From positions 39,622 to 103,621 of the forward strand of contig CALJTV010000036.1 in NCBI GenBank assembly GCA_937975645.1: DNA of 64,000 nucleotides. Direction: 5' to 3'. This document shows positions 1 through 64,000 of this stretch, piece after piece. The stretch is from an uncultured Dehalococcoidia bacterium. Lineage in GTDB: Bacteria > Chloroflexota > Dehalococcoidia > GIF9 > UBA5629. Made by a program: the position numbers and the translations under genes. How positions within the stretch are numbered: the stretch's first letter is position 1; each line of letters opens with the position of its first letter. A model generated the notes under the pieces. That model searched no databases and was not told the DNA's origin. It worked only from the letters and a program-made list of their open reading frames with translations.

Positions 1-435
1 ATGAGAGTGCCTGTCCAGCAAGGAAAGGTGCTGGCTCTGACCATGGACATCTATCAGCAGCCGCCCCAGCTCCTGCAGCAGCTTCCGACTTACTGCCCGC
101 CCATTTACCCTGACTACGCTGCGCCCCTGTCTGATGAACTCACATCTGATGACCAGTGTGTCATCGTCCGCTTCCAGCCCATTTTCTTTGAGAAACCCCT
201 GTAGCCGGGGAAAAGACTTTTCGGGCAGCACAAAAACGCCTTCGATTACAGACTTATCGCAGCCATAGCGGATGGCATCATCGTCCACCCTGCCTTCAAG
301 TAGTGCCTCGATTGCCTCGACGACCAGCGATTTGCCTGCCCCGGTCTCGCCGGTGACCACATTCAGCCCCGGGGAAGGTTCCCACTCTACGCTTTCGATA
401 ATGCCGAAGTCCCTGACCTTTAGCTGGAGCAGCAT
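1..435 (-). CDS. recN: DNA repair protein RecN, N-terminal part (gene continues past window start)
   Basis: Not in the ORF track because it runs off the edge. Own translation of the minus strand from ATG at 433-435: MLLQLKVRDFGIIESVEWEPSPGLNVVTGETGAGKSLVVEAIEALLEGR... This is a RecN/SMC-type N-terminus with Walker A GETGAGKS. The frame is open to position 1. Confidence 0.85.
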   Translation of the reverse strand, partial: MLLQLKVRDFGIIESVEWEPSPGLNVVTGETGAGKSLVVEAIEALLEGRVDDDAIRYGCDKSVIEGVFVLPEKSFPRLQGFLKENGLEADDDTLVIRCEFIRQGRSVVRVNGRAVSRKLLQELGRLLIDVHGQSQHLSLLDRHSH

Positions 436-436
436 A

Positions 437-1933
437 TTAAGCTGTCGGCTTGGCTAGCGCTTCCCTATCGCCACCGCTCATTCCGGCAATGTACCTAACG
501 AGTTTCTTCCTTGACTCAATGTCGTACTGTGTAGTAATAGCGATCTGCTCCATCACTGGCGAGCCACCGCCATGGTAGCTGCCGATGTTATGGATGCCAC
601 CGCTGGCTGAGCATAGTATGTCGCCGAGATAGCGCCAAAACTGCGCCTGGTCCTCTACTGGCATCTCCGGATTGCGCTTGGTATACTTCAGCAGCAGGTC
701 TCTCGTAGCCGGGTTGATGAAGTCCTTCTCGTGTGGGAAAGTAGCCACCACACCACCGGAGATATCGCACAGTATCTCAGCTTCCCTGAACACCGCCTCG
801 CCGGTAAGGCAGCGCCCTACATTGGCATAGATAGAATGCGGAATGTAGGAACCAGGACCGTAGTCCACAAAACCCACACCGGGCATGTACACCCGCGGAC
901 CGCCGAGGTCAGAGGCTGTATAGCCAGCAGCATAGCCCAGCTCGGTTACCATGATCAGCTCTGCCAGCTTTTCCCGTACTCGCGGGGTGCGGTGGATATT
1001 GTTCACCTCAGCTGCCAGTGCCGCAGTGCCGATCACCAGGTCACCAAGGGCTGGCTTGCAGCCTGAATAGGAATGGCGATGGAACAGTGCGAATAGCAGC
1101 GCCAGCACGCCACCATGCTGCCACTCACCACAGAGGAACACCCTCTCCCAGGGTACAAAGCAGTTATCAAAGATCACATAGGAGTCGGTGCTCCCAGGCA
1201 TAAAGCCACGCTTGAAGTGCTCCCTCGGCCTTAAGTTATGGATAGTGACCACGTGCTTGACACCGTCCCAATCACCAGGCACGGCAAACGCCACCGCATA
1301 GTCCTTGTCCTCGGCACGCAGTGCCCTGGTGGGCACCACCAGTATCTCATCAGCCTGCGCCGCCTCGGAGATATGTAGCTTGCACCCCCGCACCACAATG
1401 CCGTCGCTCTTCTTCTCCACCACATGCACATAGGCATCTGGGTCATGCTGGTCAGCTGGACGCAGCAGCCTGTCCCCCTTCACGTCTGTCTGGGCACAGC
1501 AGCCTACCAGGTCCTCAGTCTGGAAGCGGATAAGCCACTTTTTGAAGTTCTCGTGGTACTGAGTGGCACCTTTGTTTGCTTTGTCAGCTTCGTAGGAAAC
1601 ATTGTAGATAGCATTGGTAGCGTCTATGCCCATACACCTCTGAATACAGCCACCCACTTTCCGGCAGAGCACCCGCGTCATATCCTGTTTCTTATGTAAG
1701 TCATCTTTGTTCTGATGTATATGGCAGAAGCGGTTTATCCTCTGCCCGGTAAGGTGGGAGATGGCGGTAAGCAGGTCCTGATTTTCCGGTTTAGCTGCCT
1801 CCTCGAAGGTGGTGCCGATTGTGTTGAGCGTGTCCATGAAACGCTCATCAGTACGGTCGATAAGCTCGCCGTTGAAGTAGATATTGCGCTTCATTTTGGA
1901 CAGTCCCTTGATGTATTGCTCCTTAGTCCTCAT
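437..1933 (-). CDS. abfD: 4-hydroxybutyryl-CoA dehydratase / vinylacetyl-CoA isomerase family protein (HpaB-like fold)
   Basis: 498 aa. Overall AbfD-like sequence with a Cys motif (CRKVGGCIQRC) in the position of the [4Fe-4S] ligands. SD AGGAGGT precedes the ATG. Confidence 0.75.
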   Translation of the reverse strand: MRTKEQYIKGLSKMKRNIYFNGELIDRTDERFMDTLNTIGTTFEEAAKPENQDLLTAISHLTGQRINRFCHIHQNKDDLHKKQDMTRVLCRKVGGCIQRCMGIDATNAIYNVSYEADKANKGATQYHENFKKWLIRFQTEDLVGCCAQTDVKGDRLLRPADQHDPDAYVHVVEKKSDGIVVRGCKLHISEAAQADEILVVPTRALRAEDKDYAVAFAVPGDWDGVKHVVTIHNLRPREHFKRGFMPGSTDSYVIFDNCFVPWERVFLCGEWQHGGVLALLFALFHRHSYSGCKPALGDLVIGTAALAAEVNNIHRTPRVREKLAELIMVTELGYAAGYTASDLGGPRVYMPGVGFVDYGPGSYIPHSIYANVGRCLTGEAVFREAEILCDISGGVVATFPHEKDFINPATRDLLLKYTKRNPEMPVEDQAQFWRYLGDILCSASGGIHNIGSYHGGGSPVMEQIAITTQYDIESRKKLVRYIAGMSGGDREALAKPTA

Positions 1934-2072
1934 AAACTACCTCCTTTTGCTAGAATTGAATATTGCCGAGCCTCTGGTGCCACGGATATCTATAATTGTA
2001 GCCCTTCACGAAAAAAAAGTCACAGGAATATACTGCCCTTTTCCAAAACACCCTGTTACTCTGGGAGAGCAA

Positions 2073-3371
2073 CTACTTCCCTCCTCGCTGGCGCAGCAGT
2101 TCAGCGAAGTCCCTGCCCAGAGGGCTTAATGTACCCGAGAGCACATTCCGCAGTCCCCCTTGGTTGAGCATACGGTTGATTTCAGCGGTGGGAAGGTTTT
2201 TGGTCGCCGCACTGTACTCCAAATAGGCAAAGAAACTACGCGTCCAGAAGAAGGAGACAAAGTCCATCCCGGCGGCATCCGCCAGAGCCACCATGTTGCG
2301 GATAAACCACATGTCTAGTGGTTCCCAGAAGCTATAGGCATCGCGGTTCATAATTTTCTCGTCGCCCAGAGCCTCAGTAGCCCCGAGTTCGTTTGGCATC
2401 GCTTTCCACAGCCAGCTTTCAGAGACGGTCAGCCGCTTCTCGGCTGCCTTCGCCCGCCGCGCATATTGCAAGGCACGCTCAATGTACAGGGCACCTTTGT
2501 TCAGGGGATAGATATGCAAATCTATATAGTCCAGACCCGGCATCCCAAATAGCCCCTCGATGTACTCCTCCGGCTCCCAGGTGCCGATACCGGCACCCAC
2601 GAGCACCCCACCAGACCTGTCTATCCTTTGCAGCGTGTCAGCAACAAAGCTGTTCCATCTTGCCGGCAGGATGCGGAAGCCGGTGAGCCACTGCTGGGTG
2701 ACCGGCTCATTGGTCAGATTGAGATAGTCCGGCTTCACTTCACGAGCGATGAGCAAAAGCTCACTCTGCAACCCCTTGATAAAGCTTTCAGCAGTATATT
2801 TCGACCAGTCCACATATACCGATGAGTACGGTGTACCCGAGAACACAGCACCACCCTCCACCAGCACCCTCAGCCCGCGCCGGTGACATTCAGCAGTGAT
2901 GTCTTTGAAAAACTTGAGGTATTCTGCCGAGCGAGGAAAACCAGGTTCCAGGAGGGGGAACTTTATAGCTATCACCACCCCCCCCACCCCCATCTCCTGA
3001 AGCCTGTCAAGCAGCACAAGGTTATATTCCCAGGCCTGCTGGCTGAGCAGCCACTCGCCGGCGTTGCCGTTGGCATATGCCAGCTCCACAGCGATGATTA
3101 CGCCACTTTGTCTACCGTCCCACCCCTCCCTCACCATATCCTCAAAAGCCTTTAGCTCAGCACTCAACTCCTGGTACAGTGCCCGCCATTCCACCGGGAC
3201 ATCAGTGGTTGGCTCCGAGCGGGAAGGAGCTGCCGGTTGCGCCTCCGATGTAGCCGGCAGAGAAGTTGAGGGAAGAGGTGGCTGGGGTCTAGCCGCCGAG
3301 CAGGCAACAATGCAGAGCAGCCCCAAAAGTAGAACAACCACTCTCGATGCCCCTGCTACCGACCTGCTCAC
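2073..3371 (-). CDS. Putative lipoprotein, TIM-barrel glycoside-hydrolase-like (clan GH-A type NEP motif)
   Basis: The N-terminal signal/lipobox-like segment is LLLGLLCIVACS. 'NLTNEP' and a later 'VSESW' resemble GH5-type acid/base and nucleophile motifs. No specific family was recognised. Confidence 0.5.
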   Translation of the reverse strand: MSRSVAGASRVVVLLLGLLCIVACSAARPQPPLPSTSLPATSEAQPAAPSRSEPTTDVPVEWRALYQELSAELKAFEDMVREGWDGRQSGVIIAVELAYANGNAGEWLLSQQAWEYNLVLLDRLQEMGVGGVVIAIKFPLLEPGFPRSAEYLKFFKDITAECHRRGLRVLVEGGAVFSGTPYSSVYVDWSKYTAESFIKGLQSELLLIAREVKPDYLNLTNEPVTQQWLTGFRILPARWNSFVADTLQRIDRSGGVLVGAGIGTWEPEEYIEGLFGMPGLDYIDLHIYPLNKGALYIERALQYARRAKAAEKRLTVSESWLWKAMPNELGATEALGDEKIMNRDAYSFWEPLDMWFIRNMVALADAAGMDFVSFFWTRSFFAYLEYSAATKNLPTAEINRMLNQGGLRNVLSGTLSPLGRDFAELLRQRGGK

Positions 3372-3386
3372 AGACCGCCTGTCCCA

Positions 3387-3944
3387 TCACTTCTGATTGA
3401 GCATCTCGGCAACTCGTCTGCCCAGCTTCCGCGCTTCTTCCAGCAGCGGCTGCTTATTTTTCACCTCACCCACCTTGCTGGCATAGCCGGTTAGCGTCAC
3501 CAGCCTGTCATCCGGGACATCGAAGGAAAGCTTCAGAAACCGCCTCAATGCTCGCACCGTATGGTCCAGCCCAGCACCACCGCCGACCACTACCAGTCCG
3601 GCACAGGTAGCTTTTGGCGTTATATCGTGGCGATAAAGGAAGTAGTTCCTGTCCACAAATGCCTTCATCTGCGCGGTCATATTATAGTAGTAGACAGGGC
3701 TGCCCAGGACCACGCCGTCAGCCTGGCAGTACTTCTCCAGAATCCAGGGGGCATCGTCCTCCTGCTTGCATTTGGCAAACGAAGAACAATTGTCATGCCC
3801 TAGACATGGACCAACCTTGTATTCTCCAAGGACTATCTTCTCCGTCTCCACACCGTACTCCGCCGCTGCCTTGAGCACCTCATCCACCAGAAGACTGGTA
3901 TTACCCTTCGGTCTGGGACTGCCCACGATAGCTACAATCTTCAT
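3387..3944 (-). CDS. Flavodoxin-like fold / NADPH-dependent FMN reductase family (iron-sulfur flavoprotein-like)
   Basis: MKIVAIVGSPRPKGNTSLL... is a typical N-terminus. The start is moved to ATG 3944, which has an AGGAGA SD. The longer track ORF adds an unlikely 15 aa. Confidence 0.75.
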   Translation of the reverse strand: MKIVAIVGSPRPKGNTSLLVDEVLKAAAEYGVETEKIVLGEYKVGPCLGHDNCSSFAKCKQEDDAPWILEKYCQADGVVLGSPVYYYNMTAQMKAFVDRNYFLYRHDITPKATCAGLVVVGGGAGLDHTVRALRRFLKLSFDVPDDRLVTLTGYASKVGEVKNKQPLLEEARKLGRRVAEMLNQK

Positions 3945-4153
3945 AGTTTCTCCTTTCCATGGTTTGACAAAAAGTCTCCAGTGAAGCACCGATTAGTATA
4001 GCAAAAAGCGACAAAAACGGTGAGCGCCGCGCTCCCGACACTTTAGCCATAACATCTATGCCGAGTCCCACAGCAAGCACCGCGCCTCTAAGCACCGAAG
4101 CCTAGCATATCCACACTGTTGCACGTCCTGTGCCGGAATGGTAACTTGGGAAT

Positions 4154-4864
4154 ATGCAACCACTGGACATTGGCATAGAAAGCCCTGTCGAGTGCACCGT
4201 GTTGCGGCGATTGAACCGATTTGTGGTCGAGATCGCTGTGGCTGGCATTCCAGAACACGCCTGTATCAACAATACGGGTCGGCTGGAACAATTTTTGCAC
4301 CCCGCAAGGAAGGGTTTCTGCACCCGGAACAGACGCCTGCTTAAGACCGCTTACCGCCTATTCGCCATTAGTGATGGCGAAATGGCAGCAGTAATCGATA
4401 CCCAGCTCCAGATGAAGGCATTTGAGCGGGCACTGGCGCTGGGACTCTTACCATGGCTCAAAGGCTACGCTGTGCTAAAGAGAAACCCACGGCTAGGGAG
4501 TTCCGCCATAGACTATCTGCTGGCAAGCCAGAAAGGTCAATTATATCTGGAGGTGAAAAGCGCAGTACTCCGCGAAGGTCACTGCGCCATGTACCCCGAT
4601 TGTCCTTCGGCACGGGGGCAAAGACACATAAAGGAACTCACTAAGCATAAGGCAAAAGGCGGCGCCGCGACGATTTTGTTCATCGCCGCGCTCCCGGACA
4701 CAAAAGCCTTCAAGCCGAACCGGGGTGCTGATCCCCGGCTCGCCGACCTACTACTCATCGCCAGAGACACAGGCGTGGAGCTTCGGGCTATCGGGCTTGC
4801 CTACCGCCCGCAGGACTCGCACATTTATCTTCATAATCATGACCTCCCAGTTGAGCTTTGTTGA
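4154..4864 (+). CDS. sfsA: Sugar fermentation stimulation protein SfsA family
   Basis: 236 aa. The N-terminal region 'RRLNRFVVEI' and the overall length fit SfsA. Confidence 0.75.
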   Translation: MQPLDIGIESPVECTVLRRLNRFVVEIAVAGIPEHACINNTGRLEQFLHPARKGFCTRNRRLLKTAYRLFAISDGEMAAVIDTQLQMKAFERALALGLLPWLKGYAVLKRNPRLGSSAIDYLLASQKGQLYLEVKSAVLREGHCAMYPDCPSARGQRHIKELTKHKAKGGAATILFIAALPDTKAFKPNRGADPRLADLLLIARDTGVELRAIGLAYRPQDSHIYLHNHDLPVELC

Positions 4865-4920
4865 CACATACCTACCCAGACGGTATACTGCCTGATTAAA
4901 ACCGCTAAGCGAGGTCTGAG

Positions 4921-5493
4921 ATGGGTACCATAGAGAGCAAGGTCTTCTACTTCACCAAACCGGGAGCTGAGAATACCGATGATGTCCTCCGCATCGTCAA
5001 AACCAGGGCGGAAGAGCTAGGCATCAAAACGGTCATAGTCGCCTCCACCACCGGCGCTACCGCAGTCAAGGCGGTGGAGGTGCTCAAAGGACTGAAAGTG
5101 GTAGTGGTCACTCACCATGCTGGCTTCCGCGAGCCTAACACCCAGGAGTTCACCGAGGAAAACAGGCGAAAGGTGGAGAACGCTGGCGGACTGGTCCTCA
5201 CCACCACACACGCCTTTGCTGGCATAGACAGGGCAATGCGCCGAAAATTCAATATGTACCTCACCGGCGAAATCATCGCCAATACATTGCGCACCTTCGG
5301 ACAGGGTATGAAAGTTGCCTGCGAGATCGCCTTGATGGCAGCCGATGCCGGGCTCGTACGTACCGACGAAGCTGTCATCTGTATTGGCGGCACCGGACGC
5401 GGGGCGGACACCGCTCTAGTGCTCACGCCAGTCAACTCTCAAGACTTCTTCGACCTCAGGATCAAGGAAGTCCTGTGCAAGCCACACTTTTAA
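4921..5493 (+). CDS. Pyruvate kinase alpha/beta (C-terminal) domain-like protein
   Basis: 190 aa, beginning MGTIESKVFYFTKPGAENTDDVL...VIVASTTGATA. This resembles stand-alone PK C-domain proteins. Confidence 0.6.
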   Translation: MGTIESKVFYFTKPGAENTDDVLRIVKTRAEELGIKTVIVASTTGATAVKAVEVLKGLKVVVVTHHAGFREPNTQEFTEENRRKVENAGGLVLTTTHAFAGIDRAMRRKFNMYLTGEIIANTLRTFGQGMKVACEIALMAADAGLVRTDEAVICIGGTGRGADTALVLTPVNSQDFFDLRIKEVLCKPHF

Positions 5494-5556
5494 GGGGCTT
5501 GGCAGAGAGTTTGATGGCAGCCACTACCACAGGCAGACCCGTGCCCGAAGCAGTCG

Positions 5557-5892
5557 CTATTGCCCAGTGGGGATCTCAGGATAAAGCGGCGAGCCTGCTT
5601 TCATGTACCGTGTCATGTGGCGCATCGCCGCCACCAGCTTCTTACTCGCCTTCTCATACAGCTCTGACTCGAACCAGTAGTACTCGGTCTTGCTGGTGAC
5701 ACCCACGGCGATTATCTTGCCTTTCGTCTGATAGGACACATCCGCCTTAACAGGCCCATTTAAAAACCGCAGCTCGCTGGCACCGTAGAACCCCACCCCT
5801 TTGGCTTCAAAGGGCAACCTCACTTGCATCAGGTAGGCAACACGACTGAGTGGCAGGATGGGTACACCCCAAGGGGACTTGCGGAATACCAC
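5557..5892 (-). CDS. Hypothetical protein, start uncertain (GTG 5892 or ATG 5829)
   Basis: The ORF overlaps the upstream ORF by 64 nt if it starts at GTG 5892, where GAGGA lies 9 nt upstream. Alternatively ATG 5829 forms a TGATG stop/start junction with the upstream ORF. Confidence 0.45.
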   Translation of the reverse strand: MVFRKSPWGVPILPLSRVAYLMQVRLPFEAKGVGFYGASELRFLNGPVKADVSYQTKGKIIAVGVTSKTEYYWFESELYEKASKKLVAAMRHMTRYMKAGSPLYPEIPTGQ

Positions 5893-6431
5893 TCCACTAC
5901 ATCCTCGCAGTTCCCCAGCAATTTCTTCACCGCCTCGCCGCTTTCCCAGACCTCCCTCAGCGGCGTCTCCCAGCCGACCTCGAGTTCCCTGAGAATACGC
6001 CGTTCCTCCGGCCGAGCGCTTTCTAGTTCCAGCGTCTGCAAGTATGGCTTGTCAGCAGGGCTGCCCACCGAGACCGTCCCAGTCGCTACCGTGTGCCCGT
6101 CTCTGGACTCAAGCCTTGTCTCAACCTGAACATCCCTGACATCCTTCGGTGGCACTTGCATGACCACTCTTACCTCCTCGCCATGTAACAGCGCATAGGT
6201 AAAAAACAAGCTGACCGTCCCCCGTTCAAACCATCTCTGCCCGAACAGTTTTGCCACCACCGGCGCATAGAGGTCGAAATGTATGATGCCTGCTACCACG
6301 CCACCCCTCATCCCCACCTTCTTGCCCACAGCTTCGTCATGGATCGAACCGGCTATGCCGGCGTGTGGATTGATGGCTCTGCGCCACTCCCCATAAACAT
6401 AGTCCTCTCTGGCCACAATATCGTCTGCCAC
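5829..6431 (-). CDS. Hypothetical protein (possibly hotdog-fold / MaoC-like)
   Basis: 200-aa ORF with coding-like composition. Only weak resemblance to dehydratase hotdog folds. Confidence 0.5.
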   Translation of the reverse strand: MADDIVAREDYVYGEWRRAINPHAGIAGSIHDEAVGKKVGMRGGVVAGIIHFDLYAPVVAKLFGQRWFERGTVSLFFTYALLHGEEVRVVMQVPPKDVRDVQVETRLESRDGHTVATGTVSVGSPADKPYLQTLELESARPEERRILRELEVGWETPLREVWESGEAVKKLLGNCEDVVEWYSASPLGVYPSCHSVVLPT

Positions 6432-6537
6432 AGTGTCGCCCCCTCAGCGATTTAGCCCTGTCCCTGCAGTACACCCGCATATTATACCGCCCATCGCGCG
6501 ACGTCAACCCCAACCACAGATACAGCCTGTATCTGGC

Positions 6538-7353
6538 TCACTTTTTGAGTACCTCATACAGACGGGCCACATTCATCCGCTGCACCAGCATCGCCCTGTC
6601 CTCAGAACCTGCCTGCATGGGATACCGGTCAAGCAGCGAGATTTGCTCCTGAGCTTCTTCTAGGCTCATCCCCTTATCTATAGCCCCCTTAACTGCATCT
6701 ATCCATGCCTGAATAAAGGCAATCATCTCAGGTATATAGTCCCGACCACATATTTCGCCGTGTCCCGGGACCAGTATGTCAGCACCCATCTCCTGAATCC
6801 TCTTCAAAGACTCCAACCACTCATAGGGAAGGGCTTGGTGAAGCCAAGCCTGCACTTTCCCGAACACGTTATCTGAGGTGAACACCACCCTCTCCTCGGG
6901 GATATAGACTGCAAGTTGGAACTGGGTATGCCCAGGCAGGTTAACAAGCTGGAAGGTGTGGTCGCCCAGATAAAGGGTAAGCCTTTGAGAAAGCGTGATG
7001 GCGGGTAAACGATAGCTAAATTCGCCAATCATGGTAAGGCTTTCAGGGTCAGCAACCTTGAGATATTCTTTTAGCTGGTCGACCGAGGCAGCCAGCATCG
7101 CCTGCCTGGTCCCCTCGTGAGCGACTACTGTCCCCTCGAAGAAGTAGTTGCCAGTGAAATGGTCACCGTGCGGTTCGGTGTTTATTAGGTAACGGACTGT
7201 ACCATGCTTGGCAACCTCCTCCCGCCATCTTAACGCCTCCCGCGGCATCATCGGAGTATCGATCATCACCACCCCTTCTTTGGTGACCACAAAGCCAACA
7301 TTGCACCCACGAAATCCGGTCTCAACAAAAACGTTCTTAGTAATCCTCTGCAT
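6538..7353 (-). CDS. MBL-fold metallo-hydrolase
   Basis: 'TEPHGDHFTGN' is a metal-binding motif. The start is set at ATG 7353, behind GAGGAGGG. Confidence 0.8.
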   Translation of the reverse strand: MQRITKNVFVETGFRGCNVGFVVTKEGVVMIDTPMMPREALRWREEVAKHGTVRYLINTEPHGDHFTGNYFFEGTVVAHEGTRQAMLAASVDQLKEYLKVADPESLTMIGEFSYRLPAITLSQRLTLYLGDHTFQLVNLPGHTQFQLAVYIPEERVVFTSDNVFGKVQAWLHQALPYEWLESLKRIQEMGADILVPGHGEICGRDYIPEMIAFIQAWIDAVKGAIDKGMSLEEAQEQISLLDRYPMQAGSEDRAMLVQRMNVARLYEVLKK

Positions 7354-7399
7354 GACACCCTCCTCTGCAAGCCACAACCTGCGTTCCTGGGTTTCAGGT

Positions 7400-8152
7400 T
7401 TACTTGCCCTTGTACTGTGGCGGTCTCTTTTCTACAAAAGCTCGGGCGCCCTCGGCGAAGTCCTCACTCATCCTGACGCGGTTGGCAAGCTCACGCTCGA
7501 GCCGTAGCCCATCTTCCAGTGCACGGTCGTAGCCCCGGATCATAGCCTCCTTACTGGCGCGTACCCCCACAGGTCCCTTTTTACAGATGGTCTCCGCCCA
7601 CTGTTTGGCAGTTGGCATAAGCTCAGCCAGCGGCACTACCTTGTTCACCAAGCCAACGCGGTACGCTTCCTGGGCATCAATTGGTTCCCCAAGCAAGAGC
7701 AACTGGGCTGCTATGGCACGCGGTATGAAGCGGGGCAACCGCTGCGTGCCGCCAGCACCGGGCATGAAGCCGATGTTTATCTCCGGCTGGCCCAGACGGG
7801 CATGCTCCGCTGCAATCCTCAGGTCGCACTCCAGCGCCAGTTCCAACCCGCCACCGAGGGCATAGCCGTTGATTGCCGCGATAAAAGGCTTCCAGACCTG
7901 GTCTGGGTGAACGGTCTCACCCACAGCAGCCACTGCACCAGGACGGAACTCCTTGATATCTGCACCAGCGGAAAAAGCCCGGTCACCAGCGCCAGTCAGA
8001 ATAGCCACCCAGAGGTCGGGATCATCACGGAATTCAATAAAAGCCCGGTTCAACCCCTGACGCACCTCAGCGTTAAGCGCATTCATTGCTTCTGGACGGT
8101 TAATAGTGATGATGACAATTTTGCCCTCTTTCTGAACCTCTACGACCGCCAT
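7400..8152 (-). CDS. Enoyl-CoA hydratase/isomerase (crotonase) family
   Basis: MAVVEVQKEGKIVIITINRPEAMNALN... and GGGLELALECD are typical. The start is set at ATG 8152, behind AAGGAGGG. Confidence 0.85.
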   Translation of the reverse strand: MAVVEVQKEGKIVIITINRPEAMNALNAEVRQGLNRAFIEFRDDPDLWVAILTGAGDRAFSAGADIKEFRPGAVAAVGETVHPDQVWKPFIAAINGYALGGGLELALECDLRIAAEHARLGQPEINIGFMPGAGGTQRLPRFIPRAIAAQLLLLGEPIDAQEAYRVGLVNKVVPLAELMPTAKQWAETICKKGPVGVRASKEAMIRGYDRALEDGLRLERELANRVRMSEDFAEGARAFVEKRPPQYKGK

Positions 8153-8425
8153 GTTGCCCTCCTTAATAGTAGTTTTAGCCGCAAATAGCGAGCCAGTCAT
8201 GTAGTGTGGACGTGCTTTTTTGCTTTGCCTCAGCTAGCCTCGCGGCAAGGCGTATTCTAGCAGAGGCTAAGGACGAAAACAAACCGAGTAGTGCAATAGG
8301 CGCTTGTTCTTTAATTGCCTTGCTAGCCAAAAAGGACTTTCAGGTCTTCACCCTGCACGGCTACAACCGTTGTTTATCGAGATACCTTACCACTGGCTTC
8401 CACCACCCCCTCTATTTTTCTCCAC

Positions 8426-10162
8426 TCATTGTTTGGCTAGTGGGATCACCGGCAGATCAATATATGAAGGATACCCTGACTCATGGAATATGGTCTGCAG
8501 GGCGAGAATACCCCGGGCGTCCTCTCCAGGAGCGTTGCCGGTATTCATATTGCGCTCGAACCGCGGGAAATTGCTGCTGGTGATATCTATGCGCATGCGG
8601 TGTCCCTTACGAAATAGGTTGCTAGTCGAAGCCAAGTCAATCACATACTCATTGATCTCCCCCGGATTTACCAGCTCGGGCTTGAGAATCGACTTCCTGA
8701 ATCTAGCCCGAATACAGCCTTCCGCCACATTTATGGCAAGTCCATTGGGATAGACATCAACTAGCTTCACGAAAAAGTCTGTGTCCTTCGCTGAGGTGGC
8801 AGCGAAAAGGTGAAGCTTTAAAGGGCCGGTTATCTCCATATCTTCTGGCAACTCTGGGGTGGTATAACACAGGACATCGTGCCGTCTTTCGATAATGGAC
8901 TGGTCCTGTGGTCCGGCAGGTTGGTTGAGGTCCGGGTTAAGCCTGCCACCCCGGGTGGGCACGGGGTCGTGCGGATTATACACATAGATATCCGGCGGTT
9001 CCGCCCCTGGTTCGTCCCGGCTGAGCAGACCGTCGCCTGAGGCAGAGTTAGCATGCCCCCGGCTGTGCAGGTAAAATCGCTGCCACTGCGTCTCCGGCAA
9101 GGGCCAGGTGGTGGCGTTCCTCCACCTGTTCAGCCCCATGACAAAATAACGTATAGGTACGAGGTAAGGACTGTCAACCCCCCTTAAATATTTGTCGAAA
9201 AACTGTATATGTCGCTCGGTGGCAAAGGCACCCACCCCAGAAGCATACGCGCCGAAATTGAGTGCACCGATGAAATTGTGGAGCCTTGCCCCGTGGACCC
9301 AGGGTCCCATTAACACATGCTGCCCCTCCCGGGCAATCTGCGAACCACCTTTTTCTCTCATCTTGAGGAAGTTCAAGAAAGTGTGCCCAACGCTCATGTC
9401 ATACCACCCGCAGGAATGCATGATCGGCACCTTCACTTTCTCATAGGGCCAGAATATTTCTTCTTCGGACTTAATCCCTTTCAGGTTATCATAACTCAAG
9501 CGCCTAATAAGCCACTGCTCCATCCCTTCAAACTTAAAATAGGGTATGTCTTTAAGCGGCAAAAAGTTGCACACTTCTTCAAAATTGTTCAGAACGTACC
9601 TGATGTTTTCCACTGCCTTAGAAACGTCTTTCCCCTGCTTCGCCATTTTCGCCAGCATGTCGAAGGCCATGTTGGCGAACCAGCTCATGGTCGTTTCCAG
9701 CTCCTTTATCCCTGCCATTTCAGCCTCACCTAACATACCGGCTCCGATGACATGGGGAGCAATGGCTTTGAGATGGGGCGGGTTCTCTATTGCAGCTTGC
9801 CATTGGTTCCGCGCCAGATATGATGCGCCTGCCATGCCAACGTTCCCGTCACACCAGGGCTCAGCCGCTACAAACTCTACCGTGTCGTACCCGTCCTTCC
9901 CCTCCGGTGCCCCCGGGACGAACTCGCCCTCTGAGGCGAACCTGCCTCTGGTATCTTGGATAACTACAGCATACCCTGCAAAAGCCGCCTCTATAGGAGA
10001 CAGGAAATCGCTGAAGACAGAGTGCGCTTTGTTATACGGTGTCCGTATCACGATAGCTGGATGCTTTTCGCTATCGTCCGGTCGGTAGACATCAGCCCTC
10101 AGCACCACACCGTCCCGCATCCGCATAGGGACATTTCGGTCCACACGAATTGAACTTACCAT
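8426..10162 (-). CDS. CocE/NonD family hydrolase (X-Pro dipeptidyl-peptidase S15-like)
   Basis: 578 aa. 'VPMRMRDGVVLRADVYRPDD...PAIVIRTPYNK' is a typical N-terminus. SD AAGGAGGAG. Confidence 0.85.
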   Translation of the reverse strand: MVSSIRVDRNVPMRMRDGVVLRADVYRPDDSEKHPAIVIRTPYNKAHSVFSDFLSPIEAAFAGYAVVIQDTRGRFASEGEFVPGAPEGKDGYDTVEFVAAEPWCDGNVGMAGASYLARNQWQAAIENPPHLKAIAPHVIGAGMLGEAEMAGIKELETTMSWFANMAFDMLAKMAKQGKDVSKAVENIRYVLNNFEEVCNFLPLKDIPYFKFEGMEQWLIRRLSYDNLKGIKSEEEIFWPYEKVKVPIMHSCGWYDMSVGHTFLNFLKMREKGGSQIAREGQHVLMGPWVHGARLHNFIGALNFGAYASGVGAFATERHIQFFDKYLRGVDSPYLVPIRYFVMGLNRWRNATTWPLPETQWQRFYLHSRGHANSASGDGLLSRDEPGAEPPDIYVYNPHDPVPTRGGRLNPDLNQPAGPQDQSIIERRHDVLCYTTPELPEDMEITGPLKLHLFAATSAKDTDFFVKLVDVYPNGLAINVAEGCIRARFRKSILKPELVNPGEINEYVIDLASTSNLFRKGHRMRIDITSSNFPRFERNMNTGNAPGEDARGILALQTIFHESGYPSYIDLPVIPLAKQ

Positions 10163-10647
10163 TTTCTCCTCCTTAATCTGGTTATCGAACGGAATCTTTT
10201 CGCAACATTATCCCCCAAATGCACCTTTTCATCAACGCTCCTGTACAAGGAGTGTCCCGCCGCGGCTCCCGCACGCACTCAAATCGTCAAATCATTCCTG
10301 TGGACCCACATCAACCCAGGTGGGGTTATCTCCACTTACCAGCTTACCCCAGATACATTCTAGCCCGTTATTTGTCAAGATACACCACATCCCAATTGCA
10401 GCAGCGTGACTGCCACAACAAACACTTTTCGGGAAGCCATACAGGAGGACACGCTCCAAGGCTTTTGCTGGCACACATTGTCCTGTTTCTTCTTCACACC
10501 AACCTTAGTCGAGTAAATTGGCTACGCCAGGCTAAACAGCCAGCTATAGCAACATTGACTGTCCTAAAATTCGGGCGCGGCAGCTAAAAAGGTCTACGAT
10601 CCTGCCTACTTTGTCCAAACTTTCATTAGCCACACGTTGTGCCTCGG

Positions 10648-10677
10648 TTGACATGTCAACAATAGGTCAGGTAAACT
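10648..10677 (+). promoter_or_regulatory. Putative sigma70-type promoter (TTGACA-18-TAAACT) inside a perfect 14-bp palindrome GTTGACATGTCAAC
   Basis: TTGACA lies at 10648-10653 and TAAACT at 10672-10677. The palindrome spans 10647-10660. Confidence 0.4.
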
Positions 10678-10712
10678 TTGTTGTTGTTTTTTGCGGTCCC
10701 ATCTGGAAAGCG

Positions 10713-10889
10713 ATGCCGAAGAAATCACGCCCCAACTGGATAGACAAACTGAAGATCAGCCTGAAGACGGCGCTGGGGATAAACCCAGTCCTCTGCGATA
10801 GCTGTAAGTGGGACTGGCGCAGCGCCTGTCACCACCCCGAACGTCCCCACGCGGTATGGTGCCCAGACTACGAGAAGCGTGGTACCTGA
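10713..10889 (+). CDS. Small Cys-rich hypothetical protein (58 aa)
   Basis: MPKKSRPNWIDKLKISLKTALGINPVLCDSCKWDWRSACHHPERPHAVWCPDYEKRGT, with a CxxC...C...C pattern. The start was chosen at the internal ATG. The longer track ORF begins at 10611. Confidence 0.4.
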   Translation: MPKKSRPNWIDKLKISLKTALGINPVLCDSCKWDWRSACHHPERPHAVWCPDYEKRGT

Positions 10890-10916
10890 AAGTTAACCGC
10901 AGTCACCCCCAGCCGG

Positions 10917-11186
10917 CTAACATTCCACCATCCTGTACCTGAGCTGTCCTTTTTCGCAATACAGAATAAACTTCACCCTTTTTCCTTGGAGTAAGCGCTC
11001 TTCGCTCTGCCGTCGCAGCTCCCTGAAGTCAGCAGCTTCTAAAAAGTCACGCAGCAGCGACAATTTCCCCTCCAGCGCAGCATCGCTGACACCACCAAGC
11101 AAGCGCCGCGTTACCTCCTCATATTCCTTCCTTGCCACTGTCTCTATACAGTGGAAAAGGTCAGGAAAAAGCTCTACTTCCATCAT
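10917..11186 (-). CDS. Hypothetical small protein, paralog of 17210-17518
   Basis: 89 aa. The C-terminal half aligns by eye with the 102-aa ORF at 17210-17518 (see findings). Confidence 0.55.
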   Translation of the reverse strand: MMEVELFPDLFHCIETVARKEYEEVTRRLLGGVSDAALEGKLSLLRDFLEAADFRELRRQSEERLLQGKRVKFILYCEKGQLRYRMVEC

Positions 11187-11322
11187 CCAGCTCCGTCAAC
11201 ATCACTCACACTCCACCTCCTATCCTATCAGGCAGAAGGCACAGAGGCAAGCGGAAGCGGTTGTTGGTGTCCTCACCCTACCCCCTCCCATTTAGGGAGA
11301 GGGCAAGAGCAAATACGAATTT

Positions 11323-11351
11323 TTGACACTGTAGCTAGCCAGTGTTATGAT
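11323..11351 (+). promoter_or_regulatory. Putative sigma70 promoter TTGACA-17-TATGAT
   Basis: TTGACA lies at 11323-11328, followed by a 17-nt spacer and TATGAT at 11346-11351. Confidence 0.5.
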
Positions 11352-11360
11352 GATATTGAA

Positions 11361-11386
11361 AACCTGGTCACATTGCGGACCAGGTT
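11361..11386 (+). promoter_or_regulatory. Perfect 9-bp stem-loop 4 nt upstream of the CNNM start codon
   Basis: AACCTGGTC-acattgcg-GACCAGGTT, followed by ggatATG. Confidence 0.45.
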
Positions 11387-11390
11387 GGAT

Positions 11391-12674
11391 ATGGAAGAGA
11401 CGACTGGTATATACCTGGCGCTTTTCTTTGTGTGCCTGCTGGTAGCAGCGTTCTTTTGCAGCGCTGAAACGGCTTTTGTCAGTATACAGAGGCTACGCCT
11501 AGAACATTTGGTGCGCACCAACCACCCCAAAGCCAAGAGCGTAGCCAGGATACTGGAAAACCCGGAGAAATTCCTCGCTACCGTCCTCTTCGGCATCAAC
11601 CTGTTCGAGACCGCTGTTGCCACACTGGGCACAGTCATCGCTGTCACAGTCTGGGAACAAAACCTGGGGCTGGCTCTAGCCACCGTCATCATCACGGTGA
11701 TAACGCTTATTTTTGCTGAACTGATCCCCAAGAGCCTCGCGGTGCGCTACAGCGAAAGGCTGGCGCTGCTCTACGCCGGTCCCATCGAGGTCATCGCCTT
11801 CATTTTTTATCCCTTCGTCTATGTGCTCAACCACATCGGTATAAGGTTCACCCGGCTGGCTGGCGATGAGACCGCACTTAAACCGATTGTCAGCGAAGAA
11901 GAGCTGCACACTGCCATAGAAGTAGGTGAGGAACAGGGTATCTGGGAGGAGGACGAGGCAGAGATGCTGCACAGGGCTTTCGAGTTTGCTGATCGCCCGG
12001 TGAAGGAGGTGATGCAGCCCAGGACAGAGGTCGTCTGGCTCAGACAAGGGTCCACCATGGCGGAATTCCTAGAAGCCTACCGCCGCTTTCCATACTCCCG
12101 CTTTCCTGTTTACCGGGAGACCATTGACGATGTCATCGGCGTCATCTCTATCAAGGACGTGCTCATGGCACAAGCCAACAATTCGCTGAGCATGGACAGC
12201 CGCCTCGATGACCTAGTCCGCCCGGTCCACTTCGTCCCCGAGACCAAGAAGCTGGGTGAACTGCTGGCTGAGATGAGGGATAACAACTACCATATGGTCA
12301 TAGTGGTCGATGAATATGGCGGCGTGGTCGGTGTTGCCACCCTGGAGCACCTCACCGCCGAGATTATGGGCAAGATAGGCGATGAGCTTGCCAGTAAGAA
12401 AAGAGACTTTGTCACCGTCGATGCCAATACCTTCGAAATAGACGCCGGGCTCAGGATCGAGGAGGTGAACGAGGAACTGGAGCTGAACTTGCCGCTGGGC
12501 GACTATGAGACCGTAGCTGGCTTCATCCTCAGCCATCTGGGACGCATCCCCAGGCAGGGCGAACACTTGCGGTATAAGGACCTGAAGCTGACAATCCTGG
12601 AGATGCGTGGCAGGAAGGTGGAGAGGATATTGGTAACCAAGGAAAAGGATGCAGCGACTGCGGATAAAGTTTAG
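11391..12674 (+). CDS. Hemolysin/CNNM family transporter (DUF21 + CBS pair + CorC_HlyC)
   Basis: From ATG 11391 the protein begins MEETTGIYLALFFVCLLVAAFFCSAETAFVS... Its 427-aa length is typical. The 80-aa upstream extension in the track ORF covers the promoter. Confidence 0.85.
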   Translation: MEETTGIYLALFFVCLLVAAFFCSAETAFVSIQRLRLEHLVRTNHPKAKSVARILENPEKFLATVLFGINLFETAVATLGTVIAVTVWEQNLGLALATVIITVITLIFAELIPKSLAVRYSERLALLYAGPIEVIAFIFYPFVYVLNHIGIRFTRLAGDETALKPIVSEEELHTAIEVGEEQGIWEEDEAEMLHRAFEFADRPVKEVMQPRTEVVWLRQGSTMAEFLEAYRRFPYSRFPVYRETIDDVIGVISIKDVLMAQANNSLSMDSRLDDLVRPVHFVPETKKLGELLAEMRDNNYHMVIVVDEYGGVVGVATLEHLTAEIMGKIGDELASKKRDFVTVDANTFEIDAGLRIEEVNEELELNLPLGDYETVAGFILSHLGRIPRQGEHLRYKDLKLTILEMRGRKVERILVTKEKDAATADKV

Positions 12675-13290
12675 CCGCGGCGAGGAACTAAAGTTCCTCT
12701 CCCACCTTGATATGATGAAGCTCTGGGAAAGGGCATTGCGCCGCGCCAGAATTCCCCTCGCCTACTCCCAGGGCTATACACCACACCCACAGCTCTCCTT
12801 GGCAGCACCGCTGGCAGTTGGCGTCACCAGCGAGGCAGAGCTCATGGACATCTACCTCTCTCGCTGGGTGACATTGCAGTTCTTCGAGGCGCGGGTGAAA
12901 GAACAACTCCCTCAGGGCATCAGGCTGCTCGAGGTATGGCAGATAAGCCTCAAAATCCCCTCCCTGCAGTCGCAGGTCAAGTTTGCCGAATACAAAGTAG
13001 AAATAGAGACCGACAAGGCGACAGAAGAAATACAGCGGTCTGTGGACTCGCTTCTAAAAACAGACAGGCTCCCCTGGCAACATGTGAGGGATACTGGACC
13101 TAGACATTACGACCTGCGCGCCCTCATCCAAGACCTTTGGCTCATCGAACGCCGCGACTCCCTATGCGTGCTGGGTATGAGGCTGCGTTGCGACGAACAC
13201 GGTTCGGGTAGACCGGAACAGGTGACCAAAGCCTTGGGCTTCCCCGATCCCCCTAAATCCATCCACCGCGTCGCCCTGCTGTTCGGTTAG
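12649..13290 (+). CDS. Radical-SAM-linked protein family (TIGR03936 / DUF2344-like)
   Basis: MQRLRIKFSRGEELKFLSHLDMMKLWERALRRARIPLAYSQGYTPHP... is characteristic. It overlaps the upstream gene by 26 nt. Confidence 0.7.
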   Translation: MQRLRIKFSRGEELKFLSHLDMMKLWERALRRARIPLAYSQGYTPHPQLSLAAPLAVGVTSEAELMDIYLSRWVTLQFFEARVKEQLPQGIRLLEVWQISLKIPSLQSQVKFAEYKVEIETDKATEEIQRSVDSLLKTDRLPWQHVRDTGPRHYDLRALIQDLWLIERRDSLCVLGMRLRCDEHGSGRPEQVTKALGFPDPPKSIHRVALLFG

Positions 13291-13323
13291 AGCTGGGGCC
13301 CTGAGGCAAACTACAGCCTCAAG

Positions 13324-14160
13324 CTAAGCAACTTGGATTACACTACCCACAGTGTTAAACGCAAATCTACCCTCGAACTCTCTTGCCAACACGCTGATAG
13401 CCTGTAAGCCAGTGCAATGACATAGGCTCAACCTCTGCACATCAAGCTCCTTCAAAACAGCTATCGTCTTGCGCAACTGTTCCTCAGAGGCGCCGATGAG
13501 GTGGGAACCGCCGATCACTGTATGTATCCGGGAAACACCGGTAAGCTGCCGTGCGTGGTAAAGCGTATTTATCATGCCCCGATGGGCACAGCCCAGGACT
13601 ACCACCAGCCCCTGCCCCGTCTTAATCACCAGAGCCTGGTCATCGGCAAGCCCGTCCGGCTTCAGCTCGCCATCCCGCTCCACATACAGTATCTCATCAA
13701 CCCGCTCGAAATCAGTGACCATCGGTATCTCACCGGTGGTCAGAATGGAGTCGGTGATAGCCACCGGCTCCCCAGTCAGCCGAAAACTGGCACCTAAGCC
13801 CTCCAGCTCGCGCCTCTGAAACGGTATACCGATGTACCTGGTGCGATGGCTCCCCCTTCCTCGGGCATACTTCGCCTCCCAGATATCAGGGTGGGCTACG
13901 ATTTCCACCTGCTTCTTCATCCGCCGTAATACCTCCCTTAGCCCGCCGGTATGGTCGTAGTGCCCATGGCTGAGCACTATCCTGTCCACTTTCCGTAGGT
14001 CGATGCCCAGACTGTCAGCATTGTGCACCACAGACCTACCGCTCCCAGAATCAAGCAGCACCATGGTACCATCCATCTCCACCAGCATGCTCAGCCCCCA
14101 CTCCCCCAAAAAGTCCCCGAGCATGGCAGTGTTCTCACTCAGTGTAGTTATCCGCAGCAC
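13324..14160 (-). CDS. MBL-fold metallo-hydrolase
   Basis: The 'LSHGHYDHTGG' motif is present. GTG start behind GGAAGGAGA. Confidence 0.75.
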   Translation of the reverse strand: MLRITTLSENTAMLGDFLGEWGLSMLVEMDGTMVLLDSGSGRSVVHNADSLGIDLRKVDRIVLSHGHYDHTGGLREVLRRMKKQVEIVAHPDIWEAKYARGRGSHRTRYIGIPFQRRELEGLGASFRLTGEPVAITDSILTTGEIPMVTDFERVDEILYVERDGELKPDGLADDQALVIKTGQGLVVVLGCAHRGMINTLYHARQLTGVSRIHTVIGGSHLIGASEEQLRKTIAVLKELDVQRLSLCHCTGLQAISVLAREFEGRFAFNTVGSVIQVA

Positions 14161-14171
14161 CGGTCTCCTTC

Positions 14172-14393
14172 CTAGGTATCACTAACTCCGCGTGCACCCT
14201 TGTCAGCGGGATAGAGGACAACGGAGTGCTCCTCCCAGAAATCGATACTCCTCAACCCGCCACGAACATATTTTTCCTCACCCAGAAGGTTTGTCACCCG
14301 GAGCCCACCATCTTCCACCTCTATCCGAATGACCTCAGACATCAATTCTCTCAGTCCACCATCGGATTCAATATAGACCGTAGCCACGCACAT
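14172..14393 (-). CDS. cooT: CooT-family nickel-binding protein
   Basis: 73 aa with an N-terminal 'MC' and a CooT-like beta-barrel sequence (MCVATVYIESDGG...LRVTNLLGEE). Confidence 0.65.
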   Translation of the reverse strand: MCVATVYIESDGGLRELMSEVIRIEVEDGGLRVTNLLGEEKYVRGGLRSIDFWEEHSVVLYPADKGARGVSDT

Positions 14394-14410
14394 GTCTGCA
14401 CCCCCACAGT

Positions 14411-15205
14411 TCAGATTTCAGCCTTTTGAACCAACTTATCAACAATCTCTTTGACGCCCTCTACCGTCACCGTCTCCAAGCTGCGACCGTCCAGACAAGC
14501 CTCAAATATCTCCCTGTCAGTATAAATAGTGCCCATCACATCTATACCCCTTTTCGCCAGTTCGCCTGCCAGCCTATCCGCCATCCTGTTCGAGCTAACC
14601 TTGTTTAGGATAGCCTCGGTGCTCTCCACCCCAGCGCCATCAGCCAGCCCCTTCACCTTCGCTGCCAGCCCCACCGACTCGAACGACGGTTCCACCACCA
14701 CCAGTACTCGGTCGATGCTGGTGTCCACACCCCTGCCAAAATGCTCCACCCCGGCTTCCATATCAACGATGACCACCTCGTCTTTGTCCAGGGAAAGTTT
14801 AGCAAGGAACTCGCGGCTTAACACCCCCATGGGACAGGCGCAGCCCTCCAGCGCCTGCAGGATCTTGCCGATGTTTATCAACCTCAAGCCGTCTCTCTGT
14901 TTGATGTACGCCGGTGGGACATCGCCCACTCGGACTTTCTCCAAGCTGAGTACATCCGCCTTCACCTTCGATTTGCCAGTGGAGACCACCCGCCCCATTT
15001 TGTTCTTGAGCCCCACCTTGCCGCCGACCATCTCCATTATAGGCACCGGCGGTTCAGCAAAGCCCAGCATGCGGAACAGCCCCGAGTTGGACTCGTCTGA
15101 ATCCACCACCAGGACACGGTAGCCACGGTTCTTGAACTCATATGCCAGCAATGTGGCAACGACGCTCTTGCCACACCCTCCTTTGCCGCAGACCGAAATC
15201 TTCAT
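14411..15205 (-). CDS. cooC: CooC-type P-loop NTPase (CO dehydrogenase/Ni maturation factor family)
   Basis: The P-loop is GKGGCGKS. The CxC metal motif is 'EGCACPMG'. Confidence 0.7.
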   Translation of the reverse strand: MKISVCGKGGCGKSVVATLLAYEFKNRGYRVLVVDSDESNSGLFRMLGFAEPPVPIMEMVGGKVGLKNKMGRVVSTGKSKVKADVLSLEKVRVGDVPPAYIKQRDGLRLINIGKILQALEGCACPMGVLSREFLAKLSLDKDEVVIVDMEAGVEHFGRGVDTSIDRVLVVVEPSFESVGLAAKVKGLADGAGVESTEAILNKVSSNRMADRLAGELAKRGIDVMGTIYTDREIFEACLDGRSLETVTVEGVKEIVDKLVQKAEI

Positions 15206-15222
15206 CTCTGCCCCTTCTATTT

Positions 15223-16230
15223 CTAGCTTGCCTTTGCCTTCACCGCCCTAGCGATGGCATCGGCAAAGCCCTGCAGGAAGTCGGCCTGGTAACGCTCCAC
15301 CCTGCCTTCATCACAGAGCTGAGCTAACTCCGGGTCGATAGGTATCTTTGCCAGCAGGGGCGCACCCGCAAGGTTTGCCATCTCCTCAGCGCGACTCTTG
15401 CCAAAAAGCTCAATCTTTTTGCCAGTCTCAGGTAAAACGAAGTAGCTCATGTTCTCCACAACCCCCAGAATAGGTATATGCATCGCCTCCTGTGCCATCT
15501 TAATCGCCTTGCGCACCACCATCGCTGCCAGCTCCTGGGGGCTAAAGACTATGATCACGCCCGATACCGGTAACGACTGCAACACCGTAAGCGGGGCATC
15601 AGCCGTCCCCGGCGGCAGGTCGACTATCAGATAGTCCAGCCGCCCCCAAAGCACGTCCTCCCAGAACTGCGTAATTGCCTTGGCAATAAGGGGACCCCTC
15701 CAGATGACAGCGTCGTCCTCGTGTGGTAACAACAGGTTTACAGACATGATCTCGATCCCCAGGTGGGTGAGCACCGGCAGCAGTCCGGTCTCGCTCCCCT
15801 CAGGGCGCTCGGCGATACCGAACATCTTGGGTATGCTTGGTCCGGTAATATCGGCATCCAGTATACCGACATCGAACCCAGCCCTTGCTAGCGCCACCGC
15901 CGCCAGACTGCTTACCAGCGACTTTCCCACACCACCTTTGCCGCTCATCACCGCTATGACACTGCCGATCTCGTTCAGCTCCTTAGGCCTCATCTCAGTA
16001 AACTCGACGTTCACCTCACCGACATCGGAAAGCTTCCTCAATATCTCCTGCACTTTAGCCCTAAGCCACTCCTGCGACCCATGGTTCAGCGCCGCCGAGG
16101 CAAGAGATATGTCCACACTCCGGTCACTCACCTCGACACGTCTGACGAGATTAAGGCTTGATACGCTCCGCCTCACCCCGGGCACGAGTACTTCTTCAAG
16201 GCTTTTCAATACCTGGTCTCGGTCTATCAA
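15223..16230 (-). CDS. apbC: Mrp/NBP35 (ApbC) family Fe-S cluster carrier ATPase with N-terminal DUF59-like domain
   Basis: 'VMSGKGGVGKS' is present. The TTG start at 16230 follows GGAGG. Confidence 0.85.
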   Translation of the reverse strand: MIDRDQVLKSLEEVLVPGVRRSVSSLNLVRRVEVSDRSVDISLASAALNHGSQEWLRAKVQEILRKLSDVGEVNVEFTEMRPKELNEIGSVIAVMSGKGGVGKSLVSSLAAVALARAGFDVGILDADITGPSIPKMFGIAERPEGSETGLLPVLTHLGIEIMSVNLLLPHEDDAVIWRGPLIAKAITQFWEDVLWGRLDYLIVDLPPGTADAPLTVLQSLPVSGVIIVFSPQELAAMVVRKAIKMAQEAMHIPILGVVENMSYFVLPETGKKIELFGKSRAEEMANLAGAPLLAKIPIDPELAQLCDEGRVERYQADFLQGFADAIARAVKAKAS

Positions 16231-16736
16231 TGCTTACCTCCGTTCACATAAGTCTTGCGGAAATTGTGCGTCCTCCTGCCCTCAAACGCAAGCTGAAATA
16301 GTCCACCATCGCTCACCATACTTATTTTGTCCCGCCCAAGATGGTGGTCGCTCACCTACAATACCCCCAGACCCTTTAGCACTGGATGTAATTCCACCAG
16401 TACATTATACCGCGCTTTCAAATGGTGAATCATGCAATACAGCAGGACCACATCCATGCTCCCAGACACAAGCCTCGTACGGCAATCGGAAGCAATGGTG
16501 TTAACATTCGTCAACTGTTTTCTGAAAACTAAGCTATTCACTGCTTCAATAGCAAGCGGGTTCCTGTCCATGACATGGGCTCTCCCCCACTTGCCCACCA
16601 GCCTCGAGAAGGGCAGGATATAACTTCCCGGTCTGCAGCCAAAGTCAAGCACCTGGAACCCTTCCTTAATCCCCACCCCCTTAAATAGCTCCATCCGCGG
16701 CAACAGGATGCCCCGGAACTTGTAAGCCAAAGACAT
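16227..16736 (-). pseudogene. Class I SAM-dependent methyltransferase interrupted by an in-frame TAG (16356-16358)
   Basis: The 126-aa ORF ends ...LKGLGVL. After the TAG the same frame reads VSDHHLGRDKISMVSDGGLFQLAFEGRRTHNFRKTYVNGGKH. It ends in a TGA that overlaps the TTG start of the next gene (TTGA). Confidence 0.6.
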
Positions 16737-16853
16737 CAGCCCGAAATGCAGTTTTTGATTCAGGTCACGTCACCACCCTGTTTTCTATCGACACTGTTTA
16801 CCGCCTACAGCCCTACTTAGTCAGCCACCACACAGCATTCTGGTCACCCCGCA

Positions 16854-17192
16854 CTAATGGTCGCAGACGTTCTCACCTATTGCAAGTCTACCGTTTAGGT
16901 AGTTTAGGACAGCCTTATCAGGATCGTTCTCCATTACGCCGATGACCACAGTTATGCGTTTCTGTTGGAATAATGCCTGAGCCCTAGGCCCCATACCACC
17001 CGTCAACACCACCGATACCCCTTGCTCTGCCAACCATACTGGAAGGAAGCCGGGCTGATGCCCGGGCGAATCTACAACCTGCTTTTTCTGGATGGTCTTC
17101 GTTGCTACATCCACATCTATCAGGGCAAACTGCTCACAATGCCCAAAATGGGGCGATAACATACCACCACTTAACGGAATAGCAAATCTCAT
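16854..17192 (-). CDS. NifB/NifX family (dinitrogenase FeMo-cofactor-binding domain-like) protein
   Basis: MRFAIPLSGGMLSPHFGHCEQFALIDVD... is typical of this family. Confidence 0.8.
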   Translation of the reverse strand: MRFAIPLSGGMLSPHFGHCEQFALIDVDVATKTIQKKQVVDSPGHQPGFLPVWLAEQGVSVVLTGGMGPRAQALFQQKRITVVIGVMENDPDKAVLNYLNGRLAIGENVCDH

Positions 17193-17209
17193 CTGTGTAC
17201 CTCCTATGT

Positions 17210-17518
17210 TTACTCCTTTACCCTAAGCCTGTAAACCGGTCTCCCTTCTTCTAGGTAAATATTCACACTCACTTGTTTCCCTTCGGCAAGATAACGTTCA
17301 GCCTCGTCGCGCAACTTCTGTGACTCCGGCGACTTTAGAAAGGTGACTAGCGCCTCGAACCTCTCCTCTAGTTCCCGATTTCCCGCGCCGCCTTGTCTCA
17401 AGAGCTCCAACAGGCAATTGTTCATCTCCTGCTCAGCTAGGCACTTTATACATTTGCCCGGAACATCAGTTGTAGAATATCTCGGGCTAAGGTCTATCAC
17501 TTCCACTGCGGAATTCAC
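17210..17518 (-). CDS. Hypothetical protein, paralog of 10917-11186
   Basis: 102 aa. Its GTG start overlaps the upstream stop (GTGA). Confidence 0.55.
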   Translation of the reverse strand: MNSAVEVIDLSPRYSTTDVPGKCIKCLAEQEMNNCLLELLRQGGAGNRELEERFEALVTFLKSPESQKLRDEAERYLAEGKQVSVNIYLEEGRPVYRLRVKE

Positions 17519-17760
17519 CTCCTTCGGTTCTGGCTACACCCATCTCCCAAGGAGCAGGGTGGTGTATCGCAGCGCTCTGTACTGCCACAACAAGTTGTGC
17601 CCGCTGCCCTTGATCCCGCCTTCACCATATAAGACGCCGAAACCAGCTTCTCCGTCTTCTGGCTACCGCAATCGGGACAGCACACCACTTTACCAGTATC
17701 ACGCATCAGAGACTCAAATATCCTGCCACAATTCTGACATCTAAAGTCGTAGATCGGCAT
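17515..17760 (-). CDS. FmdB-family zinc-ribbon protein
   Basis: MPIYDFRCQNCGRIFE...CPDCGS, with a C-terminal CCG...C..PPC tail. SD AAGGAGG. Confidence 0.8.
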   Translation of the reverse strand: MPIYDFRCQNCGRIFESLMRDTGKVVCCPDCGSQKTEKLVSASYMVKAGSRAAGTTCCGSTERCDTPPCSLGDGCSQNRRR

Positions 17761-18637
17761 GTTTCAAGCCTCCTTGGTATCTATCTAGAGATTCAAAAAT
17801 CCGCTGCCACAGGGACTCTATCTGTCTGACAGTACCATTAGAACAGTTTTCCACCAGCGGAATTCCCCTGGCAATTGATTCGGTAAACGCATCGTCGAAG
17901 GGGATTTTGCCAGCAATAGTCAGCTTCTGACTGTAACAGTACTCCTCAATCTTGCGGCTGTTCTCTTCATTAACATCATATTTGTTGATACACACCAGAG
18001 GGGAGACGCCGAAATGCCGACACACCCCCAGTACCCTCTCCAAATCGTGTATCCCAGAGAGTGTCGGCTCGGTAACCACAAGCGCCAGGTTTGCCCCAGA
18101 CAATGAGGAAATGACCGGACAACCGATCCCAGGGGGACCATCGCTGATTATCAAGTCAAACCTGTCTTTTTGAGCTATCTGCTTTGCCTGCTGCCTGATC
18201 AAAGCTACCAATTTTCCTGAATTCTGCTGCGCTATTCCCAGCCTGGCATGCACCAAAGGACCATAACGGGTGTCCGAAACGAACCAGTGCCCGGAAAGTT
18301 TGTCCTGCATTGTGATCGCTCCCACAGGACAGACATGAAAGCAAAAGCCACAACCCTCACAGGATTTAGCGTCAACTCTAAAATCACGGATAGCCTGGAA
18401 GCGACACAGTTGCTGGCACAAGCCGCACTGCGTGCACTTGTCACCTTCAATGATGGCAATTTGTCCCGTCCAGAACTCGTGGCTTTCGCGTCTGGTCGGC
18501 TGCAGGACAAGGTGCAGGTCGGCAGCATCTACATCGCAATCGCAAAGCACTTCGCTGCTAGCTAGAGCAGCAAAAGAGGCAACAAGGCTAGTCTTGCCAG
18601 TGCCCCCCTTACCGCTTAATACGACCAGTTCCTTCAT
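17741..18637 (-). CDS. MinD/ParA-superfamily P-loop ATPase with inserted 2x[4Fe-4S] ferredoxin domain
   Basis: GKGGTGKTS is present, together with CTQCGLCQQLC and CEGCGFCFHVCP. The start is set at ATG 18637, with GGAGA 8 nt upstream. Confidence 0.8.
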   Translation of the reverse strand: MKELVVLSGKGGTGKTSLVASFAALASSEVLCDCDVDAADLHLVLQPTRRESHEFWTGQIAIIEGDKCTQCGLCQQLCRFQAIRDFRVDAKSCEGCGFCFHVCPVGAITMQDKLSGHWFVSDTRYGPLVHARLGIAQQNSGKLVALIRQQAKQIAQKDRFDLIISDGPPGIGCPVISSLSGANLALVVTEPTLSGIHDLERVLGVCRHFGVSPLVCINKYDVNEENSRKIEEYCYSQKLTIAGKIPFDDAFTESIARGIPLVENCSNGTVRQIESLWQRIFESLDRYQGGLKHADLRL

Positions 18638-19475
18638 GTACCATATCTCCAATCTTATCGAAGAGCTCTATAAAATGCCGCCTCCACTCAGGTAGACCGA
18701 CAACCAGAGGGATGCCCCTGGAGTACAGCCGGGCGATTTCCATGTCGAGCGGAATGGTGAGCAAGATTGGAATACCCTCTTTCTCACAATAGTCCCTGAC
18801 CAGACCATCTTTCATCCCGGCACGGTTGATGACCACACCGCAGGGCACGTCAAACTCCCGCACCATCGACACAGCCAGCACAAGGTCGTTGAGCCCAAAT
18901 AGGGTGGGCTCGGTCACCAACAGACAGAAGTCGCTGCCCTTAACCGCCTCCACCACCGGACAGGATGTCCCCGGCGATACGTCCACGATGACAACTCCAT
19001 CCCGGTTGGCAAACTGCTTCACCTTTCTGATCACCGGCAGTGCCAGCGGCTCACCAACATTGAGTCTGCCGTGAACAAACTCCACCCCGTCTGAATTGCC
19101 CCACTCCACGACGCCGACCTCCCTCCCCACCTCGCTTATCGCCCCCTCTGGGCAAAGGTAACTACAAGCCCCGCAACCATGACATAATTCCGGAAACGTC
19201 AACACATAGCCCGGGACCACCGCAATGGCATGATAGGCACAAACCTGAGCACATTTGCCACAGTAGTTACACTTACCCTTTTCTATCTGGGGAACAGGCA
19301 TACACACGGGTTCTCTCCCGCTTATAGCTGGGTTCAGTAGCAAATGCGCATTGGGCTCCTCGACATCACAGTCAAGAAGCTGCACCCTTGCTTTCTCCTT
19401 CAAGGAGAGGGCAAGACTAGTAGCCATCAAAGTTTTGCCCGTACCCCCCTTGCCACTGGCCACAGCTATAATCAT
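18609..19475 (-). CDS. MinD/ParA-superfamily P-loop ATPase with inserted 2x[4Fe-4S] ferredoxin domain
   Basis: MIIAVASGKGGTGKT is present, together with CNYCGKCAQVC and CHGCGACSYLCP. ATG 19475 overlaps the upstream TGA (ATGA). Confidence 0.8.
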   Translation of the reverse strand: MIIAVASGKGGTGKTLMATSLALSLKEKARVQLLDCDVEEPNAHLLLNPAISGREPVCMPVPQIEKGKCNYCGKCAQVCAYHAIAVVPGYVLTFPELCHGCGACSYLCPEGAISEVGREVGVVEWGNSDGVEFVHGRLNVGEPLALPVIRKVKQFANRDGVVIVDVSPGTSCPVVEAVKGSDFCLLVTEPTLFGLNDLVLAVSMVREFDVPCGVVINRAGMKDGLVRDYCEKEGIPILLTIPLDMEIARLYSRGIPLVVGLPEWRRHFIELFDKIGDMVHEGTGRIKR

Positions 19476-19684
19476 GCTCGGACCATTCTGGTGCCACACT
19501 TGGGGCAGGTCACCTGATGACACGGCGTGCCTGCCTGGTGCGGCACTTTATGACCACAACTGGGACAAACACACTCCCCACCGGGACCAGCACCGGGGCA
19601 GTTGCCACGCTCCCTTTTACCACATCCTCTTCCCGTGCCGGAACCGCTCCCCCATGGCGGTCCCATGCTGTCTCCCCTAGGCAT
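19472..19684 (-). CDS. Small Gly/Arg-rich protein with C-terminal Cys4 zinc ribbon (DUF5320-like N-terminus)
   Basis: MPRGDSMGPPWGSGSGTGRGCGKRERGNCPGAGPGGECVCPSCGHKVPHQAGTPCHQVTCPKCGTRMVRA. The start at ATG 19684 follows GAGGAGGTG. Confidence 0.65.
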   Translation of the reverse strand: MPRGDSMGPPWGSGSGTGRGCGKRERGNCPGAGPGGECVCPSCGHKVPHQAGTPCHQVTCPKCGTRMVRA

Positions 19685-20255
19685 CACTACACCTCCTCTG
19701 TGTCTTATCTCGCTCTTTGCCTTCGCCACCGCTTTCAAGCGTCTTTACCCTCGCTTGGATCTCCTCAAGCTGCTTCGCCAGCAGCTGCGACTGCGCTTTC
19801 AGTGCCGAAAGCTCCTGCTGCAGGCTTTCTGGATTCAACGTCGAACCAGTTGTCCGGCTGCCCCGAGCTACCCATCCCCTACCAGGCATGCTGCCGGTGC
19901 CGAAGTGTGGAAGCACATTGGGCTGTGAACTTGCCTGATGTTTCCCTCTCTTGTAGTCCTGAATAGCATCCCTTATTTTACCGGAGACACCCGTTACCAC
20001 TTCGATACCAGATGAGGACAGCACCTGATAGGCGTTAGGTCCACAGTTCCCGGTGAGCACTGCCTTCACACCCTTCCCGGCAATCATCTGTGCCGCTGCA
20101 ATCCCGGCTCCGCCAGAAGCAGCCGAGCTGGAATTAGCCACAGCCTCGAACTGCAGTGTCTCTAGGTCGACGATGACAAAATATTGGCACCGCCCAAAAC
20201 GAGGGTCCACCTCGCTGTCGAGGCTAGCATCCACAGCCGAAACGGCAACTTTCAT
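19677..20255 (-). CDS. NifB/NifX-family domain fused to a Gly/Arg segment and C-terminal coiled coil
   Basis: The N-terminus is MKVAVSAVDASLDSEVDPRFGRCQYFVIVD... The C-terminus contains LQQELSALKAQSQLLAKQLEEIQARVKTLE. The junction with the upstream gene is TAATG. Confidence 0.75.
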   Translation of the reverse strand: MKVAVSAVDASLDSEVDPRFGRCQYFVIVDLETLQFEAVANSSSAASGGAGIAAAQMIAGKGVKAVLTGNCGPNAYQVLSSSGIEVVTGVSGKIRDAIQDYKRGKHQASSQPNVLPHFGTGSMPGRGWVARGSRTTGSTLNPESLQQELSALKAQSQLLAKQLEEIQARVKTLESGGEGKERDKTQRRCSDA

Positions 20256-20587
20256 TACTTCAACTCCTGGCTCAATTCCTTTACCCTGGCTTCAATCCGC
20301 TCCAGTTCCTCCCTTATCGCCTCTGCCTGCTCCTTTAGATAATTGAGCTCCTCTTCCTTGCTCATCGGCGGAGTGAAAGGGGCATAGCTAGGAAAGGGAC
20401 TGCGGGCATAGCGGGGGGAATAACCAGGCGGATAAGCCCACGGGGCTATACCTCCCCAGCCGAGGAAATAACCGCACCTGGGCAGACCACCCCTGCCTAC
20501 CCCCACAAAGGGCCACGGAGGTGAGGCACCACGGAAGCCAAACCCACAGCCCCTACCGAAGCCAGCACCTCGACCAAATCCATACAT
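20255..20587 (-). CDS. DUF5320-like protein (Gly/Arg/aromatic-rich N-terminus + coiled coil)
   Basis: MYGFGRGAGFGRGCGFGFRG...EEELNYLKEQAEAIREELERIEARVKEL. SD AAGGAGGTGA. Confidence 0.7.
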   Translation of the reverse strand: MYGFGRGAGFGRGCGFGFRGASPPWPFVGVGRGGLPRCGYFLGWGGIAPWAYPPGYSPRYARSPFPSYAPFTPPMSKEEELNYLKEQAEAIREELERIEARVKELSQELK

Positions 20588-20660
20588 ACTATCACCTCCT
20601 TTCCATAAACTTGTGCTTGCTTGTTCCCTAGCTAAATTTCAGCCGAAGTTCTTTGTCTTG

Positions 20661-21167
20661 TTACCATCGCCCCCTACCGCGACACCTCCCCCAACCACCA
20701 CCTACTCTCAGTACCCCCGGCGGCAACGGAATGATACCCGACGTATGGCAGGTAGGGCACACCTGCTGAGGCGCCACCACCAGAGATCCAAACGGTACCT
20801 GCCACTCATGCCCGTTGCCGCAACGGAAGCGCCGTATAATTAGCTCGAAGTTGCCCCCCTCAACCCTTATCGCCTTGCCATTAACCAGCGCATCAGCCAC
20901 CTTGCGCCTCGCCGAATTTAAAATGCGCTGGAAAGTGGGACGAGAGATATTCATCTGCTGAGCACACTCCTCCTGCTCCAGACCTTCTATATCTTTGAGC
21001 CGCAGGGCTTCCAGCTCCTCCACCACCAGATGAACCTCCTCCAGCATGTACAAAGGCACCGCCGTGGGTTTGAAATAGCCCACCCGCGGCAACAAGCCAA
21101 CCTTTCGCCACTTCACCGGCCTCCCCACCAGCCTTTTGTTCTCTTCCATCTCAGAAGTTTTTGGCAT
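20661..21167 (-). CDS. DUF134 (UPF0251) family putative DNA-binding protein with C-terminal Cys4 and GRG tail
   Basis: GRPVKWRKVGLLPRVGYFKP, an HTH-like 'QEECAQQMNISRPTFQRILNSARRKVA', then CGNGH...CPTCH and RVGGGWGRCRGRGRW. Confidence 0.75.
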   Translation of the reverse strand: MPKTSEMEENKRLVGRPVKWRKVGLLPRVGYFKPTAVPLYMLEEVHLVVEELEALRLKDIEGLEQEECAQQMNISRPTFQRILNSARRKVADALVNGKAIRVEGGNFELIIRRFRCGNGHEWQVPFGSLVVAPQQVCPTCHTSGIIPLPPGVLRVGGGWGRCRGRGRW

Positions 21168-21179
21168 ATGCTCATAATT

Positions 21180-21208
21180 ATTATGCCAAATTGGGGCTGG
21201 AGAGTCAA
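21180..21208 (-). promoter_or_regulatory. Putative promoter TTGACT-17-CATAAT ending 12 nt upstream of the DUF134 ATG (near-leaderless)
   Basis: On the minus strand, TTGACT lies at 21208-21203 and CATAAT at 21185-21180. The inverted repeat GGCATA/TATGCC (21163-21168 and 21182-21187) brackets the -10 box and the start codon. Confidence 0.45.
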
Positions 21209-21337
21209 GAACCGATAGGGGAGAGTGGACAGCTCGTGCCAGTCCGGTGACGGCTATGCTCGCTGGCTCAAGGAGGGGTACACCGGGCGTACCTTACCAC
21301 GGATACACCCTATCCATTTGTATGCGCCTGCTGGGCT

Positions 21338-23200
21338 CTATTGGAACTTCACCGAGTTAATAATGTCGTACTTCTGGTTCGGGGTAGTGAAGGGGAAATA
21401 AGCCGGCACGGTAAAAACCTCGATGATGACCCACTTACCGTTTCTGACCAGCCCGATAATAAGACTATCGTACTTGCCGGCTGCCCCGGTATAGGTCACC
21501 TCAGCCTGAGTTACCCTAGTGCCACCGATGGTGACCTCGCTCGCGCTAAACGTGTCGATGGTCTTACTGCCGTCGGCTGCCAGGTGCCCAGCGAATGCTG
21601 CTTTCAAATCAGCGCCTGCCGACCGGTCAAGGACGATAACTCTGACCGCAGGCACATTGTAGTTGCCGGCACCGACGCGCCAGACGACATTGGGGCCCAG
21701 GTCGCCAGCTTTTGGCACCCAGCTCCCGGGATACTGCAGGGAGAAATTATAGTCAGAATTGGTATAAGTAGCCCATTCAGCCGCTCCACTGGCAGCAGGC
21801 TGCGGTCTGTATAGACCTGTTCTTACCTCCAGAGGCTTTCCGATCCTGAGATACCGGTCAGTGGCGGCGTCATATGGTGGCCACTCCACAAGCCCTGGGA
21901 CATTGGGGTTCCCTGTCCTGGCAAATTGCACCCACATAGAGACCATTGCCTTAGCCACCTCCACATCCACAACGCACATGTCCTGCCTTTTAGTCAGGTC
22001 GGAAAACAGGTAAGTTACGCTGAGACAGTGGGTACCACCTCCAACACCGCAGGGACCATGGTCAAAGACCCAAACGTATACAGGTGACGAGACCGAACTC
22101 ATAGCCGAAGCAATGGCTTTATCGAAGTACTGGTTCCAGGAACCGGCAAGGTCGTTGCTTCCGCTACCTATCATCAGGGGTACATCGTGTTGTTTGCCTG
22201 ACTGAAAAATGTTGAGCGGGTAGTCCGGCAAAAACCATCCGTCTACATTTGGTAATTGCAAATCTGTCCCCGTGGTGCTGACAGGCACTGCTGCCACGAT
22301 CTTATCGGCACTTAGCGCGCGCAGCGCGCCGAGCAAATCAGAGGCACCGGAAACCCCCAGTCTAGCCACCAGCTCCTCTCCCCGCCTCTCCATCTCCGCC
22401 AGTGGCGGTGTGCGGCTGTTGCCATACATACCAGCATCGGCAATGGCTTTATGGAAGAGTCCTTTGCCAAAAGGCGATGCCATGAGAAACAGGACCGATT
22501 CCCCACCCGAGGAACAACCATATATAGTCACGTTCTTAGGGTCCCCACCAAAGGCAGAAATATTTCTTTGCACCCACTGAAGAGCAGCTACCTGGTCCAT
22601 AAGACCGTAATTACCAGAAACCCCCTTCTCTGATTCCTTATCAAGCAATGGGTGTGCGAAGAAGCCCAGTCCACCTAACCTATAAGCAATCGATACTGCC
22701 ACCACGTTGTTCTCCCGGGCAAAGTAAGACAGGTCGATCCGTGAAGAACCTATGACCATAGCGCCACCATGGATGTAGACGAACACCGGCAGGCGGTCAG
22801 CCGTGCTTCTGGCGGGAGTGAACACATTAAGATAAAGACAGTCTTCGCTCTGCTCCGCCTCCTGAGTCGTCAGACGCGTCCTCTGCTGGGGACAGATCGG
22901 CGCATATTCCCGGCACTCAAGGACACCTTGCCAGGGATTGACAGGTTGAGGTGGTCTCCACCTGAAATCGCCCACAGGTGGCGCTGCGAACGGTATGCCC
23001 CTGTATACCCGCACCTCCTTGCCTGCTTCCCCCACGACCACACCGGAAATGAGTCCAGCATCGGTCTTGATGGGGTCGGTTAATGGAACCGCAGTAGCCT
23101 GCTTTTCCCCACAGGAAACGGTTATCGCGCTCACCAGTACCAGCAGGGCAAGGACTGCTAACAGTCTGGAGGACAAACGGCTTCTCATGTCACTCTCCAA
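21338..23200 (-). CDS. Secreted/lipoprotein carboxylesterase type B family with extra C-terminal domain
   Basis: 'YRGIPFAAPPVGDFRWRPPQP' and the G-x-S-x-G-like 'GCSSGG' are present, with a signal peptide plus 'VSC'. The C-terminal domain of about 140 aa lies outside the esterase fold. Confidence 0.8.
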   Translation of the reverse strand: MESDMRSRLSSRLLAVLALLVLVSAITVSCGEKQATAVPLTDPIKTDAGLISGVVVGEAGKEVRVYRGIPFAAPPVGDFRWRPPQPVNPWQGVLECREYAPICPQQRTRLTTQEAEQSEDCLYLNVFTPARSTADRLPVFVYIHGGAMVIGSSRIDLSYFARENNVVAVSIAYRLGGLGFFAHPLLDKESEKGVSGNYGLMDQVAALQWVQRNISAFGGDPKNVTIYGCSSGGESVLFLMASPFGKGLFHKAIADAGMYGNSRTPPLAEMERRGEELVARLGVSGASDLLGALRALSADKIVAAVPVSTTGTDLQLPNVDGWFLPDYPLNIFQSGKQHDVPLMIGSGSNDLAGSWNQYFDKAIASAMSSVSSPVYVWVFDHGPCGVGGGTHCLSVTYLFSDLTKRQDMCVVDVEVAKAMVSMWVQFARTGNPNVPGLVEWPPYDAATDRYLRIGKPLEVRTGLYRPQPAASGAAEWATYTNSDYNFSLQYPGSWVPKAGDLGPNVVWRVGAGNYNVPAVRVIVLDRSAGADLKAAFAGHLAADGSKTIDTFSASEVTIGGTRVTQAEVTYTGAAGKYDSLIIGLVRNGKWVIIEVFTVPAYFPFTTPNQKYDIINSVKFQ

Positions 23201-23413
23201 AATCGTTGACGTTGTTCATATCATAAACAACAAATTGACCACCGTCAATAGGTGGATCCAGGTCGCTTTAGGCTGGCAATCAACAGTAAAAAGCCAAGCT
23301 CGCGACTTAAATGAGTAAACGGCTGAACTATGCTTTTATCTGATGGGCATCTGCGTTATACTTAAATGCACCACAACACTGATGTGGAGACTTCACGAAG
23401 GAGGTAGAAAGAA

Positions 23414-24037
23414 ATCAGACTCATTTTAATAAGACACGGCGAGACCCTGTGGAACAAGGAGCGGCGGGTGCAGGGCGGGGGCAGTGACACTGAACTCAGC
23501 GAAACAGGCAGAGTACAGGCACAAAGGCTCGGCGAAGCCCTAAGGGACATAAAGGTAGATGCCATCTATTCCAGCCCGTTGAAACGCGCCCTAGAAACCG
23601 CCCGCATCATCGCCAGCCACCACAAGCTCCCGGTAGAGATCGAGCCCGATTTCCGTGAGATCGAAGCCGGTGAACTGGAAGGGCTATCGCTGGCGGAATT
23701 CAGCACCAGCTTCAGTCAGTTTATTTTGCGCTGGCGGGAAGGCGCCGGACAGGAAAGGCTGCCCGGCGGGGAGAGTGTTGTTGACCTTGCCGAAAGGGTC
23801 TGGCGTGGCATTCAGCGTATTAAAGAGAAACATAACGGCGGCACAGTCATCGTCGTCAGCCACTTTTTCTGCGTCGTGGTCGCTATCTGCAAAGCACTCG
23901 GCTTGCCACTAACCACCATCGAGCGCATTCGCGTCCAGACCGGTAGCATCAGCATAGTTGACCTTGATGAAAGCCAGCCGCGGCTGGTGCTGCTTAGCGA
24001 TACCTGCCATTTACAGGACATCACAGGCGGTAGATGA
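23414..24037 (+). CDS. Histidine phosphatase (phosphoglycerate mutase-like) family protein, probable ATC start
   Basis: The catalytic 'LIRHGET' motif is encoded upstream of the first canonical start (GTG 23468). The frame is open only back to TAG 23405-23407. AAGGAGGT (23398-23405) lies 9 nt upstream of ATC 23414. Confidence 0.65.
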   Translation: MRLILIRHGETLWNKERRVQGGGSDTELSETGRVQAQRLGEALRDIKVDAIYSSPLKRALETARIIASHHKLPVEIEPDFREIEAGELEGLSLAEFSTSFSQFILRWREGAGQERLPGGESVVDLAERVWRGIQRIKEKHNGGTVIVVSHFFCVVVAICKALGLPLTTIERIRVQTGSISIVDLDESQPRLVLLSDTCHLQDITGGR

Positions 24038-25476
24038 GGGGAACAGGTCAAACAACAGCACCCCAGGCCCTGCAATACAGGGTCGCTGAATTTATTCAAA
24101 AACATCACCTGCTCCTTCCTGACGAAAGGCTGGTGGTAGCAGTGTCCGGCGGTCCCGATTCGGTCTGTCTGTTCCATGTCCTGCTCCAGTTACAAAAGAG
24201 ACTTGCACTAAAGCTGTATGTAGCCCACCTGAACCACAAACTCCGGGGTGCTGAGTCTGACGCCGATGCCACCTATGTCGCCGAGCTTGCCCGTAAATTC
24301 TCAGTACCTGCTATTATGGAAACAGAAGATGTGACTGCTTACCACAAAAAAAGCAAGGGCGGCTCTCTCGAGGAATCTGCCCGTGAACTGCGCTACGCCT
24401 TTTTCGCCCGGGTTGCCAAAAGCATCGGTGCTTCAAAAGTTGCAGTGGGCCACACCAAGGACGATAACGTGGAGACCATTCTCCTGCACTTTCTCCGAGG
24501 CACCGGCACCGCCGGACTACGGGGGCTGGCTCCCCTATCAATCCTCCGCCCGAAAGAAGACAAGCAGCCTGTAACCATCGTCCGTCCCTTACTAGAAGTA
24601 AGCCGCAATGAGACTGCCGCCTACTGCGAGGAGCACAAACTGCATCCGCGTAGTGATTCATCCAACATCTCACTAAAGTTCCAGAGAAACCGCATCCGTC
24701 TGGAACTGCTCCCGCTGCTGCGTAACTATAACCCTAACATCGATAGTGCCCTCCTCCGCCTAGCTGCCATCGCCACAGACGATACTTCTTTCCTTGAAGC
24801 ACAAGCTGATGCACTGTGGAATGGACTGGCACAAGAAAAAAATGGCACTATCTATCTGGAAACCTCCAGGCTAGCCCCAGTACCACCAGCCTTGCAAAGG
24901 CAAATATTCAGAAAGGCAGTGGAAAGGCTTAAGGGGAACATCAGGGACATCGAAGCTGACCACGTCGAAGCGATGGTCTCCTTCCTAAAAAAGCCAGCAG
25001 GCAAAAGGCTGAATTTACCGCAGGGCTTGAGCCTGTTTTCTGAATATGGGCGACTGGTATTGACTTCCTCTCCCCTCCCCCCCTGCCCCTTGCCGCCCCT
25101 CGAAGGCACTTTCCCACTCAACATCCCTGGCGAGACTACCCTATCATGGTGGCATATCACTGCTGCGATATTCGATAGCCCCCGAGGTGAAAAAGATGAC
25201 TTCGCCGCCGATCTGGATTTCGACAAATGCGGCGCCGAACTGATAGTCCGCAGCCGCTGTCCCGGCGACCGCTTCCAGCCTCTGGGTATGGCAGAGTCCA
25301 AGAAATTGCAGGACTTTATGGTCGACTGCAAAATACCCAGAACATGGCGCGATAGAGTGCCACTGGTCTGTTCTCCCACGGAAATCATCTGGGTGGTCGG
25401 TTGGAGGATAAGTGATAGTGCTAAAGTTACCATTGACACCAGGCGGGTCCTGCATTTAAAATTCAGGAGACTTTGA
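24034..25476 (+). CDS. tilS: tRNA(Ile)-lysidine synthase
   Basis: The PP-loop 'VAVSGGPDS' is present. The start overlaps the upstream stop (ATGA). Confidence 0.85.
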   Translation: MRGTGQTTAPQALQYRVAEFIQKHHLLLPDERLVVAVSGGPDSVCLFHVLLQLQKRLALKLYVAHLNHKLRGAESDADATYVAELARKFSVPAIMETEDVTAYHKKSKGGSLEESARELRYAFFARVAKSIGASKVAVGHTKDDNVETILLHFLRGTGTAGLRGLAPLSILRPKEDKQPVTIVRPLLEVSRNETAAYCEEHKLHPRSDSSNISLKFQRNRIRLELLPLLRNYNPNIDSALLRLAAIATDDTSFLEAQADALWNGLAQEKNGTIYLETSRLAPVPPALQRQIFRKAVERLKGNIRDIEADHVEAMVSFLKKPAGKRLNLPQGLSLFSEYGRLVLTSSPLPPCPLPPLEGTFPLNIPGETTLSWWHITAAIFDSPRGEKDDFAADLDFDKCGAELIVRSRCPGDRFQPLGMAESKKLQDFMVDCKIPRTWRDRVPLVCSPTEIIWVVGWRISDSAKVTIDTRRVLHLKFRRL

Positions 25477-25479
25477 GCG

Positions 25480-25737
25480 ATGCCCGCATTGAGCCCGGAG
25501 TTACGTTTGCGACGCCTGAGAGTAGACGAAGCGCTGCCGATGCTGGACGGATACCTGAACGATGCTTTCCTCAGCGGTACCCCTTCAGTGCGTATCGTCC
25601 ATGGCAAAGGCAGTGGCACTCTGCGCCGTGCCGTCCACCAGGCATTGAGCGAACATCCTCTGGTCAAGTCATTCCGCCTTGGTTGCTGGGGAGAAGGTGA
25701 TACCGGCGTTACCATCGTCGAACTGGCAAACCACTAA
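25480..25737 (+). CDS. Smr-domain protein
   Basis: 85 aa. '...VRIVHGKGSGTLRRAVHQAL' is a typical Smr motif. Confidence 0.75.
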   Translation: MPALSPELRLRRLRVDEALPMLDGYLNDAFLSGTPSVRIVHGKGSGTLRRAVHQALSEHPLVKSFRLGCWGEGDTGVTIVELANH

Positions 25738-25779
25738 GACAACAGGGCTTACCAAACAATTAAACAAGGAGGTTGCAAA

Positions 25780-26166
25780 ATGAAAAGGTTCGCTCTAGCA
25801 GCGATCGCGCTCTCAGTCCTGACAGCCACTAGCCTGCTGTCCTGTGCAGCACCTAAAGCCGCAGTCTATGTTGACCCAACTCAAACCATATTCGCCAAGG
25901 TCAATGAAGAGTTCACTATTGGCATACCAGCCAACCCCACCACCGGTTATCAGTGGACAGCCAGCCACGATACTTCGCTACTCAGCCTGGTGGGCAGCGA
26001 ATACAAAGCGTCAAAACAGGCTAAAGGACTTGTCGGCGCCGGCGGTGTGCAGTACTTTAAATTCAAAGCACTGAAGGCTGGTATGGCTAGAATTAGTTTC
26101 AGCTATCAGCGCCCCGCAGAAGGCATAGTGGTTGACATCAAGGTGTTCAACGTAGTCATAGAATAG
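25780..26166 (+). CDS. Chagasin-like (I42 family) protease-inhibitor lipoprotein
   Basis: The signal/lipobox is 'SLLSC' and the 'NPTTGYQW' motif is present. SD AAGGAGG. Confidence 0.7.
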   Translation: MKRFALAAIALSVLTATSLLSCAAPKAAVYVDPTQTIFAKVNEEFTIGIPANPTTGYQWTASHDTSLLSLVGSEYKASKQAKGLVGAGGVQYFKFKALKAGMARISFSYQRPAEGIVVDIKVFNVVIE

Positions 26167-26176
26167 ATCTTATAGA

Positions 26177-27433
26177 ATGCACACCAAAAACATAGCCGTT
26201 CCCCGCCAGATCTGGCATGGGGAGAGTGAGCGTTACCTGGACTTTCCCGAGCCCTGGGAAATTTTCCTATGTCTGATGCAGGGACATAACATCCCCAGGG
26301 TCTCAGCGGACGACATCAGGTCTGCCCTAAAAACGCCAACTGGCAGTGCCCCCTTAACAGAACTGGCTAAAGGTAAGAACGAAATAGCCATAATATTCGA
26401 TGATATCTCCCGTCCCACCAGGGTCGCCGAAATTGTGCCGCACATCCTTGATGAACTCCACGCTGCTGGCATTCCGGACAGGGCGGTCAGGTTCATCTGC
26501 GCTACCGGCTGCCACGGCGCCCACACCTATCAGGACTTCCAGAAAAAGCTCGGCGCTGAGGTAATGGACAACTTCCCCGTCTACAACCACAACGTCTATG
26601 AAAACTGCACCTATGTGGGGGAGACGTCCCAGGGAACAAAGCTATCGGTCAACTCCGAGGTCATTGGCTGTGACTTGAAGATCGCCATCGGCTCGGTCGT
26701 TCCCCATCCCCAGACCGGATTCGGCGGGGGTGGCAAGATCGTCCTCCCAGGCATCGCCTCGATAGACTCCATCGAGGCTTTCCACCGCCTTGAATTCAAA
26801 GCGAGAGACGAGGGTAAATGGGGCATAGTCGGTCCGGGGAACTATGTTGACAACCCCATGGTCAAAGATTTCACCGAAGCTGCCAGGCTTGCCGGGCTAG
26901 ATTTCAAAATCGATACCCTAGTAAATGGCAAAGGTGAACCATGTGCCATCTTTGCCGGCGCCCCCGAGACAGTATACTACCAGGCAGTGAGCCTTGCCGC
27001 GAGTCACTACGCCACCAAGAGCATCCCCGATGCCGACATCGTTGTAGTCAACACCTATGCCAAGGGCAACGAAGCAATCGTTGGTCTGCTCATCGGCATA
27101 CCGATGCTGATGGCTAAGGGTGGTAACCTGGTGCTCATTATGGATTGTCCCACGGGCCAGGTGGTACACTACCTCCTTGGTAGCTTCGGCACCAGAACGA
27201 GGGGGCGCCTCTTCAATGCCGTGAGCTATAAGCTCCCCTGGCTTAAGAGAGTGATCGTCCTTTGCCCGCAGTTCGAAAAGTCCACCAAAGACTGGCTTGC
27301 CATCCCTGATGCCGTCTGGGTGAAGACCTGGGAGGAGGTTGTAGAAATACTGCGTGGCGACTTTCCTGGCAAAGCGAAAGTGGCTATCGTTCCCGATGGC
27401 ACTATACAGTACCTGGCTCCTCAGCAGACTTGA
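26177..27433 (+). CDS. LarA-like (lactate racemase N-terminal domain / DUF2088) protein
   Basis: 418 aa. 'IIFDDISRPT', 'ATGCHGAHT' and 'VVPHPQTGFGGGGKIVLPG' resemble the LarA nickel-pincer-cofactor binding region. Confidence 0.7.
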   Translation: MHTKNIAVPRQIWHGESERYLDFPEPWEIFLCLMQGHNIPRVSADDIRSALKTPTGSAPLTELAKGKNEIAIIFDDISRPTRVAEIVPHILDELHAAGIPDRAVRFICATGCHGAHTYQDFQKKLGAEVMDNFPVYNHNVYENCTYVGETSQGTKLSVNSEVIGCDLKIAIGSVVPHPQTGFGGGGKIVLPGIASIDSIEAFHRLEFKARDEGKWGIVGPGNYVDNPMVKDFTEAARLAGLDFKIDTLVNGKGEPCAIFAGAPETVYYQAVSLAASHYATKSIPDADIVVVNTYAKGNEAIVGLLIGIPMLMAKGGNLVLIMDCPTGQVVHYLLGSFGTRTRGRLFNAVSYKLPWLKRVIVLCPQFEKSTKDWLAIPDAVWVKTWEEVVEILRGDFPGKAKVAIVPDGTIQYLAPQQT

Positions 27434-28044
27434 TATCCGCGAGGCAGAAAGTGACATTAGCAGCTGACAGGATAGAACAGTTCAAATCGGAAGCCAGCCG
27501 GGCAGGCGCTAAAGTACAGGAGTTCGCCTCTTGGTCTGAAGCTATTGACTTCGTCATCGCTCTTGCCCAGCAGCATTCCGCCACCAGTGTGGTGATAGCC
27601 AATTCATCGCTCGCAGGACTCATTATGTTGGCACACCGGCTGATGAAAGAAGACTTGGAAGTGACCCGCGCCGAGCGCTGCAAATCGGAAAGCGAACAGC
27701 AGCAGCTTAGAGAGGCGTGCGTCCGGGCTGACATCGGCATCTCAGAAGCCACCACCGCCATTGCCGAGACTGGCACAGTGGTAATCGCCAGCAATGACGG
27801 CAGCTCACGTCTCATCGCAGTGCTACCCCGCCTTCACATCACGTTGGTTGAATGCAGAAACATCGTCACAGTTATGGAAGAGGCTATACTCAAAATAAAA
27901 TCGCTCGGCGGCACGCCGAACAGTCCTTTCCCCACTTACGTGACCTATATCACAGGAAGGAACACCACCGCCGACATCCCTGGTGCTCTGCTCGCTCGCG
28001 CCCAGGGTCCTGCCGAAGAGCATATTTTGCTGGTTCATTCTTAG
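27430..28044 (+). CDS. lutC: LUD-domain protein (LutC-like)
   Basis: 204 aa. '...GISEATTAIAETGTVVI...' is a LUD-type motif. Its TTG start overlaps the LarA-like TGA (TTGA). Confidence 0.65.
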   Translation: MISARQKVTLAADRIEQFKSEASRAGAKVQEFASWSEAIDFVIALAQQHSATSVVIANSSLAGLIMLAHRLMKEDLEVTRAERCKSESEQQQLREACVRADIGISEATTAIAETGTVVIASNDGSSRLIAVLPRLHITLVECRNIVTVMEEAILKIKSLGGTPNSPFPTYVTYITGRNTTADIPGALLARAQGPAEEHILLVHS

Positions 28045-28059
28045 ACCGGGGATAGAAAA

Positions 28060-30219
28060 ATGTCACGAAATATCTCCCAGCAGGTTACCAGGGCGCTCAG
28101 CGACCAGAACCTGCAGACGGCGCTCTCCAGGCTTGTCTCCCTCATCAAAATGGGCAGACAGATAGCTTTTGCCGGCGTGGACTTCGATGGCTTGAGCCGC
28201 GAGGTCCGCAGGGTGAAAGAGAGGGCGATAGATAGCCTCCCGATGTTGGCAGATGAGTTCAAGAGGCAGGCGACCGCGTCCGGTGCCATTGTATATGAGG
28301 CAAAGGACGCCGGGGAGGCAAATGCCTATGTGCTCAACCTGGCACGACGAAAAGGGATAAAACGCATCGTTAAATCAAAGTCTATGCTCACCGAAGAGAT
28401 CGGTCTCCGGGAGCACCTGGAAAGACAGGCCATCGAGGTCACCGAGACCGACATTGGAGAGTGGATTGTGCAACTTGCCGCAGAAAGACCAGCCCACCTC
28501 GTCGGTCCGGCAATACACAAGACCATCGAACAGGTAGCTGAACTTTTTTCTAAAGCCACAGGACAGAAGTTGGACCCCGAGCCACAGCTCCTGCTCGACG
28601 TCGCACGCAATACACTGCGACAGCACTATATTGATGCCCAGCTGGGTATCTCCGGCGCCAACATGGCAATCGCCGAGACCGGTACCCTAGCTATAGTCAC
28701 CAACGAGGGCAACGGCTGCATGGTGACCACACTACCACCAGTACATGTAGCCGTGGTGGGCTACGAGAAGATAGTCGCCACTTGGGAAGACACCGTTGCC
28801 ATACTTCGTCTCCTCAGCCGCTGCACCACCGGCATGAAGATGCCAGTTTACGTTTCCTATATCACCGGACCCAGCCGCATTATCGCCCCGCCGGGCACAC
28901 CCACCGCCGGTGCCACAGGTCCTGCCGAGCTCCATATTGTCCTTGTAGATAACGGTCGCTGGCGGATGTGGCAGTCCCCAGATTTCAGAGAAGCCCTCTA
29001 CTGTATCAAATGCGGTGCCTGCCTCAATGTCTGCCCCGTCTTCGCCTCCGTTGCCGGCCAGACCTATGGCTATATCTATCAGGGTGGCATCGGTGCCATA
29101 CTGACCGCCTTTCATCACGGTTTGGACAAGGCGCGCGGCCCCACCAGCCTCTGCCTCGGCTGCATGGCCTGCAAAGAGGCATGCCCCGCCCGCATTGACA
29201 TACCCCAGCTCGTGCTCCGGCTTAAAGCTATGATCGCCGACAAGAAGGGACTGCCCCTTCTTGACCGCTTTATTTACGGCACCTTCCTCAAACATCCCCA
29301 GCGTCTGGACAGCGCCGCAAAGGCAATATATTACCTCGAAAAGCGCTTCGCCGAGCCCGATTCTATGGTGCGTCACCTGCCGCGCCCCTTGAACAAACTG
29401 ACTGACACCATCTCATTACCAACCGTATCTTCGAGACCACTACGTCAACGGCTGTCACGCCTTTCCCGCCCTAGCAACACCACCCAACCCAAAGTAGCCC
29501 TCTTTGCCGGCTGCATCGGCAACTACATCTACCCAGAGACCTGTGAGCAAGCGGTGATAACACTGCGGAAGTGCGGCGCCGACGTCTATTTTCCCATCGA
29601 CCAGGGCTGCTGCGGTGCCCCGGCGTACTTCTCTGGCGAAACCGCCGCCAGCCTCGCCCTTGCGGAGACCAACATCACTGCACTGGAAGAGTTTAGCCCT
29701 GACTATATCGTCACCCTCTGCCCCGGCTGCGCTGTAATGCTCAAACAAAAATACCTTTCCCTCACCAGCGAAAATCCCTCCCTTAATCATCGGGCTCAGG
29801 TGGTAGCCGACAAGGTGCGCGACTATTCCCAGCTCATGCTCCAGCTTACAACCGGCACCACACCGGCAATGCCCGCAGGACAAAAGGTCACCTACCACGA
29901 CCCCTGCCACCTGAAACGGGGACTGGGCATAGCCAACGAGCCCAGAGAACTCCTGAAGCGCCTGGGGTACGAAATTGTGGAAATGGCTGACTGCGATGCC
30001 TGCTGTGGCTTTGGCGGCAGGGTGGTGCTCGACTATCCACAGCTATCAGCTTCGGTGCTCAAGCGAAAGCTGGACGCCATTGAAGCCACCGGCACCACCG
30101 TGGTCACAAGCTGCCTCCCCTGTGTCCTACAACTGCGCGGCGGCTTGGACAAGCGCCACAGCCCCATCAAAGCCCTCCATATCGCCGACCTTGTGGCAGG
30201 GTACAGCCCACCCAGCTAA
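28060..30219 (+). CDS. LutB-like (LUD + 2x[4Fe-4S]) fused to LutA-like CCG-domain Fe-S oxidoreductase
   Basis: CIKCGACLNVCP and CLGCMACKEACP are followed by two CCG motifs (CCGAPAYFSG, CCGFGG). The 719-aa length equals LutB plus LutA. Confidence 0.75.
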   Translation: MSRNISQQVTRALSDQNLQTALSRLVSLIKMGRQIAFAGVDFDGLSREVRRVKERAIDSLPMLADEFKRQATASGAIVYEAKDAGEANAYVLNLARRKGIKRIVKSKSMLTEEIGLREHLERQAIEVTETDIGEWIVQLAAERPAHLVGPAIHKTIEQVAELFSKATGQKLDPEPQLLLDVARNTLRQHYIDAQLGISGANMAIAETGTLAIVTNEGNGCMVTTLPPVHVAVVGYEKIVATWEDTVAILRLLSRCTTGMKMPVYVSYITGPSRIIAPPGTPTAGATGPAELHIVLVDNGRWRMWQSPDFREALYCIKCGACLNVCPVFASVAGQTYGYIYQGGIGAILTAFHHGLDKARGPTSLCLGCMACKEACPARIDIPQLVLRLKAMIADKKGLPLLDRFIYGTFLKHPQRLDSAAKAIYYLEKRFAEPDSMVRHLPRPLNKLTDTISLPTVSSRPLRQRLSRLSRPSNTTQPKVALFAGCIGNYIYPETCEQAVITLRKCGADVYFPIDQGCCGAPAYFSGETAASLALAETNITALEEFSPDYIVTLCPGCAVMLKQKYLSLTSENPSLNHRAQVVADKVRDYSQLMLQLTTGTTPAMPAGQKVTYHDPCHLKRGLGIANEPRELLKRLGYEIVEMADCDACCGFGGRVVLDYPQLSASVLKRKLDAIEATGTTVVTSCLPCVLQLRGGLDKRHSPIKALHIADLVAGYSPPS

Positions 30220-30244
30220 CCAAATCGGTAATCATCTACGACCG

Positions 30245-30273
30245 TTGACAAGCTGTGTTGTGGGTGATAGAGT
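30245..30273 (+). promoter_or_regulatory. Putative sigma70 promoter TTGACA-17-TAGAGT
   Basis: TTGACA lies at 30245-30250 and TAGAGT at 30268-30273. An inverted TGTCAA follows the -10 box. Confidence 0.5.
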
Positions 30274-30300
30274 GTCAACAACAACTGCTGGGGGTGTGAC

Positions 30301-30624
30301 GTGAAACAGCTTTCGCCAGCTCTGCTACATGTGATTATCTGGGTGCCGTGGGCTATCCTGATGATAATTGGCTGGACTGTATCCCCCTTTCCCAACGGGG
30401 CTTTCGGCGCTGTCTCGGGCTGGTTCTCCGCGGGGCTGCTCAGCCTTGGCATCCTTTCAGCCGGGCTTTTCTCTGCCGGGGTCTATTCGGCAGGGCTATT
30501 CTCCGTCGGCATTTTTTCAGCCGGTATGTTCTCAGTAGGCATCTTTTCATTCGGCACCTACTCCATCGGCATCTGGGCATCAGGGCAATACCCTATAGGT
30601 ATCTTCACTGGCAAGCTGAAGTAG
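30301..30624 (+). CDS. Small membrane protein composed of hydrophobic pentapeptide repeats
   Basis: 107 aa with a GTG start. One N-terminal TM-like segment is followed by 12 x [F/L/Y/W]-S-x-G-hydrophobic repeats. Confidence 0.55.
   Translation: MKQLSPALLHVIIWVPWAILMIIGWTVSPFPNGAFGAVSGWFSAGLLSLGILSAGLFSAGVYSAGLFSVGIFSAGMFSVGIFSFGTYSIGIWASGQYPIGIFTGKLK
30424..30603 (+). repeat. 12 tandem 15-nt (pentapeptide) coding repeats
   Basis: FSAGL LSLGI LSAGL FSAGV YSAGL FSVGI FSAGM FSVGI FSFGT YSIGI WASGQ YPIGI, read directly from the sequence. Confidence 0.85.
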
Positions 30625-30744
30625 CCGTGGCAAGACCACAACAATAGGCACGGCATCCGTGCATTGCGGGAACACAAAGGGCTAATCCACTTGCGAAGCT
30701 GTTATTTGTTTTAAGATCCCGCTAGTGGCATACTAAATGCCGCT

Positions 30745-31311
30745 GTGTCTGAAATCGGCATACTTTCGCTTTTGCTCATTGCCTTAGGGTTATCTCCCGA
30801 CTGCTTTGCCGTCGCTCTTAGTGGCAGCACCACCATCAAGTCAACATCCCGAATTCCCATGTTCCGCATGGCGTTGGCTTTCGGTCTTTTTCAGGCAGGG
30901 ATGCCAGTGCTTGGCTGGCTCGCCGGACAGACAGTGGTGGATATGGTGGCTGCCTATGATCACTGGGTGGCTTTTGCACTCCTGGCACTCATCGGCGGCA
31001 GGATGGTCTGGGAATCTTTCCGGGGCGAAGCCGAAAGAAAGCACACCGACATCACCAAGGGTGCCATGCTGCTCGGGCTTGCCATCGCCACCAGCATCGA
31101 CGCCCTGGCGATGGGACTGGTGTTCGCCTTCATTAGGGTGAACCTGCTCCTCGCCTGTCTAATCATCGGCATCATCGCCTTCGCTATGACTATAGCCGGC
31201 TATATAGTAGGGAGAAAAGCTGGCACCTATCTTGGAAAGTATGCCGAACTCGGCGGTGGTGTTATCCTCATAGCTATCGGACTTCGAGTCCTGCTCAGCC
31301 ACCTCCTTTAG
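30745..31311 (+). CDS. mntP: Manganese efflux pump MntP family
   Basis: 188 aa. '...LGLSPDCFAVALSGS...' and the repeated 'SIDALAMG' half are typical of MntP. Confidence 0.8.
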   Translation: MSEIGILSLLLIALGLSPDCFAVALSGSTTIKSTSRIPMFRMALAFGLFQAGMPVLGWLAGQTVVDMVAAYDHWVAFALLALIGGRMVWESFRGEAERKHTDITKGAMLLGLAIATSIDALAMGLVFAFIRVNLLLACLIIGIIAFAMTIAGYIVGRKAGTYLGKYAELGGGVILIAIGLRVLLSHLL

Positions 31312-32173
31312 TCCCCACCTCACGCGCCACCAGCTCCCGGTAAGCCGTCATCAACCGCATCGTTACCGGTCCCGGCTTGCCATCGCCAATAGCTCTGCCT
31401 TCAACCTGTGTCAGCGGCATGACCTCGATTATAGAGCTGGTGAGAAATGCCTCTTCAGCCCTGAGCAACTCCTCAAACCCCAGGTCTACCACCCTAAAGC
31501 CTATGCCCAGAGTCTGTGCTAACCCCAGTACCACCTCTCTGGTCACTCCGGGCAGAGCTCCGCTTTCCGTTGGCGGCGTGTACAGTACACCGCTTCTCAC
31601 CAGGAAAATATTGCTGGCGCTGCACTCAACAACTAGTCCCCGTTCATTGAGCAACACGGCTTCTTCAGCACCTGCAGCCCGAGCTTCACTTCGGGCAAGG
31701 ACGTTTTCCAGCCATGACGTGCTCTTGTGTTGCGACGAAGGCGAGCGGCTGTTGCGTCTTATCGAGGAAATTACTACATGATAGCCGCGCTGGTATACCT
31801 CACCAGCCAAAGGTGCCAACTTTCTGGCAACTATAAACACCGTCGGTTCACGGCAGGTAGCCGGGTCAGGGACTATCTCCCCTTCCCCGGTAGACACGGT
31901 AAGCCTGATACGGGCATCGCTTAAACCGTTCGCCTTCAATACCTGGTAGCAGGCGTTTCCTAAATCAAAGTTGCCCAACTTCGAAACCATCCCCAATGCT
32001 TCGGCTGATTTCATCAACCTGGCAAGATGGGACTCCAGACGAAATATGTGCCCATCGTAAGAACGCATCGTCTCGAAGAGACCGAAACCGAGAAGAAAAC
32101 CATAATCGAACGCCGAGACCTTTGCCTCGAAAGCTGGCACTAGCCTACCATTAAGATATACGGTTTCCGTCAT
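31295..32173 (-). CDS. pabC: Class IV aminotransferase, probable aminodeoxychorismate lyase
   Basis: The fold-type IV sequence begins MTETVYLNGRLVP...FDYGFLLGFGLFETMR. It lies directly downstream of pabB-pabA. The start is set at ATG 32173, behind AAGGGGGA. Confidence 0.7.
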   Translation of the reverse strand: MTETVYLNGRLVPAFEAKVSAFDYGFLLGFGLFETMRSYDGHIFRLESHLARLMKSAEALGMVSKLGNFDLGNACYQVLKANGLSDARIRLTVSTGEGEIVPDPATCREPTVFIVARKLAPLAGEVYQRGYHVVISSIRRNSRSPSSQHKSTSWLENVLARSEARAAGAEEAVLLNERGLVVECSASNIFLVRSGVLYTPPTESGALPGVTREVVLGLAQTLGIGFRVVDLGFEELLRAEEAFLTSSIIEVMPLTQVEGRAIGDGKPGPVTMRLMTAYRELVAREVGTKGGG

Positions 32174-32184
32174 AAATTCCCCCT

Positions 32185-32763
32185 TTACCACACTGGCTTA
32201 GTGAAACTTAGGAAGTTAGCTAGCAAATTATGTCCCACCTTGGTAAGTATCGATTCCGGGTGCACCTGTATCCCCTCGACCACATAGCGTTTATGTCTTA
32301 TCCCCATTATTTCACCGTCCTCAGTCTCGGCAGTTATCTCAAGGCAGTCCGGCAACCCATCTTTTTTGACCACTAGCGAGTGGTAGCGGGCAGCAGGGAA
32401 AGGGTTTTCTATACCACGATAAATAGACTTCCCGTCGTGGTATATCAGCGAGGTCTTGCCGTGTGTCGGCACCCGCGCCCGTCCCACAATGCCGCCATAA
32501 ACATAGCCGATGCACTGGTGCCCTAGACAGACACCGAGAACAGGTATCTTGCCACCGAAATACCTGACCACATCGTTAGAGACTCCGGCTTCCAGCGGGG
32601 TGCACGGTCCTGGGGATATTACTATATGGCTTGGGGCAAGAGACTCTATTTCCTCTAAAGTGACCGCGTCATTGCGATATACCGCAGGCTCCCAACCCAG
32701 CTCCCCTAAATATTGAGCCAGATTATAGACAAAAGAATCGTAATTATCAATTACCAGTACCAT
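32185..32763 (-). CDS. pabA: Aminodeoxychorismate/anthranilate synthase component II (glutamine amidotransferase)
   Basis: MVLVIDNYDSFVYNLAQYL...GVCLGHQ. Confidence 0.8.
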   Translation of the reverse strand: MVLVIDNYDSFVYNLAQYLGELGWEPAVYRNDAVTLEEIESLAPSHIVISPGPCTPLEAGVSNDVVRYFGGKIPVLGVCLGHQCIGYVYGGIVGRARVPTHGKTSLIYHDGKSIYRGIENPFPAARYHSLVVKKDGLPDCLEITAETEDGEIMGIRHKRYVVEGIQVHPESILTKVGHNLLANFLSFTKPVW

Positions 32764-34211
32764 CAGGTCTGCACCGCCACCCTGGGCGCCAGCCGCAGTG
32801 CCTGCACAAGCGCCTTAGCCTTGTCCAGCGTCTCCTGATATTCCGCTTCAGGTTCGGAATCATACACAATGCCACCCCCAACTTGGAAATAAGCCCTGTC
32901 GCCCTTTACCAGGATGGTGCGAATGACTATGTTGAAATCCATGTTGCTACCGAAGCTCAAATAACCAATGGAGCCCGTGTATACGCTCCTCCTGGTCGGC
33001 TCAAGCTCATCGATGATCTCCATAGCCCTTACCTTGGGCGCACCTGTGATGGAGCCGCCCGGAAAGCAGGCTTTGAGCAGGTCGATGCGCGTCTTGCCCG
33101 GGCGCAACCTCCCGACCACAGTCGAGGTGAGGTGGAACACGGTGGGGAAAACTTCCAGGATAGCCAGCTCAGTCACCCTTACCGTACCATAGCAGCAGAC
33201 TTTGCCCAGGTCGTTCCGCTCCAGGTCTACAATCATCACATTCTCCGCGCGGTCCTTTATACTGCCCAGTAGTTCCTGTGCCAGTCTCTCATCCTCTTCG
33301 GGCGTCCTGCCCCGTGGCCTGGTGCCCTTTATAGGCCTGGTCTCCACCCAGTCACCTTCAACACGCAAGAACCTCTCCGGAGACGCGCTCACAATGGTCA
33401 CCTCGTCAAAGTTGAGGTAGCTAGCGAATGGTGCCGGGTTTATCCCACGCAGACGCCGGTAAAGCTCGTAAGGGTGCACGGTCAGTTTGGCTTCAAACCG
33501 CTGCGACAGATTGACCTGAAAGACATCGCCAGCAGCAATGTAGTCCCTGACCTTTTGTACGGCTTGTATGTAGCCGTCCGGAGTAAAATTGGACCTGACC
33601 ACCAGCTCACGCCCCTCTTCTGCCCCACGCCCAACATCTTCAGGCTTTTGCATTCTGTACCTACACGACAGCCTGTATTCCATCTCCTCAAGCCTTACCT
33701 GCGCACGCCTTAACCTGTGCATTTTATCAAGCTCCGGAAGACCGGTGGAGATGACATAACACCTCTTCTCCAGATTGTCGAATGCCAGAAGAGCGTCATA
33801 GAACCCGAAATAGCTTTCCGGTAACTGAAGGTCATCCACAGCCGAGGTGGGCAGACGCTCAATGAAGTGGCACAGGTCGTAAGCTAGGTAGCCCACAGCA
33901 CCACCAATAAAGGGGACCGGGGCAGGATAGTCACCAACTCTGTATTTATCAAGCAGGCTGCCGAGGAAATCAAAGGGGTTACCATCAAACCTCCGCTCAC
34001 CTTCCTCCGTGAGAATGCTGATTTCTGTGCCCCGGCTTTTCAACACCATGAAAGGGTCAACGCCGATGAAGGAAAATCTGCCCAGCCTTTGAGGGTCCAT
34101 GCCGCTATCAAGGAACACGGCGTGCCGCTCCTGGTAGAAACGATCGAAAGCCTCTAGCGGCGATAGCCAGCCTGGCAGCTCTTCAATCAACGGAAAACAA
34201 TTTTTGTCCAT
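32763..34211 (-). CDS. pabB: Aminodeoxychorismate synthase component I
   Basis: 482 aa with a chorismate-binding domain (…GGSITGAPKVRAMEII…). Confidence 0.8.
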   Translation of the reverse strand: MDKNCFPLIEELPGWLSPLEAFDRFYQERHAVFLDSGMDPQRLGRFSFIGVDPFMVLKSRGTEISILTEEGERRFDGNPFDFLGSLLDKYRVGDYPAPVPFIGGAVGYLAYDLCHFIERLPTSAVDDLQLPESYFGFYDALLAFDNLEKRCYVISTGLPELDKMHRLRRAQVRLEEMEYRLSCRYRMQKPEDVGRGAEEGRELVVRSNFTPDGYIQAVQKVRDYIAAGDVFQVNLSQRFEAKLTVHPYELYRRLRGINPAPFASYLNFDEVTIVSASPERFLRVEGDWVETRPIKGTRPRGRTPEEDERLAQELLGSIKDRAENVMIVDLERNDLGKVCCYGTVRVTELAILEVFPTVFHLTSTVVGRLRPGKTRIDLLKACFPGGSITGAPKVRAMEIIDELEPTRRSVYTGSIGYLSFGSNMDFNIVIRTILVKGDRAYFQVGGGIVYDSEPEAEYQETLDKAKALVQALRLAPRVAVQT

Positions 34212-34232
34212 TCGGAGCTAGCCTCTCCTGAC

Positions 34233-35108
34233 TTAACTGCTGAGAACCTTTTTCATGGTCACACCGATCTCGGCCGGACTACGCGCGATGGTTGCCCCCG
34301 CAGCCTCCAAGGCTGCTATCTTGTCCTGCGCCCGCCCTGAACTGCCACTTATGATGGCACCGGCATGTCCCATCCTCCTACCGGGCGGAGCCGTTACCCC
34401 AGCAACGAAGGCGACCACCGGCTTGGTCATTTTTTCCTTTATGAAAGCAGCCGCCTCCTGCTCCGCGGTACCACCGATCTCGCCTATCAGCACCACAGCC
34501 TCCGTACCTTCATCCTGCTGGAAAAGCTGCAAAATGTCAACAAAGGTGCTGCCGGGCAATGGGTCACCACCGATGCCCACGCAGGTTGACTGCCCGATCC
34601 CTAGCGCGGTCAACTGCGCCACCGCTTCATATGTAAGCGTGCCGCTACGAGATACCACACCGACCTTTCCCGACATGTGTATCTCGCCGACCATAATACC
34701 TACCTTGCACTTACCTGGCGAGATCACACCAGGACAATTAGGACCGATAAGCCTCGTCGGCTTGCCCTTAAGATAACGGTGTACCATCACCATGTCAAGC
34801 ACCGGGATCCCCTCGGTAATACACACCACCAGCGGAATTCCAGCATCCGCCGCCTCCAAAATAGCATCGGCGGCAAAGGGTGCCGGCACGAAGATGATGC
34901 TGGCATTGGCACCGGTCTCTTTCACCGCTGCCTCTACCGTATTGAAGACGGGCACCCCGAAGACGGTGCTGCCACCTTTACCGGGCGTGACACCAGCTAC
35001 CACCTTGGTGCCGTACTCAATGCACCTCTGAGTATGAAAACTGCCCTCTCCCCCGGTTATCCCCTGCACCAGCAACCTTGTATTTTCGTCGACAAGTATG
35101 CTCACCAT
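34233..35108 (-). CDS. sucD: Succinate--CoA ligase subunit alpha
   Basis: The sequence is highly conserved (…GHAGAIISG…). Confidence 0.9.
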
Positions 35109-35138
35109 GCACCTCCAGTGTCGCCGTAAGCAGGTACT

Positions 35139-36308
35139 TTATCTGGCAGGCCCTGCAGCCAAGACCGCCTTCCTGGCAGCATCATAGAAGTCCACCGCCT
35201 CGATAAACTCTATCCTAGATTCATTTAATATACGCTTGCCCTCTTCCACATTTGTCCCCGCCAGCCTTATCACTAGCGGCACGCGGACATCCACCTCCCG
35301 CTTCGCCTCTACGATTCCCTGAGCGATGACGTCTGCCCTAGCCATGCCACCGAATATGTTGACCAGCACCGCCCTTACCTCTGGGTCAGCAGCAAAGATT
35401 TTGAAGGCATTGACCACGCGCTCAGTATTGTTTACCGTGCCAATATCCAGGAAATTGGCCGGCTTGCCGCCAGCCTGAGTTACCAGGTCCATCACCGCCA
35501 TCGCCAGTCCAGCCCCGTTCACGATACAGGCAATATTTCCATCGAGCTTGATATAGTTCTTGATGCCCATGTCGCTCGCCCTGACTTCCAGCGGGTCTTC
35601 CTGTTCCACGTCACGGAGCTCCTCAATATCACGGTGGCGGAAAAGGGCATTGTCATCGAAATTCAGTTTGGCATCTAGCGCCAGCAGCCTGCCATCAGCG
35701 GTCACCGCCAGAGGGTTTATTTCAGCCAAGGAGCAGTCCTTAGCCATAAACAACCTGTAAAGGTTAGCCATCAAGTCAGCCGCCGCCTTTATTTGCGGCT
35801 GCTCCAGTCCCATACCGTAGGCGAGCCTCCGCCCCTGGAATGCTTGAAAGCCCACTGCGGGGTCAATGTAAGCCTTCAGTATCTTCTCCGGGGTGGCCCT
35901 AGCGACCTCCTCGATCTCCACCCCACCAGCTTCGCTAGCCATCATCACCGGCATACGGCTGGAGTTGTCCACGATGATGCTCAGGTAAAGCTCCTTCCGC
36001 ACGTCCACAGCCCGCTCCACCAATACCCTGCTCACCGGCACGCCTTCAGCCGTTGTCTGATAGGTCACCAGCCTTTTGCCCAACATCTCGCCAGCCAGTT
36101 TCTCTACCTCCTCAGGGCTATCAGCCACCTTAATGCCGCCGGCTTTCCCCCTACCCCCGGCAAAGACCTGTGCCTTAATCACCGTCCTGCCACCCAACGC
36201 CTTCGCTATCTCCTTTGCCTCACCCGCAGTGGACGCCACCCTGCCTTCAGGTACCGGGATACCAAACTCAGCCAGCAGTGCCTTTGCCTGATACTCGTGG
36301 ACCTTCAT
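35139..36308 (-). CDS. sucC: Succinate--CoA ligase subunit beta
   Basis: MKVHEYQAKALLAEFGIPVP... The start is set at ATG 36308, behind AAGGAGA. Confidence 0.9.
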   Translation of the reverse strand: MKVHEYQAKALLAEFGIPVPEGRVASTAGEAKEIAKALGGRTVIKAQVFAGGRGKAGGIKVADSPEEVEKLAGEMLGKRLVTYQTTAEGVPVSRVLVERAVDVRKELYLSIIVDNSSRMPVMMASEAGGVEIEEVARATPEKILKAYIDPAVGFQAFQGRRLAYGMGLEQPQIKAAADLMANLYRLFMAKDCSLAEINPLAVTADGRLLALDAKLNFDDNALFRHRDIEELRDVEQEDPLEVRASDMGIKNYIKLDGNIACIVNGAGLAMAVMDLVTQAGGKPANFLDIGTVNNTERVVNAFKIFAADPEVRAVLVNIFGGMARADVIAQGIVEAKREVDVRVPLVIRLAGTNVEEGKRILNESRIEFIEAVDFYDAARKAVLAAGPAR

Positions 36309-36368
36309 CTCCGTCTCCTTGGTCAAAACTGTGCCGGGTTAGAAAACAGTCACTCCGCGACAACCAAG

Positions 36369-36453
36369 CGGAGGGGGTGGGATTCGAACCCACGTTCGCT
36401 TGCGCGAAAGCGGTTTTCAAGACCGCCGCCATAGTCCGCTCGGCCACCCCTCC
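36369..36453 (-). tRNA. tRNA-Ser (anticodon UGA), CCA not encoded
   Basis: Reverse complement: GGAGGGGTGGCCGAGCGGACTATGGCGGCGGTCTTGAAAACCGCTTTCGCGCAAGCGAACGTGGGTTCGAATCCCACCCCCTCCG. It has a 7-bp acceptor stem, a long variable arm, a TTCGAAT T-loop and the anticodon loop CT-TGA-AA. Confidence 0.85.
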
Positions 36454-36534
36454 CGAGCTACACTAGTATAGGAAAACCGCCCTACCGCTGCAAGCAAACG
36501 CCTGGGCAACATCCATATCTAAGAGACAGGCTAA

Positions 36535-38118
36535 CTAGAAGGATGAAAGGACGTCCTCTATCTCTTGCTGGTTGGCAAATTCCCCCAGCCTTACCTCTCG
36601 TACGATACCATCGGCATCTATAAAAACTGTCTTGGGAACCTCCGACACCTGATACAGCCCAGCAACTTTCCCTTCACCATCAAAAAGGACAGTGAAGGTG
36701 TACCCGTTGTCCTGCACAAATAGCTTTACCCCATCAAGGCTCTGGTTCTGTTTTACCGCCACCCCCAGCACCACCACACCTTTCTGTCGCCATGCCTCGT
36801 GCACCCCCTGGATGTAGGGCATCTCCTTCTTGCACGGAGAACACCAGGTCGCCCAGAAGTTGAGCAACACCTTATTCCCCTGAAGCTCACTTAAGGTGAC
36901 GCTTTTGCCGTCCAGAGACTTGAGGGTGAAATCAGGAGCACGGTTGCCCGGATTTGTGCCTATGGGGATAGCAGCTTTAGTCTTAAAAGGTTCGCCGGCA
37001 ACCTCAACCTTTTCCCCGCTCGCTGCCTTGGATACCGTCCTGAAATAGTAGGTGGTATCAGCCTCCAGCCCGCTGAGGCGCACCGAATGCTCTGTGACCA
37101 GGTTTTTGGACTCCTCCGTCGCCAGTCCGCAGGCTTCCGTCTTCCCGTATCTCACCTGACTGGTCGCCGGTCTGTCTGTCTTCCAGGTGATCACGGCGGT
37201 CTTATCAGTGAAGCTGGACACGGCCACATCGGAAATTACCGGTGGTGGCACCGCGGGGGGCGGCTGTGCCGCTGGCTTTGATTGTGGCGAGGACGAAGGT
37301 TCAGAAACCACCGGCATTTCACTGCCCTGCTGAGAAAAGAGGTAGTACAAGCCTGCACCAGCAAAAACGAGGACAAACAGCACAAAAAACACAAATACCA
37401 TCTTAAGTAGCGTTTGCCTTAGGTCGTGCGGTGCACCAGCTTCCCTAGCTGGTTCTCGATAACGGTGCGCCCCAGGCACTGCAGGTGTACCGAATTGATG
37501 CAGGTCACTCACATGACCCACTCCCGCCATCGCTGGAGCCACCGTTGCCTGCCGAACAAGCTTTGAGGGGTGCACTGGTGGCGGTAAATTGGAACCGGAG
37601 CGTGTCACTCCCCCCTTTTCAGCTGACAGCGCAGATGATGACGGTGTACCCGCCCCATATTGCCCGGGCATATATTGCTGCGAAGGCACGGGGCACGGCG
37701 GTACCGGCGCGGGTCCTGCCCCCGCCTGCACCACTCGGTGTCTGGCTCCAAAAAGCAGCCCACAACCGGTACACCGACCGGAATCGAGGTCTATGGCTGA
37801 GCCACACTGCGGACATACCGTGCGAGCACCACCCACCCCAACCACAGTTGCCCTGGGTGATTCCTGGGAGGGTCGCGGAGAAAAGGCTTGAGTGTCAGAG
37901 AACGTCTGCTTAGGTATGGTTGATGAGGCAGCAGGGGGTGCCGTTTCCTTGGCTGGCTCGCTGAGGCAGAGAAAGCCGCATCTAGGGCAGTACCTCGACC
38001 GATGTGGCAGCAACTCTTGACAGTTGGGACATATCACTGCGCCACAGTTGCGGCAAAACCGCTCACCAGGTGGCATACTGGTATGACATCTGGGACACAG
38101 GGCTATCCTCGGCTTCAC
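36535..38118 (-). CDS. Zinc-ribbon / TM / Fn3-like / TlpA-type thioredoxin membrane protein
   Basis: The N-terminal ribbons are CPRC...CRNC, CPNC...CPRC and CPQC...CTGC. The TM segment is MVFVFFVLFVLVFAGAGLYYLF. An Fn3-like 'TTYYFRTV' region follows, then the redoxin motif 'FWATWCSPC'. Confidence 0.7.
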   Translation of the reverse strand: MKPRIALCPRCHTSMPPGERFCRNCGAVICPNCQELLPHRSRYCPRCGFLCLSEPAKETAPPAASSTIPKQTFSDTQAFSPRPSQESPRATVVGVGGARTVCPQCGSAIDLDSGRCTGCGLLFGARHRVVQAGAGPAPVPPCPVPSQQYMPGQYGAGTPSSSALSAEKGGVTRSGSNLPPPVHPSKLVRQATVAPAMAGVGHVSDLHQFGTPAVPGAHRYREPAREAGAPHDLRQTLLKMVFVFFVLFVLVFAGAGLYYLFSQQGSEMPVVSEPSSSPQSKPAAQPPPAVPPPVISDVAVSSFTDKTAVITWKTDRPATSQVRYGKTEACGLATEESKNLVTEHSVRLSGLEADTTYYFRTVSKAASGEKVEVAGEPFKTKAAIPIGTNPGNRAPDFTLKSLDGKSVTLSELQGNKVLLNFWATWCSPCKKEMPYIQGVHEAWRQKGVVVLGVAVKQNQSLDGVKLFVQDNGYTFTVLFDGEGKVAGLYQVSEVPKTVFIDADGIVREVRLGEFANQQEIEDVLSSF

Positions 38119-38170
38119 CGACTAACCTCCGCCCCGAGATTTCGCCCTTCCACCATCCTAAACCAGCAAC

Positions 38171-38192
38171 GGTGCATCATGCACCCATTATA
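38171..38192 (-). promoter_or_regulatory. TATAAT box followed by a perfect 15-bp palindrome GGTGCAT-N-ATGCACC upstream of 36535-38118
   Basis: On the minus strand, TATAAT lies at 38192-38187 and the palindrome at 38185-38171. No convincing -35 box was found. Confidence 0.3.
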
Positions 38193-38233
38193 CACACAAC
38201 TGCAGACAAAAGTGGAATTTTCACGGCACTAGC

Positions 38234-39949
38234 CTAGTCCTCGGAAGGATTTGACAGGCCCCTCACCAGCTCGCCTATTTCCTCCACGCTCTTAAGCTGC
38301 TCCGTCTTCACCGCCCGGATGATGCCGTCTGGGTCAATGAACACAGATTTGGGTACGTAGGTGATACGGTAGAGGTCAGTAAGTGTGCGCTTTTCGGCGT
38401 CGTCCACAAGTATAGGAAAGGTGAACAGCCCTATTTGGTACTTGTATTTTTCCTCGAGTTTCACAATCCTGTCTGTCCTACCATCAATGCAGACCGTGAT
38501 TACCACCCAGTCCGCATCTTTAGAGTTCCGGTCAGCCCACCTATCGGCCTCATAGAATGCCCGTATATGCGGGAACTCGCCCAGGCAGGCGGCACAGAAG
38601 GTATTCCATAGGTTAAGGAACACCCATTTCCCTCTGAACTGGCTCAAACTTACCCGCTCGCCGATGTAATATGGCGAACCAGGATTGTTCGGGGAGTCAG
38701 GATAGGAGTCCTTAAATGAAGGCAAAGTAAAGTCGGGCGCACGTTCACCCACCGAATAACCTACAGTCACAAAGCTCACGGTGGTGAAACTCCCCCCTTG
38801 AGCAGGCGCTTCGTTCCCGCATTCATCCCGTGAAGTTACCCTGAAGTAGTATGTCTTGCCCGGGCTCAGCCCGGTAAGGTTAACGGCATGGTCAGTAGCC
38901 AGCCGCCCCTCCTCGACAACCATCCCGTAGTCGGTGGTAGGACCATACTGGACTTTTCCTATAGCCGGCTCGTCCGTCCGCCAAACCACAGTGGCACCGA
39001 CATCTGAATAACGGGCGACCTTTACGCCCGTCATTGCCGGTGGCACCGTGTCCCTCAGTTTGAAATGCGCAGTGATGATCTTCTTGGGCTCAAAGTCGAT
39101 GCTCACCTCCGGAGAAGGGTCTTCTATCCCCTCCCATCGGTCGAAAGCATAGCAGCCTGCCGGCACAGCAGTAAGCACCAGAGGCGTCCCGGGCTCGAAA
39201 GCATTCCCTTCCGGTGACCAGACGATCTTGCCCCCATCGGGCGGCATCACACCGGGACTAAAGGCATAGGTTCTGCCACCACCCCCAGCGGGCTGCATCG
39301 GCACTGGCTGTCTACTTTCACTCCCACCACTGGCCCTGTCGGCAATATACCTGCCTCCGATATAGGAGCCCCAGACAATCGAGACAAGCACACCCAGCGC
39401 CAGCAAGCCCGCGACAATAGGTCGAAACAGTCGCCGGAAACTACCAAAATCCCTGCCACGCCGTCCGCCCCTTCCCCCAACCTCCAATAGAATTGGGCTG
39501 CGTGGCACTGACATAGCTTGCCGCTCGAACCGCACTGCCGCCTGTAGGTCCTGCACGGGCACAGCTTCACGTTCTGCAGCAGGAGGTGGTACCACTCTTG
39601 GTTGTGCCCTTTCCACACCACGCACCGGTGGAAAAAGATAGTTACAATTAGGACAACGCCTTGCCCCCAGCTCAGTGTCAAAACCACAAACTGGACAGAT
39701 ACGACCCGACTTGGCAGCACGGTATCCAGCGGACTGTTTACCATCCAAAGACGGAGCACCTGACTGCTGCCTCTTTTGCCATAGGTAATAGTTAGGGTCC
39801 TCCCACCCGCAGCGGACACAGATTTTGGCTTCAACTACATGGGCGTTCGGACAGAGCCTTGACCTGCACTTAGGACATACCCGTTCCCCGATGTCGTCCT
39901 CATCAACCACCACCAGACACCTGGGACACAACACTTTTCCTGCCATCAC
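38234..39949 (-). CDS. Zinc-ribbon / TM / bacterial-repeat + Fn3-like / thioredoxin-like membrane protein (paralogous architecture)
   Basis: The ribbons are CPRC...CPKC, C..C and CPVC...CPNC. The TM segment is IVAGLLALGVLVSIVWGSYIG. 'GKTYYFRVTS' and the CxxC motif 'FCAAC' follow. Confidence 0.7.
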   Translation of the reverse strand: MMAGKVLCPRCLVVVDEDDIGERVCPKCRSRLCPNAHVVEAKICVRCGWEDPNYYLWQKRQQSGAPSLDGKQSAGYRAAKSGRICPVCGFDTELGARRCPNCNYLFPPVRGVERAQPRVVPPPAAEREAVPVQDLQAAVRFERQAMSVPRSPILLEVGGRGGRRGRDFGSFRRLFRPIVAGLLALGVLVSIVWGSYIGGRYIADRASGGSESRQPVPMQPAGGGGRTYAFSPGVMPPDGGKIVWSPEGNAFEPGTPLVLTAVPAGCYAFDRWEGIEDPSPEVSIDFEPKKIITAHFKLRDTVPPAMTGVKVARYSDVGATVVWRTDEPAIGKVQYGPTTDYGMVVEEGRLATDHAVNLTGLSPGKTYYFRVTSRDECGNEAPAQGGSFTTVSFVTVGYSVGERAPDFTLPSFKDSYPDSPNNPGSPYYIGERVSLSQFRGKWVFLNLWNTFCAACLGEFPHIRAFYEADRWADRNSKDADWVVITVCIDGRTDRIVKLEEKYKYQIGLFTFPILVDDAEKRTLTDLYRITYVPKSVFIDPDGIIRAVKTEQLKSVEEIGELVRGLSNPSED

Positions 39950-40016
39950 ACTCCACTGAACGGGGACAATACTGGCAATTTCTCTGCTCTCGTCTTCGCC
40001 AGGAGTCTACTCCTAC

Positions 40017-40370
40017 TCATCTGGCTGCTTGTTCACCTTGGACAGACACGCTCTGCATGGGACCGACATAGCCACAGCTACGGCTGTCGGGACAGCGTCC
40101 AAATGCCCTACCTGTCCTGGCACCGCAGCGCGGACATTGGTACCGGAGTGGACCGTTGCTGGCATCGGAAAGCTCGCCTTGCCGCTTCTTCGGCGCCTCA
40201 AACGGTGGCTCGGTGAGCACCAGTTTTCCCGCTGCGGTCATAGCCGTAAGCCGCAAGACACGGTGCTCCAGGCGTCCGATAAAGCCACATTCAGGGCAAT
40301 AGCCCAAGTCACTTTTCAGCCCAGCATGACAACGGGGGCAAGCATATTCATACCTACTCTCTTCAGTCAT
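40017..40370 (-). CDS. Double zinc-ribbon protein (no TM segment)
   Basis: CPRCH...CPECG and CPRCG...CPDSRSCG in 117 aa. Confidence 0.55.
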   Translation of the reverse strand: MTEESRYEYACPRCHAGLKSDLGYCPECGFIGRLEHRVLRLTAMTAAGKLVLTEPPFEAPKKRQGELSDASNGPLRYQCPRCGARTGRAFGRCPDSRSCGYVGPMQSVSVQGEQAAR

Positions 40371-40443
40371 AACGCCTACGTTGCGGTTCTGCCTGAGAGC
40401 AATGTAACATAACCGGACATTGATTTCAACCGCACCCTCAATA

Positions 40444-41709
40444 TCATTGGCGGGTTATGACGTCCACACCAATATATGGTCTTAATGCTTCGGGCACTCT
40501 TATGCTCCCGTCAGCCTGCTGATAATTCTCCAGTAAAGCTATAACCACCCGCGGCAGTGCCAGCCCTGAGCCATTCAGCGTATGAACAAAACGGGGCTTG
40601 GCTTTAGGCTCGGGACGGTAGCGTATGTTAGCCCGCCGTGCTTGAAAGTCACCGCAATTACTACAGGAGCTGACCTCAAGCCATTCAGCGCAGCCCGGTG
40701 CCCACATCTCTATGTCGTAGGCTTTCCGCGCGGCAAACCCCAGCTCCGCAGTACATAACTGGACTACTCGATAAGGCATACCCAGCCGCTGGCAGACGTC
40801 CTCGGCATCCCCGACCAGCTTTTCCAACTCCTCGTCAGACTTTTCCGGCTCGGTGAATTTGTACAACTCCACTTTATCGAACTGATGTCCACGCTTGATG
40901 CCACGGGTGTCCTTGCCTGCCGCCATCTTCTCCCGCCGAAAGCAAGCAGTATAGGAGACATAATAGATGGGTAGCACACCCGGAGACAGTATCTCGTCCC
41001 GGTGAAGGTTGGTCAACGGCACCTCCGCCGTGGGCACAAACCAGAAATCGTCTTCGTCATCGTGGTACAGGTTATCGGCGAACTTTGGTAGGTTACCAGA
41101 GCCCACCATGCATTCACGCTTCACCATAAAAGGTGGATATATCTCTGTATAGCCGTGCTCCTTGGTGTGGATGTCAAGCATGAACGCTATCAGTCCTCTC
41201 TGCAGCCGGGCACCCATCCCCCTCAGGATGTAGAAACGGCTCCCTGATAACTTCACACCTCGCTGAAAGTCCAATATGTTCAGCCTCTCTCCCAGCTCCC
41301 AGTGCGGCAGTGGGGTGAAGGGGAAATTAGGTGGACTACCCCACGAGCGCACCACTATATTGTCTTCGGCCCCCTTGCCCACCGGCACATCGTCCGCTGG
41401 GATATTGGGCAACCGTAACAGATAGTCCTCCAGTTGTGCCTCCATCTCAGCTACCTGCCTCTCCAGAGAATCAATCCTTTCACCGAGTTGACGGAGGCTG
41501 GCAATGAGTCCCGCTGGCTTTTCTACCGTCTTCCCCAGCCTCTTGCTGGCCTCGTTCCGCTGCGCACGCAATGTCTCCACCTCATGGAGTAGCTTGCGGT
41601 GCTCCATGTCCAGCTCTATAACCCTCTCCACCGGGAAGTCTTCACCACGCTTGGCTAAGGCATCCCTTACAATCTCGGGGTTCTCACGGAGCAATCTGAT
41701 GTCCAGCAT
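40444..41709 (-). CDS. serS: Serine--tRNA ligase
   Basis: MLDIRLLRENPE... The start is set at ATG 41709. Confidence 0.9.
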   Translation of the reverse strand: MLDIRLLRENPEIVRDALAKRGEDFPVERVIELDMEHRKLLHEVETLRAQRNEASKRLGKTVEKPAGLIASLRQLGERIDSLERQVAEMEAQLEDYLLRLPNIPADDVPVGKGAEDNIVVRSWGSPPNFPFTPLPHWELGERLNILDFQRGVKLSGSRFYILRGMGARLQRGLIAFMLDIHTKEHGYTEIYPPFMVKRECMVGSGNLPKFADNLYHDDEDDFWFVPTAEVPLTNLHRDEILSPGVLPIYYVSYTACFRREKMAAGKDTRGIKRGHQFDKVELYKFTEPEKSDEELEKLVGDAEDVCQRLGMPYRVVQLCTAELGFAARKAYDIEMWAPGCAEWLEVSSCSNCGDFQARRANIRYRPEPKAKPRFVHTLNGSGLALPRVVIALLENYQQADGSIRVPEALRPYIGVDVITRQ

Positions 41710-41710
41710 C

Positions 41711-43207
41711 TCAATCACCCTTCGTTTTCAGTTGCGGGAACAGAATAACCTCGCGGATCGACTGTTTTCCGCAGAGCACCATGACCAGACGGTCTATCCC
41801 CACCCCCAGTCCCCCGGTCGGCGGCATGCCATACTCCAACGCTAGTAAGAAGTCCTCATCGATAACCTCCGCTTCTGTATCTTCTACCGACCTTGCCGCG
41901 GAGGTCTGTGTCTCCTGCTGCTTCCGGAACCGTTCCCGTTGCTCCAAAGGGTCATTGAGCTCAGTGAAGGCATTGGCTACCTCCATGCCACCGATGAAAA
42001 GCTCGAACCTTTCCACCATACCAGGGTTATCCCGCTTCCTCTTAGCCAGCGGTGACATCTCCACAGGATAGTCCACCAAGAAGGTCGGCTGAATGAGATG
42101 GGGCTCAACGAAGGTGGAAATAAGCTCGTCTACCAGCCTGCCTCTGTCCTTGGTCGGATCCACTTCCATCCCCATTTCCTCCATTTTGTGGCGCAGTGAA
42201 TCAACATCGGGATAGTCCTCGAAGTCGATGCCACTTCTCTCCTTCACCGCCTCGCGCAGCGTCACCCGCCGCCAGGGTGGCGAAAGGTCAATAGTGTCGT
42301 TACCAAATTTCACCCTGGTACTCCCGATGGTCTCTCTGGCAACATAACACACCATGCCCTCGACCAGCCCCATCATATCACTGTAGTCAGCATAAGCCTC
42401 ATAAACTTCCAGCATGGTGAATTCTGGGTTGTGTTTGGTGGAGATACCTTCGTTACGGAACACCCGCCCGATTTCAAACACTTTGTCAAACCCCCCCACC
42501 ACCAGCCTTTTTAAATGCAGTTCCAGCGCAATGCGCAGGTAAAGGTCTTCGTCTAGTGCCTCGTGGTGGGTCTTGAAACGACGGGCTAAAGCACCGCCAG
42601 CTACCGACTGCAATACCGGTGTTTCCACCTCAATAAACCCCCTCTGAACAAGAAACTCCCGTACAGCAGATACTATCCGGCTTCTTGCCACAAAGAGTGG
42701 CTTTGTCTCCTCATTAGCAATAAGGTCGAGGTACCTCCGCCGGTACCGCTTCTCCACATCCACCAGACCATGCCACTTCTCCGGCAATGGCTTAAGCGAC
42801 TTGCATAAGACAGTGAAATCAGCCACATCCAGGGTGACCTCTCCTGTCTTTGTGCGAAAAAGGCTACCCGCAACCCCTATAATGTCACCGATATCTAGGT
42901 CACGGAGCAATTCGTACTTGCCGTCACCAAGCCGCTCCCTACTGAAAAACAACTGCACTTTTCCTGAGCCATCGCGCAAATCAAAAAAGGCGATCTTACC
43001 CATAAAGCGAATGGACGTGATCCGCCCAGCAAGCCTTAGCTCCTGCGGGGTAGGCACTTCCCCGGCTTCCATCCTCTGAAATAACTTCAGGGCTTCCTCG
43101 CAGGTGTGTGTACGGTGGTAGGAATGCGGATAAGGTTCAATTCCCCGCCCCCTGAGCCTCTCTAGCTTCTCCAGCCGCTGCCGTGTTATCTGCTCGAGTC
43201 GTGCCAT
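41711..43207 (-). CDS. lysS: Lysine--tRNA ligase (class II)
   Basis: 498 aa, conserved throughout. Confidence 0.9.
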   Translation of the reverse strand: MARLEQITRQRLEKLERLRGRGIEPYPHSYHRTHTCEEALKLFQRMEAGEVPTPQELRLAGRITSIRFMGKIAFFDLRDGSGKVQLFFSRERLGDGKYELLRDLDIGDIIGVAGSLFRTKTGEVTLDVADFTVLCKSLKPLPEKWHGLVDVEKRYRRRYLDLIANEETKPLFVARSRIVSAVREFLVQRGFIEVETPVLQSVAGGALARRFKTHHEALDEDLYLRIALELHLKRLVVGGFDKVFEIGRVFRNEGISTKHNPEFTMLEVYEAYADYSDMMGLVEGMVCYVARETIGSTRVKFGNDTIDLSPPWRRVTLREAVKERSGIDFEDYPDVDSLRHKMEEMGMEVDPTKDRGRLVDELISTFVEPHLIQPTFLVDYPVEMSPLAKRKRDNPGMVERFELFIGGMEVANAFTELNDPLEQRERFRKQQETQTSAARSVEDTEAEVIDEDFLLALEYGMPPTGGLGVGIDRLVMVLCGKQSIREVILFPQLKTKGD

Positions 43208-43254
43208 AAACCGCCTATAAAGAAAACATCACTCCCGCTTCCAGCGACAGCCAC

Positions 43255-43722
43255 TTAGCTTACATCCATAATTAGCAGCTTCAACACCCCACCCGGTGTC
43301 TGCACATCAACCTGGTCGCCAATCTTTTTGCCCAGCAACGCCTTCCCCACCGGTGACTCATTCGAAATCTTTCCTTCAAGGGGATTAGCCTCAGTGCTAC
43401 CCACTATAGTATACTGCTCTATCTTGCCATCCTGGTTCTGCACCAGCACTTTATCTCCCAACTCCACCACACCAGGCACTGCCGGTGACTCTATGACCAT
43501 TGCATTCTTGATGATATTCTCCAGCATCAGAATCCTGCCCTCAACAAAAGACTGCTCGTTTTTGGCATCTTCATATTCAGCATTGTTCTCGGTACCCCCT
43601 ATTTCCCTCGCCCGCTTAATTTTCTGGGCAACCTCCACCCTACGGACCGTCAACAAGTGCTGCAGCTCCCTCTCCAATTTAGCCAAGCCTTCTTTTGTGA
43701 TGAGGAACTTCTTCTGCGCCAT
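43255..43722 (-). CDS. greA: Transcription elongation factor GreA
   Basis: MAQKKFLITKEGLAKLERELQHL... The start is set at ATG 43722. Confidence 0.85.
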   Translation of the reverse strand: MAQKKFLITKEGLAKLERELQHLLTVRRVEVAQKIKRAREIGGTENNAEYEDAKNEQSFVEGRILMLENIIKNAMVIESPAVPGVVELGDKVLVQNQDGKIEQYTIVGSTEANPLEGKISNESPVGKALLGKKIGDQVDVQTPGGVLKLLIMDVS

Positions 43723-43746
43723 AATAACCAACCCCCCAGAAGCTAG

Positions 43747-43780
43747 TAAAAAAACTGAGAGCTTCACAGATACTCTCAGT
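43747..43780 (-). terminator. Intrinsic-terminator-like hairpin plus T-run inside the greA leader
   Basis: On the minus strand: ACTGAGAG-tatctgtgaag-CTCTCAGT followed by TTTTTTT. It lies between the predicted greA promoter and the greA ATG. Confidence 0.55.
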
Positions 43781-43802
43781 TACTTCAGACAGCTGTGGAC
43801 AT

Positions 43803-43831
43803 ATTATAGGCGCATACAGCCCGGTTGTAAA
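43803..43831 (-). promoter_or_regulatory. Putative greA promoter TTTACA-17-TATAAT
   Basis: On the minus strand, TTTACA lies at 43831-43826 and TATAAT at 43808-43803. Confidence 0.55.
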
Positions 43832-43901
43832 GTCACCGGGGAGGAATTATAATAATGTGCGCGTAGCTGGCTAACCACCGACGCCCACAAAGGATAAAAG
43901 C

Positions 43902-44969
43902 ATGGTAGCCCTGTATGTCGCCTCCTCAGAAACCGCTGGTGGAAGCACTACTATATGTGCCGGTATTGGTAAGAAGTTAATGGGCACGAAAAGGGTCGGG
44001 TTTTTTGTCCCCGTTAGGTTTCCCGATACCAAAGCTACCTCTGGGGCTCTATCCGACGCCGCTTTCTTCAAGGAGACCTTTCAGCTACCTGAAAGTGTAG
44101 AACAAATTTGCCCGCTGGTACTTTCACCCGGTGAGCTGTGGCAGTACCTCACAGATGACCTCTCGGACTTCAGTCAGAGGTTGCAGCAGATGTACCGGGA
44201 CATTGCACGGGACAGGGACATAGTCATTATGGAAGGGATGGGCAACCTCACTACGGACAAAGTCTCCGAACTTGCCTGCTATTCCATCTCTGAAGTGCTT
44301 GGAGCTAAGGTGGTCATTGTGCTGCGCTACACCACCAGACCAGACATAGCTAAGGTGATACAGGTGTGCAAAAAATTGGGCGAAAGGCTGCTGGGCGTAG
44401 TCATAAACCTAACACCCGAACCAAAGATTGAAGGAGCGAAACAGCACCTCGCCAAGCAGTTCCAGGAAAGTGGTATCCACATTTTGGGGATATTGCCACA
44501 ACTACGCAGCTTGCTCGGCATCACAGTAGCCGAGCTCAGCCAAGCCCTCGATGGCAGACTCCTCTTCGGTAACGGCAACAAGAATGCCATCATAGAAAAC
44601 ATCATGCTCGGTGCCATGACCCAGGGTTCCGGCAAAGACTACTTCGAGCGCAAAGTCAATAAAGCAGTCATCATCCGGGCAGACCGACCTGACATGCAGC
44701 TAGCCGCCCTGCAGACCTCCGTAAGGTGCCTCGTCCTGGCTGGCACCTCCACCCAACCATCACCCACCGTCCTCTTAGCAGCCCAAGAAAAACGCGTGCC
44801 GATCATTACCACAGGAAAGAAGGTCCCGCAAATCATCGCCGAGATTGAGAAAGCGCTGGAAAAAGTAAGCTTCGCCCATCCCGAAAAGCTACAGAAATTG
44901 GGCAATGCGATGGAAAGCCACTTCGACTTCGCCACGCTCTATGCAAAGCTGGGCATCGACACTAGGTAA
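43902..44969 (+). CDS. Phosphotransacetylase-family N-terminal/DRTGG-domain protein
   Basis: 355 aa. The P-loop-like N-terminus MVALYVASSETAGGSTT and the overall layout fit DRTGG proteins. Confidence 0.65.
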   Translation: MVALYVASSETAGGSTTICAGIGKKLMGTKRVGFFVPVRFPDTKATSGALSDAAFFKETFQLPESVEQICPLVLSPGELWQYLTDDLSDFSQRLQQMYRDIARDRDIVIMEGMGNLTTDKVSELACYSISEVLGAKVVIVLRYTTRPDIAKVIQVCKKLGERLLGVVINLTPEPKIEGAKQHLAKQFQESGIHILGILPQLRSLLGITVAELSQALDGRLLFGNGNKNAIIENIMLGAMTQGSGKDYFERKVNKAVIIRADRPDMQLAALQTSVRCLVLAGTSTQPSPTVLLAAQEKRVPIITTGKKVPQIIAEIEKALEKVSFAHPEKLQKLGNAMESHFDFATLYAKLGIDTR

Positions 44970-44973
44970 GCAA

Positions 44974-45177
44974 CTATTCGTTAGCCAGAAGCTCTCTAGC
45001 AGTAGAGGCAAATACCGCTGGCACCCGGACTTCCACTCTCCCCAAGCCATCAACCGTTAGCCCATAGACCAGCCCGGCACTTTCATACCGTAGGACCACT
45101 GGTATCCCTTCGCTTTCCAAGCGCCCCTTGACTATCTCAGCCTCGGGCTGTCCCCAAGCCACATATACCGTCACCAT
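44974..45177 (-). CDS. DUF2007-like small protein (start uncertain; the track ORF extends to 45267)
   Basis: MVTVYVAWGQPEAEIVKGRLESEGIPVVLRYES... Confidence 0.5.
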   Translation of the reverse strand: MVTVYVAWGQPEAEIVKGRLESEGIPVVLRYESAGLVYGLTVDGLGRVEVRVPAVFASTARELLANE

Positions 45178-45318
45178 CTGGTGTTCTTTAAACAACTTCT
45201 CTGTCACCGCTGTTGGACTTAACGCAGCATAAAGGTCAAGGTAAATAACAGCCCTGGCCTCGGGCATAATTTGCCTTTGCCAGGGCTGTATAATTCAGAC
45301 CGTGAGAGAAAAACCGGT

Positions 45319-46011
45319 CTATTTCTTATAGAAGCCAGGATTGCTCAGCAGATTGTCCTGCAGACACCAGGTCAGCGAGCAATGCTCGGTGTGCGGGCAG
45401 CCGCTGATGCCCCAGTCACCACCCTTGCCACCACCATAGCAATCTCCGGTGCCAAAGTGGTTCGGGTGGTCATCATTGATGCGCGGATGGGTACCAATGG
45501 TACCCCCTGCCCAGCTCTTGCTGGCAAAAGCCAGGCTCCTACCCCAGCAGCAGCAGCAGGTGGCTAGCTTGCCCTTAAGCACCGGAGTGCTCGGGCACTC
45601 CACCTCTGCCTGACCGGTAGCTGGACAGGCTTCGCTCGAAAGCGACGCCTCGCAAGCCGCCGGGTCTGAACAAGTCGCCAAGGCACCCTGCTCCACATCG
45701 CGGCAAGCGGGACAACCAGCAGTGGCACCACAGTCCATGTCCTTCCCAGTAGGACAGCTTATGCCAAAGAAATCGTTGCACCACCTGCTCGGACCACATA
45801 GTCCGGACAGCCTGGACATAGACTGTATCGGCGTCCTCCCCCAGTTCTTGATATAGAGGTTCCAAGAATCAGGGTTGTCCTGCCACTTCACCTTGTCCCA
45901 GGCGCCCTTAGCCAAGCCTGCATAAGCGTCCTCCGCTGACACCACCGCCGGCATCAACATGACAGACAACGCCAGCAACAAAGCAAACGACGCACCTATA
46001 GCTTTCCTCAA
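45319..46011 (-). CDS. Secreted cysteine-rich protein of unknown function
   Basis: The TTG start follows GAAGGAGGTG. The signal peptide ends ...PAVVSA/ED. I count 18 Cys, including a 'CCCC' run. Confidence 0.6.
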   Translation of the reverse strand: MRKAIGASFALLLALSVMLMPAVVSAEDAYAGLAKGAWDKVKWQDNPDSWNLYIKNWGRTPIQSMSRLSGLCGPSRWCNDFFGISCPTGKDMDCGATAGCPACRDVEQGALATCSDPAACEASLSSEACPATGQAEVECPSTPVLKGKLATCCCCWGRSLAFASKSWAGGTIGTHPRINDDHPNHFGTGDCYGGGKGGDWGISGCPHTEHCSLTWCLQDNLLSNPGFYKK

Positions 46012-46094
46012 TTTGTCACCTCCTTCTTGGCTTTGCGTGCCTTGATTTTACAGGGCAAAAACCCCCTTGTCAAGAGGTTTTTCGGTCAAAAGTC

Positions 46095-46123
46095 TTGAAA
46101 ATCCGCGCTTCACAATATAAAAT
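46095..46123 (+). promoter_or_regulatory. Putative promoter TTGAAA-17-TAAAAT upstream of speH
   Basis: TTGAAA lies at 46095-46100 and TAAAAT at 46118-46123. Confidence 0.45.
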
Positions 46124-46202
46124 TACAGCTTGCTGTTGCCAAATACACAGCGGATAGGAGGTGAGAACTTCACGGAAAAATCTAAATAGGAGGGAAGGTG
46201 AT

Positions 46203-46571
46203 TTGAATGCACTGGGAAGACACTTACTGCTGGAGCTCAGAGACTGTAATCCGGAGGTGCTCAATGACCTGAAGTTCCTCAGAGAATGCCTTTATCAAGC
46301 CGCCAAAAACATCGGAGCCACTATAGTAAACGAATGCTTCCATGAGTTTAGCCCCCACGGTATAAGTGGTGTAATCGTTATCTCGGAATCACACCTCTGT
46401 ATACATACCTGGCCAGAGCACAGGTATGCTGCGGTGGACATATTCACCTGCGGGGATGCCGTGGACCCCGAGAGGGCTGTGAAACCACTCGTGGAACAAC
46501 TTGGCTCCAAAAACCCCTCTTTCATCGAAATGAAGAGGGGTATACTGCAAGGCAGCCGGGTTGGAGTGTGA
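46203..46571 (+). CDS. speH: S-adenosylmethionine decarboxylase proenzyme (small bacterial/archaeal type)
   Basis: LNALGRHLLLELRDC...VISESHLCIHTWPE contains the self-cleavage ES site. The TTG start at 46203 follows GGAGGGAAGG. Confidence 0.8.
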   Translation: MNALGRHLLLELRDCNPEVLNDLKFLRECLYQAAKNIGATIVNECFHEFSPHGISGVIVISESHLCIHTWPEHRYAAVDIFTCGDAVDPERAVKPLVEQLGSKNPSFIEMKRGILQGSRVGV

Positions 46572-46577
46572 AGTAGC

Positions 46578-47510
46578 ATGACGGACCCAGACAACCCTGA
46601 TAGAGACAAACGCAACTGGTTATATGACCAAATAAACCCTAACCTTGTCCAGCTTCATAGGATAAGGCGACAGATATACTCAGAGCGGACAGAGTTCCAG
46701 TATCTGGAAATAGTGGAGACTGCCAGCTTCGGGACTTGTCTGGTACTGGACGGCAGAATTCAGTCCAGTGCCAGCGATGAGTTCATCTATCACGAGGCAT
46801 TGGTCCACCCGGTCATGTTGGCACATGATTACCCCCAGACGGTCTTCATCGCTGGTGGAGGTGAAGGTGCCACATTGCGAGAAGTACTCAAACACAAGAC
46901 TGTAAAAAGGGTTGTTATGGTGGATATAGACAGAGGGGTGGTGGATATCTGCCGTCATTATCTGCCCGCTTTCCATCAAGGTTCTTTTGATGATGCCCGC
47001 CTTGAACTCCATTTCACCGACGCCAGAAAATACCTTGAACAAACAGCAGAGAGCTTCGATGTGGCAATAGTAGACCTGGTCGAGCCTTTGAAAGAAGGGC
47101 CGGCATGCCTGCTGTACACACAGGAGTTTTATCAGCTTATCAAAAGCAGACTATCCCCAGGTGGTATCGTTTCAGTCCAGTCCGGCGCTGCTGGCTGGAC
47201 AAACCTCTCCCTGTTTACCGTGATAGTCAACACTCTGAAAAGTGTTTTCCCCAGAGCTCGCCCTTACCATATCTACGTACCTTCATTTGTCGATATGTGG
47301 GGGTTCACTGCAGCCTCAAAAACTATTGACCCCGCTAAGTTGTCTCCCCGAGAAGTCAACCGCAGAATCGCAACAAGAATGGTGACGATACCTAGGGCCT
47401 ATGACGGGCTCTCCCACCTGGCTATGTTTACCCTCCCCAAACACATCCGACGCCGTATAGCATCCACCAGAAGGGTCGCCACGGACAACGCCCCCATCTT
47501 CATCCACTAA
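46578..47510 (+). CDS. speE: Spermidine synthase / polyamine aminopropyltransferase
   Basis: 'VFIAGGGEGATLREVLKH' and 'VDLVEP' are present. Confidence 0.85.
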   Translation: MTDPDNPDRDKRNWLYDQINPNLVQLHRIRRQIYSERTEFQYLEIVETASFGTCLVLDGRIQSSASDEFIYHEALVHPVMLAHDYPQTVFIAGGGEGATLREVLKHKTVKRVVMVDIDRGVVDICRHYLPAFHQGSFDDARLELHFTDARKYLEQTAESFDVAIVDLVEPLKEGPACLLYTQEFYQLIKSRLSPGGIVSVQSGAAGWTNLSLFTVIVNTLKSVFPRARPYHIYVPSFVDMWGFTAASKTIDPAKLSPREVNRRIATRMVTIPRAYDGLSHLAMFTLPKHIRRRIASTRRVATDNAPIFIH

Positions 47511-47557
47511 CGTATCACGCCATACAGAAACAAAGTTCCCATAATATGACTTTTATA

Positions 47558-48091
47558 TTAACCTTCTGGAGAGAGCTTTTCCGGACGAAATATCTCCATG
47601 ACCAGGAAAGAGTAGCCCCAGCAGAAGAGACTGCCACAGGGGGTAAAGCCGCACTTCCTGAAGCACTTCTGTGCCCGTATATTCCAGTCGAGCGTCTTTA
47701 GGTACACCCTCCGTAGACCGGTGCTTGCGAAAATATACCTTAACAGGGTGAGGATAGCATCGGTGCCGTAGCCACGGTCCCAGTAAGCCCGGTTGCCGAT
47801 CATTATCCCTACCTCCGCCTCTTGCTTCTCCTCATTGATGCTGAAAAAGCCGCAATTGCCGATATGCTCTCCCTCCAGGGTCTCTATAGCAAACCGTCGC
47901 CCCGAATGGTAATGTTTTAGCTCCCAGGCATAGTCCTCGAGAAACTCTTTGAAAGAGCAGGTGAGGGGCGACGTAGCATCGAGACGGCATAGCTCGGCAT
48001 CGCGCCGCCAAGCATAATCATTAGCCGCATCCCCTATATGCTTAGGGCGCAGCCTCACCTTTTCGCCAACCAGCGATAACTGTTCAATCAA
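47558..48091 (-). CDS. GNAT-family N-acetyltransferase (RimJ/RimL-like)
   Basis: 'GEKVRLRP...' and 'IGNRAYWDRGYGTDA' are present. TTG 48091 overlaps the upstream stop by 8 nt. The track ORF start at 48142 is less likely. Confidence 0.7.
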   Translation of the reverse strand: MIEQLSLVGEKVRLRPKHIGDAANDYAWRRDAELCRLDATSPLTCSFKEFLEDYAWELKHYHSGRRFAIETLEGEHIGNCGFFSINEEKQEAEVGIMIGNRAYWDRGYGTDAILTLLRYIFASTGLRRVYLKTLDWNIRAQKCFRKCGFTPCGSLFCWGYSFLVMEIFRPEKLSPEG

Positions 48092-49022
48092 AGTCGTCCA
48101 GCGATTGTGATAAAGGTTCCTCGTTGAAACGCAGCACCTCAAGGGCTTCTTCCGCCGCCTGGCGGACCCGCTGTTCGCGGTGGTGCAACAGTCTTTTCAG
48201 CGCCCTTTTCGCCTGTTCACCACCGATCTCACCCAGCGCCCTGATAGCCGCTTCCTGGACTTCGCCATCGGTGTCCTCGACCAGTCGCAAAAGCTGTGGC
48301 ACCGCCTCCACGGCACCCAGCTCGGCACAGGCGTTGGCTGCCTCATACCTCACCGCCGGTTCCTCACTCTCAAGTTCATCTAGCAAAAAGTCCAGCCATA
48401 ATGGATCACAGTTCCGTCCCATAGCGTATATAGCGCTCAGCTTGAATTCAGCACCGCCCTGACAGTACGCTTGCCCTATCAACTCCTTTACCCGCGGCTG
48501 GTTGAACGGCGAGATAGCCTCAAGGGCACGCCGCCTCACTTGGACCAGCTCCTGCCCATTATTGATAGCATCAAGCAGGGCTTCATACACTATATCCTTG
48601 TAGTACGCCGAAATTTTGCCGCACTCGGCAAGCATGGCAAAACTGCCCAGTGCTGTAGCTGCGGCTTCCCGCACTCTCGCTGAGCTGTCATGTCTCAAAC
48701 GCTTCACCAGTGGCACAATAAGTTGACAGTTGTCCTCGCCTTCCAAGCCCATTATTGCCTGTAGCCTCACCGCCTCATCATCATCACCCAGACAGGAGAC
48801 AAAAACAGCGGTGAAGTCCATCCCGAGATCTGTCTCGCTGAGATGTACTAGCTTGGAAATGATCTCTTGTTTTCGCACTGCATCCACCCTTGCCCAATTC
48901 AGCTCAAAAAACCTCAGCTCTTCACGTCCCAAGCCCGAAAGACATGCAAGCTCGGAACTGGTCACTGGCTTATCAGAGTTGAGTAGACCGCTTATTCGCT
49001 CTATACGCGCTGCCAGTTGCAT
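48084..49022 (-). CDS. HEAT-repeat (PBS-lyase-type) protein
   Basis: The sequence shows repeated 'D..VR..AA.ALG' units. Confidence 0.7.
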   Translation of the reverse strand: MQLAARIERISGLLNSDKPVTSSELACLSGLGREELRFFELNWARVDAVRKQEIISKLVHLSETDLGMDFTAVFVSCLGDDDEAVRLQAIMGLEGEDNCQLIVPLVKRLRHDSSARVREAAATALGSFAMLAECGKISAYYKDIVYEALLDAINNGQELVQVRRRALEAISPFNQPRVKELIGQAYCQGGAEFKLSAIYAMGRNCDPLWLDFLLDELESEEPAVRYEAANACAELGAVEAVPQLLRLVEDTDGEVQEAAIRALGEIGGEQAKRALKRLLHHREQRVRQAAEEALEVLRFNEEPLSQSLDDFD

Positions 49023-49025
49023 ACC

Positions 49026-49853
49026 TCAGAACTCCTCATCGTCCTCTTCTTCCTCGTCTTCTTCTTCCTCTTCCTCATCTTCTGGCGGCCACACTGGCTT
49101 GGTATAACGGTCGATATATTCACCCATGGCTGCTGCTGCTACCTTCTTCATCTCCTCTTCTGACTCTTCCGCTAGCGTAGCCAGCTCTGAAAGGTCTATG
49201 TCAATGTCAAGTATCCTCACCAGTACCTCGAGCACCGCCAGGGCGGCTTTAGGGTTCGGGATTCGGGTAGTATAGGAAGGGACCTCACCGAGGAGACACA
49301 CCCCTTCGACGCCACACTCCTTGGCTACACCGAGAAACAACCCGTTGAGCCCAGCGATCTGTACGTTGCCACGCAATACCACATCATACCTCTTTAACAT
49401 TTCTATGAGCTTCCGGCTCGTGGCTGCCCCCCAGACTCTAGGCTTCTCGGTATGATGGATCTTTGCCATAGCCGCGGCGGTAGTGTAAACCCTTTTAGCC
49501 TTCAACTTTCTCCCGGCATCAAGCACGCACCGGGCTAGCTCATAGCCCTTGAAATTCGGTTGCTCCTCACCGATGAACAGCAATAAGCCGCGGTCTGTGT
49601 GGGTATTATGCCAGTAGTAGAACTTGCTCTCCGGGAAACGGGGCGCTTCGATCAGGTTGTCCCTCACCATAATACCGATGGGGTCAAAAAACTCAAAAGG
49701 CGCCAGCTCTCCAATCTCCTCAGCACCCAGCTTGTCCTGCAGATACTTGGCTACGATCAGCCCTACATTGCCAATGCCAGGCCAAGCAGCCAGCATATCG
49801 CAGACCTCGGGACGCAGCTCCTTATAAAACTTTACCGGATTTTTTATCCTCAT
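49026..49853 (-). CDS. PAC2 (proteasome assembly chaperone 2-like) family protein with poly-acidic tail
   Basis: 'LAAWPGIGNVGLIVAKYL' is a PAC2-type N-terminus. The C-terminus is PPEDEEEEEEDEEEEDDEEF. Confidence 0.65.
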   Translation of the reverse strand: MRIKNPVKFYKELRPEVCDMLAAWPGIGNVGLIVAKYLQDKLGAEEIGELAPFEFFDPIGIMVRDNLIEAPRFPESKFYYWHNTHTDRGLLLFIGEEQPNFKGYELARCVLDAGRKLKAKRVYTTAAAMAKIHHTEKPRVWGAATSRKLIEMLKRYDVVLRGNVQIAGLNGLFLGVAKECGVEGVCLLGEVPSYTTRIPNPKAALAVLEVLVRILDIDIDLSELATLAEESEEEMKKVAAAAMGEYIDRYTKPVWPPEDEEEEEEDEEEEDDEEF

Positions 49854-49872
49854 GCTACAAACATCGATAGGA

Positions 49873-51201
49873 CTAGCCCTCTTTGGTGGCTACTGGCAGA
49901 CCCCCACAGTAAAGACATGGGGTCAGTAACGCGCCCTCCACCCACCTTCTTTCCTTCCCGATGCCTTCGATTTGATTCAGTACCTGGTACACGTTACCTG
50001 AAACCATCGTGTTCTTCACCCTGCCCACAATTTCCCCATCCTCCACCTTGTAGCCCAGCAGGACATTGCCACTGAAGTCCCCGTTAAGCACATTACCTTG
50101 CTCAGCACCCATCACCAGTTCTACCACCAGCCCCTCTTTGATGTCCCTGACCATGTCCCAGAAATCGCTGTCCCCCTCCCCTATCACCAACGAGCTGGGG
50201 TGAGGTGCAGGCAAGCCCCCCTGGCGGCTGCCATTCCCGGTACTTCTCGAGCCCGACAGGGCTGCAGTATGCAGGTCGTAGAGGAAATGCAATACCACTC
50301 CACGCTCCACCAGCGTTGTCCGTTGTCCAGACACACCCTCATCATCACAGGGATAGCTCCGAGGCTGGAAAGATATGGTGGCATCATCCCACAGGTTGAA
50401 CCTAGCGTCAAACACCTGCTCCCCCAGCCTGTCTTTTAGCGGCGAAGACCCATCATAAACGATTTTACCATTGAACGCTGCCACAAGCGAGGGCAGGAGG
50501 CAACTAGCAACGCCGTAGGCGGTGAAGACCACTGGCATCGTCCTTGTCTTGATGCTAGCGTTCCGCTTCGCCAGCTCAAGTTGTCTTATCACCTCATTAA
50601 CCACCGACTTGAAATCCGTCAGCCGTCGACAGGAACTCTGGCTGTCCCCAACAAACAACATATCTTCGCCCCTAACCAGCATACCATCAATGCTTATCCT
50701 GAAATAGCTCTTTCTATAGCTGGCTTCGCCACCGTTGGAGTTAATTAGATGCACCGAGATAACACGCTTTGCTACCAGAGCATCGCACAGGAGTTCAGGT
50801 GTGTGCGACCTCACGGCGTCAATAAGGCTTTGCCCCAGTCCAGCCATGTCCTCAATAGGTACTCCGTCCACTTCCGGGTCAAACGTCTCCACCTGCACAG
50901 GGTCCACCTTCGCCGGAAAGGAAAAACCCTCCGGTACATCGAAGCGGCATGTCTCCACCGCCATCTGCACCAGGTCTGCTGGTCTGATAAAGCCACTTGC
51001 TTGGGCAAAGCCAGCTTTGCCTCCTTTCACGATCCTGAGCGCGGTCACAGTGCTCTCCCTATCCTCCACCTGTTTGAGCCGGTTGGCATGAAAATACACT
51101 GGCATCGCCATTGACACCATCTGAAACACCTCAGCCTGCTCTGCTACCTCTCTGGCTTTCTCCAGGACCTCTTCCACTAGTGTTTGCCTCCCACCAGACA
51201 T
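49873..51201 (-). CDS. pmbA: PmbA/TldE family protein
   Basis: The sequence is TldD/PmbA-fold without an HExxxH motif. The start is ambiguous: ATG 51201 or GTG 51249. Confidence 0.75.
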   Translation of the reverse strand: MSGGRQTLVEEVLEKAREVAEQAEVFQMVSMAMPVYFHANRLKQVEDRESTVTALRIVKGGKAGFAQASGFIRPADLVQMAVETCRFDVPEGFSFPAKVDPVQVETFDPEVDGVPIEDMAGLGQSLIDAVRSHTPELLCDALVAKRVISVHLINSNGGEASYRKSYFRISIDGMLVRGEDMLFVGDSQSSCRRLTDFKSVVNEVIRQLELAKRNASIKTRTMPVVFTAYGVASCLLPSLVAAFNGKIVYDGSSPLKDRLGEQVFDARFNLWDDATISFQPRSYPCDDEGVSGQRTTLVERGVVLHFLYDLHTAALSGSRSTGNGSRQGGLPAPHPSSLVIGEGDSDFWDMVRDIKEGLVVELVMGAEQGNVLNGDFSGNVLLGYKVEDGEIVGRVKNTMVSGNVYQVLNQIEGIGKERRWVEGALLTPCLYCGGLPVATKEG

Positions 51202-52538
51202 CGCGATACCCTTATATGCGGGCTGCCATTGGAGACCGGCAGCGGCCACTGGTCACCCTTGCCACAACCTCCACCTTGCTCCATCTCGAGGTCATTTCCG
51301 ATGGCTTCGATGTTCATCAGTGTAGTGAACACATTGCCGCTGAGCACTACCGGGCGAAGCAGCTCAGCCAACTTGCCATTGCGTATCGTATACGCCTCAC
51401 CGGCGGAGAAGGTGAACATCTCCAAGCTAGTGGTGCCCCCATACCATTCTCTAGCATAGACGCCCTCCTTAATATCGCTTATCATGTCTTCAAAGGACAC
51501 CCCTCCAGGCTCTATGTATGTGTTGGTCATTCTGACTATGGGCGGGTAAATATAACTTATTGCTCTGGCATTGCCAGTAAGCTGCTCACCCATCTTGGCT
51601 GCCGTCTCTCGGGAATGTAGGCGGCTTACCAGTATACCCTCCCTTATTAGGTAAGTCTTAGTTGCTGGCACACCCTCGTCGTCATACTTATAGCTGCCCC
51701 TCAGCCCTGGTACGGCAGCGCCGTCTACGATGTTCAATTCCTTACTGCCGAACCTCCTCCCCAGCACCATTATCTCCTGCAGCTTCTGGTTCTCATAGAC
51801 ATGGTCGGCTTCAGAAAGGTGTCCAAAGGCTTCATGAACGAACACACCTGCTAGAATAGGATCGAGCACCACAGTGTATTCTCCACCTTTGGCATAGGGC
51901 GCCGAAAGAAGCCTCACTGCCCTCCGGGCTGTCTCCCTGACCTTCTCCTGTAGCCCCTCCACCACCGAAAAATCTCCAGGACTACCCAGGCTCAAGCCCG
52001 CTTGCTGTACCTCCCCATCGCTGGCAGCTACTGCTGCTAGCCGCAGGTTGATATCCAGCTTTGTCTGCTCAATGTAGCTACCTTCAGAATTGGCAAAGAG
52101 GAGCTTCCGCTGGCTGTCCTGATAGTTTATCTGACAGCTCCGCACCTTCGGCGTGCTCATCACAATGTCGTTATATTCATCTAACAACTGTTTCTTGAGC
52201 ACCAGCGGTACCTCTGCCGGACTCTTCTTCACTTCAGGCACCACAACATCGACTATGGGACCGGTAAAGCACAGCTTGCTGGTTTCCCTGCCCAGCAGCC
52301 TCGCTTGGCTGATCACCACTGCTACCTTCTCCCTCAGCCTGTCCAGGTTGTTGAAGCTGGCAAATCCCCAGCCACCATTCACCAGAGCCCTGACATTACC
52401 CCCCACTGCCGATGTCCTGCCCATCTCCTCCAGCCTGCCGCCACGATATACAATCCGCGTCGCCTGGCTCTCCTCAACGCGTACCTCTATATAGTCGGCG
52501 TTATGCCCTTTTAAAGCCTCAAAAATAATGTCACGCAT
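51177..52538 (-). CDS. tldD: TldD family metalloprotease
   Basis: The 'HEAFGH' (HExxxH) motif is present. The start is set at ATG 52538 (MRDIIFEAL...). Confidence 0.8.
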   Translation of the reverse strand: MRDIIFEALKGHNADYIEVRVEESQATRIVYRGGRLEEMGRTSAVGGNVRALVNGGWGFASFNNLDRLREKVAVVISQARLLGRETSKLCFTGPIVDVVVPEVKKSPAEVPLVLKKQLLDEYNDIVMSTPKVRSCQINYQDSQRKLLFANSEGSYIEQTKLDINLRLAAVAASDGEVQQAGLSLGSPGDFSVVEGLQEKVRETARRAVRLLSAPYAKGGEYTVVLDPILAGVFVHEAFGHLSEADHVYENQKLQEIMVLGRRFGSKELNIVDGAAVPGLRGSYKYDDEGVPATKTYLIREGILVSRLHSRETAAKMGEQLTGNARAISYIYPPIVRMTNTYIEPGGVSFEDMISDIKEGVYAREWYGGTTSLEMFTFSAGEAYTIRNGKLAELLRPVVLSGNVFTTLMNIEAIGNDLEMEQGGGCGKGDQWPLPVSNGSPHIRVSRCLVGGKH

Positions 52539-52656
52539 CCTCAGATTCCCAGCACAGTTCTTTATTATAACACAAGATACTTGCCCCAGCCCCCAACGGA
52601 CAGCGCTAGATTGGACATCTGTCATGGTCTGGAGTATACTAAGGGATACAGAAAGC

Positions 52657-52950
52657 ATGCAGTCCAGCCTTATCGGGAAGATAGAGAAAGCCAGGCGCTA
52701 CGCAGAGGAGCCAGACCGTATCAAGTTTCAGGAATTCGCTGCCAAGTTCCAAGGACAGCACGATAGCTACACCTTAAGCTACAAGGGCGGGAAATGGCAC
52801 TGCACCTGCCATTTCTTCTCCCAGTGGAAGCTGTGCAGCCACATCATGGCACTGCAGCAAATTCTGGCGAAAATGCTACCGGAGGAGGCGCTTACCTCCC
52901 CAATTACAACAGCTGCTTCAGTCCCCCAGTCCCCTGATCTAACTGCTTAG
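52657..52950 (+). CDS. SWIM zinc-finger protein
   Basis: 'CTCHFFSQWKLCSH' fits the CxCx(n)CxH pattern. The start is set at ATG 52657. Confidence 0.6.
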   Translation: MQSSLIGKIEKARRYAEEPDRIKFQEFAAKFQGQHDSYTLSYKGGKWHCTCHFFSQWKLCSHIMALQQILAKMLPEEALTSPITTAASVPQSPDLTA

Positions 52951-54259
52951 CAGCATAGTCCAGCGCCTCAGCGACCACGAAAAGCGAGCCGGTGACCAAT
53001 ACCATATCGGTCGCCCTGACTTCACTCAGAGCCCGAGACAACGCTTCGGGGACACTCCTGCTCTCCTCCACCACCATACCACCATCCTGAAATGCCTCCG
53101 CCAGCACCGAGATAGAAGCTGCCCGGGGATGGGTCGAGCTGGTGATGATGACCCGGTCTGCCAACGACCGCAACTCCTTCACCATCCCTGCGATGTCCTT
53201 GTCACAGGATGTACCGAAGATAACAATACACCTATCGTAGTCAAAATATTTGCTCACCGCCTTGGCAAGCTTGCGCATGGAATCAGCGTTGTGCGCCCCA
53301 TCCACCACAAGAAGCGGCTTTTGCTTCAGAATCTGAAGCCGCCCCTGCCATACCACCTCCTTCATCCCTTGGACGATTGCCTCTCTGGGAATCGGAACCC
53401 CCAGCGACATCAGCCCCTCCACCACTGCCACCGCAGTAGCTGCATTCTCCAATTGATGGTCGCCGAGCAACGGTATCTTAAGCGTATAGCTATCATTTCG
53501 GGTATTTATAACCAAGCTCTGCCCGGTGAGGTCGCCACCAGTCCTTTGCCAAGTGATGTCGTTACCTATCCTGACCAGCCCTGCCCTTTGCTCCGCACAT
53601 ACCTTCTCGATCACCATAGCAACATCTTGAACCTGTGGGGCACTGACCACTATGCTGCCCGGCTTAATGATGCCCGCCTTCTCGGCAGCGATCTTAGCCA
53701 CGGTATCACCCAGAATTTCCATGTGGTCAAGGCTGATAGAGGTGATCACACAGACATCCCCACGAGCCACATTGGTGGCATCGAGCCTGCCACCGAGTCC
53801 CACCTCCAGTACCTGAAACTCCACAGCCTTGCTCCTGAAATGGGCAAAGGCTACCGCAGTCAATATCTCGAAGGTCGTCAATGCGCCATACCTAGCTTCA
53901 CTGTTCACTACCTCCACCGCCGGCTTTACCTCGGAGACCAGCGCAGCAAATTCTTGCTCGGAGACCATGGCACCATTGACCTTGACCCTCTCCCTTATAG
54001 TATGGAGGTGTGGTGAAGTGTACGAGCCAGTCCGATACCCAGCAGCAATAAGCACCTGAGAGACCATCGCCGCAGTGCTCCCCTTACCCTTGGTACCAGC
54101 GATGTGCACTGTCCTTCTGCCCAGATGCGGGTTGCCCAGCAAGCGGAGCAGCTCCTCCATCCGCCTTAGATCATAGTTAGCCGCCGTATAGGCAAAACCC
54201 GGGATTTTCTCGTAATCAGTGAAGCTCAGAACGTACTTCTCTGCCTGGCTGAAGTCCAT
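52904..54259 (-). CDS. folC: Folylpolyglutamate synthase / dihydrofolate synthase
   Basis: 'HIAGTKGKGST' is the P-loop, in a Mur-ligase fold. Confidence 0.85.
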   Translation of the reverse strand: MDFSQAEKYVLSFTDYEKIPGFAYTAANYDLRRMEELLRLLGNPHLGRRTVHIAGTKGKGSTAAMVSQVLIAAGYRTGSYTSPHLHTIRERVKVNGAMVSEQEFAALVSEVKPAVEVVNSEARYGALTTFEILTAVAFAHFRSKAVEFQVLEVGLGGRLDATNVARGDVCVITSISLDHMEILGDTVAKIAAEKAGIIKPGSIVVSAPQVQDVAMVIEKVCAEQRAGLVRIGNDITWQRTGGDLTGQSLVINTRNDSYTLKIPLLGDHQLENAATAVAVVEGLMSLGVPIPREAIVQGMKEVVWQGRLQILKQKPLLVVDGAHNADSMRKLAKAVSKYFDYDRCIVIFGTSCDKDIAGMVKELRSLADRVIITSSTHPRAASISVLAEAFQDGGMVVEESRSVPEALSRALSEVRATDMVLVTGSLFVVAEALDYAAKQLDQGTGGLKQLL

Positions 54260-54358
54260 TACGGCACAATTATATCATCAGCTCAGAGCAGGAGGACAAT
54301 TGTTCCCCGGGCAGAAACTTGGAGATATGGCAGTGGTGGTTTATAATCTGTACAGGGC

Positions 54359-55183
54359 ATGAAGTTTATAGATAAGCTGCTGGCTGCCAGCCGGAAAAAC
54401 AACAGCCTGCTCTGCATCGGGCTCGACCCCGACCCTGAGCTCATTTCGGGCGTCGACTTTTTGGACTTCAATCGAGCTATCATCGATGCCACCTTTGACC
54501 TTGTCTGCGCCTACAAGCCCAACCTGGCATTCTACGAAGCGATGGGCATAGACGGGCTGAAGCTACTGGTGAAAACGGTGGAGCATATCCCGAAATACAT
54601 TCCAGTCATCGCCGATGGTAAACGCGGCGACATCGGTAACACCGCCAAGGCTTATGCCAGAGCCCTGTTCTCTACCTTTGGCTTCGACGCCGCCACGGTA
54701 AACCCCTACCTCGGCACTGACTGCATCGAGCCCTTTACCAGTTACACGGAAAAAGGCGTCTTCATTCTCTGCCGCACTTCAAACCCGGGAGCACTGGACT
54801 TTCAAAATCTACGAAGTCCAGAAGGTGTGCCCCTATACGAGTTGGTAGCTAGAAAAGCCTTGGAATGGAATACCAATGGCAATATCGGGTTGGTCATGGG
54901 TGCCACCTATCCTGAGGAACTGAAGTCAGTCCGCCAACTCTGCCCGGACATGCCTCTGCTCATCCCTGGCATCGGTCCTCAGGGCGGTGACCTGGCATCA
55001 GCGGTGCGTTATGGCACTGACAAGAATGGTGAAAAAGCCATTATCGTTGCCGCGCGACAGGTCCTTTATGCCGCTTCAGGCAGCGATTTCGCCGCAGCAG
55101 CCAGAAAAGCTGCTATGGAGCTAAAGGGTAAGATAAACAGACTCGTCTCTGAAATCGGGAGACTTCTATCTCAACAGCCTTAA
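54359..55183 (+). CDS. pyrF: Orotidine 5'-phosphate decarboxylase (long type)
   Basis: 'LCIGLDPD' and 'DGKRGDIGNT' are present. Confidence 0.85.
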   Translation: MKFIDKLLAASRKNNSLLCIGLDPDPELISGVDFLDFNRAIIDATFDLVCAYKPNLAFYEAMGIDGLKLLVKTVEHIPKYIPVIADGKRGDIGNTAKAYARALFSTFGFDAATVNPYLGTDCIEPFTSYTEKGVFILCRTSNPGALDFQNLRSPEGVPLYELVARKALEWNTNGNIGLVMGATYPEELKSVRQLCPDMPLLIPGIGPQGGDLASAVRYGTDKNGEKAIIVAARQVLYAASGSDFAAAARKAAMELKGKINRLVSEIGRLLSQQP

Positions 55184-55207
55184 AAACAAGCTGCAACCAT
55201 AAGCAAA

Positions 55208-55414
55208 ATGGAGATCCGACTGGGCGATATTGTCCGTCTGAAGAAGAAACACCCCTGCGGTAATGACGAATGGGTGGTGGTCAGAGTGGGTGCCGACATC
55301 CGCATCAGATGTCTAAAATGCCAGCGCTACGTGCTCCTGGAGAGAAGCGTCTTTGAACGCCGTGTCAGAGCTGTCCTCTCCACCGGTGGACAGGAACGCC
55401 CACCATCAGGTTAG
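55208..55414 (+). CDS. DUF951-family small protein
   Basis: MEIRLGDIVRLKKKHPCGNDEWVVVRVGADIRIRCLKCQRYV... Confidence 0.7.
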   Translation: MEIRLGDIVRLKKKHPCGNDEWVVVRVGADIRIRCLKCQRYVLLERSVFERRVRAVLSTGGQERPPSG

Positions 55415-55462
55415 GCCAGCCCCGAGCAAAATATCACCGCTAAGACGCGTAGACACCGACTT

Positions 55463-55491
55463 TTGACAAATAGAGGTGGTGCTGTTACAAT
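55463..55491 (+). promoter_or_regulatory. Putative sigma70 promoter TTGACA-17-TACAAT upstream of the MarR gene
   Basis: TTGACA lies at 55463-55468 and TACAAT at 55486-55491. Confidence 0.55.
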
Positions 55492-55578
55492 GGGATTTCT
55501 GTGCTCTAAGTAAGAAAATGGACTGGCCCCTTCTGGGGTCCGTCTCTGTTGACACTGAGCTTATACGGAGGAAACGTC

Positions 55579-56067
55579 ATGCCAGAGTTTACAGATGTCG
55601 ACAATAGCTATAACTTGTGGCTGCTACTGCACCAGGTCACTGATATAATATTCTACGCCCGGGAACAGGAGCTGAAAGAACATGACCTACCCGGAATGCA
55701 GGCAGAAGTCCTGTTCGCCATAAAAGCTATTGGTGATAAAGCCACGCCAGCAGAGATTGCCCGCTGGCTGTTCCGCAGACCACATTCGGTCTCCGGCATC
55801 CTCGACAGAATGGATAAAGCGGGCTTGGTGCGAAAGTCCAAAGACCTTGACCGCAAAAACCTGGTCAGGATCAGCCTCACGGAGAAGGGTGAAAAAGCTT
55901 TCACACAAGCTCTAAAGAGGGCTTCCATCCACAAGATAATCTCAGCCCTGAACGATGACCAGAAGAAACAGCTACAGTCCTTGCTCGATATCCTCCGAAG
56001 CAAGGGACTTAAGGAACTGGGACTGAACACCAGAAAAGTACCCTATCCTAAGTTCAAAGCTAGTTAG
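55579..56067 (+). CDS. MarR-family transcriptional regulator
   Basis: The winged-helix region is 'PAEIARWLFRRPHSVSGILDRMDKAGLVRK'. ATG 55579 follows GGAGGAAA. Confidence 0.8.
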   Translation: MPEFTDVDNSYNLWLLLHQVTDIIFYAREQELKEHDLPGMQAEVLFAIKAIGDKATPAEIARWLFRRPHSVSGILDRMDKAGLVRKSKDLDRKNLVRISLTEKGEKAFTQALKRASIHKIISALNDDQKKQLQSLLDILRSKGLKELGLNTRKVPYPKFKAS

Positions 56068-56171
56068 AAATCAATTTTGGGACCGCAAGCACCTATAACC
56101 CGGTGCTAAACCTTCCGACGAAAGTTTGCAGTTGATGGTTTCTGCACCCGTGGCTTATAATCGCACCGGAT

Positions 56172-57365
56172 ATGGCACGGTGCATCTTTCATATAGACCT
56201 TGATGCCTTTTTTGTCTCCGTCGAACAGTCCCTGAGACCGGAACTGCAGGGCAGACCTGTGGTCGTAGGCGGCAGACCAGACCGACGCGGGGTGGTAGCA
56301 TCCGCCTCCTACGAAGCCAGGAAATTCGGCATCAAGGCGGGCATGCCGCTCTCCCGTGCCTACCAGCTCTGCCCTAAAGCAATTTTCATCGAGGGGAACT
56401 TCCCACGGTACAGGGATGCTTCAGAGAAATTTATGACCATACTGGCAGGATATTCGCCCTCCCTGGAGCCGGTAGGACTGGACGAGGCATATATGGACAT
56501 TACCGGCTGCGACAGCCACGGAACGCCGTGCCAACTAGCCGAACGTATAAGGAGAGAAATAAAGACGAAGCTCAAACTGACTGCCTCCATCGGCATCGCC
56601 AGTTGTAAGGTGGTAGCCAAGATCGCCTCCGATATAGCAAAACCGGATGGCGTGGTCGAAGTGGCACCTGGCGCCGAGAAGGAGTTCTTGGCACCCCTGC
56701 CAGTAAACAGCCTTCCCGGCGTGGGCAGAAAGACCGAGGCAGTACTCAAATCACTGGGCATAACCACCATCGGGCAGCTCGCCGCCCTACCTCTCCCTGT
56801 ACTCAAAGCACGTCTCGGGTCAAGCGGGGTTGTGTTGCACAACTACGCCAACGGCATCGACACCCGGCGGGTAGAGCTGCCTGGCGAAGCTAAATCAATC
56901 AGCCGGGAGACCACATTGGCACGGGACACCCTTGACCAGCCCTTGCTCAAAGCCCTGCTTCGCTATCTCTGCGAGCAAGTCGGTGCCGAGCTACGCAGCC
57001 AAGATGGACAGGCCAGACGGGTGACCCTGAAGCTGAGGTATGCCGACTTCGACACCGTGACTCGGAGTTCAACATCACCAGAAGCTACCTCCAGCGATGA
57101 TGTCATCTTCTCCAGGGCTGAAGTACTGCTTCACAAAGCGCTCTCCCAGAGACGAGAACTAGTCCACCTTATAGGTGTGGAGGTATCTGCCCTGACCTAC
57201 GGCAAACAGCTCCGTCTTTTCGAGTCCTCGCCACGGCGCCTAGAATATCTAGACAGAGCAGTCGACCGCATTCGCAAGAAATACGGCTTCGCCTCCATCC
57301 AGACCGGCTGTACCCTGCATCTCAAAGACCTGTTTGCCAGCGACCTGAAGCCGGCAATGCCGTAG
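56172..57365 (+). CDS. dinB: DNA polymerase IV
   Basis: 'FHIDLDAFFVSVEQ' is present, in a Y-family polymerase layout. Confidence 0.85.
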   Translation: MARCIFHIDLDAFFVSVEQSLRPELQGRPVVVGGRPDRRGVVASASYEARKFGIKAGMPLSRAYQLCPKAIFIEGNFPRYRDASEKFMTILAGYSPSLEPVGLDEAYMDITGCDSHGTPCQLAERIRREIKTKLKLTASIGIASCKVVAKIASDIAKPDGVVEVAPGAEKEFLAPLPVNSLPGVGRKTEAVLKSLGITTIGQLAALPLPVLKARLGSSGVVLHNYANGIDTRRVELPGEAKSISRETTLARDTLDQPLLKALLRYLCEQVGAELRSQDGQARRVTLKLRYADFDTVTRSSTSPEATSSDDVIFSRAEVLLHKALSQRRELVHLIGVEVSALTYGKQLRLFESSPRRLEYLDRAVDRIRKKYGFASIQTGCTLHLKDLFASDLKPAMP

Positions 57366-57487
57366 ATGCCATACCACAATGGGTTGTAGCCACCTATGGC
57401 TCTTGTCTTTATGCAGTTCCAAGTCTATAATTAAGTCCATCGTTTTCAAACTGTTTCGATGAACGGTAGCGGAAAGGAGATGTAAGC

Positions 57488-58429
57488 ATGCCACCCTACG
57501 CCTTCTTTCAAAAGCAGTTTATGCCACTTGCTGAGGCTAAAATAGGCATCCTCACCCATGCGCTGCATTACGGTACTGCCTGCTTTGAAGGTATCCGAGG
57601 AAACTGGAATGCAGAACAGGGGCAATTATACCTGTTCCGCATGAAAGAGCACTATGAGCGCATGCGGCAAGGTTGTCGCCTGCTAAAAATAGACCTTCCC
57701 TACTCCATAGAAGAGTTATGCTCCATCACCACAGAACTAGTGGAGAAAAGCGGCTACCGTGAGGACGTATACATCCGACCGCTGGCTTATAAAAGTTCAC
57801 AGGCTGTCGGCGTCCGTCTGCATGACCTGGAAGACGACTTTTTCATCATCGTCACCACCCTCCCCGCCTATCTGGATACCGACAATGGCGTCCGCTGCTG
57901 CACCTCGTCATGGAGACGCGTGGACGACACCATGATACCCCCCAGAGGCAAAATCACCGGGATCTATGTCAATAGCGCGCTGGCTAAGACAGAGGCAAAC
58001 GAACTGGGATTTGACGAAGCCATCCTGCTCAATCAGGATGGTCATGTATCAGAGGGAAGCGGCGAAAATATATTCATCGTCAGCGGTAACACGCTGGTCA
58101 CCCCACCCAGCTCAGACAACATCCTGCTGGGCATTACACGGGACACGGTAATCCAACTGGCACGCAACGAACTGGGAATAGAGACTGTGGAGAGGTCAAT
58201 CGACCGCAGCGAACTCTACCTTGCCGATGAAGCCTTCTTTACTGGCACTGCCGCACATGTCAGTCCCATACTTGAAATCGACCACCGCCCCATCGGCAAT
58301 GGCAAGGTGGGCAAAGTGACCAAGAAACTGCAGCAGCTATACTTTGATGTTATCAGAGGCAAGAACCCCAAGTATTTCCATTGGTGTACGCCCGTGTACA
58401 CAAAAGTAGTTGAAAAAAAACTTTCTTAA
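57488..58429 (+). CDS. ilvE: Branched-chain amino acid aminotransferase (class IV)
   Basis: 313 aa. '...HALHYGTACFEGIRG...' is present. SD AAAGGAGA. Confidence 0.8.
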   Translation: MPPYAFFQKQFMPLAEAKIGILTHALHYGTACFEGIRGNWNAEQGQLYLFRMKEHYERMRQGCRLLKIDLPYSIEELCSITTELVEKSGYREDVYIRPLAYKSSQAVGVRLHDLEDDFFIIVTTLPAYLDTDNGVRCCTSSWRRVDDTMIPPRGKITGIYVNSALAKTEANELGFDEAILLNQDGHVSEGSGENIFIVSGNTLVTPPSSDNILLGITRDTVIQLARNELGIETVERSIDRSELYLADEAFFTGTAAHVSPILEIDHRPIGNGKVGKVTKKLQQLYFDVIRGKNPKYFHWCTPVYTKVVEKKLS

Positions 58430-58467
58430 ACAGAGAGGTCTTGGACACAAGAACAGGCAGCTTACGT

Positions 58468-59034
58468 TCAGCCCACTTTGATCTGCAGCATCCTTAGCAG
58501 GCAAAGAAGGCGGCAGCTCTCTTCGAGCGTAGTGGTGTAGTAGTAAGCTTCCTCAAGCAGTTGCCCCACGGCAAAGCTCCCGTGGCCACGCACCAGCACC
58601 ACCTTATGGCTGGCCAACGCCTCAGCTATCTCCTCAGCCATCTCCCCGGGAACCACCGGTCCTTGCTTAGTGAGCACAGGCACCTTTGAGAGCAAGAGTA
58701 TCCCTTCCATATCGCAGGGCACGATCTCCTTCTCACAGAACGAGAGGGCAACGGCATAGGCTGGGTGGGCATGTACTATAGCTGAGGCTGAAGTCCGCTT
58801 GTATATCTCGCGGTGCACCGCTAGTTCAGTTGAAGCCAGCGGCGTAAAGCGGTCATTTTTGTGGATTCCTGTCTCCACAAGGTCATGCTCCTCCAGTTGC
58901 CCCAGCATGCTGCCCCGGTGGGTTATACACAGCCGCTCCCCAAGCCTGATACTGAGATTACCGCTGTGCGAGGAGACCAGTCCTCGGGCACAGAGTTCAC
59001 GCCCCACTGCCTGAAACTGCCGGAGAAGCATCAC
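58468..59034 (-). CDS. Class II aldolase/adducin-family protein
   Basis: 'SSHSGNLS' and 'IVHAHPAYAVALS' are present. Confidence 0.75.
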   Translation of the reverse strand: MMLLRQFQAVGRELCARGLVSSHSGNLSIRLGERLCITHRGSMLGQLEEHDLVETGIHKNDRFTPLASTELAVHREIYKRTSASAIVHAHPAYAVALSFCEKEIVPCDMEGILLLSKVPVLTKQGPVVPGEMAEEIAEALASHKVVLVRGHGSFAVGQLLEEAYYYTTTLEESCRLLCLLRMLQIKVG

Positions 59035-59139
59035 CTAACTTTTACACCAATACCACAGCGAAAGTCAAATCACCACTCGCCCGTCAATCGAGTGGAGCCC
59101 AAAAATCGCAAACCCATCCTCACCGGCAACAGACAAAAA

Positions 59140-59436
59140 TCACTTTTTTTGTTCACCAGCAACAGTGGAGAGTTTCGCCCGATTGAATTTTTTCATCAGG
59201 CGCGATTTGCGCCTGGCAGCATTGTTGGGGTGTATTACCCCCTTCTCCGCCGCCCTGTCCAGGGCACTTATAGCCTGGATTACCAGCGGCTCAGCAGCCT
59301 CAAGATTACCGGCAGCTATAGCCTTCTCCGCTTTGGTTATCCATGTCTTGGTAGCACTTTTTACCGCCTTATTTCTTAGCCTCTTCCTCTCGGAAGCTCT
59401 AGCAGCCTTCAATACGGATTTGCTCTTCTTGGGCAA
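59140..59436 (-). CDS. rpsT: 30S ribosomal protein S20
   Basis: (M)PKKSKSVLKAARASERKRLRNKAVKS... The TTG start follows AGGAGGT. Confidence 0.9.
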   Translation of the reverse strand: MPKKSKSVLKAARASERKRLRNKAVKSATKTWITKAEKAIAAGNLEAAEPLVIQAISALDRAAEKGVIHPNNAARRKSRLMKKFNRAKLSTVAGEQKK

Positions 59437-59445
59437 TGTTACCTC

Positions 59446-59598
59446 CTACTTTCTTATCAACGTCAGCGCTCCCCAAAGGATGAGAAAAATGCCAATTATC
59501 CACTGTGCAATATAGAACTTCCATATGACCAGGATGCCAGCCACAATAGCCAGTATCCCCAGTGCTGCCTCACTTAGGGTAACGCTTTTCTTCGCCAT
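59446..59598 (-). CDS. Small (50 aa) two-TM-like membrane protein, below the ORF-track cutoff
   Basis: Own translation: MAKKSVTLSEAALGILAIVAGILVIWKFYIAQWIIGIFLILWGALTLIRK. Its TAG stop lies inside the rpsT SD (aagTAGGAGGT). Confidence 0.45.
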   Translation of the reverse strand: MAKKSVTLSEAALGILAIVAGILVIWKFYIAQWIIGIFLILWGALTLIRK

Positions 59599-59622
59599 GA
59601 CGACCTCACATAAACGGTAAGT

Positions 59623-59651
59623 ATAATATCGACTTCACCACTGTCTGTCAA
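59623..59651 (-). promoter_or_regulatory. Putative promoter TTGACA-17-TATTAT for the small ORF-rpsT unit
   Basis: On the minus strand, TTGACA lies at 59651-59646 and TATTAT at 59628-59623. Confidence 0.5.
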
Positions 59652-59700
59652 TTCCAGCCCCACAGACTAGCGTGTGGGCTGCTCCGTAGCCAGAAGGAAA

Positions 59701-59731
59701 GGCAGGCGCTCTTTTAAAGCGAGCGCCTGCC
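59701..59731 (-). terminator. Rho-independent terminator after dnaK
   Basis: An 11-bp perfect stem GGCAGGCGCTC / GAGCGCCTGCC has a 9-nt loop. TTTCCTTC follows it on the minus strand. Confidence 0.65.
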
Positions 59732-59755
59732 CTTCTTTACACCCACGGCATATTC

Positions 59756-61639
59756 TTAGATTTCTCTAAATTCGCCCTCCACCGTCCCTTCATCGCCCCC
59801 CGGAGGTTGTCCGGTTGAGCCACCAGAAGGTGCCCCCGCCTGCTGGTAGACAGCAGCACCTACCTTCTGCATGACTTGGGAAAGGTCATTGACCGTCGTC
59901 TTTATGTAGTTTATGTCCGTGCCCTGCAGAGCTGAACGCACCGCAGCCACCTTCCCCTCAACCTCGTGTCTTAGGTCAGCCGGTATCTTGTCGCCGTGCT
60001 CCCTAAGAGTCTTCTCCGCGGTATAGACAAGGCTGTCAGCCATATTACGTGTCTCCGCCTCCTCCCTCTTTCTGGCGTCCTCAGCAGCGTGCATCTCAGC
60101 TTCACGCCGCATCTTCTCCACCTCTTCCTTGCTCAGACCACTGGAGGCGGTGATGGTTATCTTCTGCTCCTTGCCAGTACCCTTGTCCTTTGCCCGTACG
60201 CTTAAGATACCATTGGCATCTATATCAAAGGTCACCTCAATTTGGGGCACACCCCTGGGCGCTGGAAGTATCCCGTCCAGTATGAATCTGCCCAGGGTAC
60301 GGTTGTCTGCCGCCATAGGACGCTCTCCTTGGAGCACATGGATCTCCACGCTGGTCTGGTTGTCAGTTGCGGTGGTGAATATCTGACTCTTTGCCGTCGG
60401 TATAGTGGTATTACGCGGGATGAGCGGTGTCATCACACCACCAAGCGTCTCAATGCCCAGCGTCAGCGGCGTCACATCAAGAAGCAAGACCTCCCTCACA
60501 TCGCCCTTCAGCACGCCCGCCTGAATGGCTGCCCCCAGCGCCACCGCCTCGTCCGGGTTTATCCCCTTTATCGGCTCCTTGCCGAAGAACTGCCGCACCA
60601 GCTCCTGCACTTTTGGCATCCTAGTCTGCCCGCCCACCAGAATCACATCGCTTATCTGGGCTACCGTCAGCCCGGCATCGCTCAACGCTTGCCGGCAAGG
60701 TCCAATGGTCTTTTCCAGCAGGTCCAGGCACAGTTGCTCCAGCTTAGCCCGGGTAAGAGTGATGTTCAGATGCTTTGGTCCCGAGGCATCGGCAGTGATA
60801 AACGGCAGGTTTATCTCTGTCTGAGTCACCGTAGAGAGCTCTCGTTTGGCTTTCTCTGCAGCATCCTTGAGCCTCTGCAGTGCCATCCTGTCCTGCTTTA
60901 GGTCTATACCCGTCTCCTTCTTAAACTCCTCGCACAGCCAGTCGATGATCCTCTGGTCGATATCATCACCACCAAGATGGGTGTCGCCAGAGGTGGACTT
61001 CACCTGGAACGTGCCCTCGCCAAGCTCCAGTATGGAAATATCGAACGTGCCACCGCCCAGGTCATAGACCGCGATCGTCTCCTCGCCCTTCTTGTCCAGC
61101 CCGTAAGCCAGCGCCGAAGCTGTGGGCTCATTGATGATGCGCAGCACATTTAGCCCAGCGATGGTGCCAGCATCCTTGGTCGCCTGCCGCTGGCTATCAT
61201 TGAAATAGGCAGGCACCGTGATCACCGCGTCAGTGACCTTCTCCCCAAGGTACGCTTCGGCATCAGCCTTTAGCTTCTGCAGGATCATGGCTGATATCTC
61301 AGGCGGGCTATATTCCTTACCACCCATCACCACCCAGGCATCGCCGTTCCGCGCCTCGATAATCTTGTAGGGCAACCGCTTCATATCGAACTGCACCTCG
61401 GAGTCGCGGAACTTCCGCCCCATCAACCGCTTGATGCTGAAGATGGTGTTCTCCGGGTTGGTTATCGCCTGCCTTTTCGCCAGCAGCCCCACCAGCCGCT
61501 CCCCCTTCTTGTCAATAGCCACCACAGAGGGTGTCAGCCTCTCACCTTCAGCGTTGGGAATGACTTTGGGCTCGCCACCCTCGATTACCGCCACCACACT
61601 GAAGGTAGTACCAAGATCAATACCTACTGCTCTTCCCAT
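59756..61639 (-). CDS. dnaK: Molecular chaperone DnaK
   Basis: [18 protein letters not shown]..., conserved throughout. Confidence 0.95.
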
Positions 61640-61664
61640 AACTGACCTCCTTACTTAGACCTTT

Positions 61665-62234
61665 TTATCTTTCTTTCGAGTTCTCACCTTGCGTCTGAGC
61701 AGCACCACCGTTACCCTTCCCCACCACCACCTGCGGTGCTCGGAGCAACCTGTCTTTAAGCCAGTAACCCTTGCGCACCTCCTCCACCACCAGTCCCTCC
61801 TCACCATCACCTTGGGCTACCGCCTCGTGGACCTGTGGGTTAAAGACCTCCCCGACACACTTCACCTCAGACAGCCCGTGCTTGCCCAACACGTCCAGCA
61901 ACATGCGCTGGATCTGCCTGAAGCCCTCGATCCAGCCCCACTTCTCATCGTCAGGAGCGACCCCCTTAAACGCCCGATCAAAGGCATCCAGCACCGGCAG
62001 TATATCGCACACCAGCGCTGAATTAGCCATTTTTACGAACTCCTTCTTCTCCTCCTCCTCGCGCCGTTTATAGTTCCTGAAATCAGCCTCCGCCCTCTGC
62101 CAGTTAGCCAAGTACCTCTCAGCCTTCTCCTTCTCCCTGGCTAACGCCTCGCGGAGGGCTTCGATGTCATTCTCTACTTCTTCGTCGGCGCCCGCCACCT
62201 CTTGCCCGGATAGCGCTTCTTCCTCTGCAAACAA
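61665..62234 (-). CDS. grpE: Nucleotide exchange factor GrpE
   Basis: The 'RYLANWQRAEADFRNYKRR' region is typical of GrpE. Confidence 0.9.
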   Translation of the reverse strand: MFAEEEALSGQEVAGADEEVENDIEALREALAREKEKAERYLANWQRAEADFRNYKRREEEEKKEFVKMANSALVCDILPVLDAFDRAFKGVAPDDEKWGWIEGFRQIQRMLLDVLGKHGLSEVKCVGEVFNPQVHEAVAQGDGEEGLVVEEVRKGYWLKDRLLRAPQVVVGKGNGGAAQTQGENSKER

Positions 62235-62261
62235 TTTACTGTCCCCCTGATACTCTCTAAA

Positions 62262-63293
62262 TCAGTCGCTGGTGCAGACCCGAGACAACAGGTCGCTCAG
62301 CACCTGTGACATATAGTCCACCGTGGAGATAGCCCGGCGATAGTCCATACGGGTAGGACCTATGACGCCGAGGGCACCGCTTGCCCTGCCCGGCACACCA
62401 TACCTGCTGAACACCAGGCTCAAGTCCTGAAATATTTCGTCCCCGTGCTCACCGCCTATCACCACTTGCACACCGACATCGCCAGACCACCTCGCCAGCG
62501 TGGAATTAATCCATTCTTTGGTCTCAAACAGTTCCATCACACTGAGCATCCTTTCCCGGCGCGCGAACTCCGGCTGGTCTAGCATAAGGCGTATACCTTC
62601 AAAATATGGCTCCTCATATTCCACCTCGTCTTCGGCGCTCATAATGTCCAGCACCGCCTCCAGCACCTGCTCCTCTCTTAGCGCCAGCCCCTTTCGCCTC
62701 CTTCTGATTTCAGAACTTGTCAGATTGAAACAAAGTGCATTCAGCCTGTCGGCGACCGCAGTCAATTCAGTCTGCGTCACCGGTTCGCTAAATGACAGCA
62801 GTCGCCGCTTCAATATCGCCTCACTGAGAACCAACACCATAAGCGCTAGAAACTCATGCAGCCCCACCAGCTCTAGGTGTCTAAAACGGCAGCGGCTGGG
62901 CTTGGGGAATGTGACCACAGCAGCGCTCCTCACCAGATGCGACATCACCATCGCTGCCAGCCTTATCCACCTCTCCAGCCCCTCACTCGCCTCACGAAAG
63001 AGTTCTCGTATGCGGTACTGCTCCTCGAAGGGCAGCTCATATTTTTGGGCTAATGACTCCACATAGCGCCGGTAGCCCTTGTCAGTGGGCACACCACCCG
63101 CAGAGGTGTGAGGACGTATAATATAGCCCTCCCTCTCCAGATAAGCCATATCATTGCGAATGGTCGCCGGACTAACCCCCAGATCATAATTCCGATGAAT
63201 AGTCTCCGATGCCACCGGCTGCGCCGTGGTAACATACTCGTTGACTATGATCCTTAAAATAGCTTCCCTTCTGGCAGCAACGCTCCTAGCCAT
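62262..63293 (-). CDS. hrcA: Heat-inducible transcription repressor HrcA
   Basis: MARSVAARREAILRIIVNEYVTTAQPVASETI... The start is set at ATG 63293. The longer ORF, starting at 63332, would contain the CIRCE element. Confidence 0.9.
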   Translation of the reverse strand: MARSVAARREAILRIIVNEYVTTAQPVASETIHRNYDLGVSPATIRNDMAYLEREGYIIRPHTSAGGVPTDKGYRRYVESLAQKYELPFEEQYRIRELFREASEGLERWIRLAAMVMSHLVRSAAVVTFPKPSRCRFRHLELVGLHEFLALMVLVLSEAILKRRLLSFSEPVTQTELTAVADRLNALCFNLTSSEIRRRRKGLALREEQVLEAVLDIMSAEDEVEYEEPYFEGIRLMLDQPEFARRERMLSVMELFETKEWINSTLARWSGDVGVQVVIGGEHGDEIFQDLSLVFSRYGVPGRASGALGVIGPTRMDYRRAISTVDYMSQVLSDLLSRVCTSD

Positions 63294-63295
63294 TT

Positions 63296-63322
63296 TTAGC
63301 ACTCTCCGCTGTCGACTGCTAA
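63296..63322 (-). promoter_or_regulatory. CIRCE operator (HrcA binding site)
   Basis: TTAGCACTC-tccgctgtc-GACTGCTAA has one mismatch to the consensus TTAGCACTC-N9-GAGTGCTAA. Confidence 0.8.
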
Positions 63323-63332
63323 CATCACCCAT

Positions 63333-63361
63333 ACTTTACCATATTTACGGCGGCGTGTCAA
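63333..63361 (-). promoter_or_regulatory. Putative hrcA operon promoter TTGACA-17-TAAAGT
   Basis: On the minus strand, TTGACA lies at 63361-63356 and TAAAGT at 63338-63333, immediately upstream of CIRCE. Confidence 0.55.
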
Positions 63362-63398
63362 AGTGTATCCCTGCGCAGGGAACTTTTAGAAAACAATA

Positions 63399-63973
63399 TC
63401 ATGGGACAAAACTAAAGTCGGAGATGTGCTTGAAAGCCAGCGCCCGGCTATTCGGGGAGCAGTCTAAAGCAATCTGCTTGTCTTTGCAGCCATCCACAAC
63501 AAGCTGAAGGACCCGCAGTTCGCGTGCTGTCAGGCACTGGCAGTTCGCTCTTTGTACTAGCGAATTCACGTCGTACCGCCGGGCAAAGGACGCTGCTATT
63601 TCCGGCTCCGTCACCACCTTGCCTGCCGCCACAGCTTCAATGGCTGGCACAATGTTTTCTATCGGCACGCTGCGCAGTAGATATCCATTAGCACCGGATG
63701 CCAAGGCCGCTAAGGCACTGGTAAAGTCCGCCTCCCGCGCCAGTACCATAATATTGGAAGTGGGTGATACCTTCTCGACCTGCCTGGTAATATCGATCTG
63801 GGATGTCATAGCACCTATAATGACGACTCGGGGTTTAACTGGCTGGCTAACTCCGCAACCTTGTGGGTTTCTGGGGCTACTGCGGTGGACTCTACCTTAC
63901 GGCAGCGGGAAGCTACCTGCTTTAGGCTGTATATCAGGGGACAATCCGCCGACACCAGCATTACCTGCTTCAT
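63399..63973 (-). pseudogene. NarL/LuxR-type response regulator split over two frames, with a degenerate receiver domain
   Basis: Frame A (ATG 63973 to TAG 63815) reads MKQVMLVSADCPLIYSLKQV...AELASQLNPESSL. Frame B is open from 63896 and reads ...KPRVVIIGAMTSQIDITRQVEKV...GANGYLLRS...LTARELRVLQLVVDGCKDKQIA... Confidence 0.55.
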
Positions 63974-64000
63974 CTTCCCCGAACACCTTATCCCATCTCC

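Follow-up and report, generated by a model that had tools for sequence, protein, structure and literature searches.

An operon-like tldD–pmbA–PAC2–HEAT–GNAT unit conserved in Dehalococcoidia

Five genes are packed on the minus strand of a 64,000-nucleotide stretch of DNA (the window) from an uncultured Dehalococcoidia bacterium, and the question they raise is whether a protease pair, a PAC2-family protein, a HEAT-repeat protein and a GNAT acetyltransferase act together or simply lie together. The five-gene unit tldD–pmbA/tldE–PAC2–HEAT–GNAT proves to be real, operon-like and widely conserved in Dehalococcoidia. Our preferred reading of its role, to which we assign a probability of roughly 40%, is that the PbaB-like PAC2 protein helps TldD/E and that the HEAT–GNAT pair modifies the substrates, perhaps at their N-termini.

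Arrangement and conservation of the unit

The unit spans positions 52538 to 47558, with all five genes on the minus strand. It begins with tldD (51177..52538; 453 aa), which matches the Pfam models PmbA_TldD_1st/2nd/3rd. The pmbA/tldE gene follows (49873..51201; 442 aa; PmbA_TldD_3rd, 203 bits), its ATG at 51201 overlapping the tldD stop codon (51177–51179) by 25 nt. After a gap of 19 nt comes the gene for the PAC2-family, PbaB-like protein (49026..49853; 275 aa; PF09754, 147.8 bits against a cutoff of 25.8) and, 3 nt further on, that for a HEAT-like protein of the PBS-lyase type (48084..49022; 312 aa; HEAT_2, 110 bits). The last gene encodes a GNAT of the Acetyltransf_3 family (47558..48091; PF13302, 81.8 bits against a cutoff of 25.4, over the full model length), which is 177 aa long when read from the TTG at 48091 and overlaps the HEAT stop codon by 8 nt. 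This agrees with the preliminary description, in which five packed minus-strand genes had been given these coordinates and junctions; both our reading of the sequence and the Pfam domains bear it out. The same description could match the unit to no described system and, within the searchable literature, PAC2 and TldD were not found together in any paper. A GAGG ribosome-binding site can be read immediately 5′ of the tldD ATG, and about 25 nt upstream of this codon there is an extended −10 promoter-like element, TGTTATAAT (52564..52572, minus strand), which is a candidate promoter for the unit. It was not listed by a consensus promoter scan because a good −35 element is absent.

The doubt that the synteny might be restricted to the source genome is clearly dispelled. 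Among 55 Dehalococcoidia loci, taken from species representatives with room on both sides of the block, 42 have the complete set of five in this order and 52 have tldD–pmbA–PAC2. Twenty of the 24 same-family genomes hold all five genes; in the remaining four the block is cut by contig ends and the visible part agrees. PAC2 lies directly after pmbA in 38/40 relatives, neighbouring genes overlap or lie only a few nucleotides apart in nearly all loci, and the median gaps along the block are 0, 6.5, 0 and −4 nt. The block is also present with different flanks in other orders of the class, and in other Dehalococcoidia families nine loci, some of them in complete genomes of 1.4–1.9 Mb, keep it with no folC, pyrF, speD or speE nearby. 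The five genes also appear on a metagenome contig whose PAC2 protein is 50% identical, flanked there by an ABC transporter on one side and an aminotransferase on the other. In our view, such recurring order and tight spacing across the class are more than chance.

Two layers can be distinguished within the unit: a core, tldD–pmbA–PAC2, and an accessory pair, HEAT–GNAT. The latter is regarded as accessory on account of one family (f4), in which five genomes keep the three-gene core tldD–pmbA–PAC2 but HEAT–GNAT was not found. In seven loci from other Dehalococcoidia families the PAC2 orthologue is unlinked from tldD/pmbA and adjoins unrelated genes (dnaN, gyrB, acyl-CoA dehydrogenase and Band_7). 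Across a sample of 151 genomes of the class, TldD is present in 103 and operon-type PAC2 in 28, every one of which also has TldD (28/28); TldD is also found in 75 of the 123 genomes without operon-type PAC2. TldD/E therefore needs no PAC2 protein of this kind.

Synteny at such depth is not, on its own, proof of function, as the unrelated folC also stays beside tldD through much of the order. It is conceivable, if unlikely, that the five genes share no function and are housekeeping genes co-transcribed in small streamlined genomes, their order reflecting vertical inheritance and slow rearrangement. Besides folC, speD–speE and a Cys-rich ORF keep their place beside the block in one family, which would agree with such inertia, as would the unlinked PAC2 orthologues, the f4 genomes in which HEAT–GNAT was not found and a complex prediction (described below) that yielded nothing. 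However, the block outlasts its flanks, having other neighbours in other orders and on the metagenome contig, and its overlaps and gaps of a few nucleotides differ from the approximately 370 nt and the opposite-strand gene that set folC apart from it. The position of PAC2 directly after pmbA and the finding of operon-type PAC2 only in genomes with TldD also argue for more than shared inheritance.

The protease pair and the PAC2 protein

From its motifs, tldD is predicted to encode the catalytic subunit, and pmbA the non-catalytic partner, of a TldD/E-type metalloprotease. TldD carries HEAFGH at residues 235–240 and GGGCGK at 422, including Cys425, and His235, Glu236, His240 and Cys425 are invariant in 45 TldD orthologues. 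PmbA, which was compared through an alignment of 45 orthologues, has no HExxxH in its 442-aa sequence. The motif search thus upholds the earlier observation that HEAFGH is present on TldD and absent from PmbA, as in E. coli TldD/E. Both proteins have matches to the Pfam models PF01523, PF19290 and PF19289; in PmbA, the central domain (23.2 bits, above the cutoff of 20.9) and the first (17.6 bits, below 20.9) are the weaker ones. TldD matches PDB entry 5nj5_A with an E value of 9.3e-40, and the PDB matches of PmbA are chains of the TldD/PmbA family. Assignment to curated NCBIfam equivalogs was ruled out by scores that all fell under the cutoffs: 271.8 bits for TldD with the archaeal-type Arch_mtprotase_TldD (cutoff 635), 147 bits for PRK10735 (cutoff 513) and 82.7 bits for PmbA with PRK11040 (cutoff 438). 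The two proteins are therefore divergent members of the superfamily. Only one TldD/PmbA pair is found in the source genome, so that it is not a specialised duplicate.

The pair resembles E. coli TldD/TldE (PDB entry 5NJ5; Ghilarov et al., 2017, PMC5810440) in that catalytic and non-catalytic paralogues are adjacent, HExxxH and a distal cysteine in GGGCGK occur on TldD only, and all three PmbA_TldD domains are represented in both proteins. It differs in being nearer in sequence to the archaeal-type TldD model, though below the cutoff of that model, and in sharing an operon with PAC2, HEAT and GNAT, which is undescribed for E. coli. The E. coli enzyme is a hollow heterodimer with a narrow channel that admits only unfolded chains, which are trimmed from the N-terminus; the authors of the structure speculate about an unstable TldD monomer and about homodimers of either subunit (PMC5810440).

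In both sequence and fold, the nearest match of the PAC2 protein is PbaB, an archaeal proteasome activator. It matches PDB entry 3vr0 (PbaB) with E values of 7.5e-21 by sequence and 8.5e-32 by profile at 29% identity, and 3vr0 is the top Foldseek match of its AlphaFold model (TM 0.74/0.81). The model (pLDDT 86) has a globular domain and a long C-terminal helix (residues 222–250), and residues 255–275, with pLDDT below 50, form a tip that is predicted to be disordered. The score of 132.9 bits with NCBIfam TIGR00162, a hypothetical equivalog for the proteasome assembly chaperone family, is under the cutoff of 200 and rules out that assignment. The same fold is found in Rv2125 (5UN0), Rv2714 (2WAM) and SAV PAC2 (3MNF), with Foldseek E values of 1e-15 to 1e-17. 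These are mycobacterial/actinobacterial PAC2-fold proteins without assigned function, from organisms that have a 20S proteasome; they are less similar to the protein described here than PbaB is, and we know of no TldD/E linkage for them.

In Pyrococcus furiosus, PbaB (PDB entry 3VR0; Kumoi et al., 2013, PMC3605417) forms a homotetramer, which caps the 20S proteasome, activating it independently of ATP, and acts as a holdase via flexible C-terminal ‘tentacles’. Our protein, too, has a long C-terminal helix and, beyond it, a flexible end. Unlike PbaB, it lacks the HbYX docking end, with a penultimate Tyr in 0/40 of the orthologue ends listed. This end is replaced by a clade-specific motif, EYIDRYTKPVW (49089..49124, minus strand; residues 244–255), and a poly-Glu/Asp tail (49029..49088, minus strand; residues 256–275) that was compared with the tails of 40 orthologues. 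Thr251, Pro253 and Trp255 are invariant in 45 orthologues, and the clade-wide form of the tip is FTxP[IVL]W followed by the poly-acidic tail. The motif is intact in the seven orthologues located away from tldD/pmbA and absent from the other PAC2 paralogue and the other PAC2 subfamilies compared; the terminal Phe is confined to the source genus. Asn170 and Cys186, conserved in the bacterial clade, also differ in PbaB, as does the position of the gene after tldD–pmbA.

A further difference from PbaB concerns the proteasome itself. The whole source genome (1.52 Mb, 79% complete) yielded no match to the Proteasome family PF00227, nor did any of the 24 same-family genomes, several of which are 97–99% complete. 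The earlier remarks that the window holds no proteasome genes and that the PAC2 protein occurs without an adjacent proteasome can therefore be extended to the genome and its family. Lacking an HbYX end and a 20S partner in these genomes, the protein does not fit the profile of a PbaB-type proteasome activator. We note single matches of about 190 aa to PF00227 in five other relatives.

A more doubtful possibility than mere co-transcription is that the PAC2 protein is an assembly chaperone of TldD/E, which would hold an unstable TldD or TldE monomer, promote the correct heterodimer and leave, its acidic tail being an intramolecular or solubilising element. The PAC2 family is named for proteasome assembly chaperones, and the eukaryotic PAC1–PAC2 acts on proteasome alpha rings during assembly. 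The linkage evidence is the same as for our preferred reading, and the unstable TldD monomer and homodimers of both subunits that have been speculated (PMC5810440) would create a sorting problem. However, TldD occurs without operon-type PAC2 in E. coli as well as in the 75 of 123 class genomes, so that assembly generally needs no helper, and PbaB, the nearest solved relative, is an activator whose binding partner is the mature proteasome, not assembly intermediates (PMC3605417). A complex prediction for TldD, PmbA and PAC2 residues 215–275 gave no interaction; its score of 0.00 concerns the third chain only and counts neither for nor against.

The HEAT and GNAT proteins

In addition to HEAT_2, the HEAT protein matches the Pfam models HEAT and HEAT_PBS (44.8 bits). 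Its model (pLDDT 93.9) is an all-helical solenoid of 18 helices for which Foldseek returned alphaRep and armadillo binders only, and its clusters in the Atlas are Chloroflexota-specific. Scores with the equivalogs NblB, CpcE and CpcF (60, 31 and 28 against cutoffs of 300, 330 and 220, respectively) are far too low, indicating that the repeat type is the same but the functional family is not. The preliminary description had drawn attention to a HEAT scaffold ending in DDFD. The HEAT repeats stand, but the stress on DDFD was misplaced because this end is specific to the source genus, the more widely conserved end being ‘(C/N)E(D/E)PLS’-like.

The top curated match of the GNAT is SpeG (NF011709) at 35.9 bits, which against a cutoff of 218 excludes a SpeG spermidine N1-acetyltransferase equivalog, and its best PDB matches are SpeG chains with E values of about 5e-7 to 1e-6. 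RimI was likewise rejected (TIGR01575, 18 bits against 86.4), and the RimJ/RimL curated models gave no match at E ≤ 0.01. The earlier designation ‘RimJ/RimL-like’, akin to the source name ‘RimJ/RimL family’ borne by the orthologues, holds at the Pfam level but not beyond it. The closest characterised relatives are spermidine acetyltransferases and not protein N-terminal acetyltransferases, with weak scores throughout.

Eukaryotic NatA-type complexes consist of a GNAT catalytic subunit and a helical-repeat auxiliary subunit. By analogy only, the present GNAT would have an all-helical repeat scaffold as its partner, here through apparent translational coupling. The scaffold is of the HEAT/PBS-lyase type and not TPR, with no detectable homology, and the GNAT, unlike that of the NatA type, belongs to Acetyltransf_3.

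The SpeG matches, which include the best NCBIfam and all of the best PDB matches, together with a convergent speD–speE 47 nt from the GNAT stop codon in the source family, would fit a module for polyamine homeostasis rather than protein acetylation, in which the GNAT acetylates spermidine/spermine in the manner of SpeG and polyamines are bound by the acidic PAC2 tail. We consider this improbable: the SpeG score is far below its cutoff and the PDB E values reach only about 1e-6, the speD–speE adjacency is confined to one family whereas HEAT–GNAT coupling is class-wide, and the partner to which the GNAT is apparently coupled in translation is a protein-binding solenoid.

A possible role for the unit

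TldD/E cleaves off the leader of microcin B17 and serves in several RiPP pathways (PMC5810440), but a RiPP maturation cluster, with TldD/E as leader peptidase and the GNAT as a tailoring or self-immunity enzyme, is very improbable here. Neither the block nor its immediate surroundings contain genes for a precursor peptide, a cyclodehydratase, a radical-SAM protein or a transporter, the TldD/E pair is the sole one in the genome, and the conservation of the block in an order of small genomes is that of a core gene set.

We favour instead the reading in which the unit is a TldD/TldE protease operon, the only one in the organism, to which three clade-specific genes have been added. The preliminary suggestion of a substrate-selection/modification/proteolysis unit is upheld in part, as an operon-like set of genes whose products may or may not form a single machine. 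The PAC2 protein would work with TldD/E, perhaps as an adaptor or holdase, holding substrates in an unfolded state and passing them to the TldD/E cage; alternatively, it may aid assembly of the TldD–TldE pair. The HEAT and GNAT proteins, probably coupled to each other in translation, would act as a pair on the substrates of TldD/E, the former as scaffold and the latter as catalytic acetyltransferase. As TldD/E threads free N-termini, N-terminal acetylation could gate entry to the cage.

The five-gene block and its upstream region

The source genome, probably recovered from a marine metagenome, is a 1.52 Mb Dehalococcoidia MAG that is 79% complete. In the window, five minus-strand genes run from 52538 to 47558: tldD (51177–52538; 453 residues, three PmbA_TldD domains), pmbA/tldE (49873–51201; 442 residues, PmbA_TldD domains), a PAC2-family gene (49026–49853; 275 residues, PF09754 at 147.8 bits), a HEAT-repeat gene (48084–49022; 312 residues, HEAT_2 at 110 bits) and a GNAT gene (47558–48091; 177 residues, Acetyltransf_3 at 81.8 bits). 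These Pfam assignments agree with the families named for all five products in the preliminary description, and the junctions read from the sequence are those it gave, namely a 25 nt overlap, gaps of 19 and 3 nt and an 8 nt overlap. TldD carries HEAFGH, as also described there, and has it at residue 235; PmbA has no HExxxH. The distal cysteine of TldD lies within GGGCGK at residue 422, and the HEAFGH and distal cysteine residues are invariant among 45 aligned orthologues. This TldD/PmbA pair is the only one in the source genome.

The tldD ATG is preceded by GAGG and, at 52572–52564, by TGTTATAAT, which we read as a putative extended −10 element. Between the block and folC lies a conserved small ORF of the plus strand (52528–52950; likely start 52657), divergent from tldD; its overlap with the folC 3′ end is 47 nt. 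It encodes a CxC...CxH (SWIM-like) motif, has no match in a Pfam search and recurs, likewise divergent from tldD, at 25 loci within the order with 49–73% identity. A promoter-like site on the plus strand (52612–52640, 10 of 12 matches) lies directly upstream of its likely start.

Conservation of the gene order and its limits

Gene order was surveyed using tblastn with the proteins of the window against the DNA surrounding each PAC2 copy. A PAC2 orthologue was found in all 41 sampled relatives at 53–88% identity, with pmbA directly upstream in 38 of 40. All five genes occur in order in 20 of the 24 genomes of the same family, and the other four end at contig edges and are consistent up to that point. 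In an independent draw, the best 80 species-representative loci all came from Dehalococcoidia or Chloroflexota MAGs; among the 55 with room on both sides, the exact tldD-pmbA-PAC2-HEAT-GNAT order is present in 42 and tldD-pmbA-PAC2 in 52. Nine loci in other families of the class retain the block, among them complete single-contig genomes of 1.4–1.9 Mb, as large as those of Dehalococcoides and Dehalogenimonas, and none of folC, pyrF, speD or speE is found within 7 kb of these nine. On a metagenome contig whose PAC2 protein is 50% identical, the five genes are flanked by an ABC transporter and an aminotransferase. Median intergenic distances across 35–46 loci are 0, 6.5, 0 and −4 nt. Confinement of the synteny to the source genome, which had been raised beforehand as grounds for abandoning the module, clearly fails given the 42 loci, the other families and the metagenome contig. 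Other PAC2 subfamilies sampled from a 50%-identity library stand in unrelated contexts with no TldD, although several of these contigs are too short to read. We found no paper joining PAC2 with TldD or with Rv2125, and nothing relevant on Dehalococcoides together with TldD/PmbA. The parts each belong to known families; it is their arrangement that is new.

The linkage has two layers. One Dehalococcoidia family (f4) has tldD-pmbA-PAC2 followed by UDG, RNase J and FtsK genes, and a search with the HEAT protein of the window found no homologue anywhere in five f4 genomes. In one f4 genome (G040), tldD and pmbA stand 525 nt apart because of an inserted gene (locus L045:8195-8566) whose product is an intervening-sequence protein of 23S rRNA (PF05635); such interruptions of this pair are few. 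At seven loci in other families, a PAC2 orthologue with an intact C-terminal motif lies apart from tldD/pmbA, beside unrelated genes; TldD/PmbA are still encoded in all five of the genomes of this kind that were checked. In a class sample of 151 genomes TldD is present in 103 and PAC2 of the block type in 28, all 28 of which have TldD, although these genomes are related and the counts are not independent. Because every genome with this PAC2 type is TldD-positive and TldD is much the more widespread, block-type PAC2 is an accessory seen only with TldD/E and not needed by it.

The unrelated gene folC also remains near tldD across much of the order, and synteny alone is therefore no proof of function. 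Purely positional conservation of the five genes would account for proximity of this kind and has to be weighed against retention of the block, with folC no longer close by, in the other families; we consider it somewhat unlikely.

The PAC2 protein and its C-terminal tip

By both sequence and fold, the closest solved relative of the PAC2 protein is PbaB of Pyrococcus furiosus (PDB entry 3vr0), with E values of 7.5e-21 (phmmer) and 8.5e-32 (profile). Foldseek superposition of the model gives TM scores of 0.74/0.81 at 29% identity, and PbaB outranks PbaA, Rv2125, Rv2714 and human PAC2. PbaB forms homotetramers; it activates the 20S proteasome and owes its chaperone activity to tentacle-like C-terminal segments (PMC3605417). 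The preliminary description found no proteasome genes in the window, and this can be extended to the whole genome: no Proteasome-family (PF00227) protein was found in the source genome (79% complete) or in any of 24 same-family genomes, several of which are 97–99% complete. We note that Dehalococcoidia genomes without a proteasome can contain as many as four to six PAC2 matches, among them a tandem pair.

The AlphaFold model (pLDDT 86) comprises a PAC2 core, a long terminal helix (residues 222–250) and a disordered end. This end contains an invariant T251-x-P253-x-W255 within the motif FTxP[IVL]W, which is followed in every orthologue by a run of glutamate and aspartate. No HbYX (hydrophobic-Tyr-X) proteasome-docking motif is present at the C-terminal end of block-type orthologues. 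Bacterial PAC2 groups (P0126–P0275) each have their own well conserved end: 73 of 124 representatives are proteins of about 320 residues that end in YEDRFLDLF, and further subfamilies end in FTVDYRDLF, in HbYX-like YIG/YIS or in the FTxP[IVL]W and acidic tail of the block type. The other PAC2 paralogue of the source genome (G000:C21:10172-11068), between MiaB-like radical-SAM and DAG-kinase-like genes, also has a different end. Such diversity of conserved ends is compatible with a tip that sets partner specificity in the PAC2 family. The terminal phenylalanine was rejected as a docking signal, being genus-specific.

Polar motifs (WPG, QP, GxNG, CLLGE and NP) are kept in at least 85% of bacterial PAC2 relatives, and in an alignment of 124 of these Gln98, Asn170, Cys186 and Glu190 are each conserved in at least 85%. 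Asn170 and Cys186 are not retained in archaeal PbaB, nor is Glu190 in Rv2125, and His133/134 vary. There is no basis for regarding the protein as an enzyme; the conserved polar residues could mark a surface between subunits or a place where a ligand binds.

In two unrelated lineages, PAC2 homologues are also neighbours of SPFH/Band_7 genes (loci L152:6947-10052 and L165:3279-6795, the latter also in L166 and L167). One of these cases is an NfeD-Band_7 pair, NfeD being a further membrane-associated protease system, but with only two observations this may be chance.

HEAT, GNAT and the working model

The HEAT protein is modelled confidently (pLDDT 93.9) as an all-helical solenoid over its full length, with repeats of the PBS-lyase/alphaRep type. 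A fold search with it retrieved nothing but designed binders of generic HEAT or armadillo type, and its clusters are Chloroflexota-specific. The DDFD end stressed at the outset occurs in the genus only and was discarded as a docking signal; what is conserved there more widely resembles (C/N)E(D/E)PLS. The GNAT protein is an orphan branch of Acetyltransf_3. It was described earlier as RimJ/RimL-like, and sources label its orthologues as RimJ/RimL family. Among curated models and PDB chains it matches SpeG best, but far below the cutoff (35.9 versus 218 bits; E ≃ 1e-6).

TldD/E is a hollow heterodimer whose metal site belongs to the TldD subunit; a narrow channel admits unfolded chains only, which are trimmed from the N-terminus (PMC5810440). 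In our view, the reading with the best claim, at a probability of roughly 40%, is that the PbaB-like PAC2 protein and HEAT-GNAT work with TldD/E. The PAC2 protein would serve the cage as an adaptor or holdase, its tip and tail handing over unfolded substrates, and HEAT-GNAT would be a scaffold and catalytic acetyltransferase acting on clients of PAC2/TldD/E. Since a chain must offer TldD/E an N-terminus that can be threaded, acetylation there could control its entry. To our knowledge, PAC2/PbaB-type proteins have so far been known only as 20S proteasome partners. It seems unlikely that Dehalococcoidia without a proteasome have recruited such a protein as a docking adaptor or activator of the unrelated self-compartmentalized TldD/E, with FTxP[IVL]W and the acidic tail as a new docking signal and HEAT-GNAT gating entry by acetylation of substrate N-termini. 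A complex prediction for TldD, PmbA and PAC2 residues 215–275 scored 0.00, a value that the method itself rates as no evidence in either direction.

Alternatively, the PAC2 protein could help to assemble the TldD/E heterodimer; we think this role improbable, and the many TldD-positive genomes without block-type PAC2 count against it. A polyamine reading is a weak rival: speD-speE (SAM decarboxylase and spermidine synthase; 46161–47510, plus strand) are convergent to GNAT, 47 nt from its stop, but this neighbourhood is conserved within the source family only. A Cys-rich ORF upstream in the same neighbourhood (45319–46011, minus strand) has no Pfam match. A RiPP role was rejected, there being no precursor or biosynthetic genes near the block.

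Structures of bacterial PAC2 homologues have been solved, and the conserved operonic association with another kind of chambered protease, in bacteria lacking a proteasome, offers a concrete lead that can be tested. All five genes are present in complete genomes of the clade whose sizes match those of cultivated Dehalococcoides and Dehalogenimonas, which makes expression and testing of the proteins feasible. Should the link prove merely positional, it would be a useful caution on inferring function from synteny in streamlined genomes. TldD/E is nearly ubiquitous, and a dedicated partner would offer a handle on its physiological substrates and regulation. If the adaptor reading is true, PAC2 proteins would be general 'cage-protease adaptors', with C-terminal tips setting partner specificity, and TldD/E would gain its first dedicated regulator.
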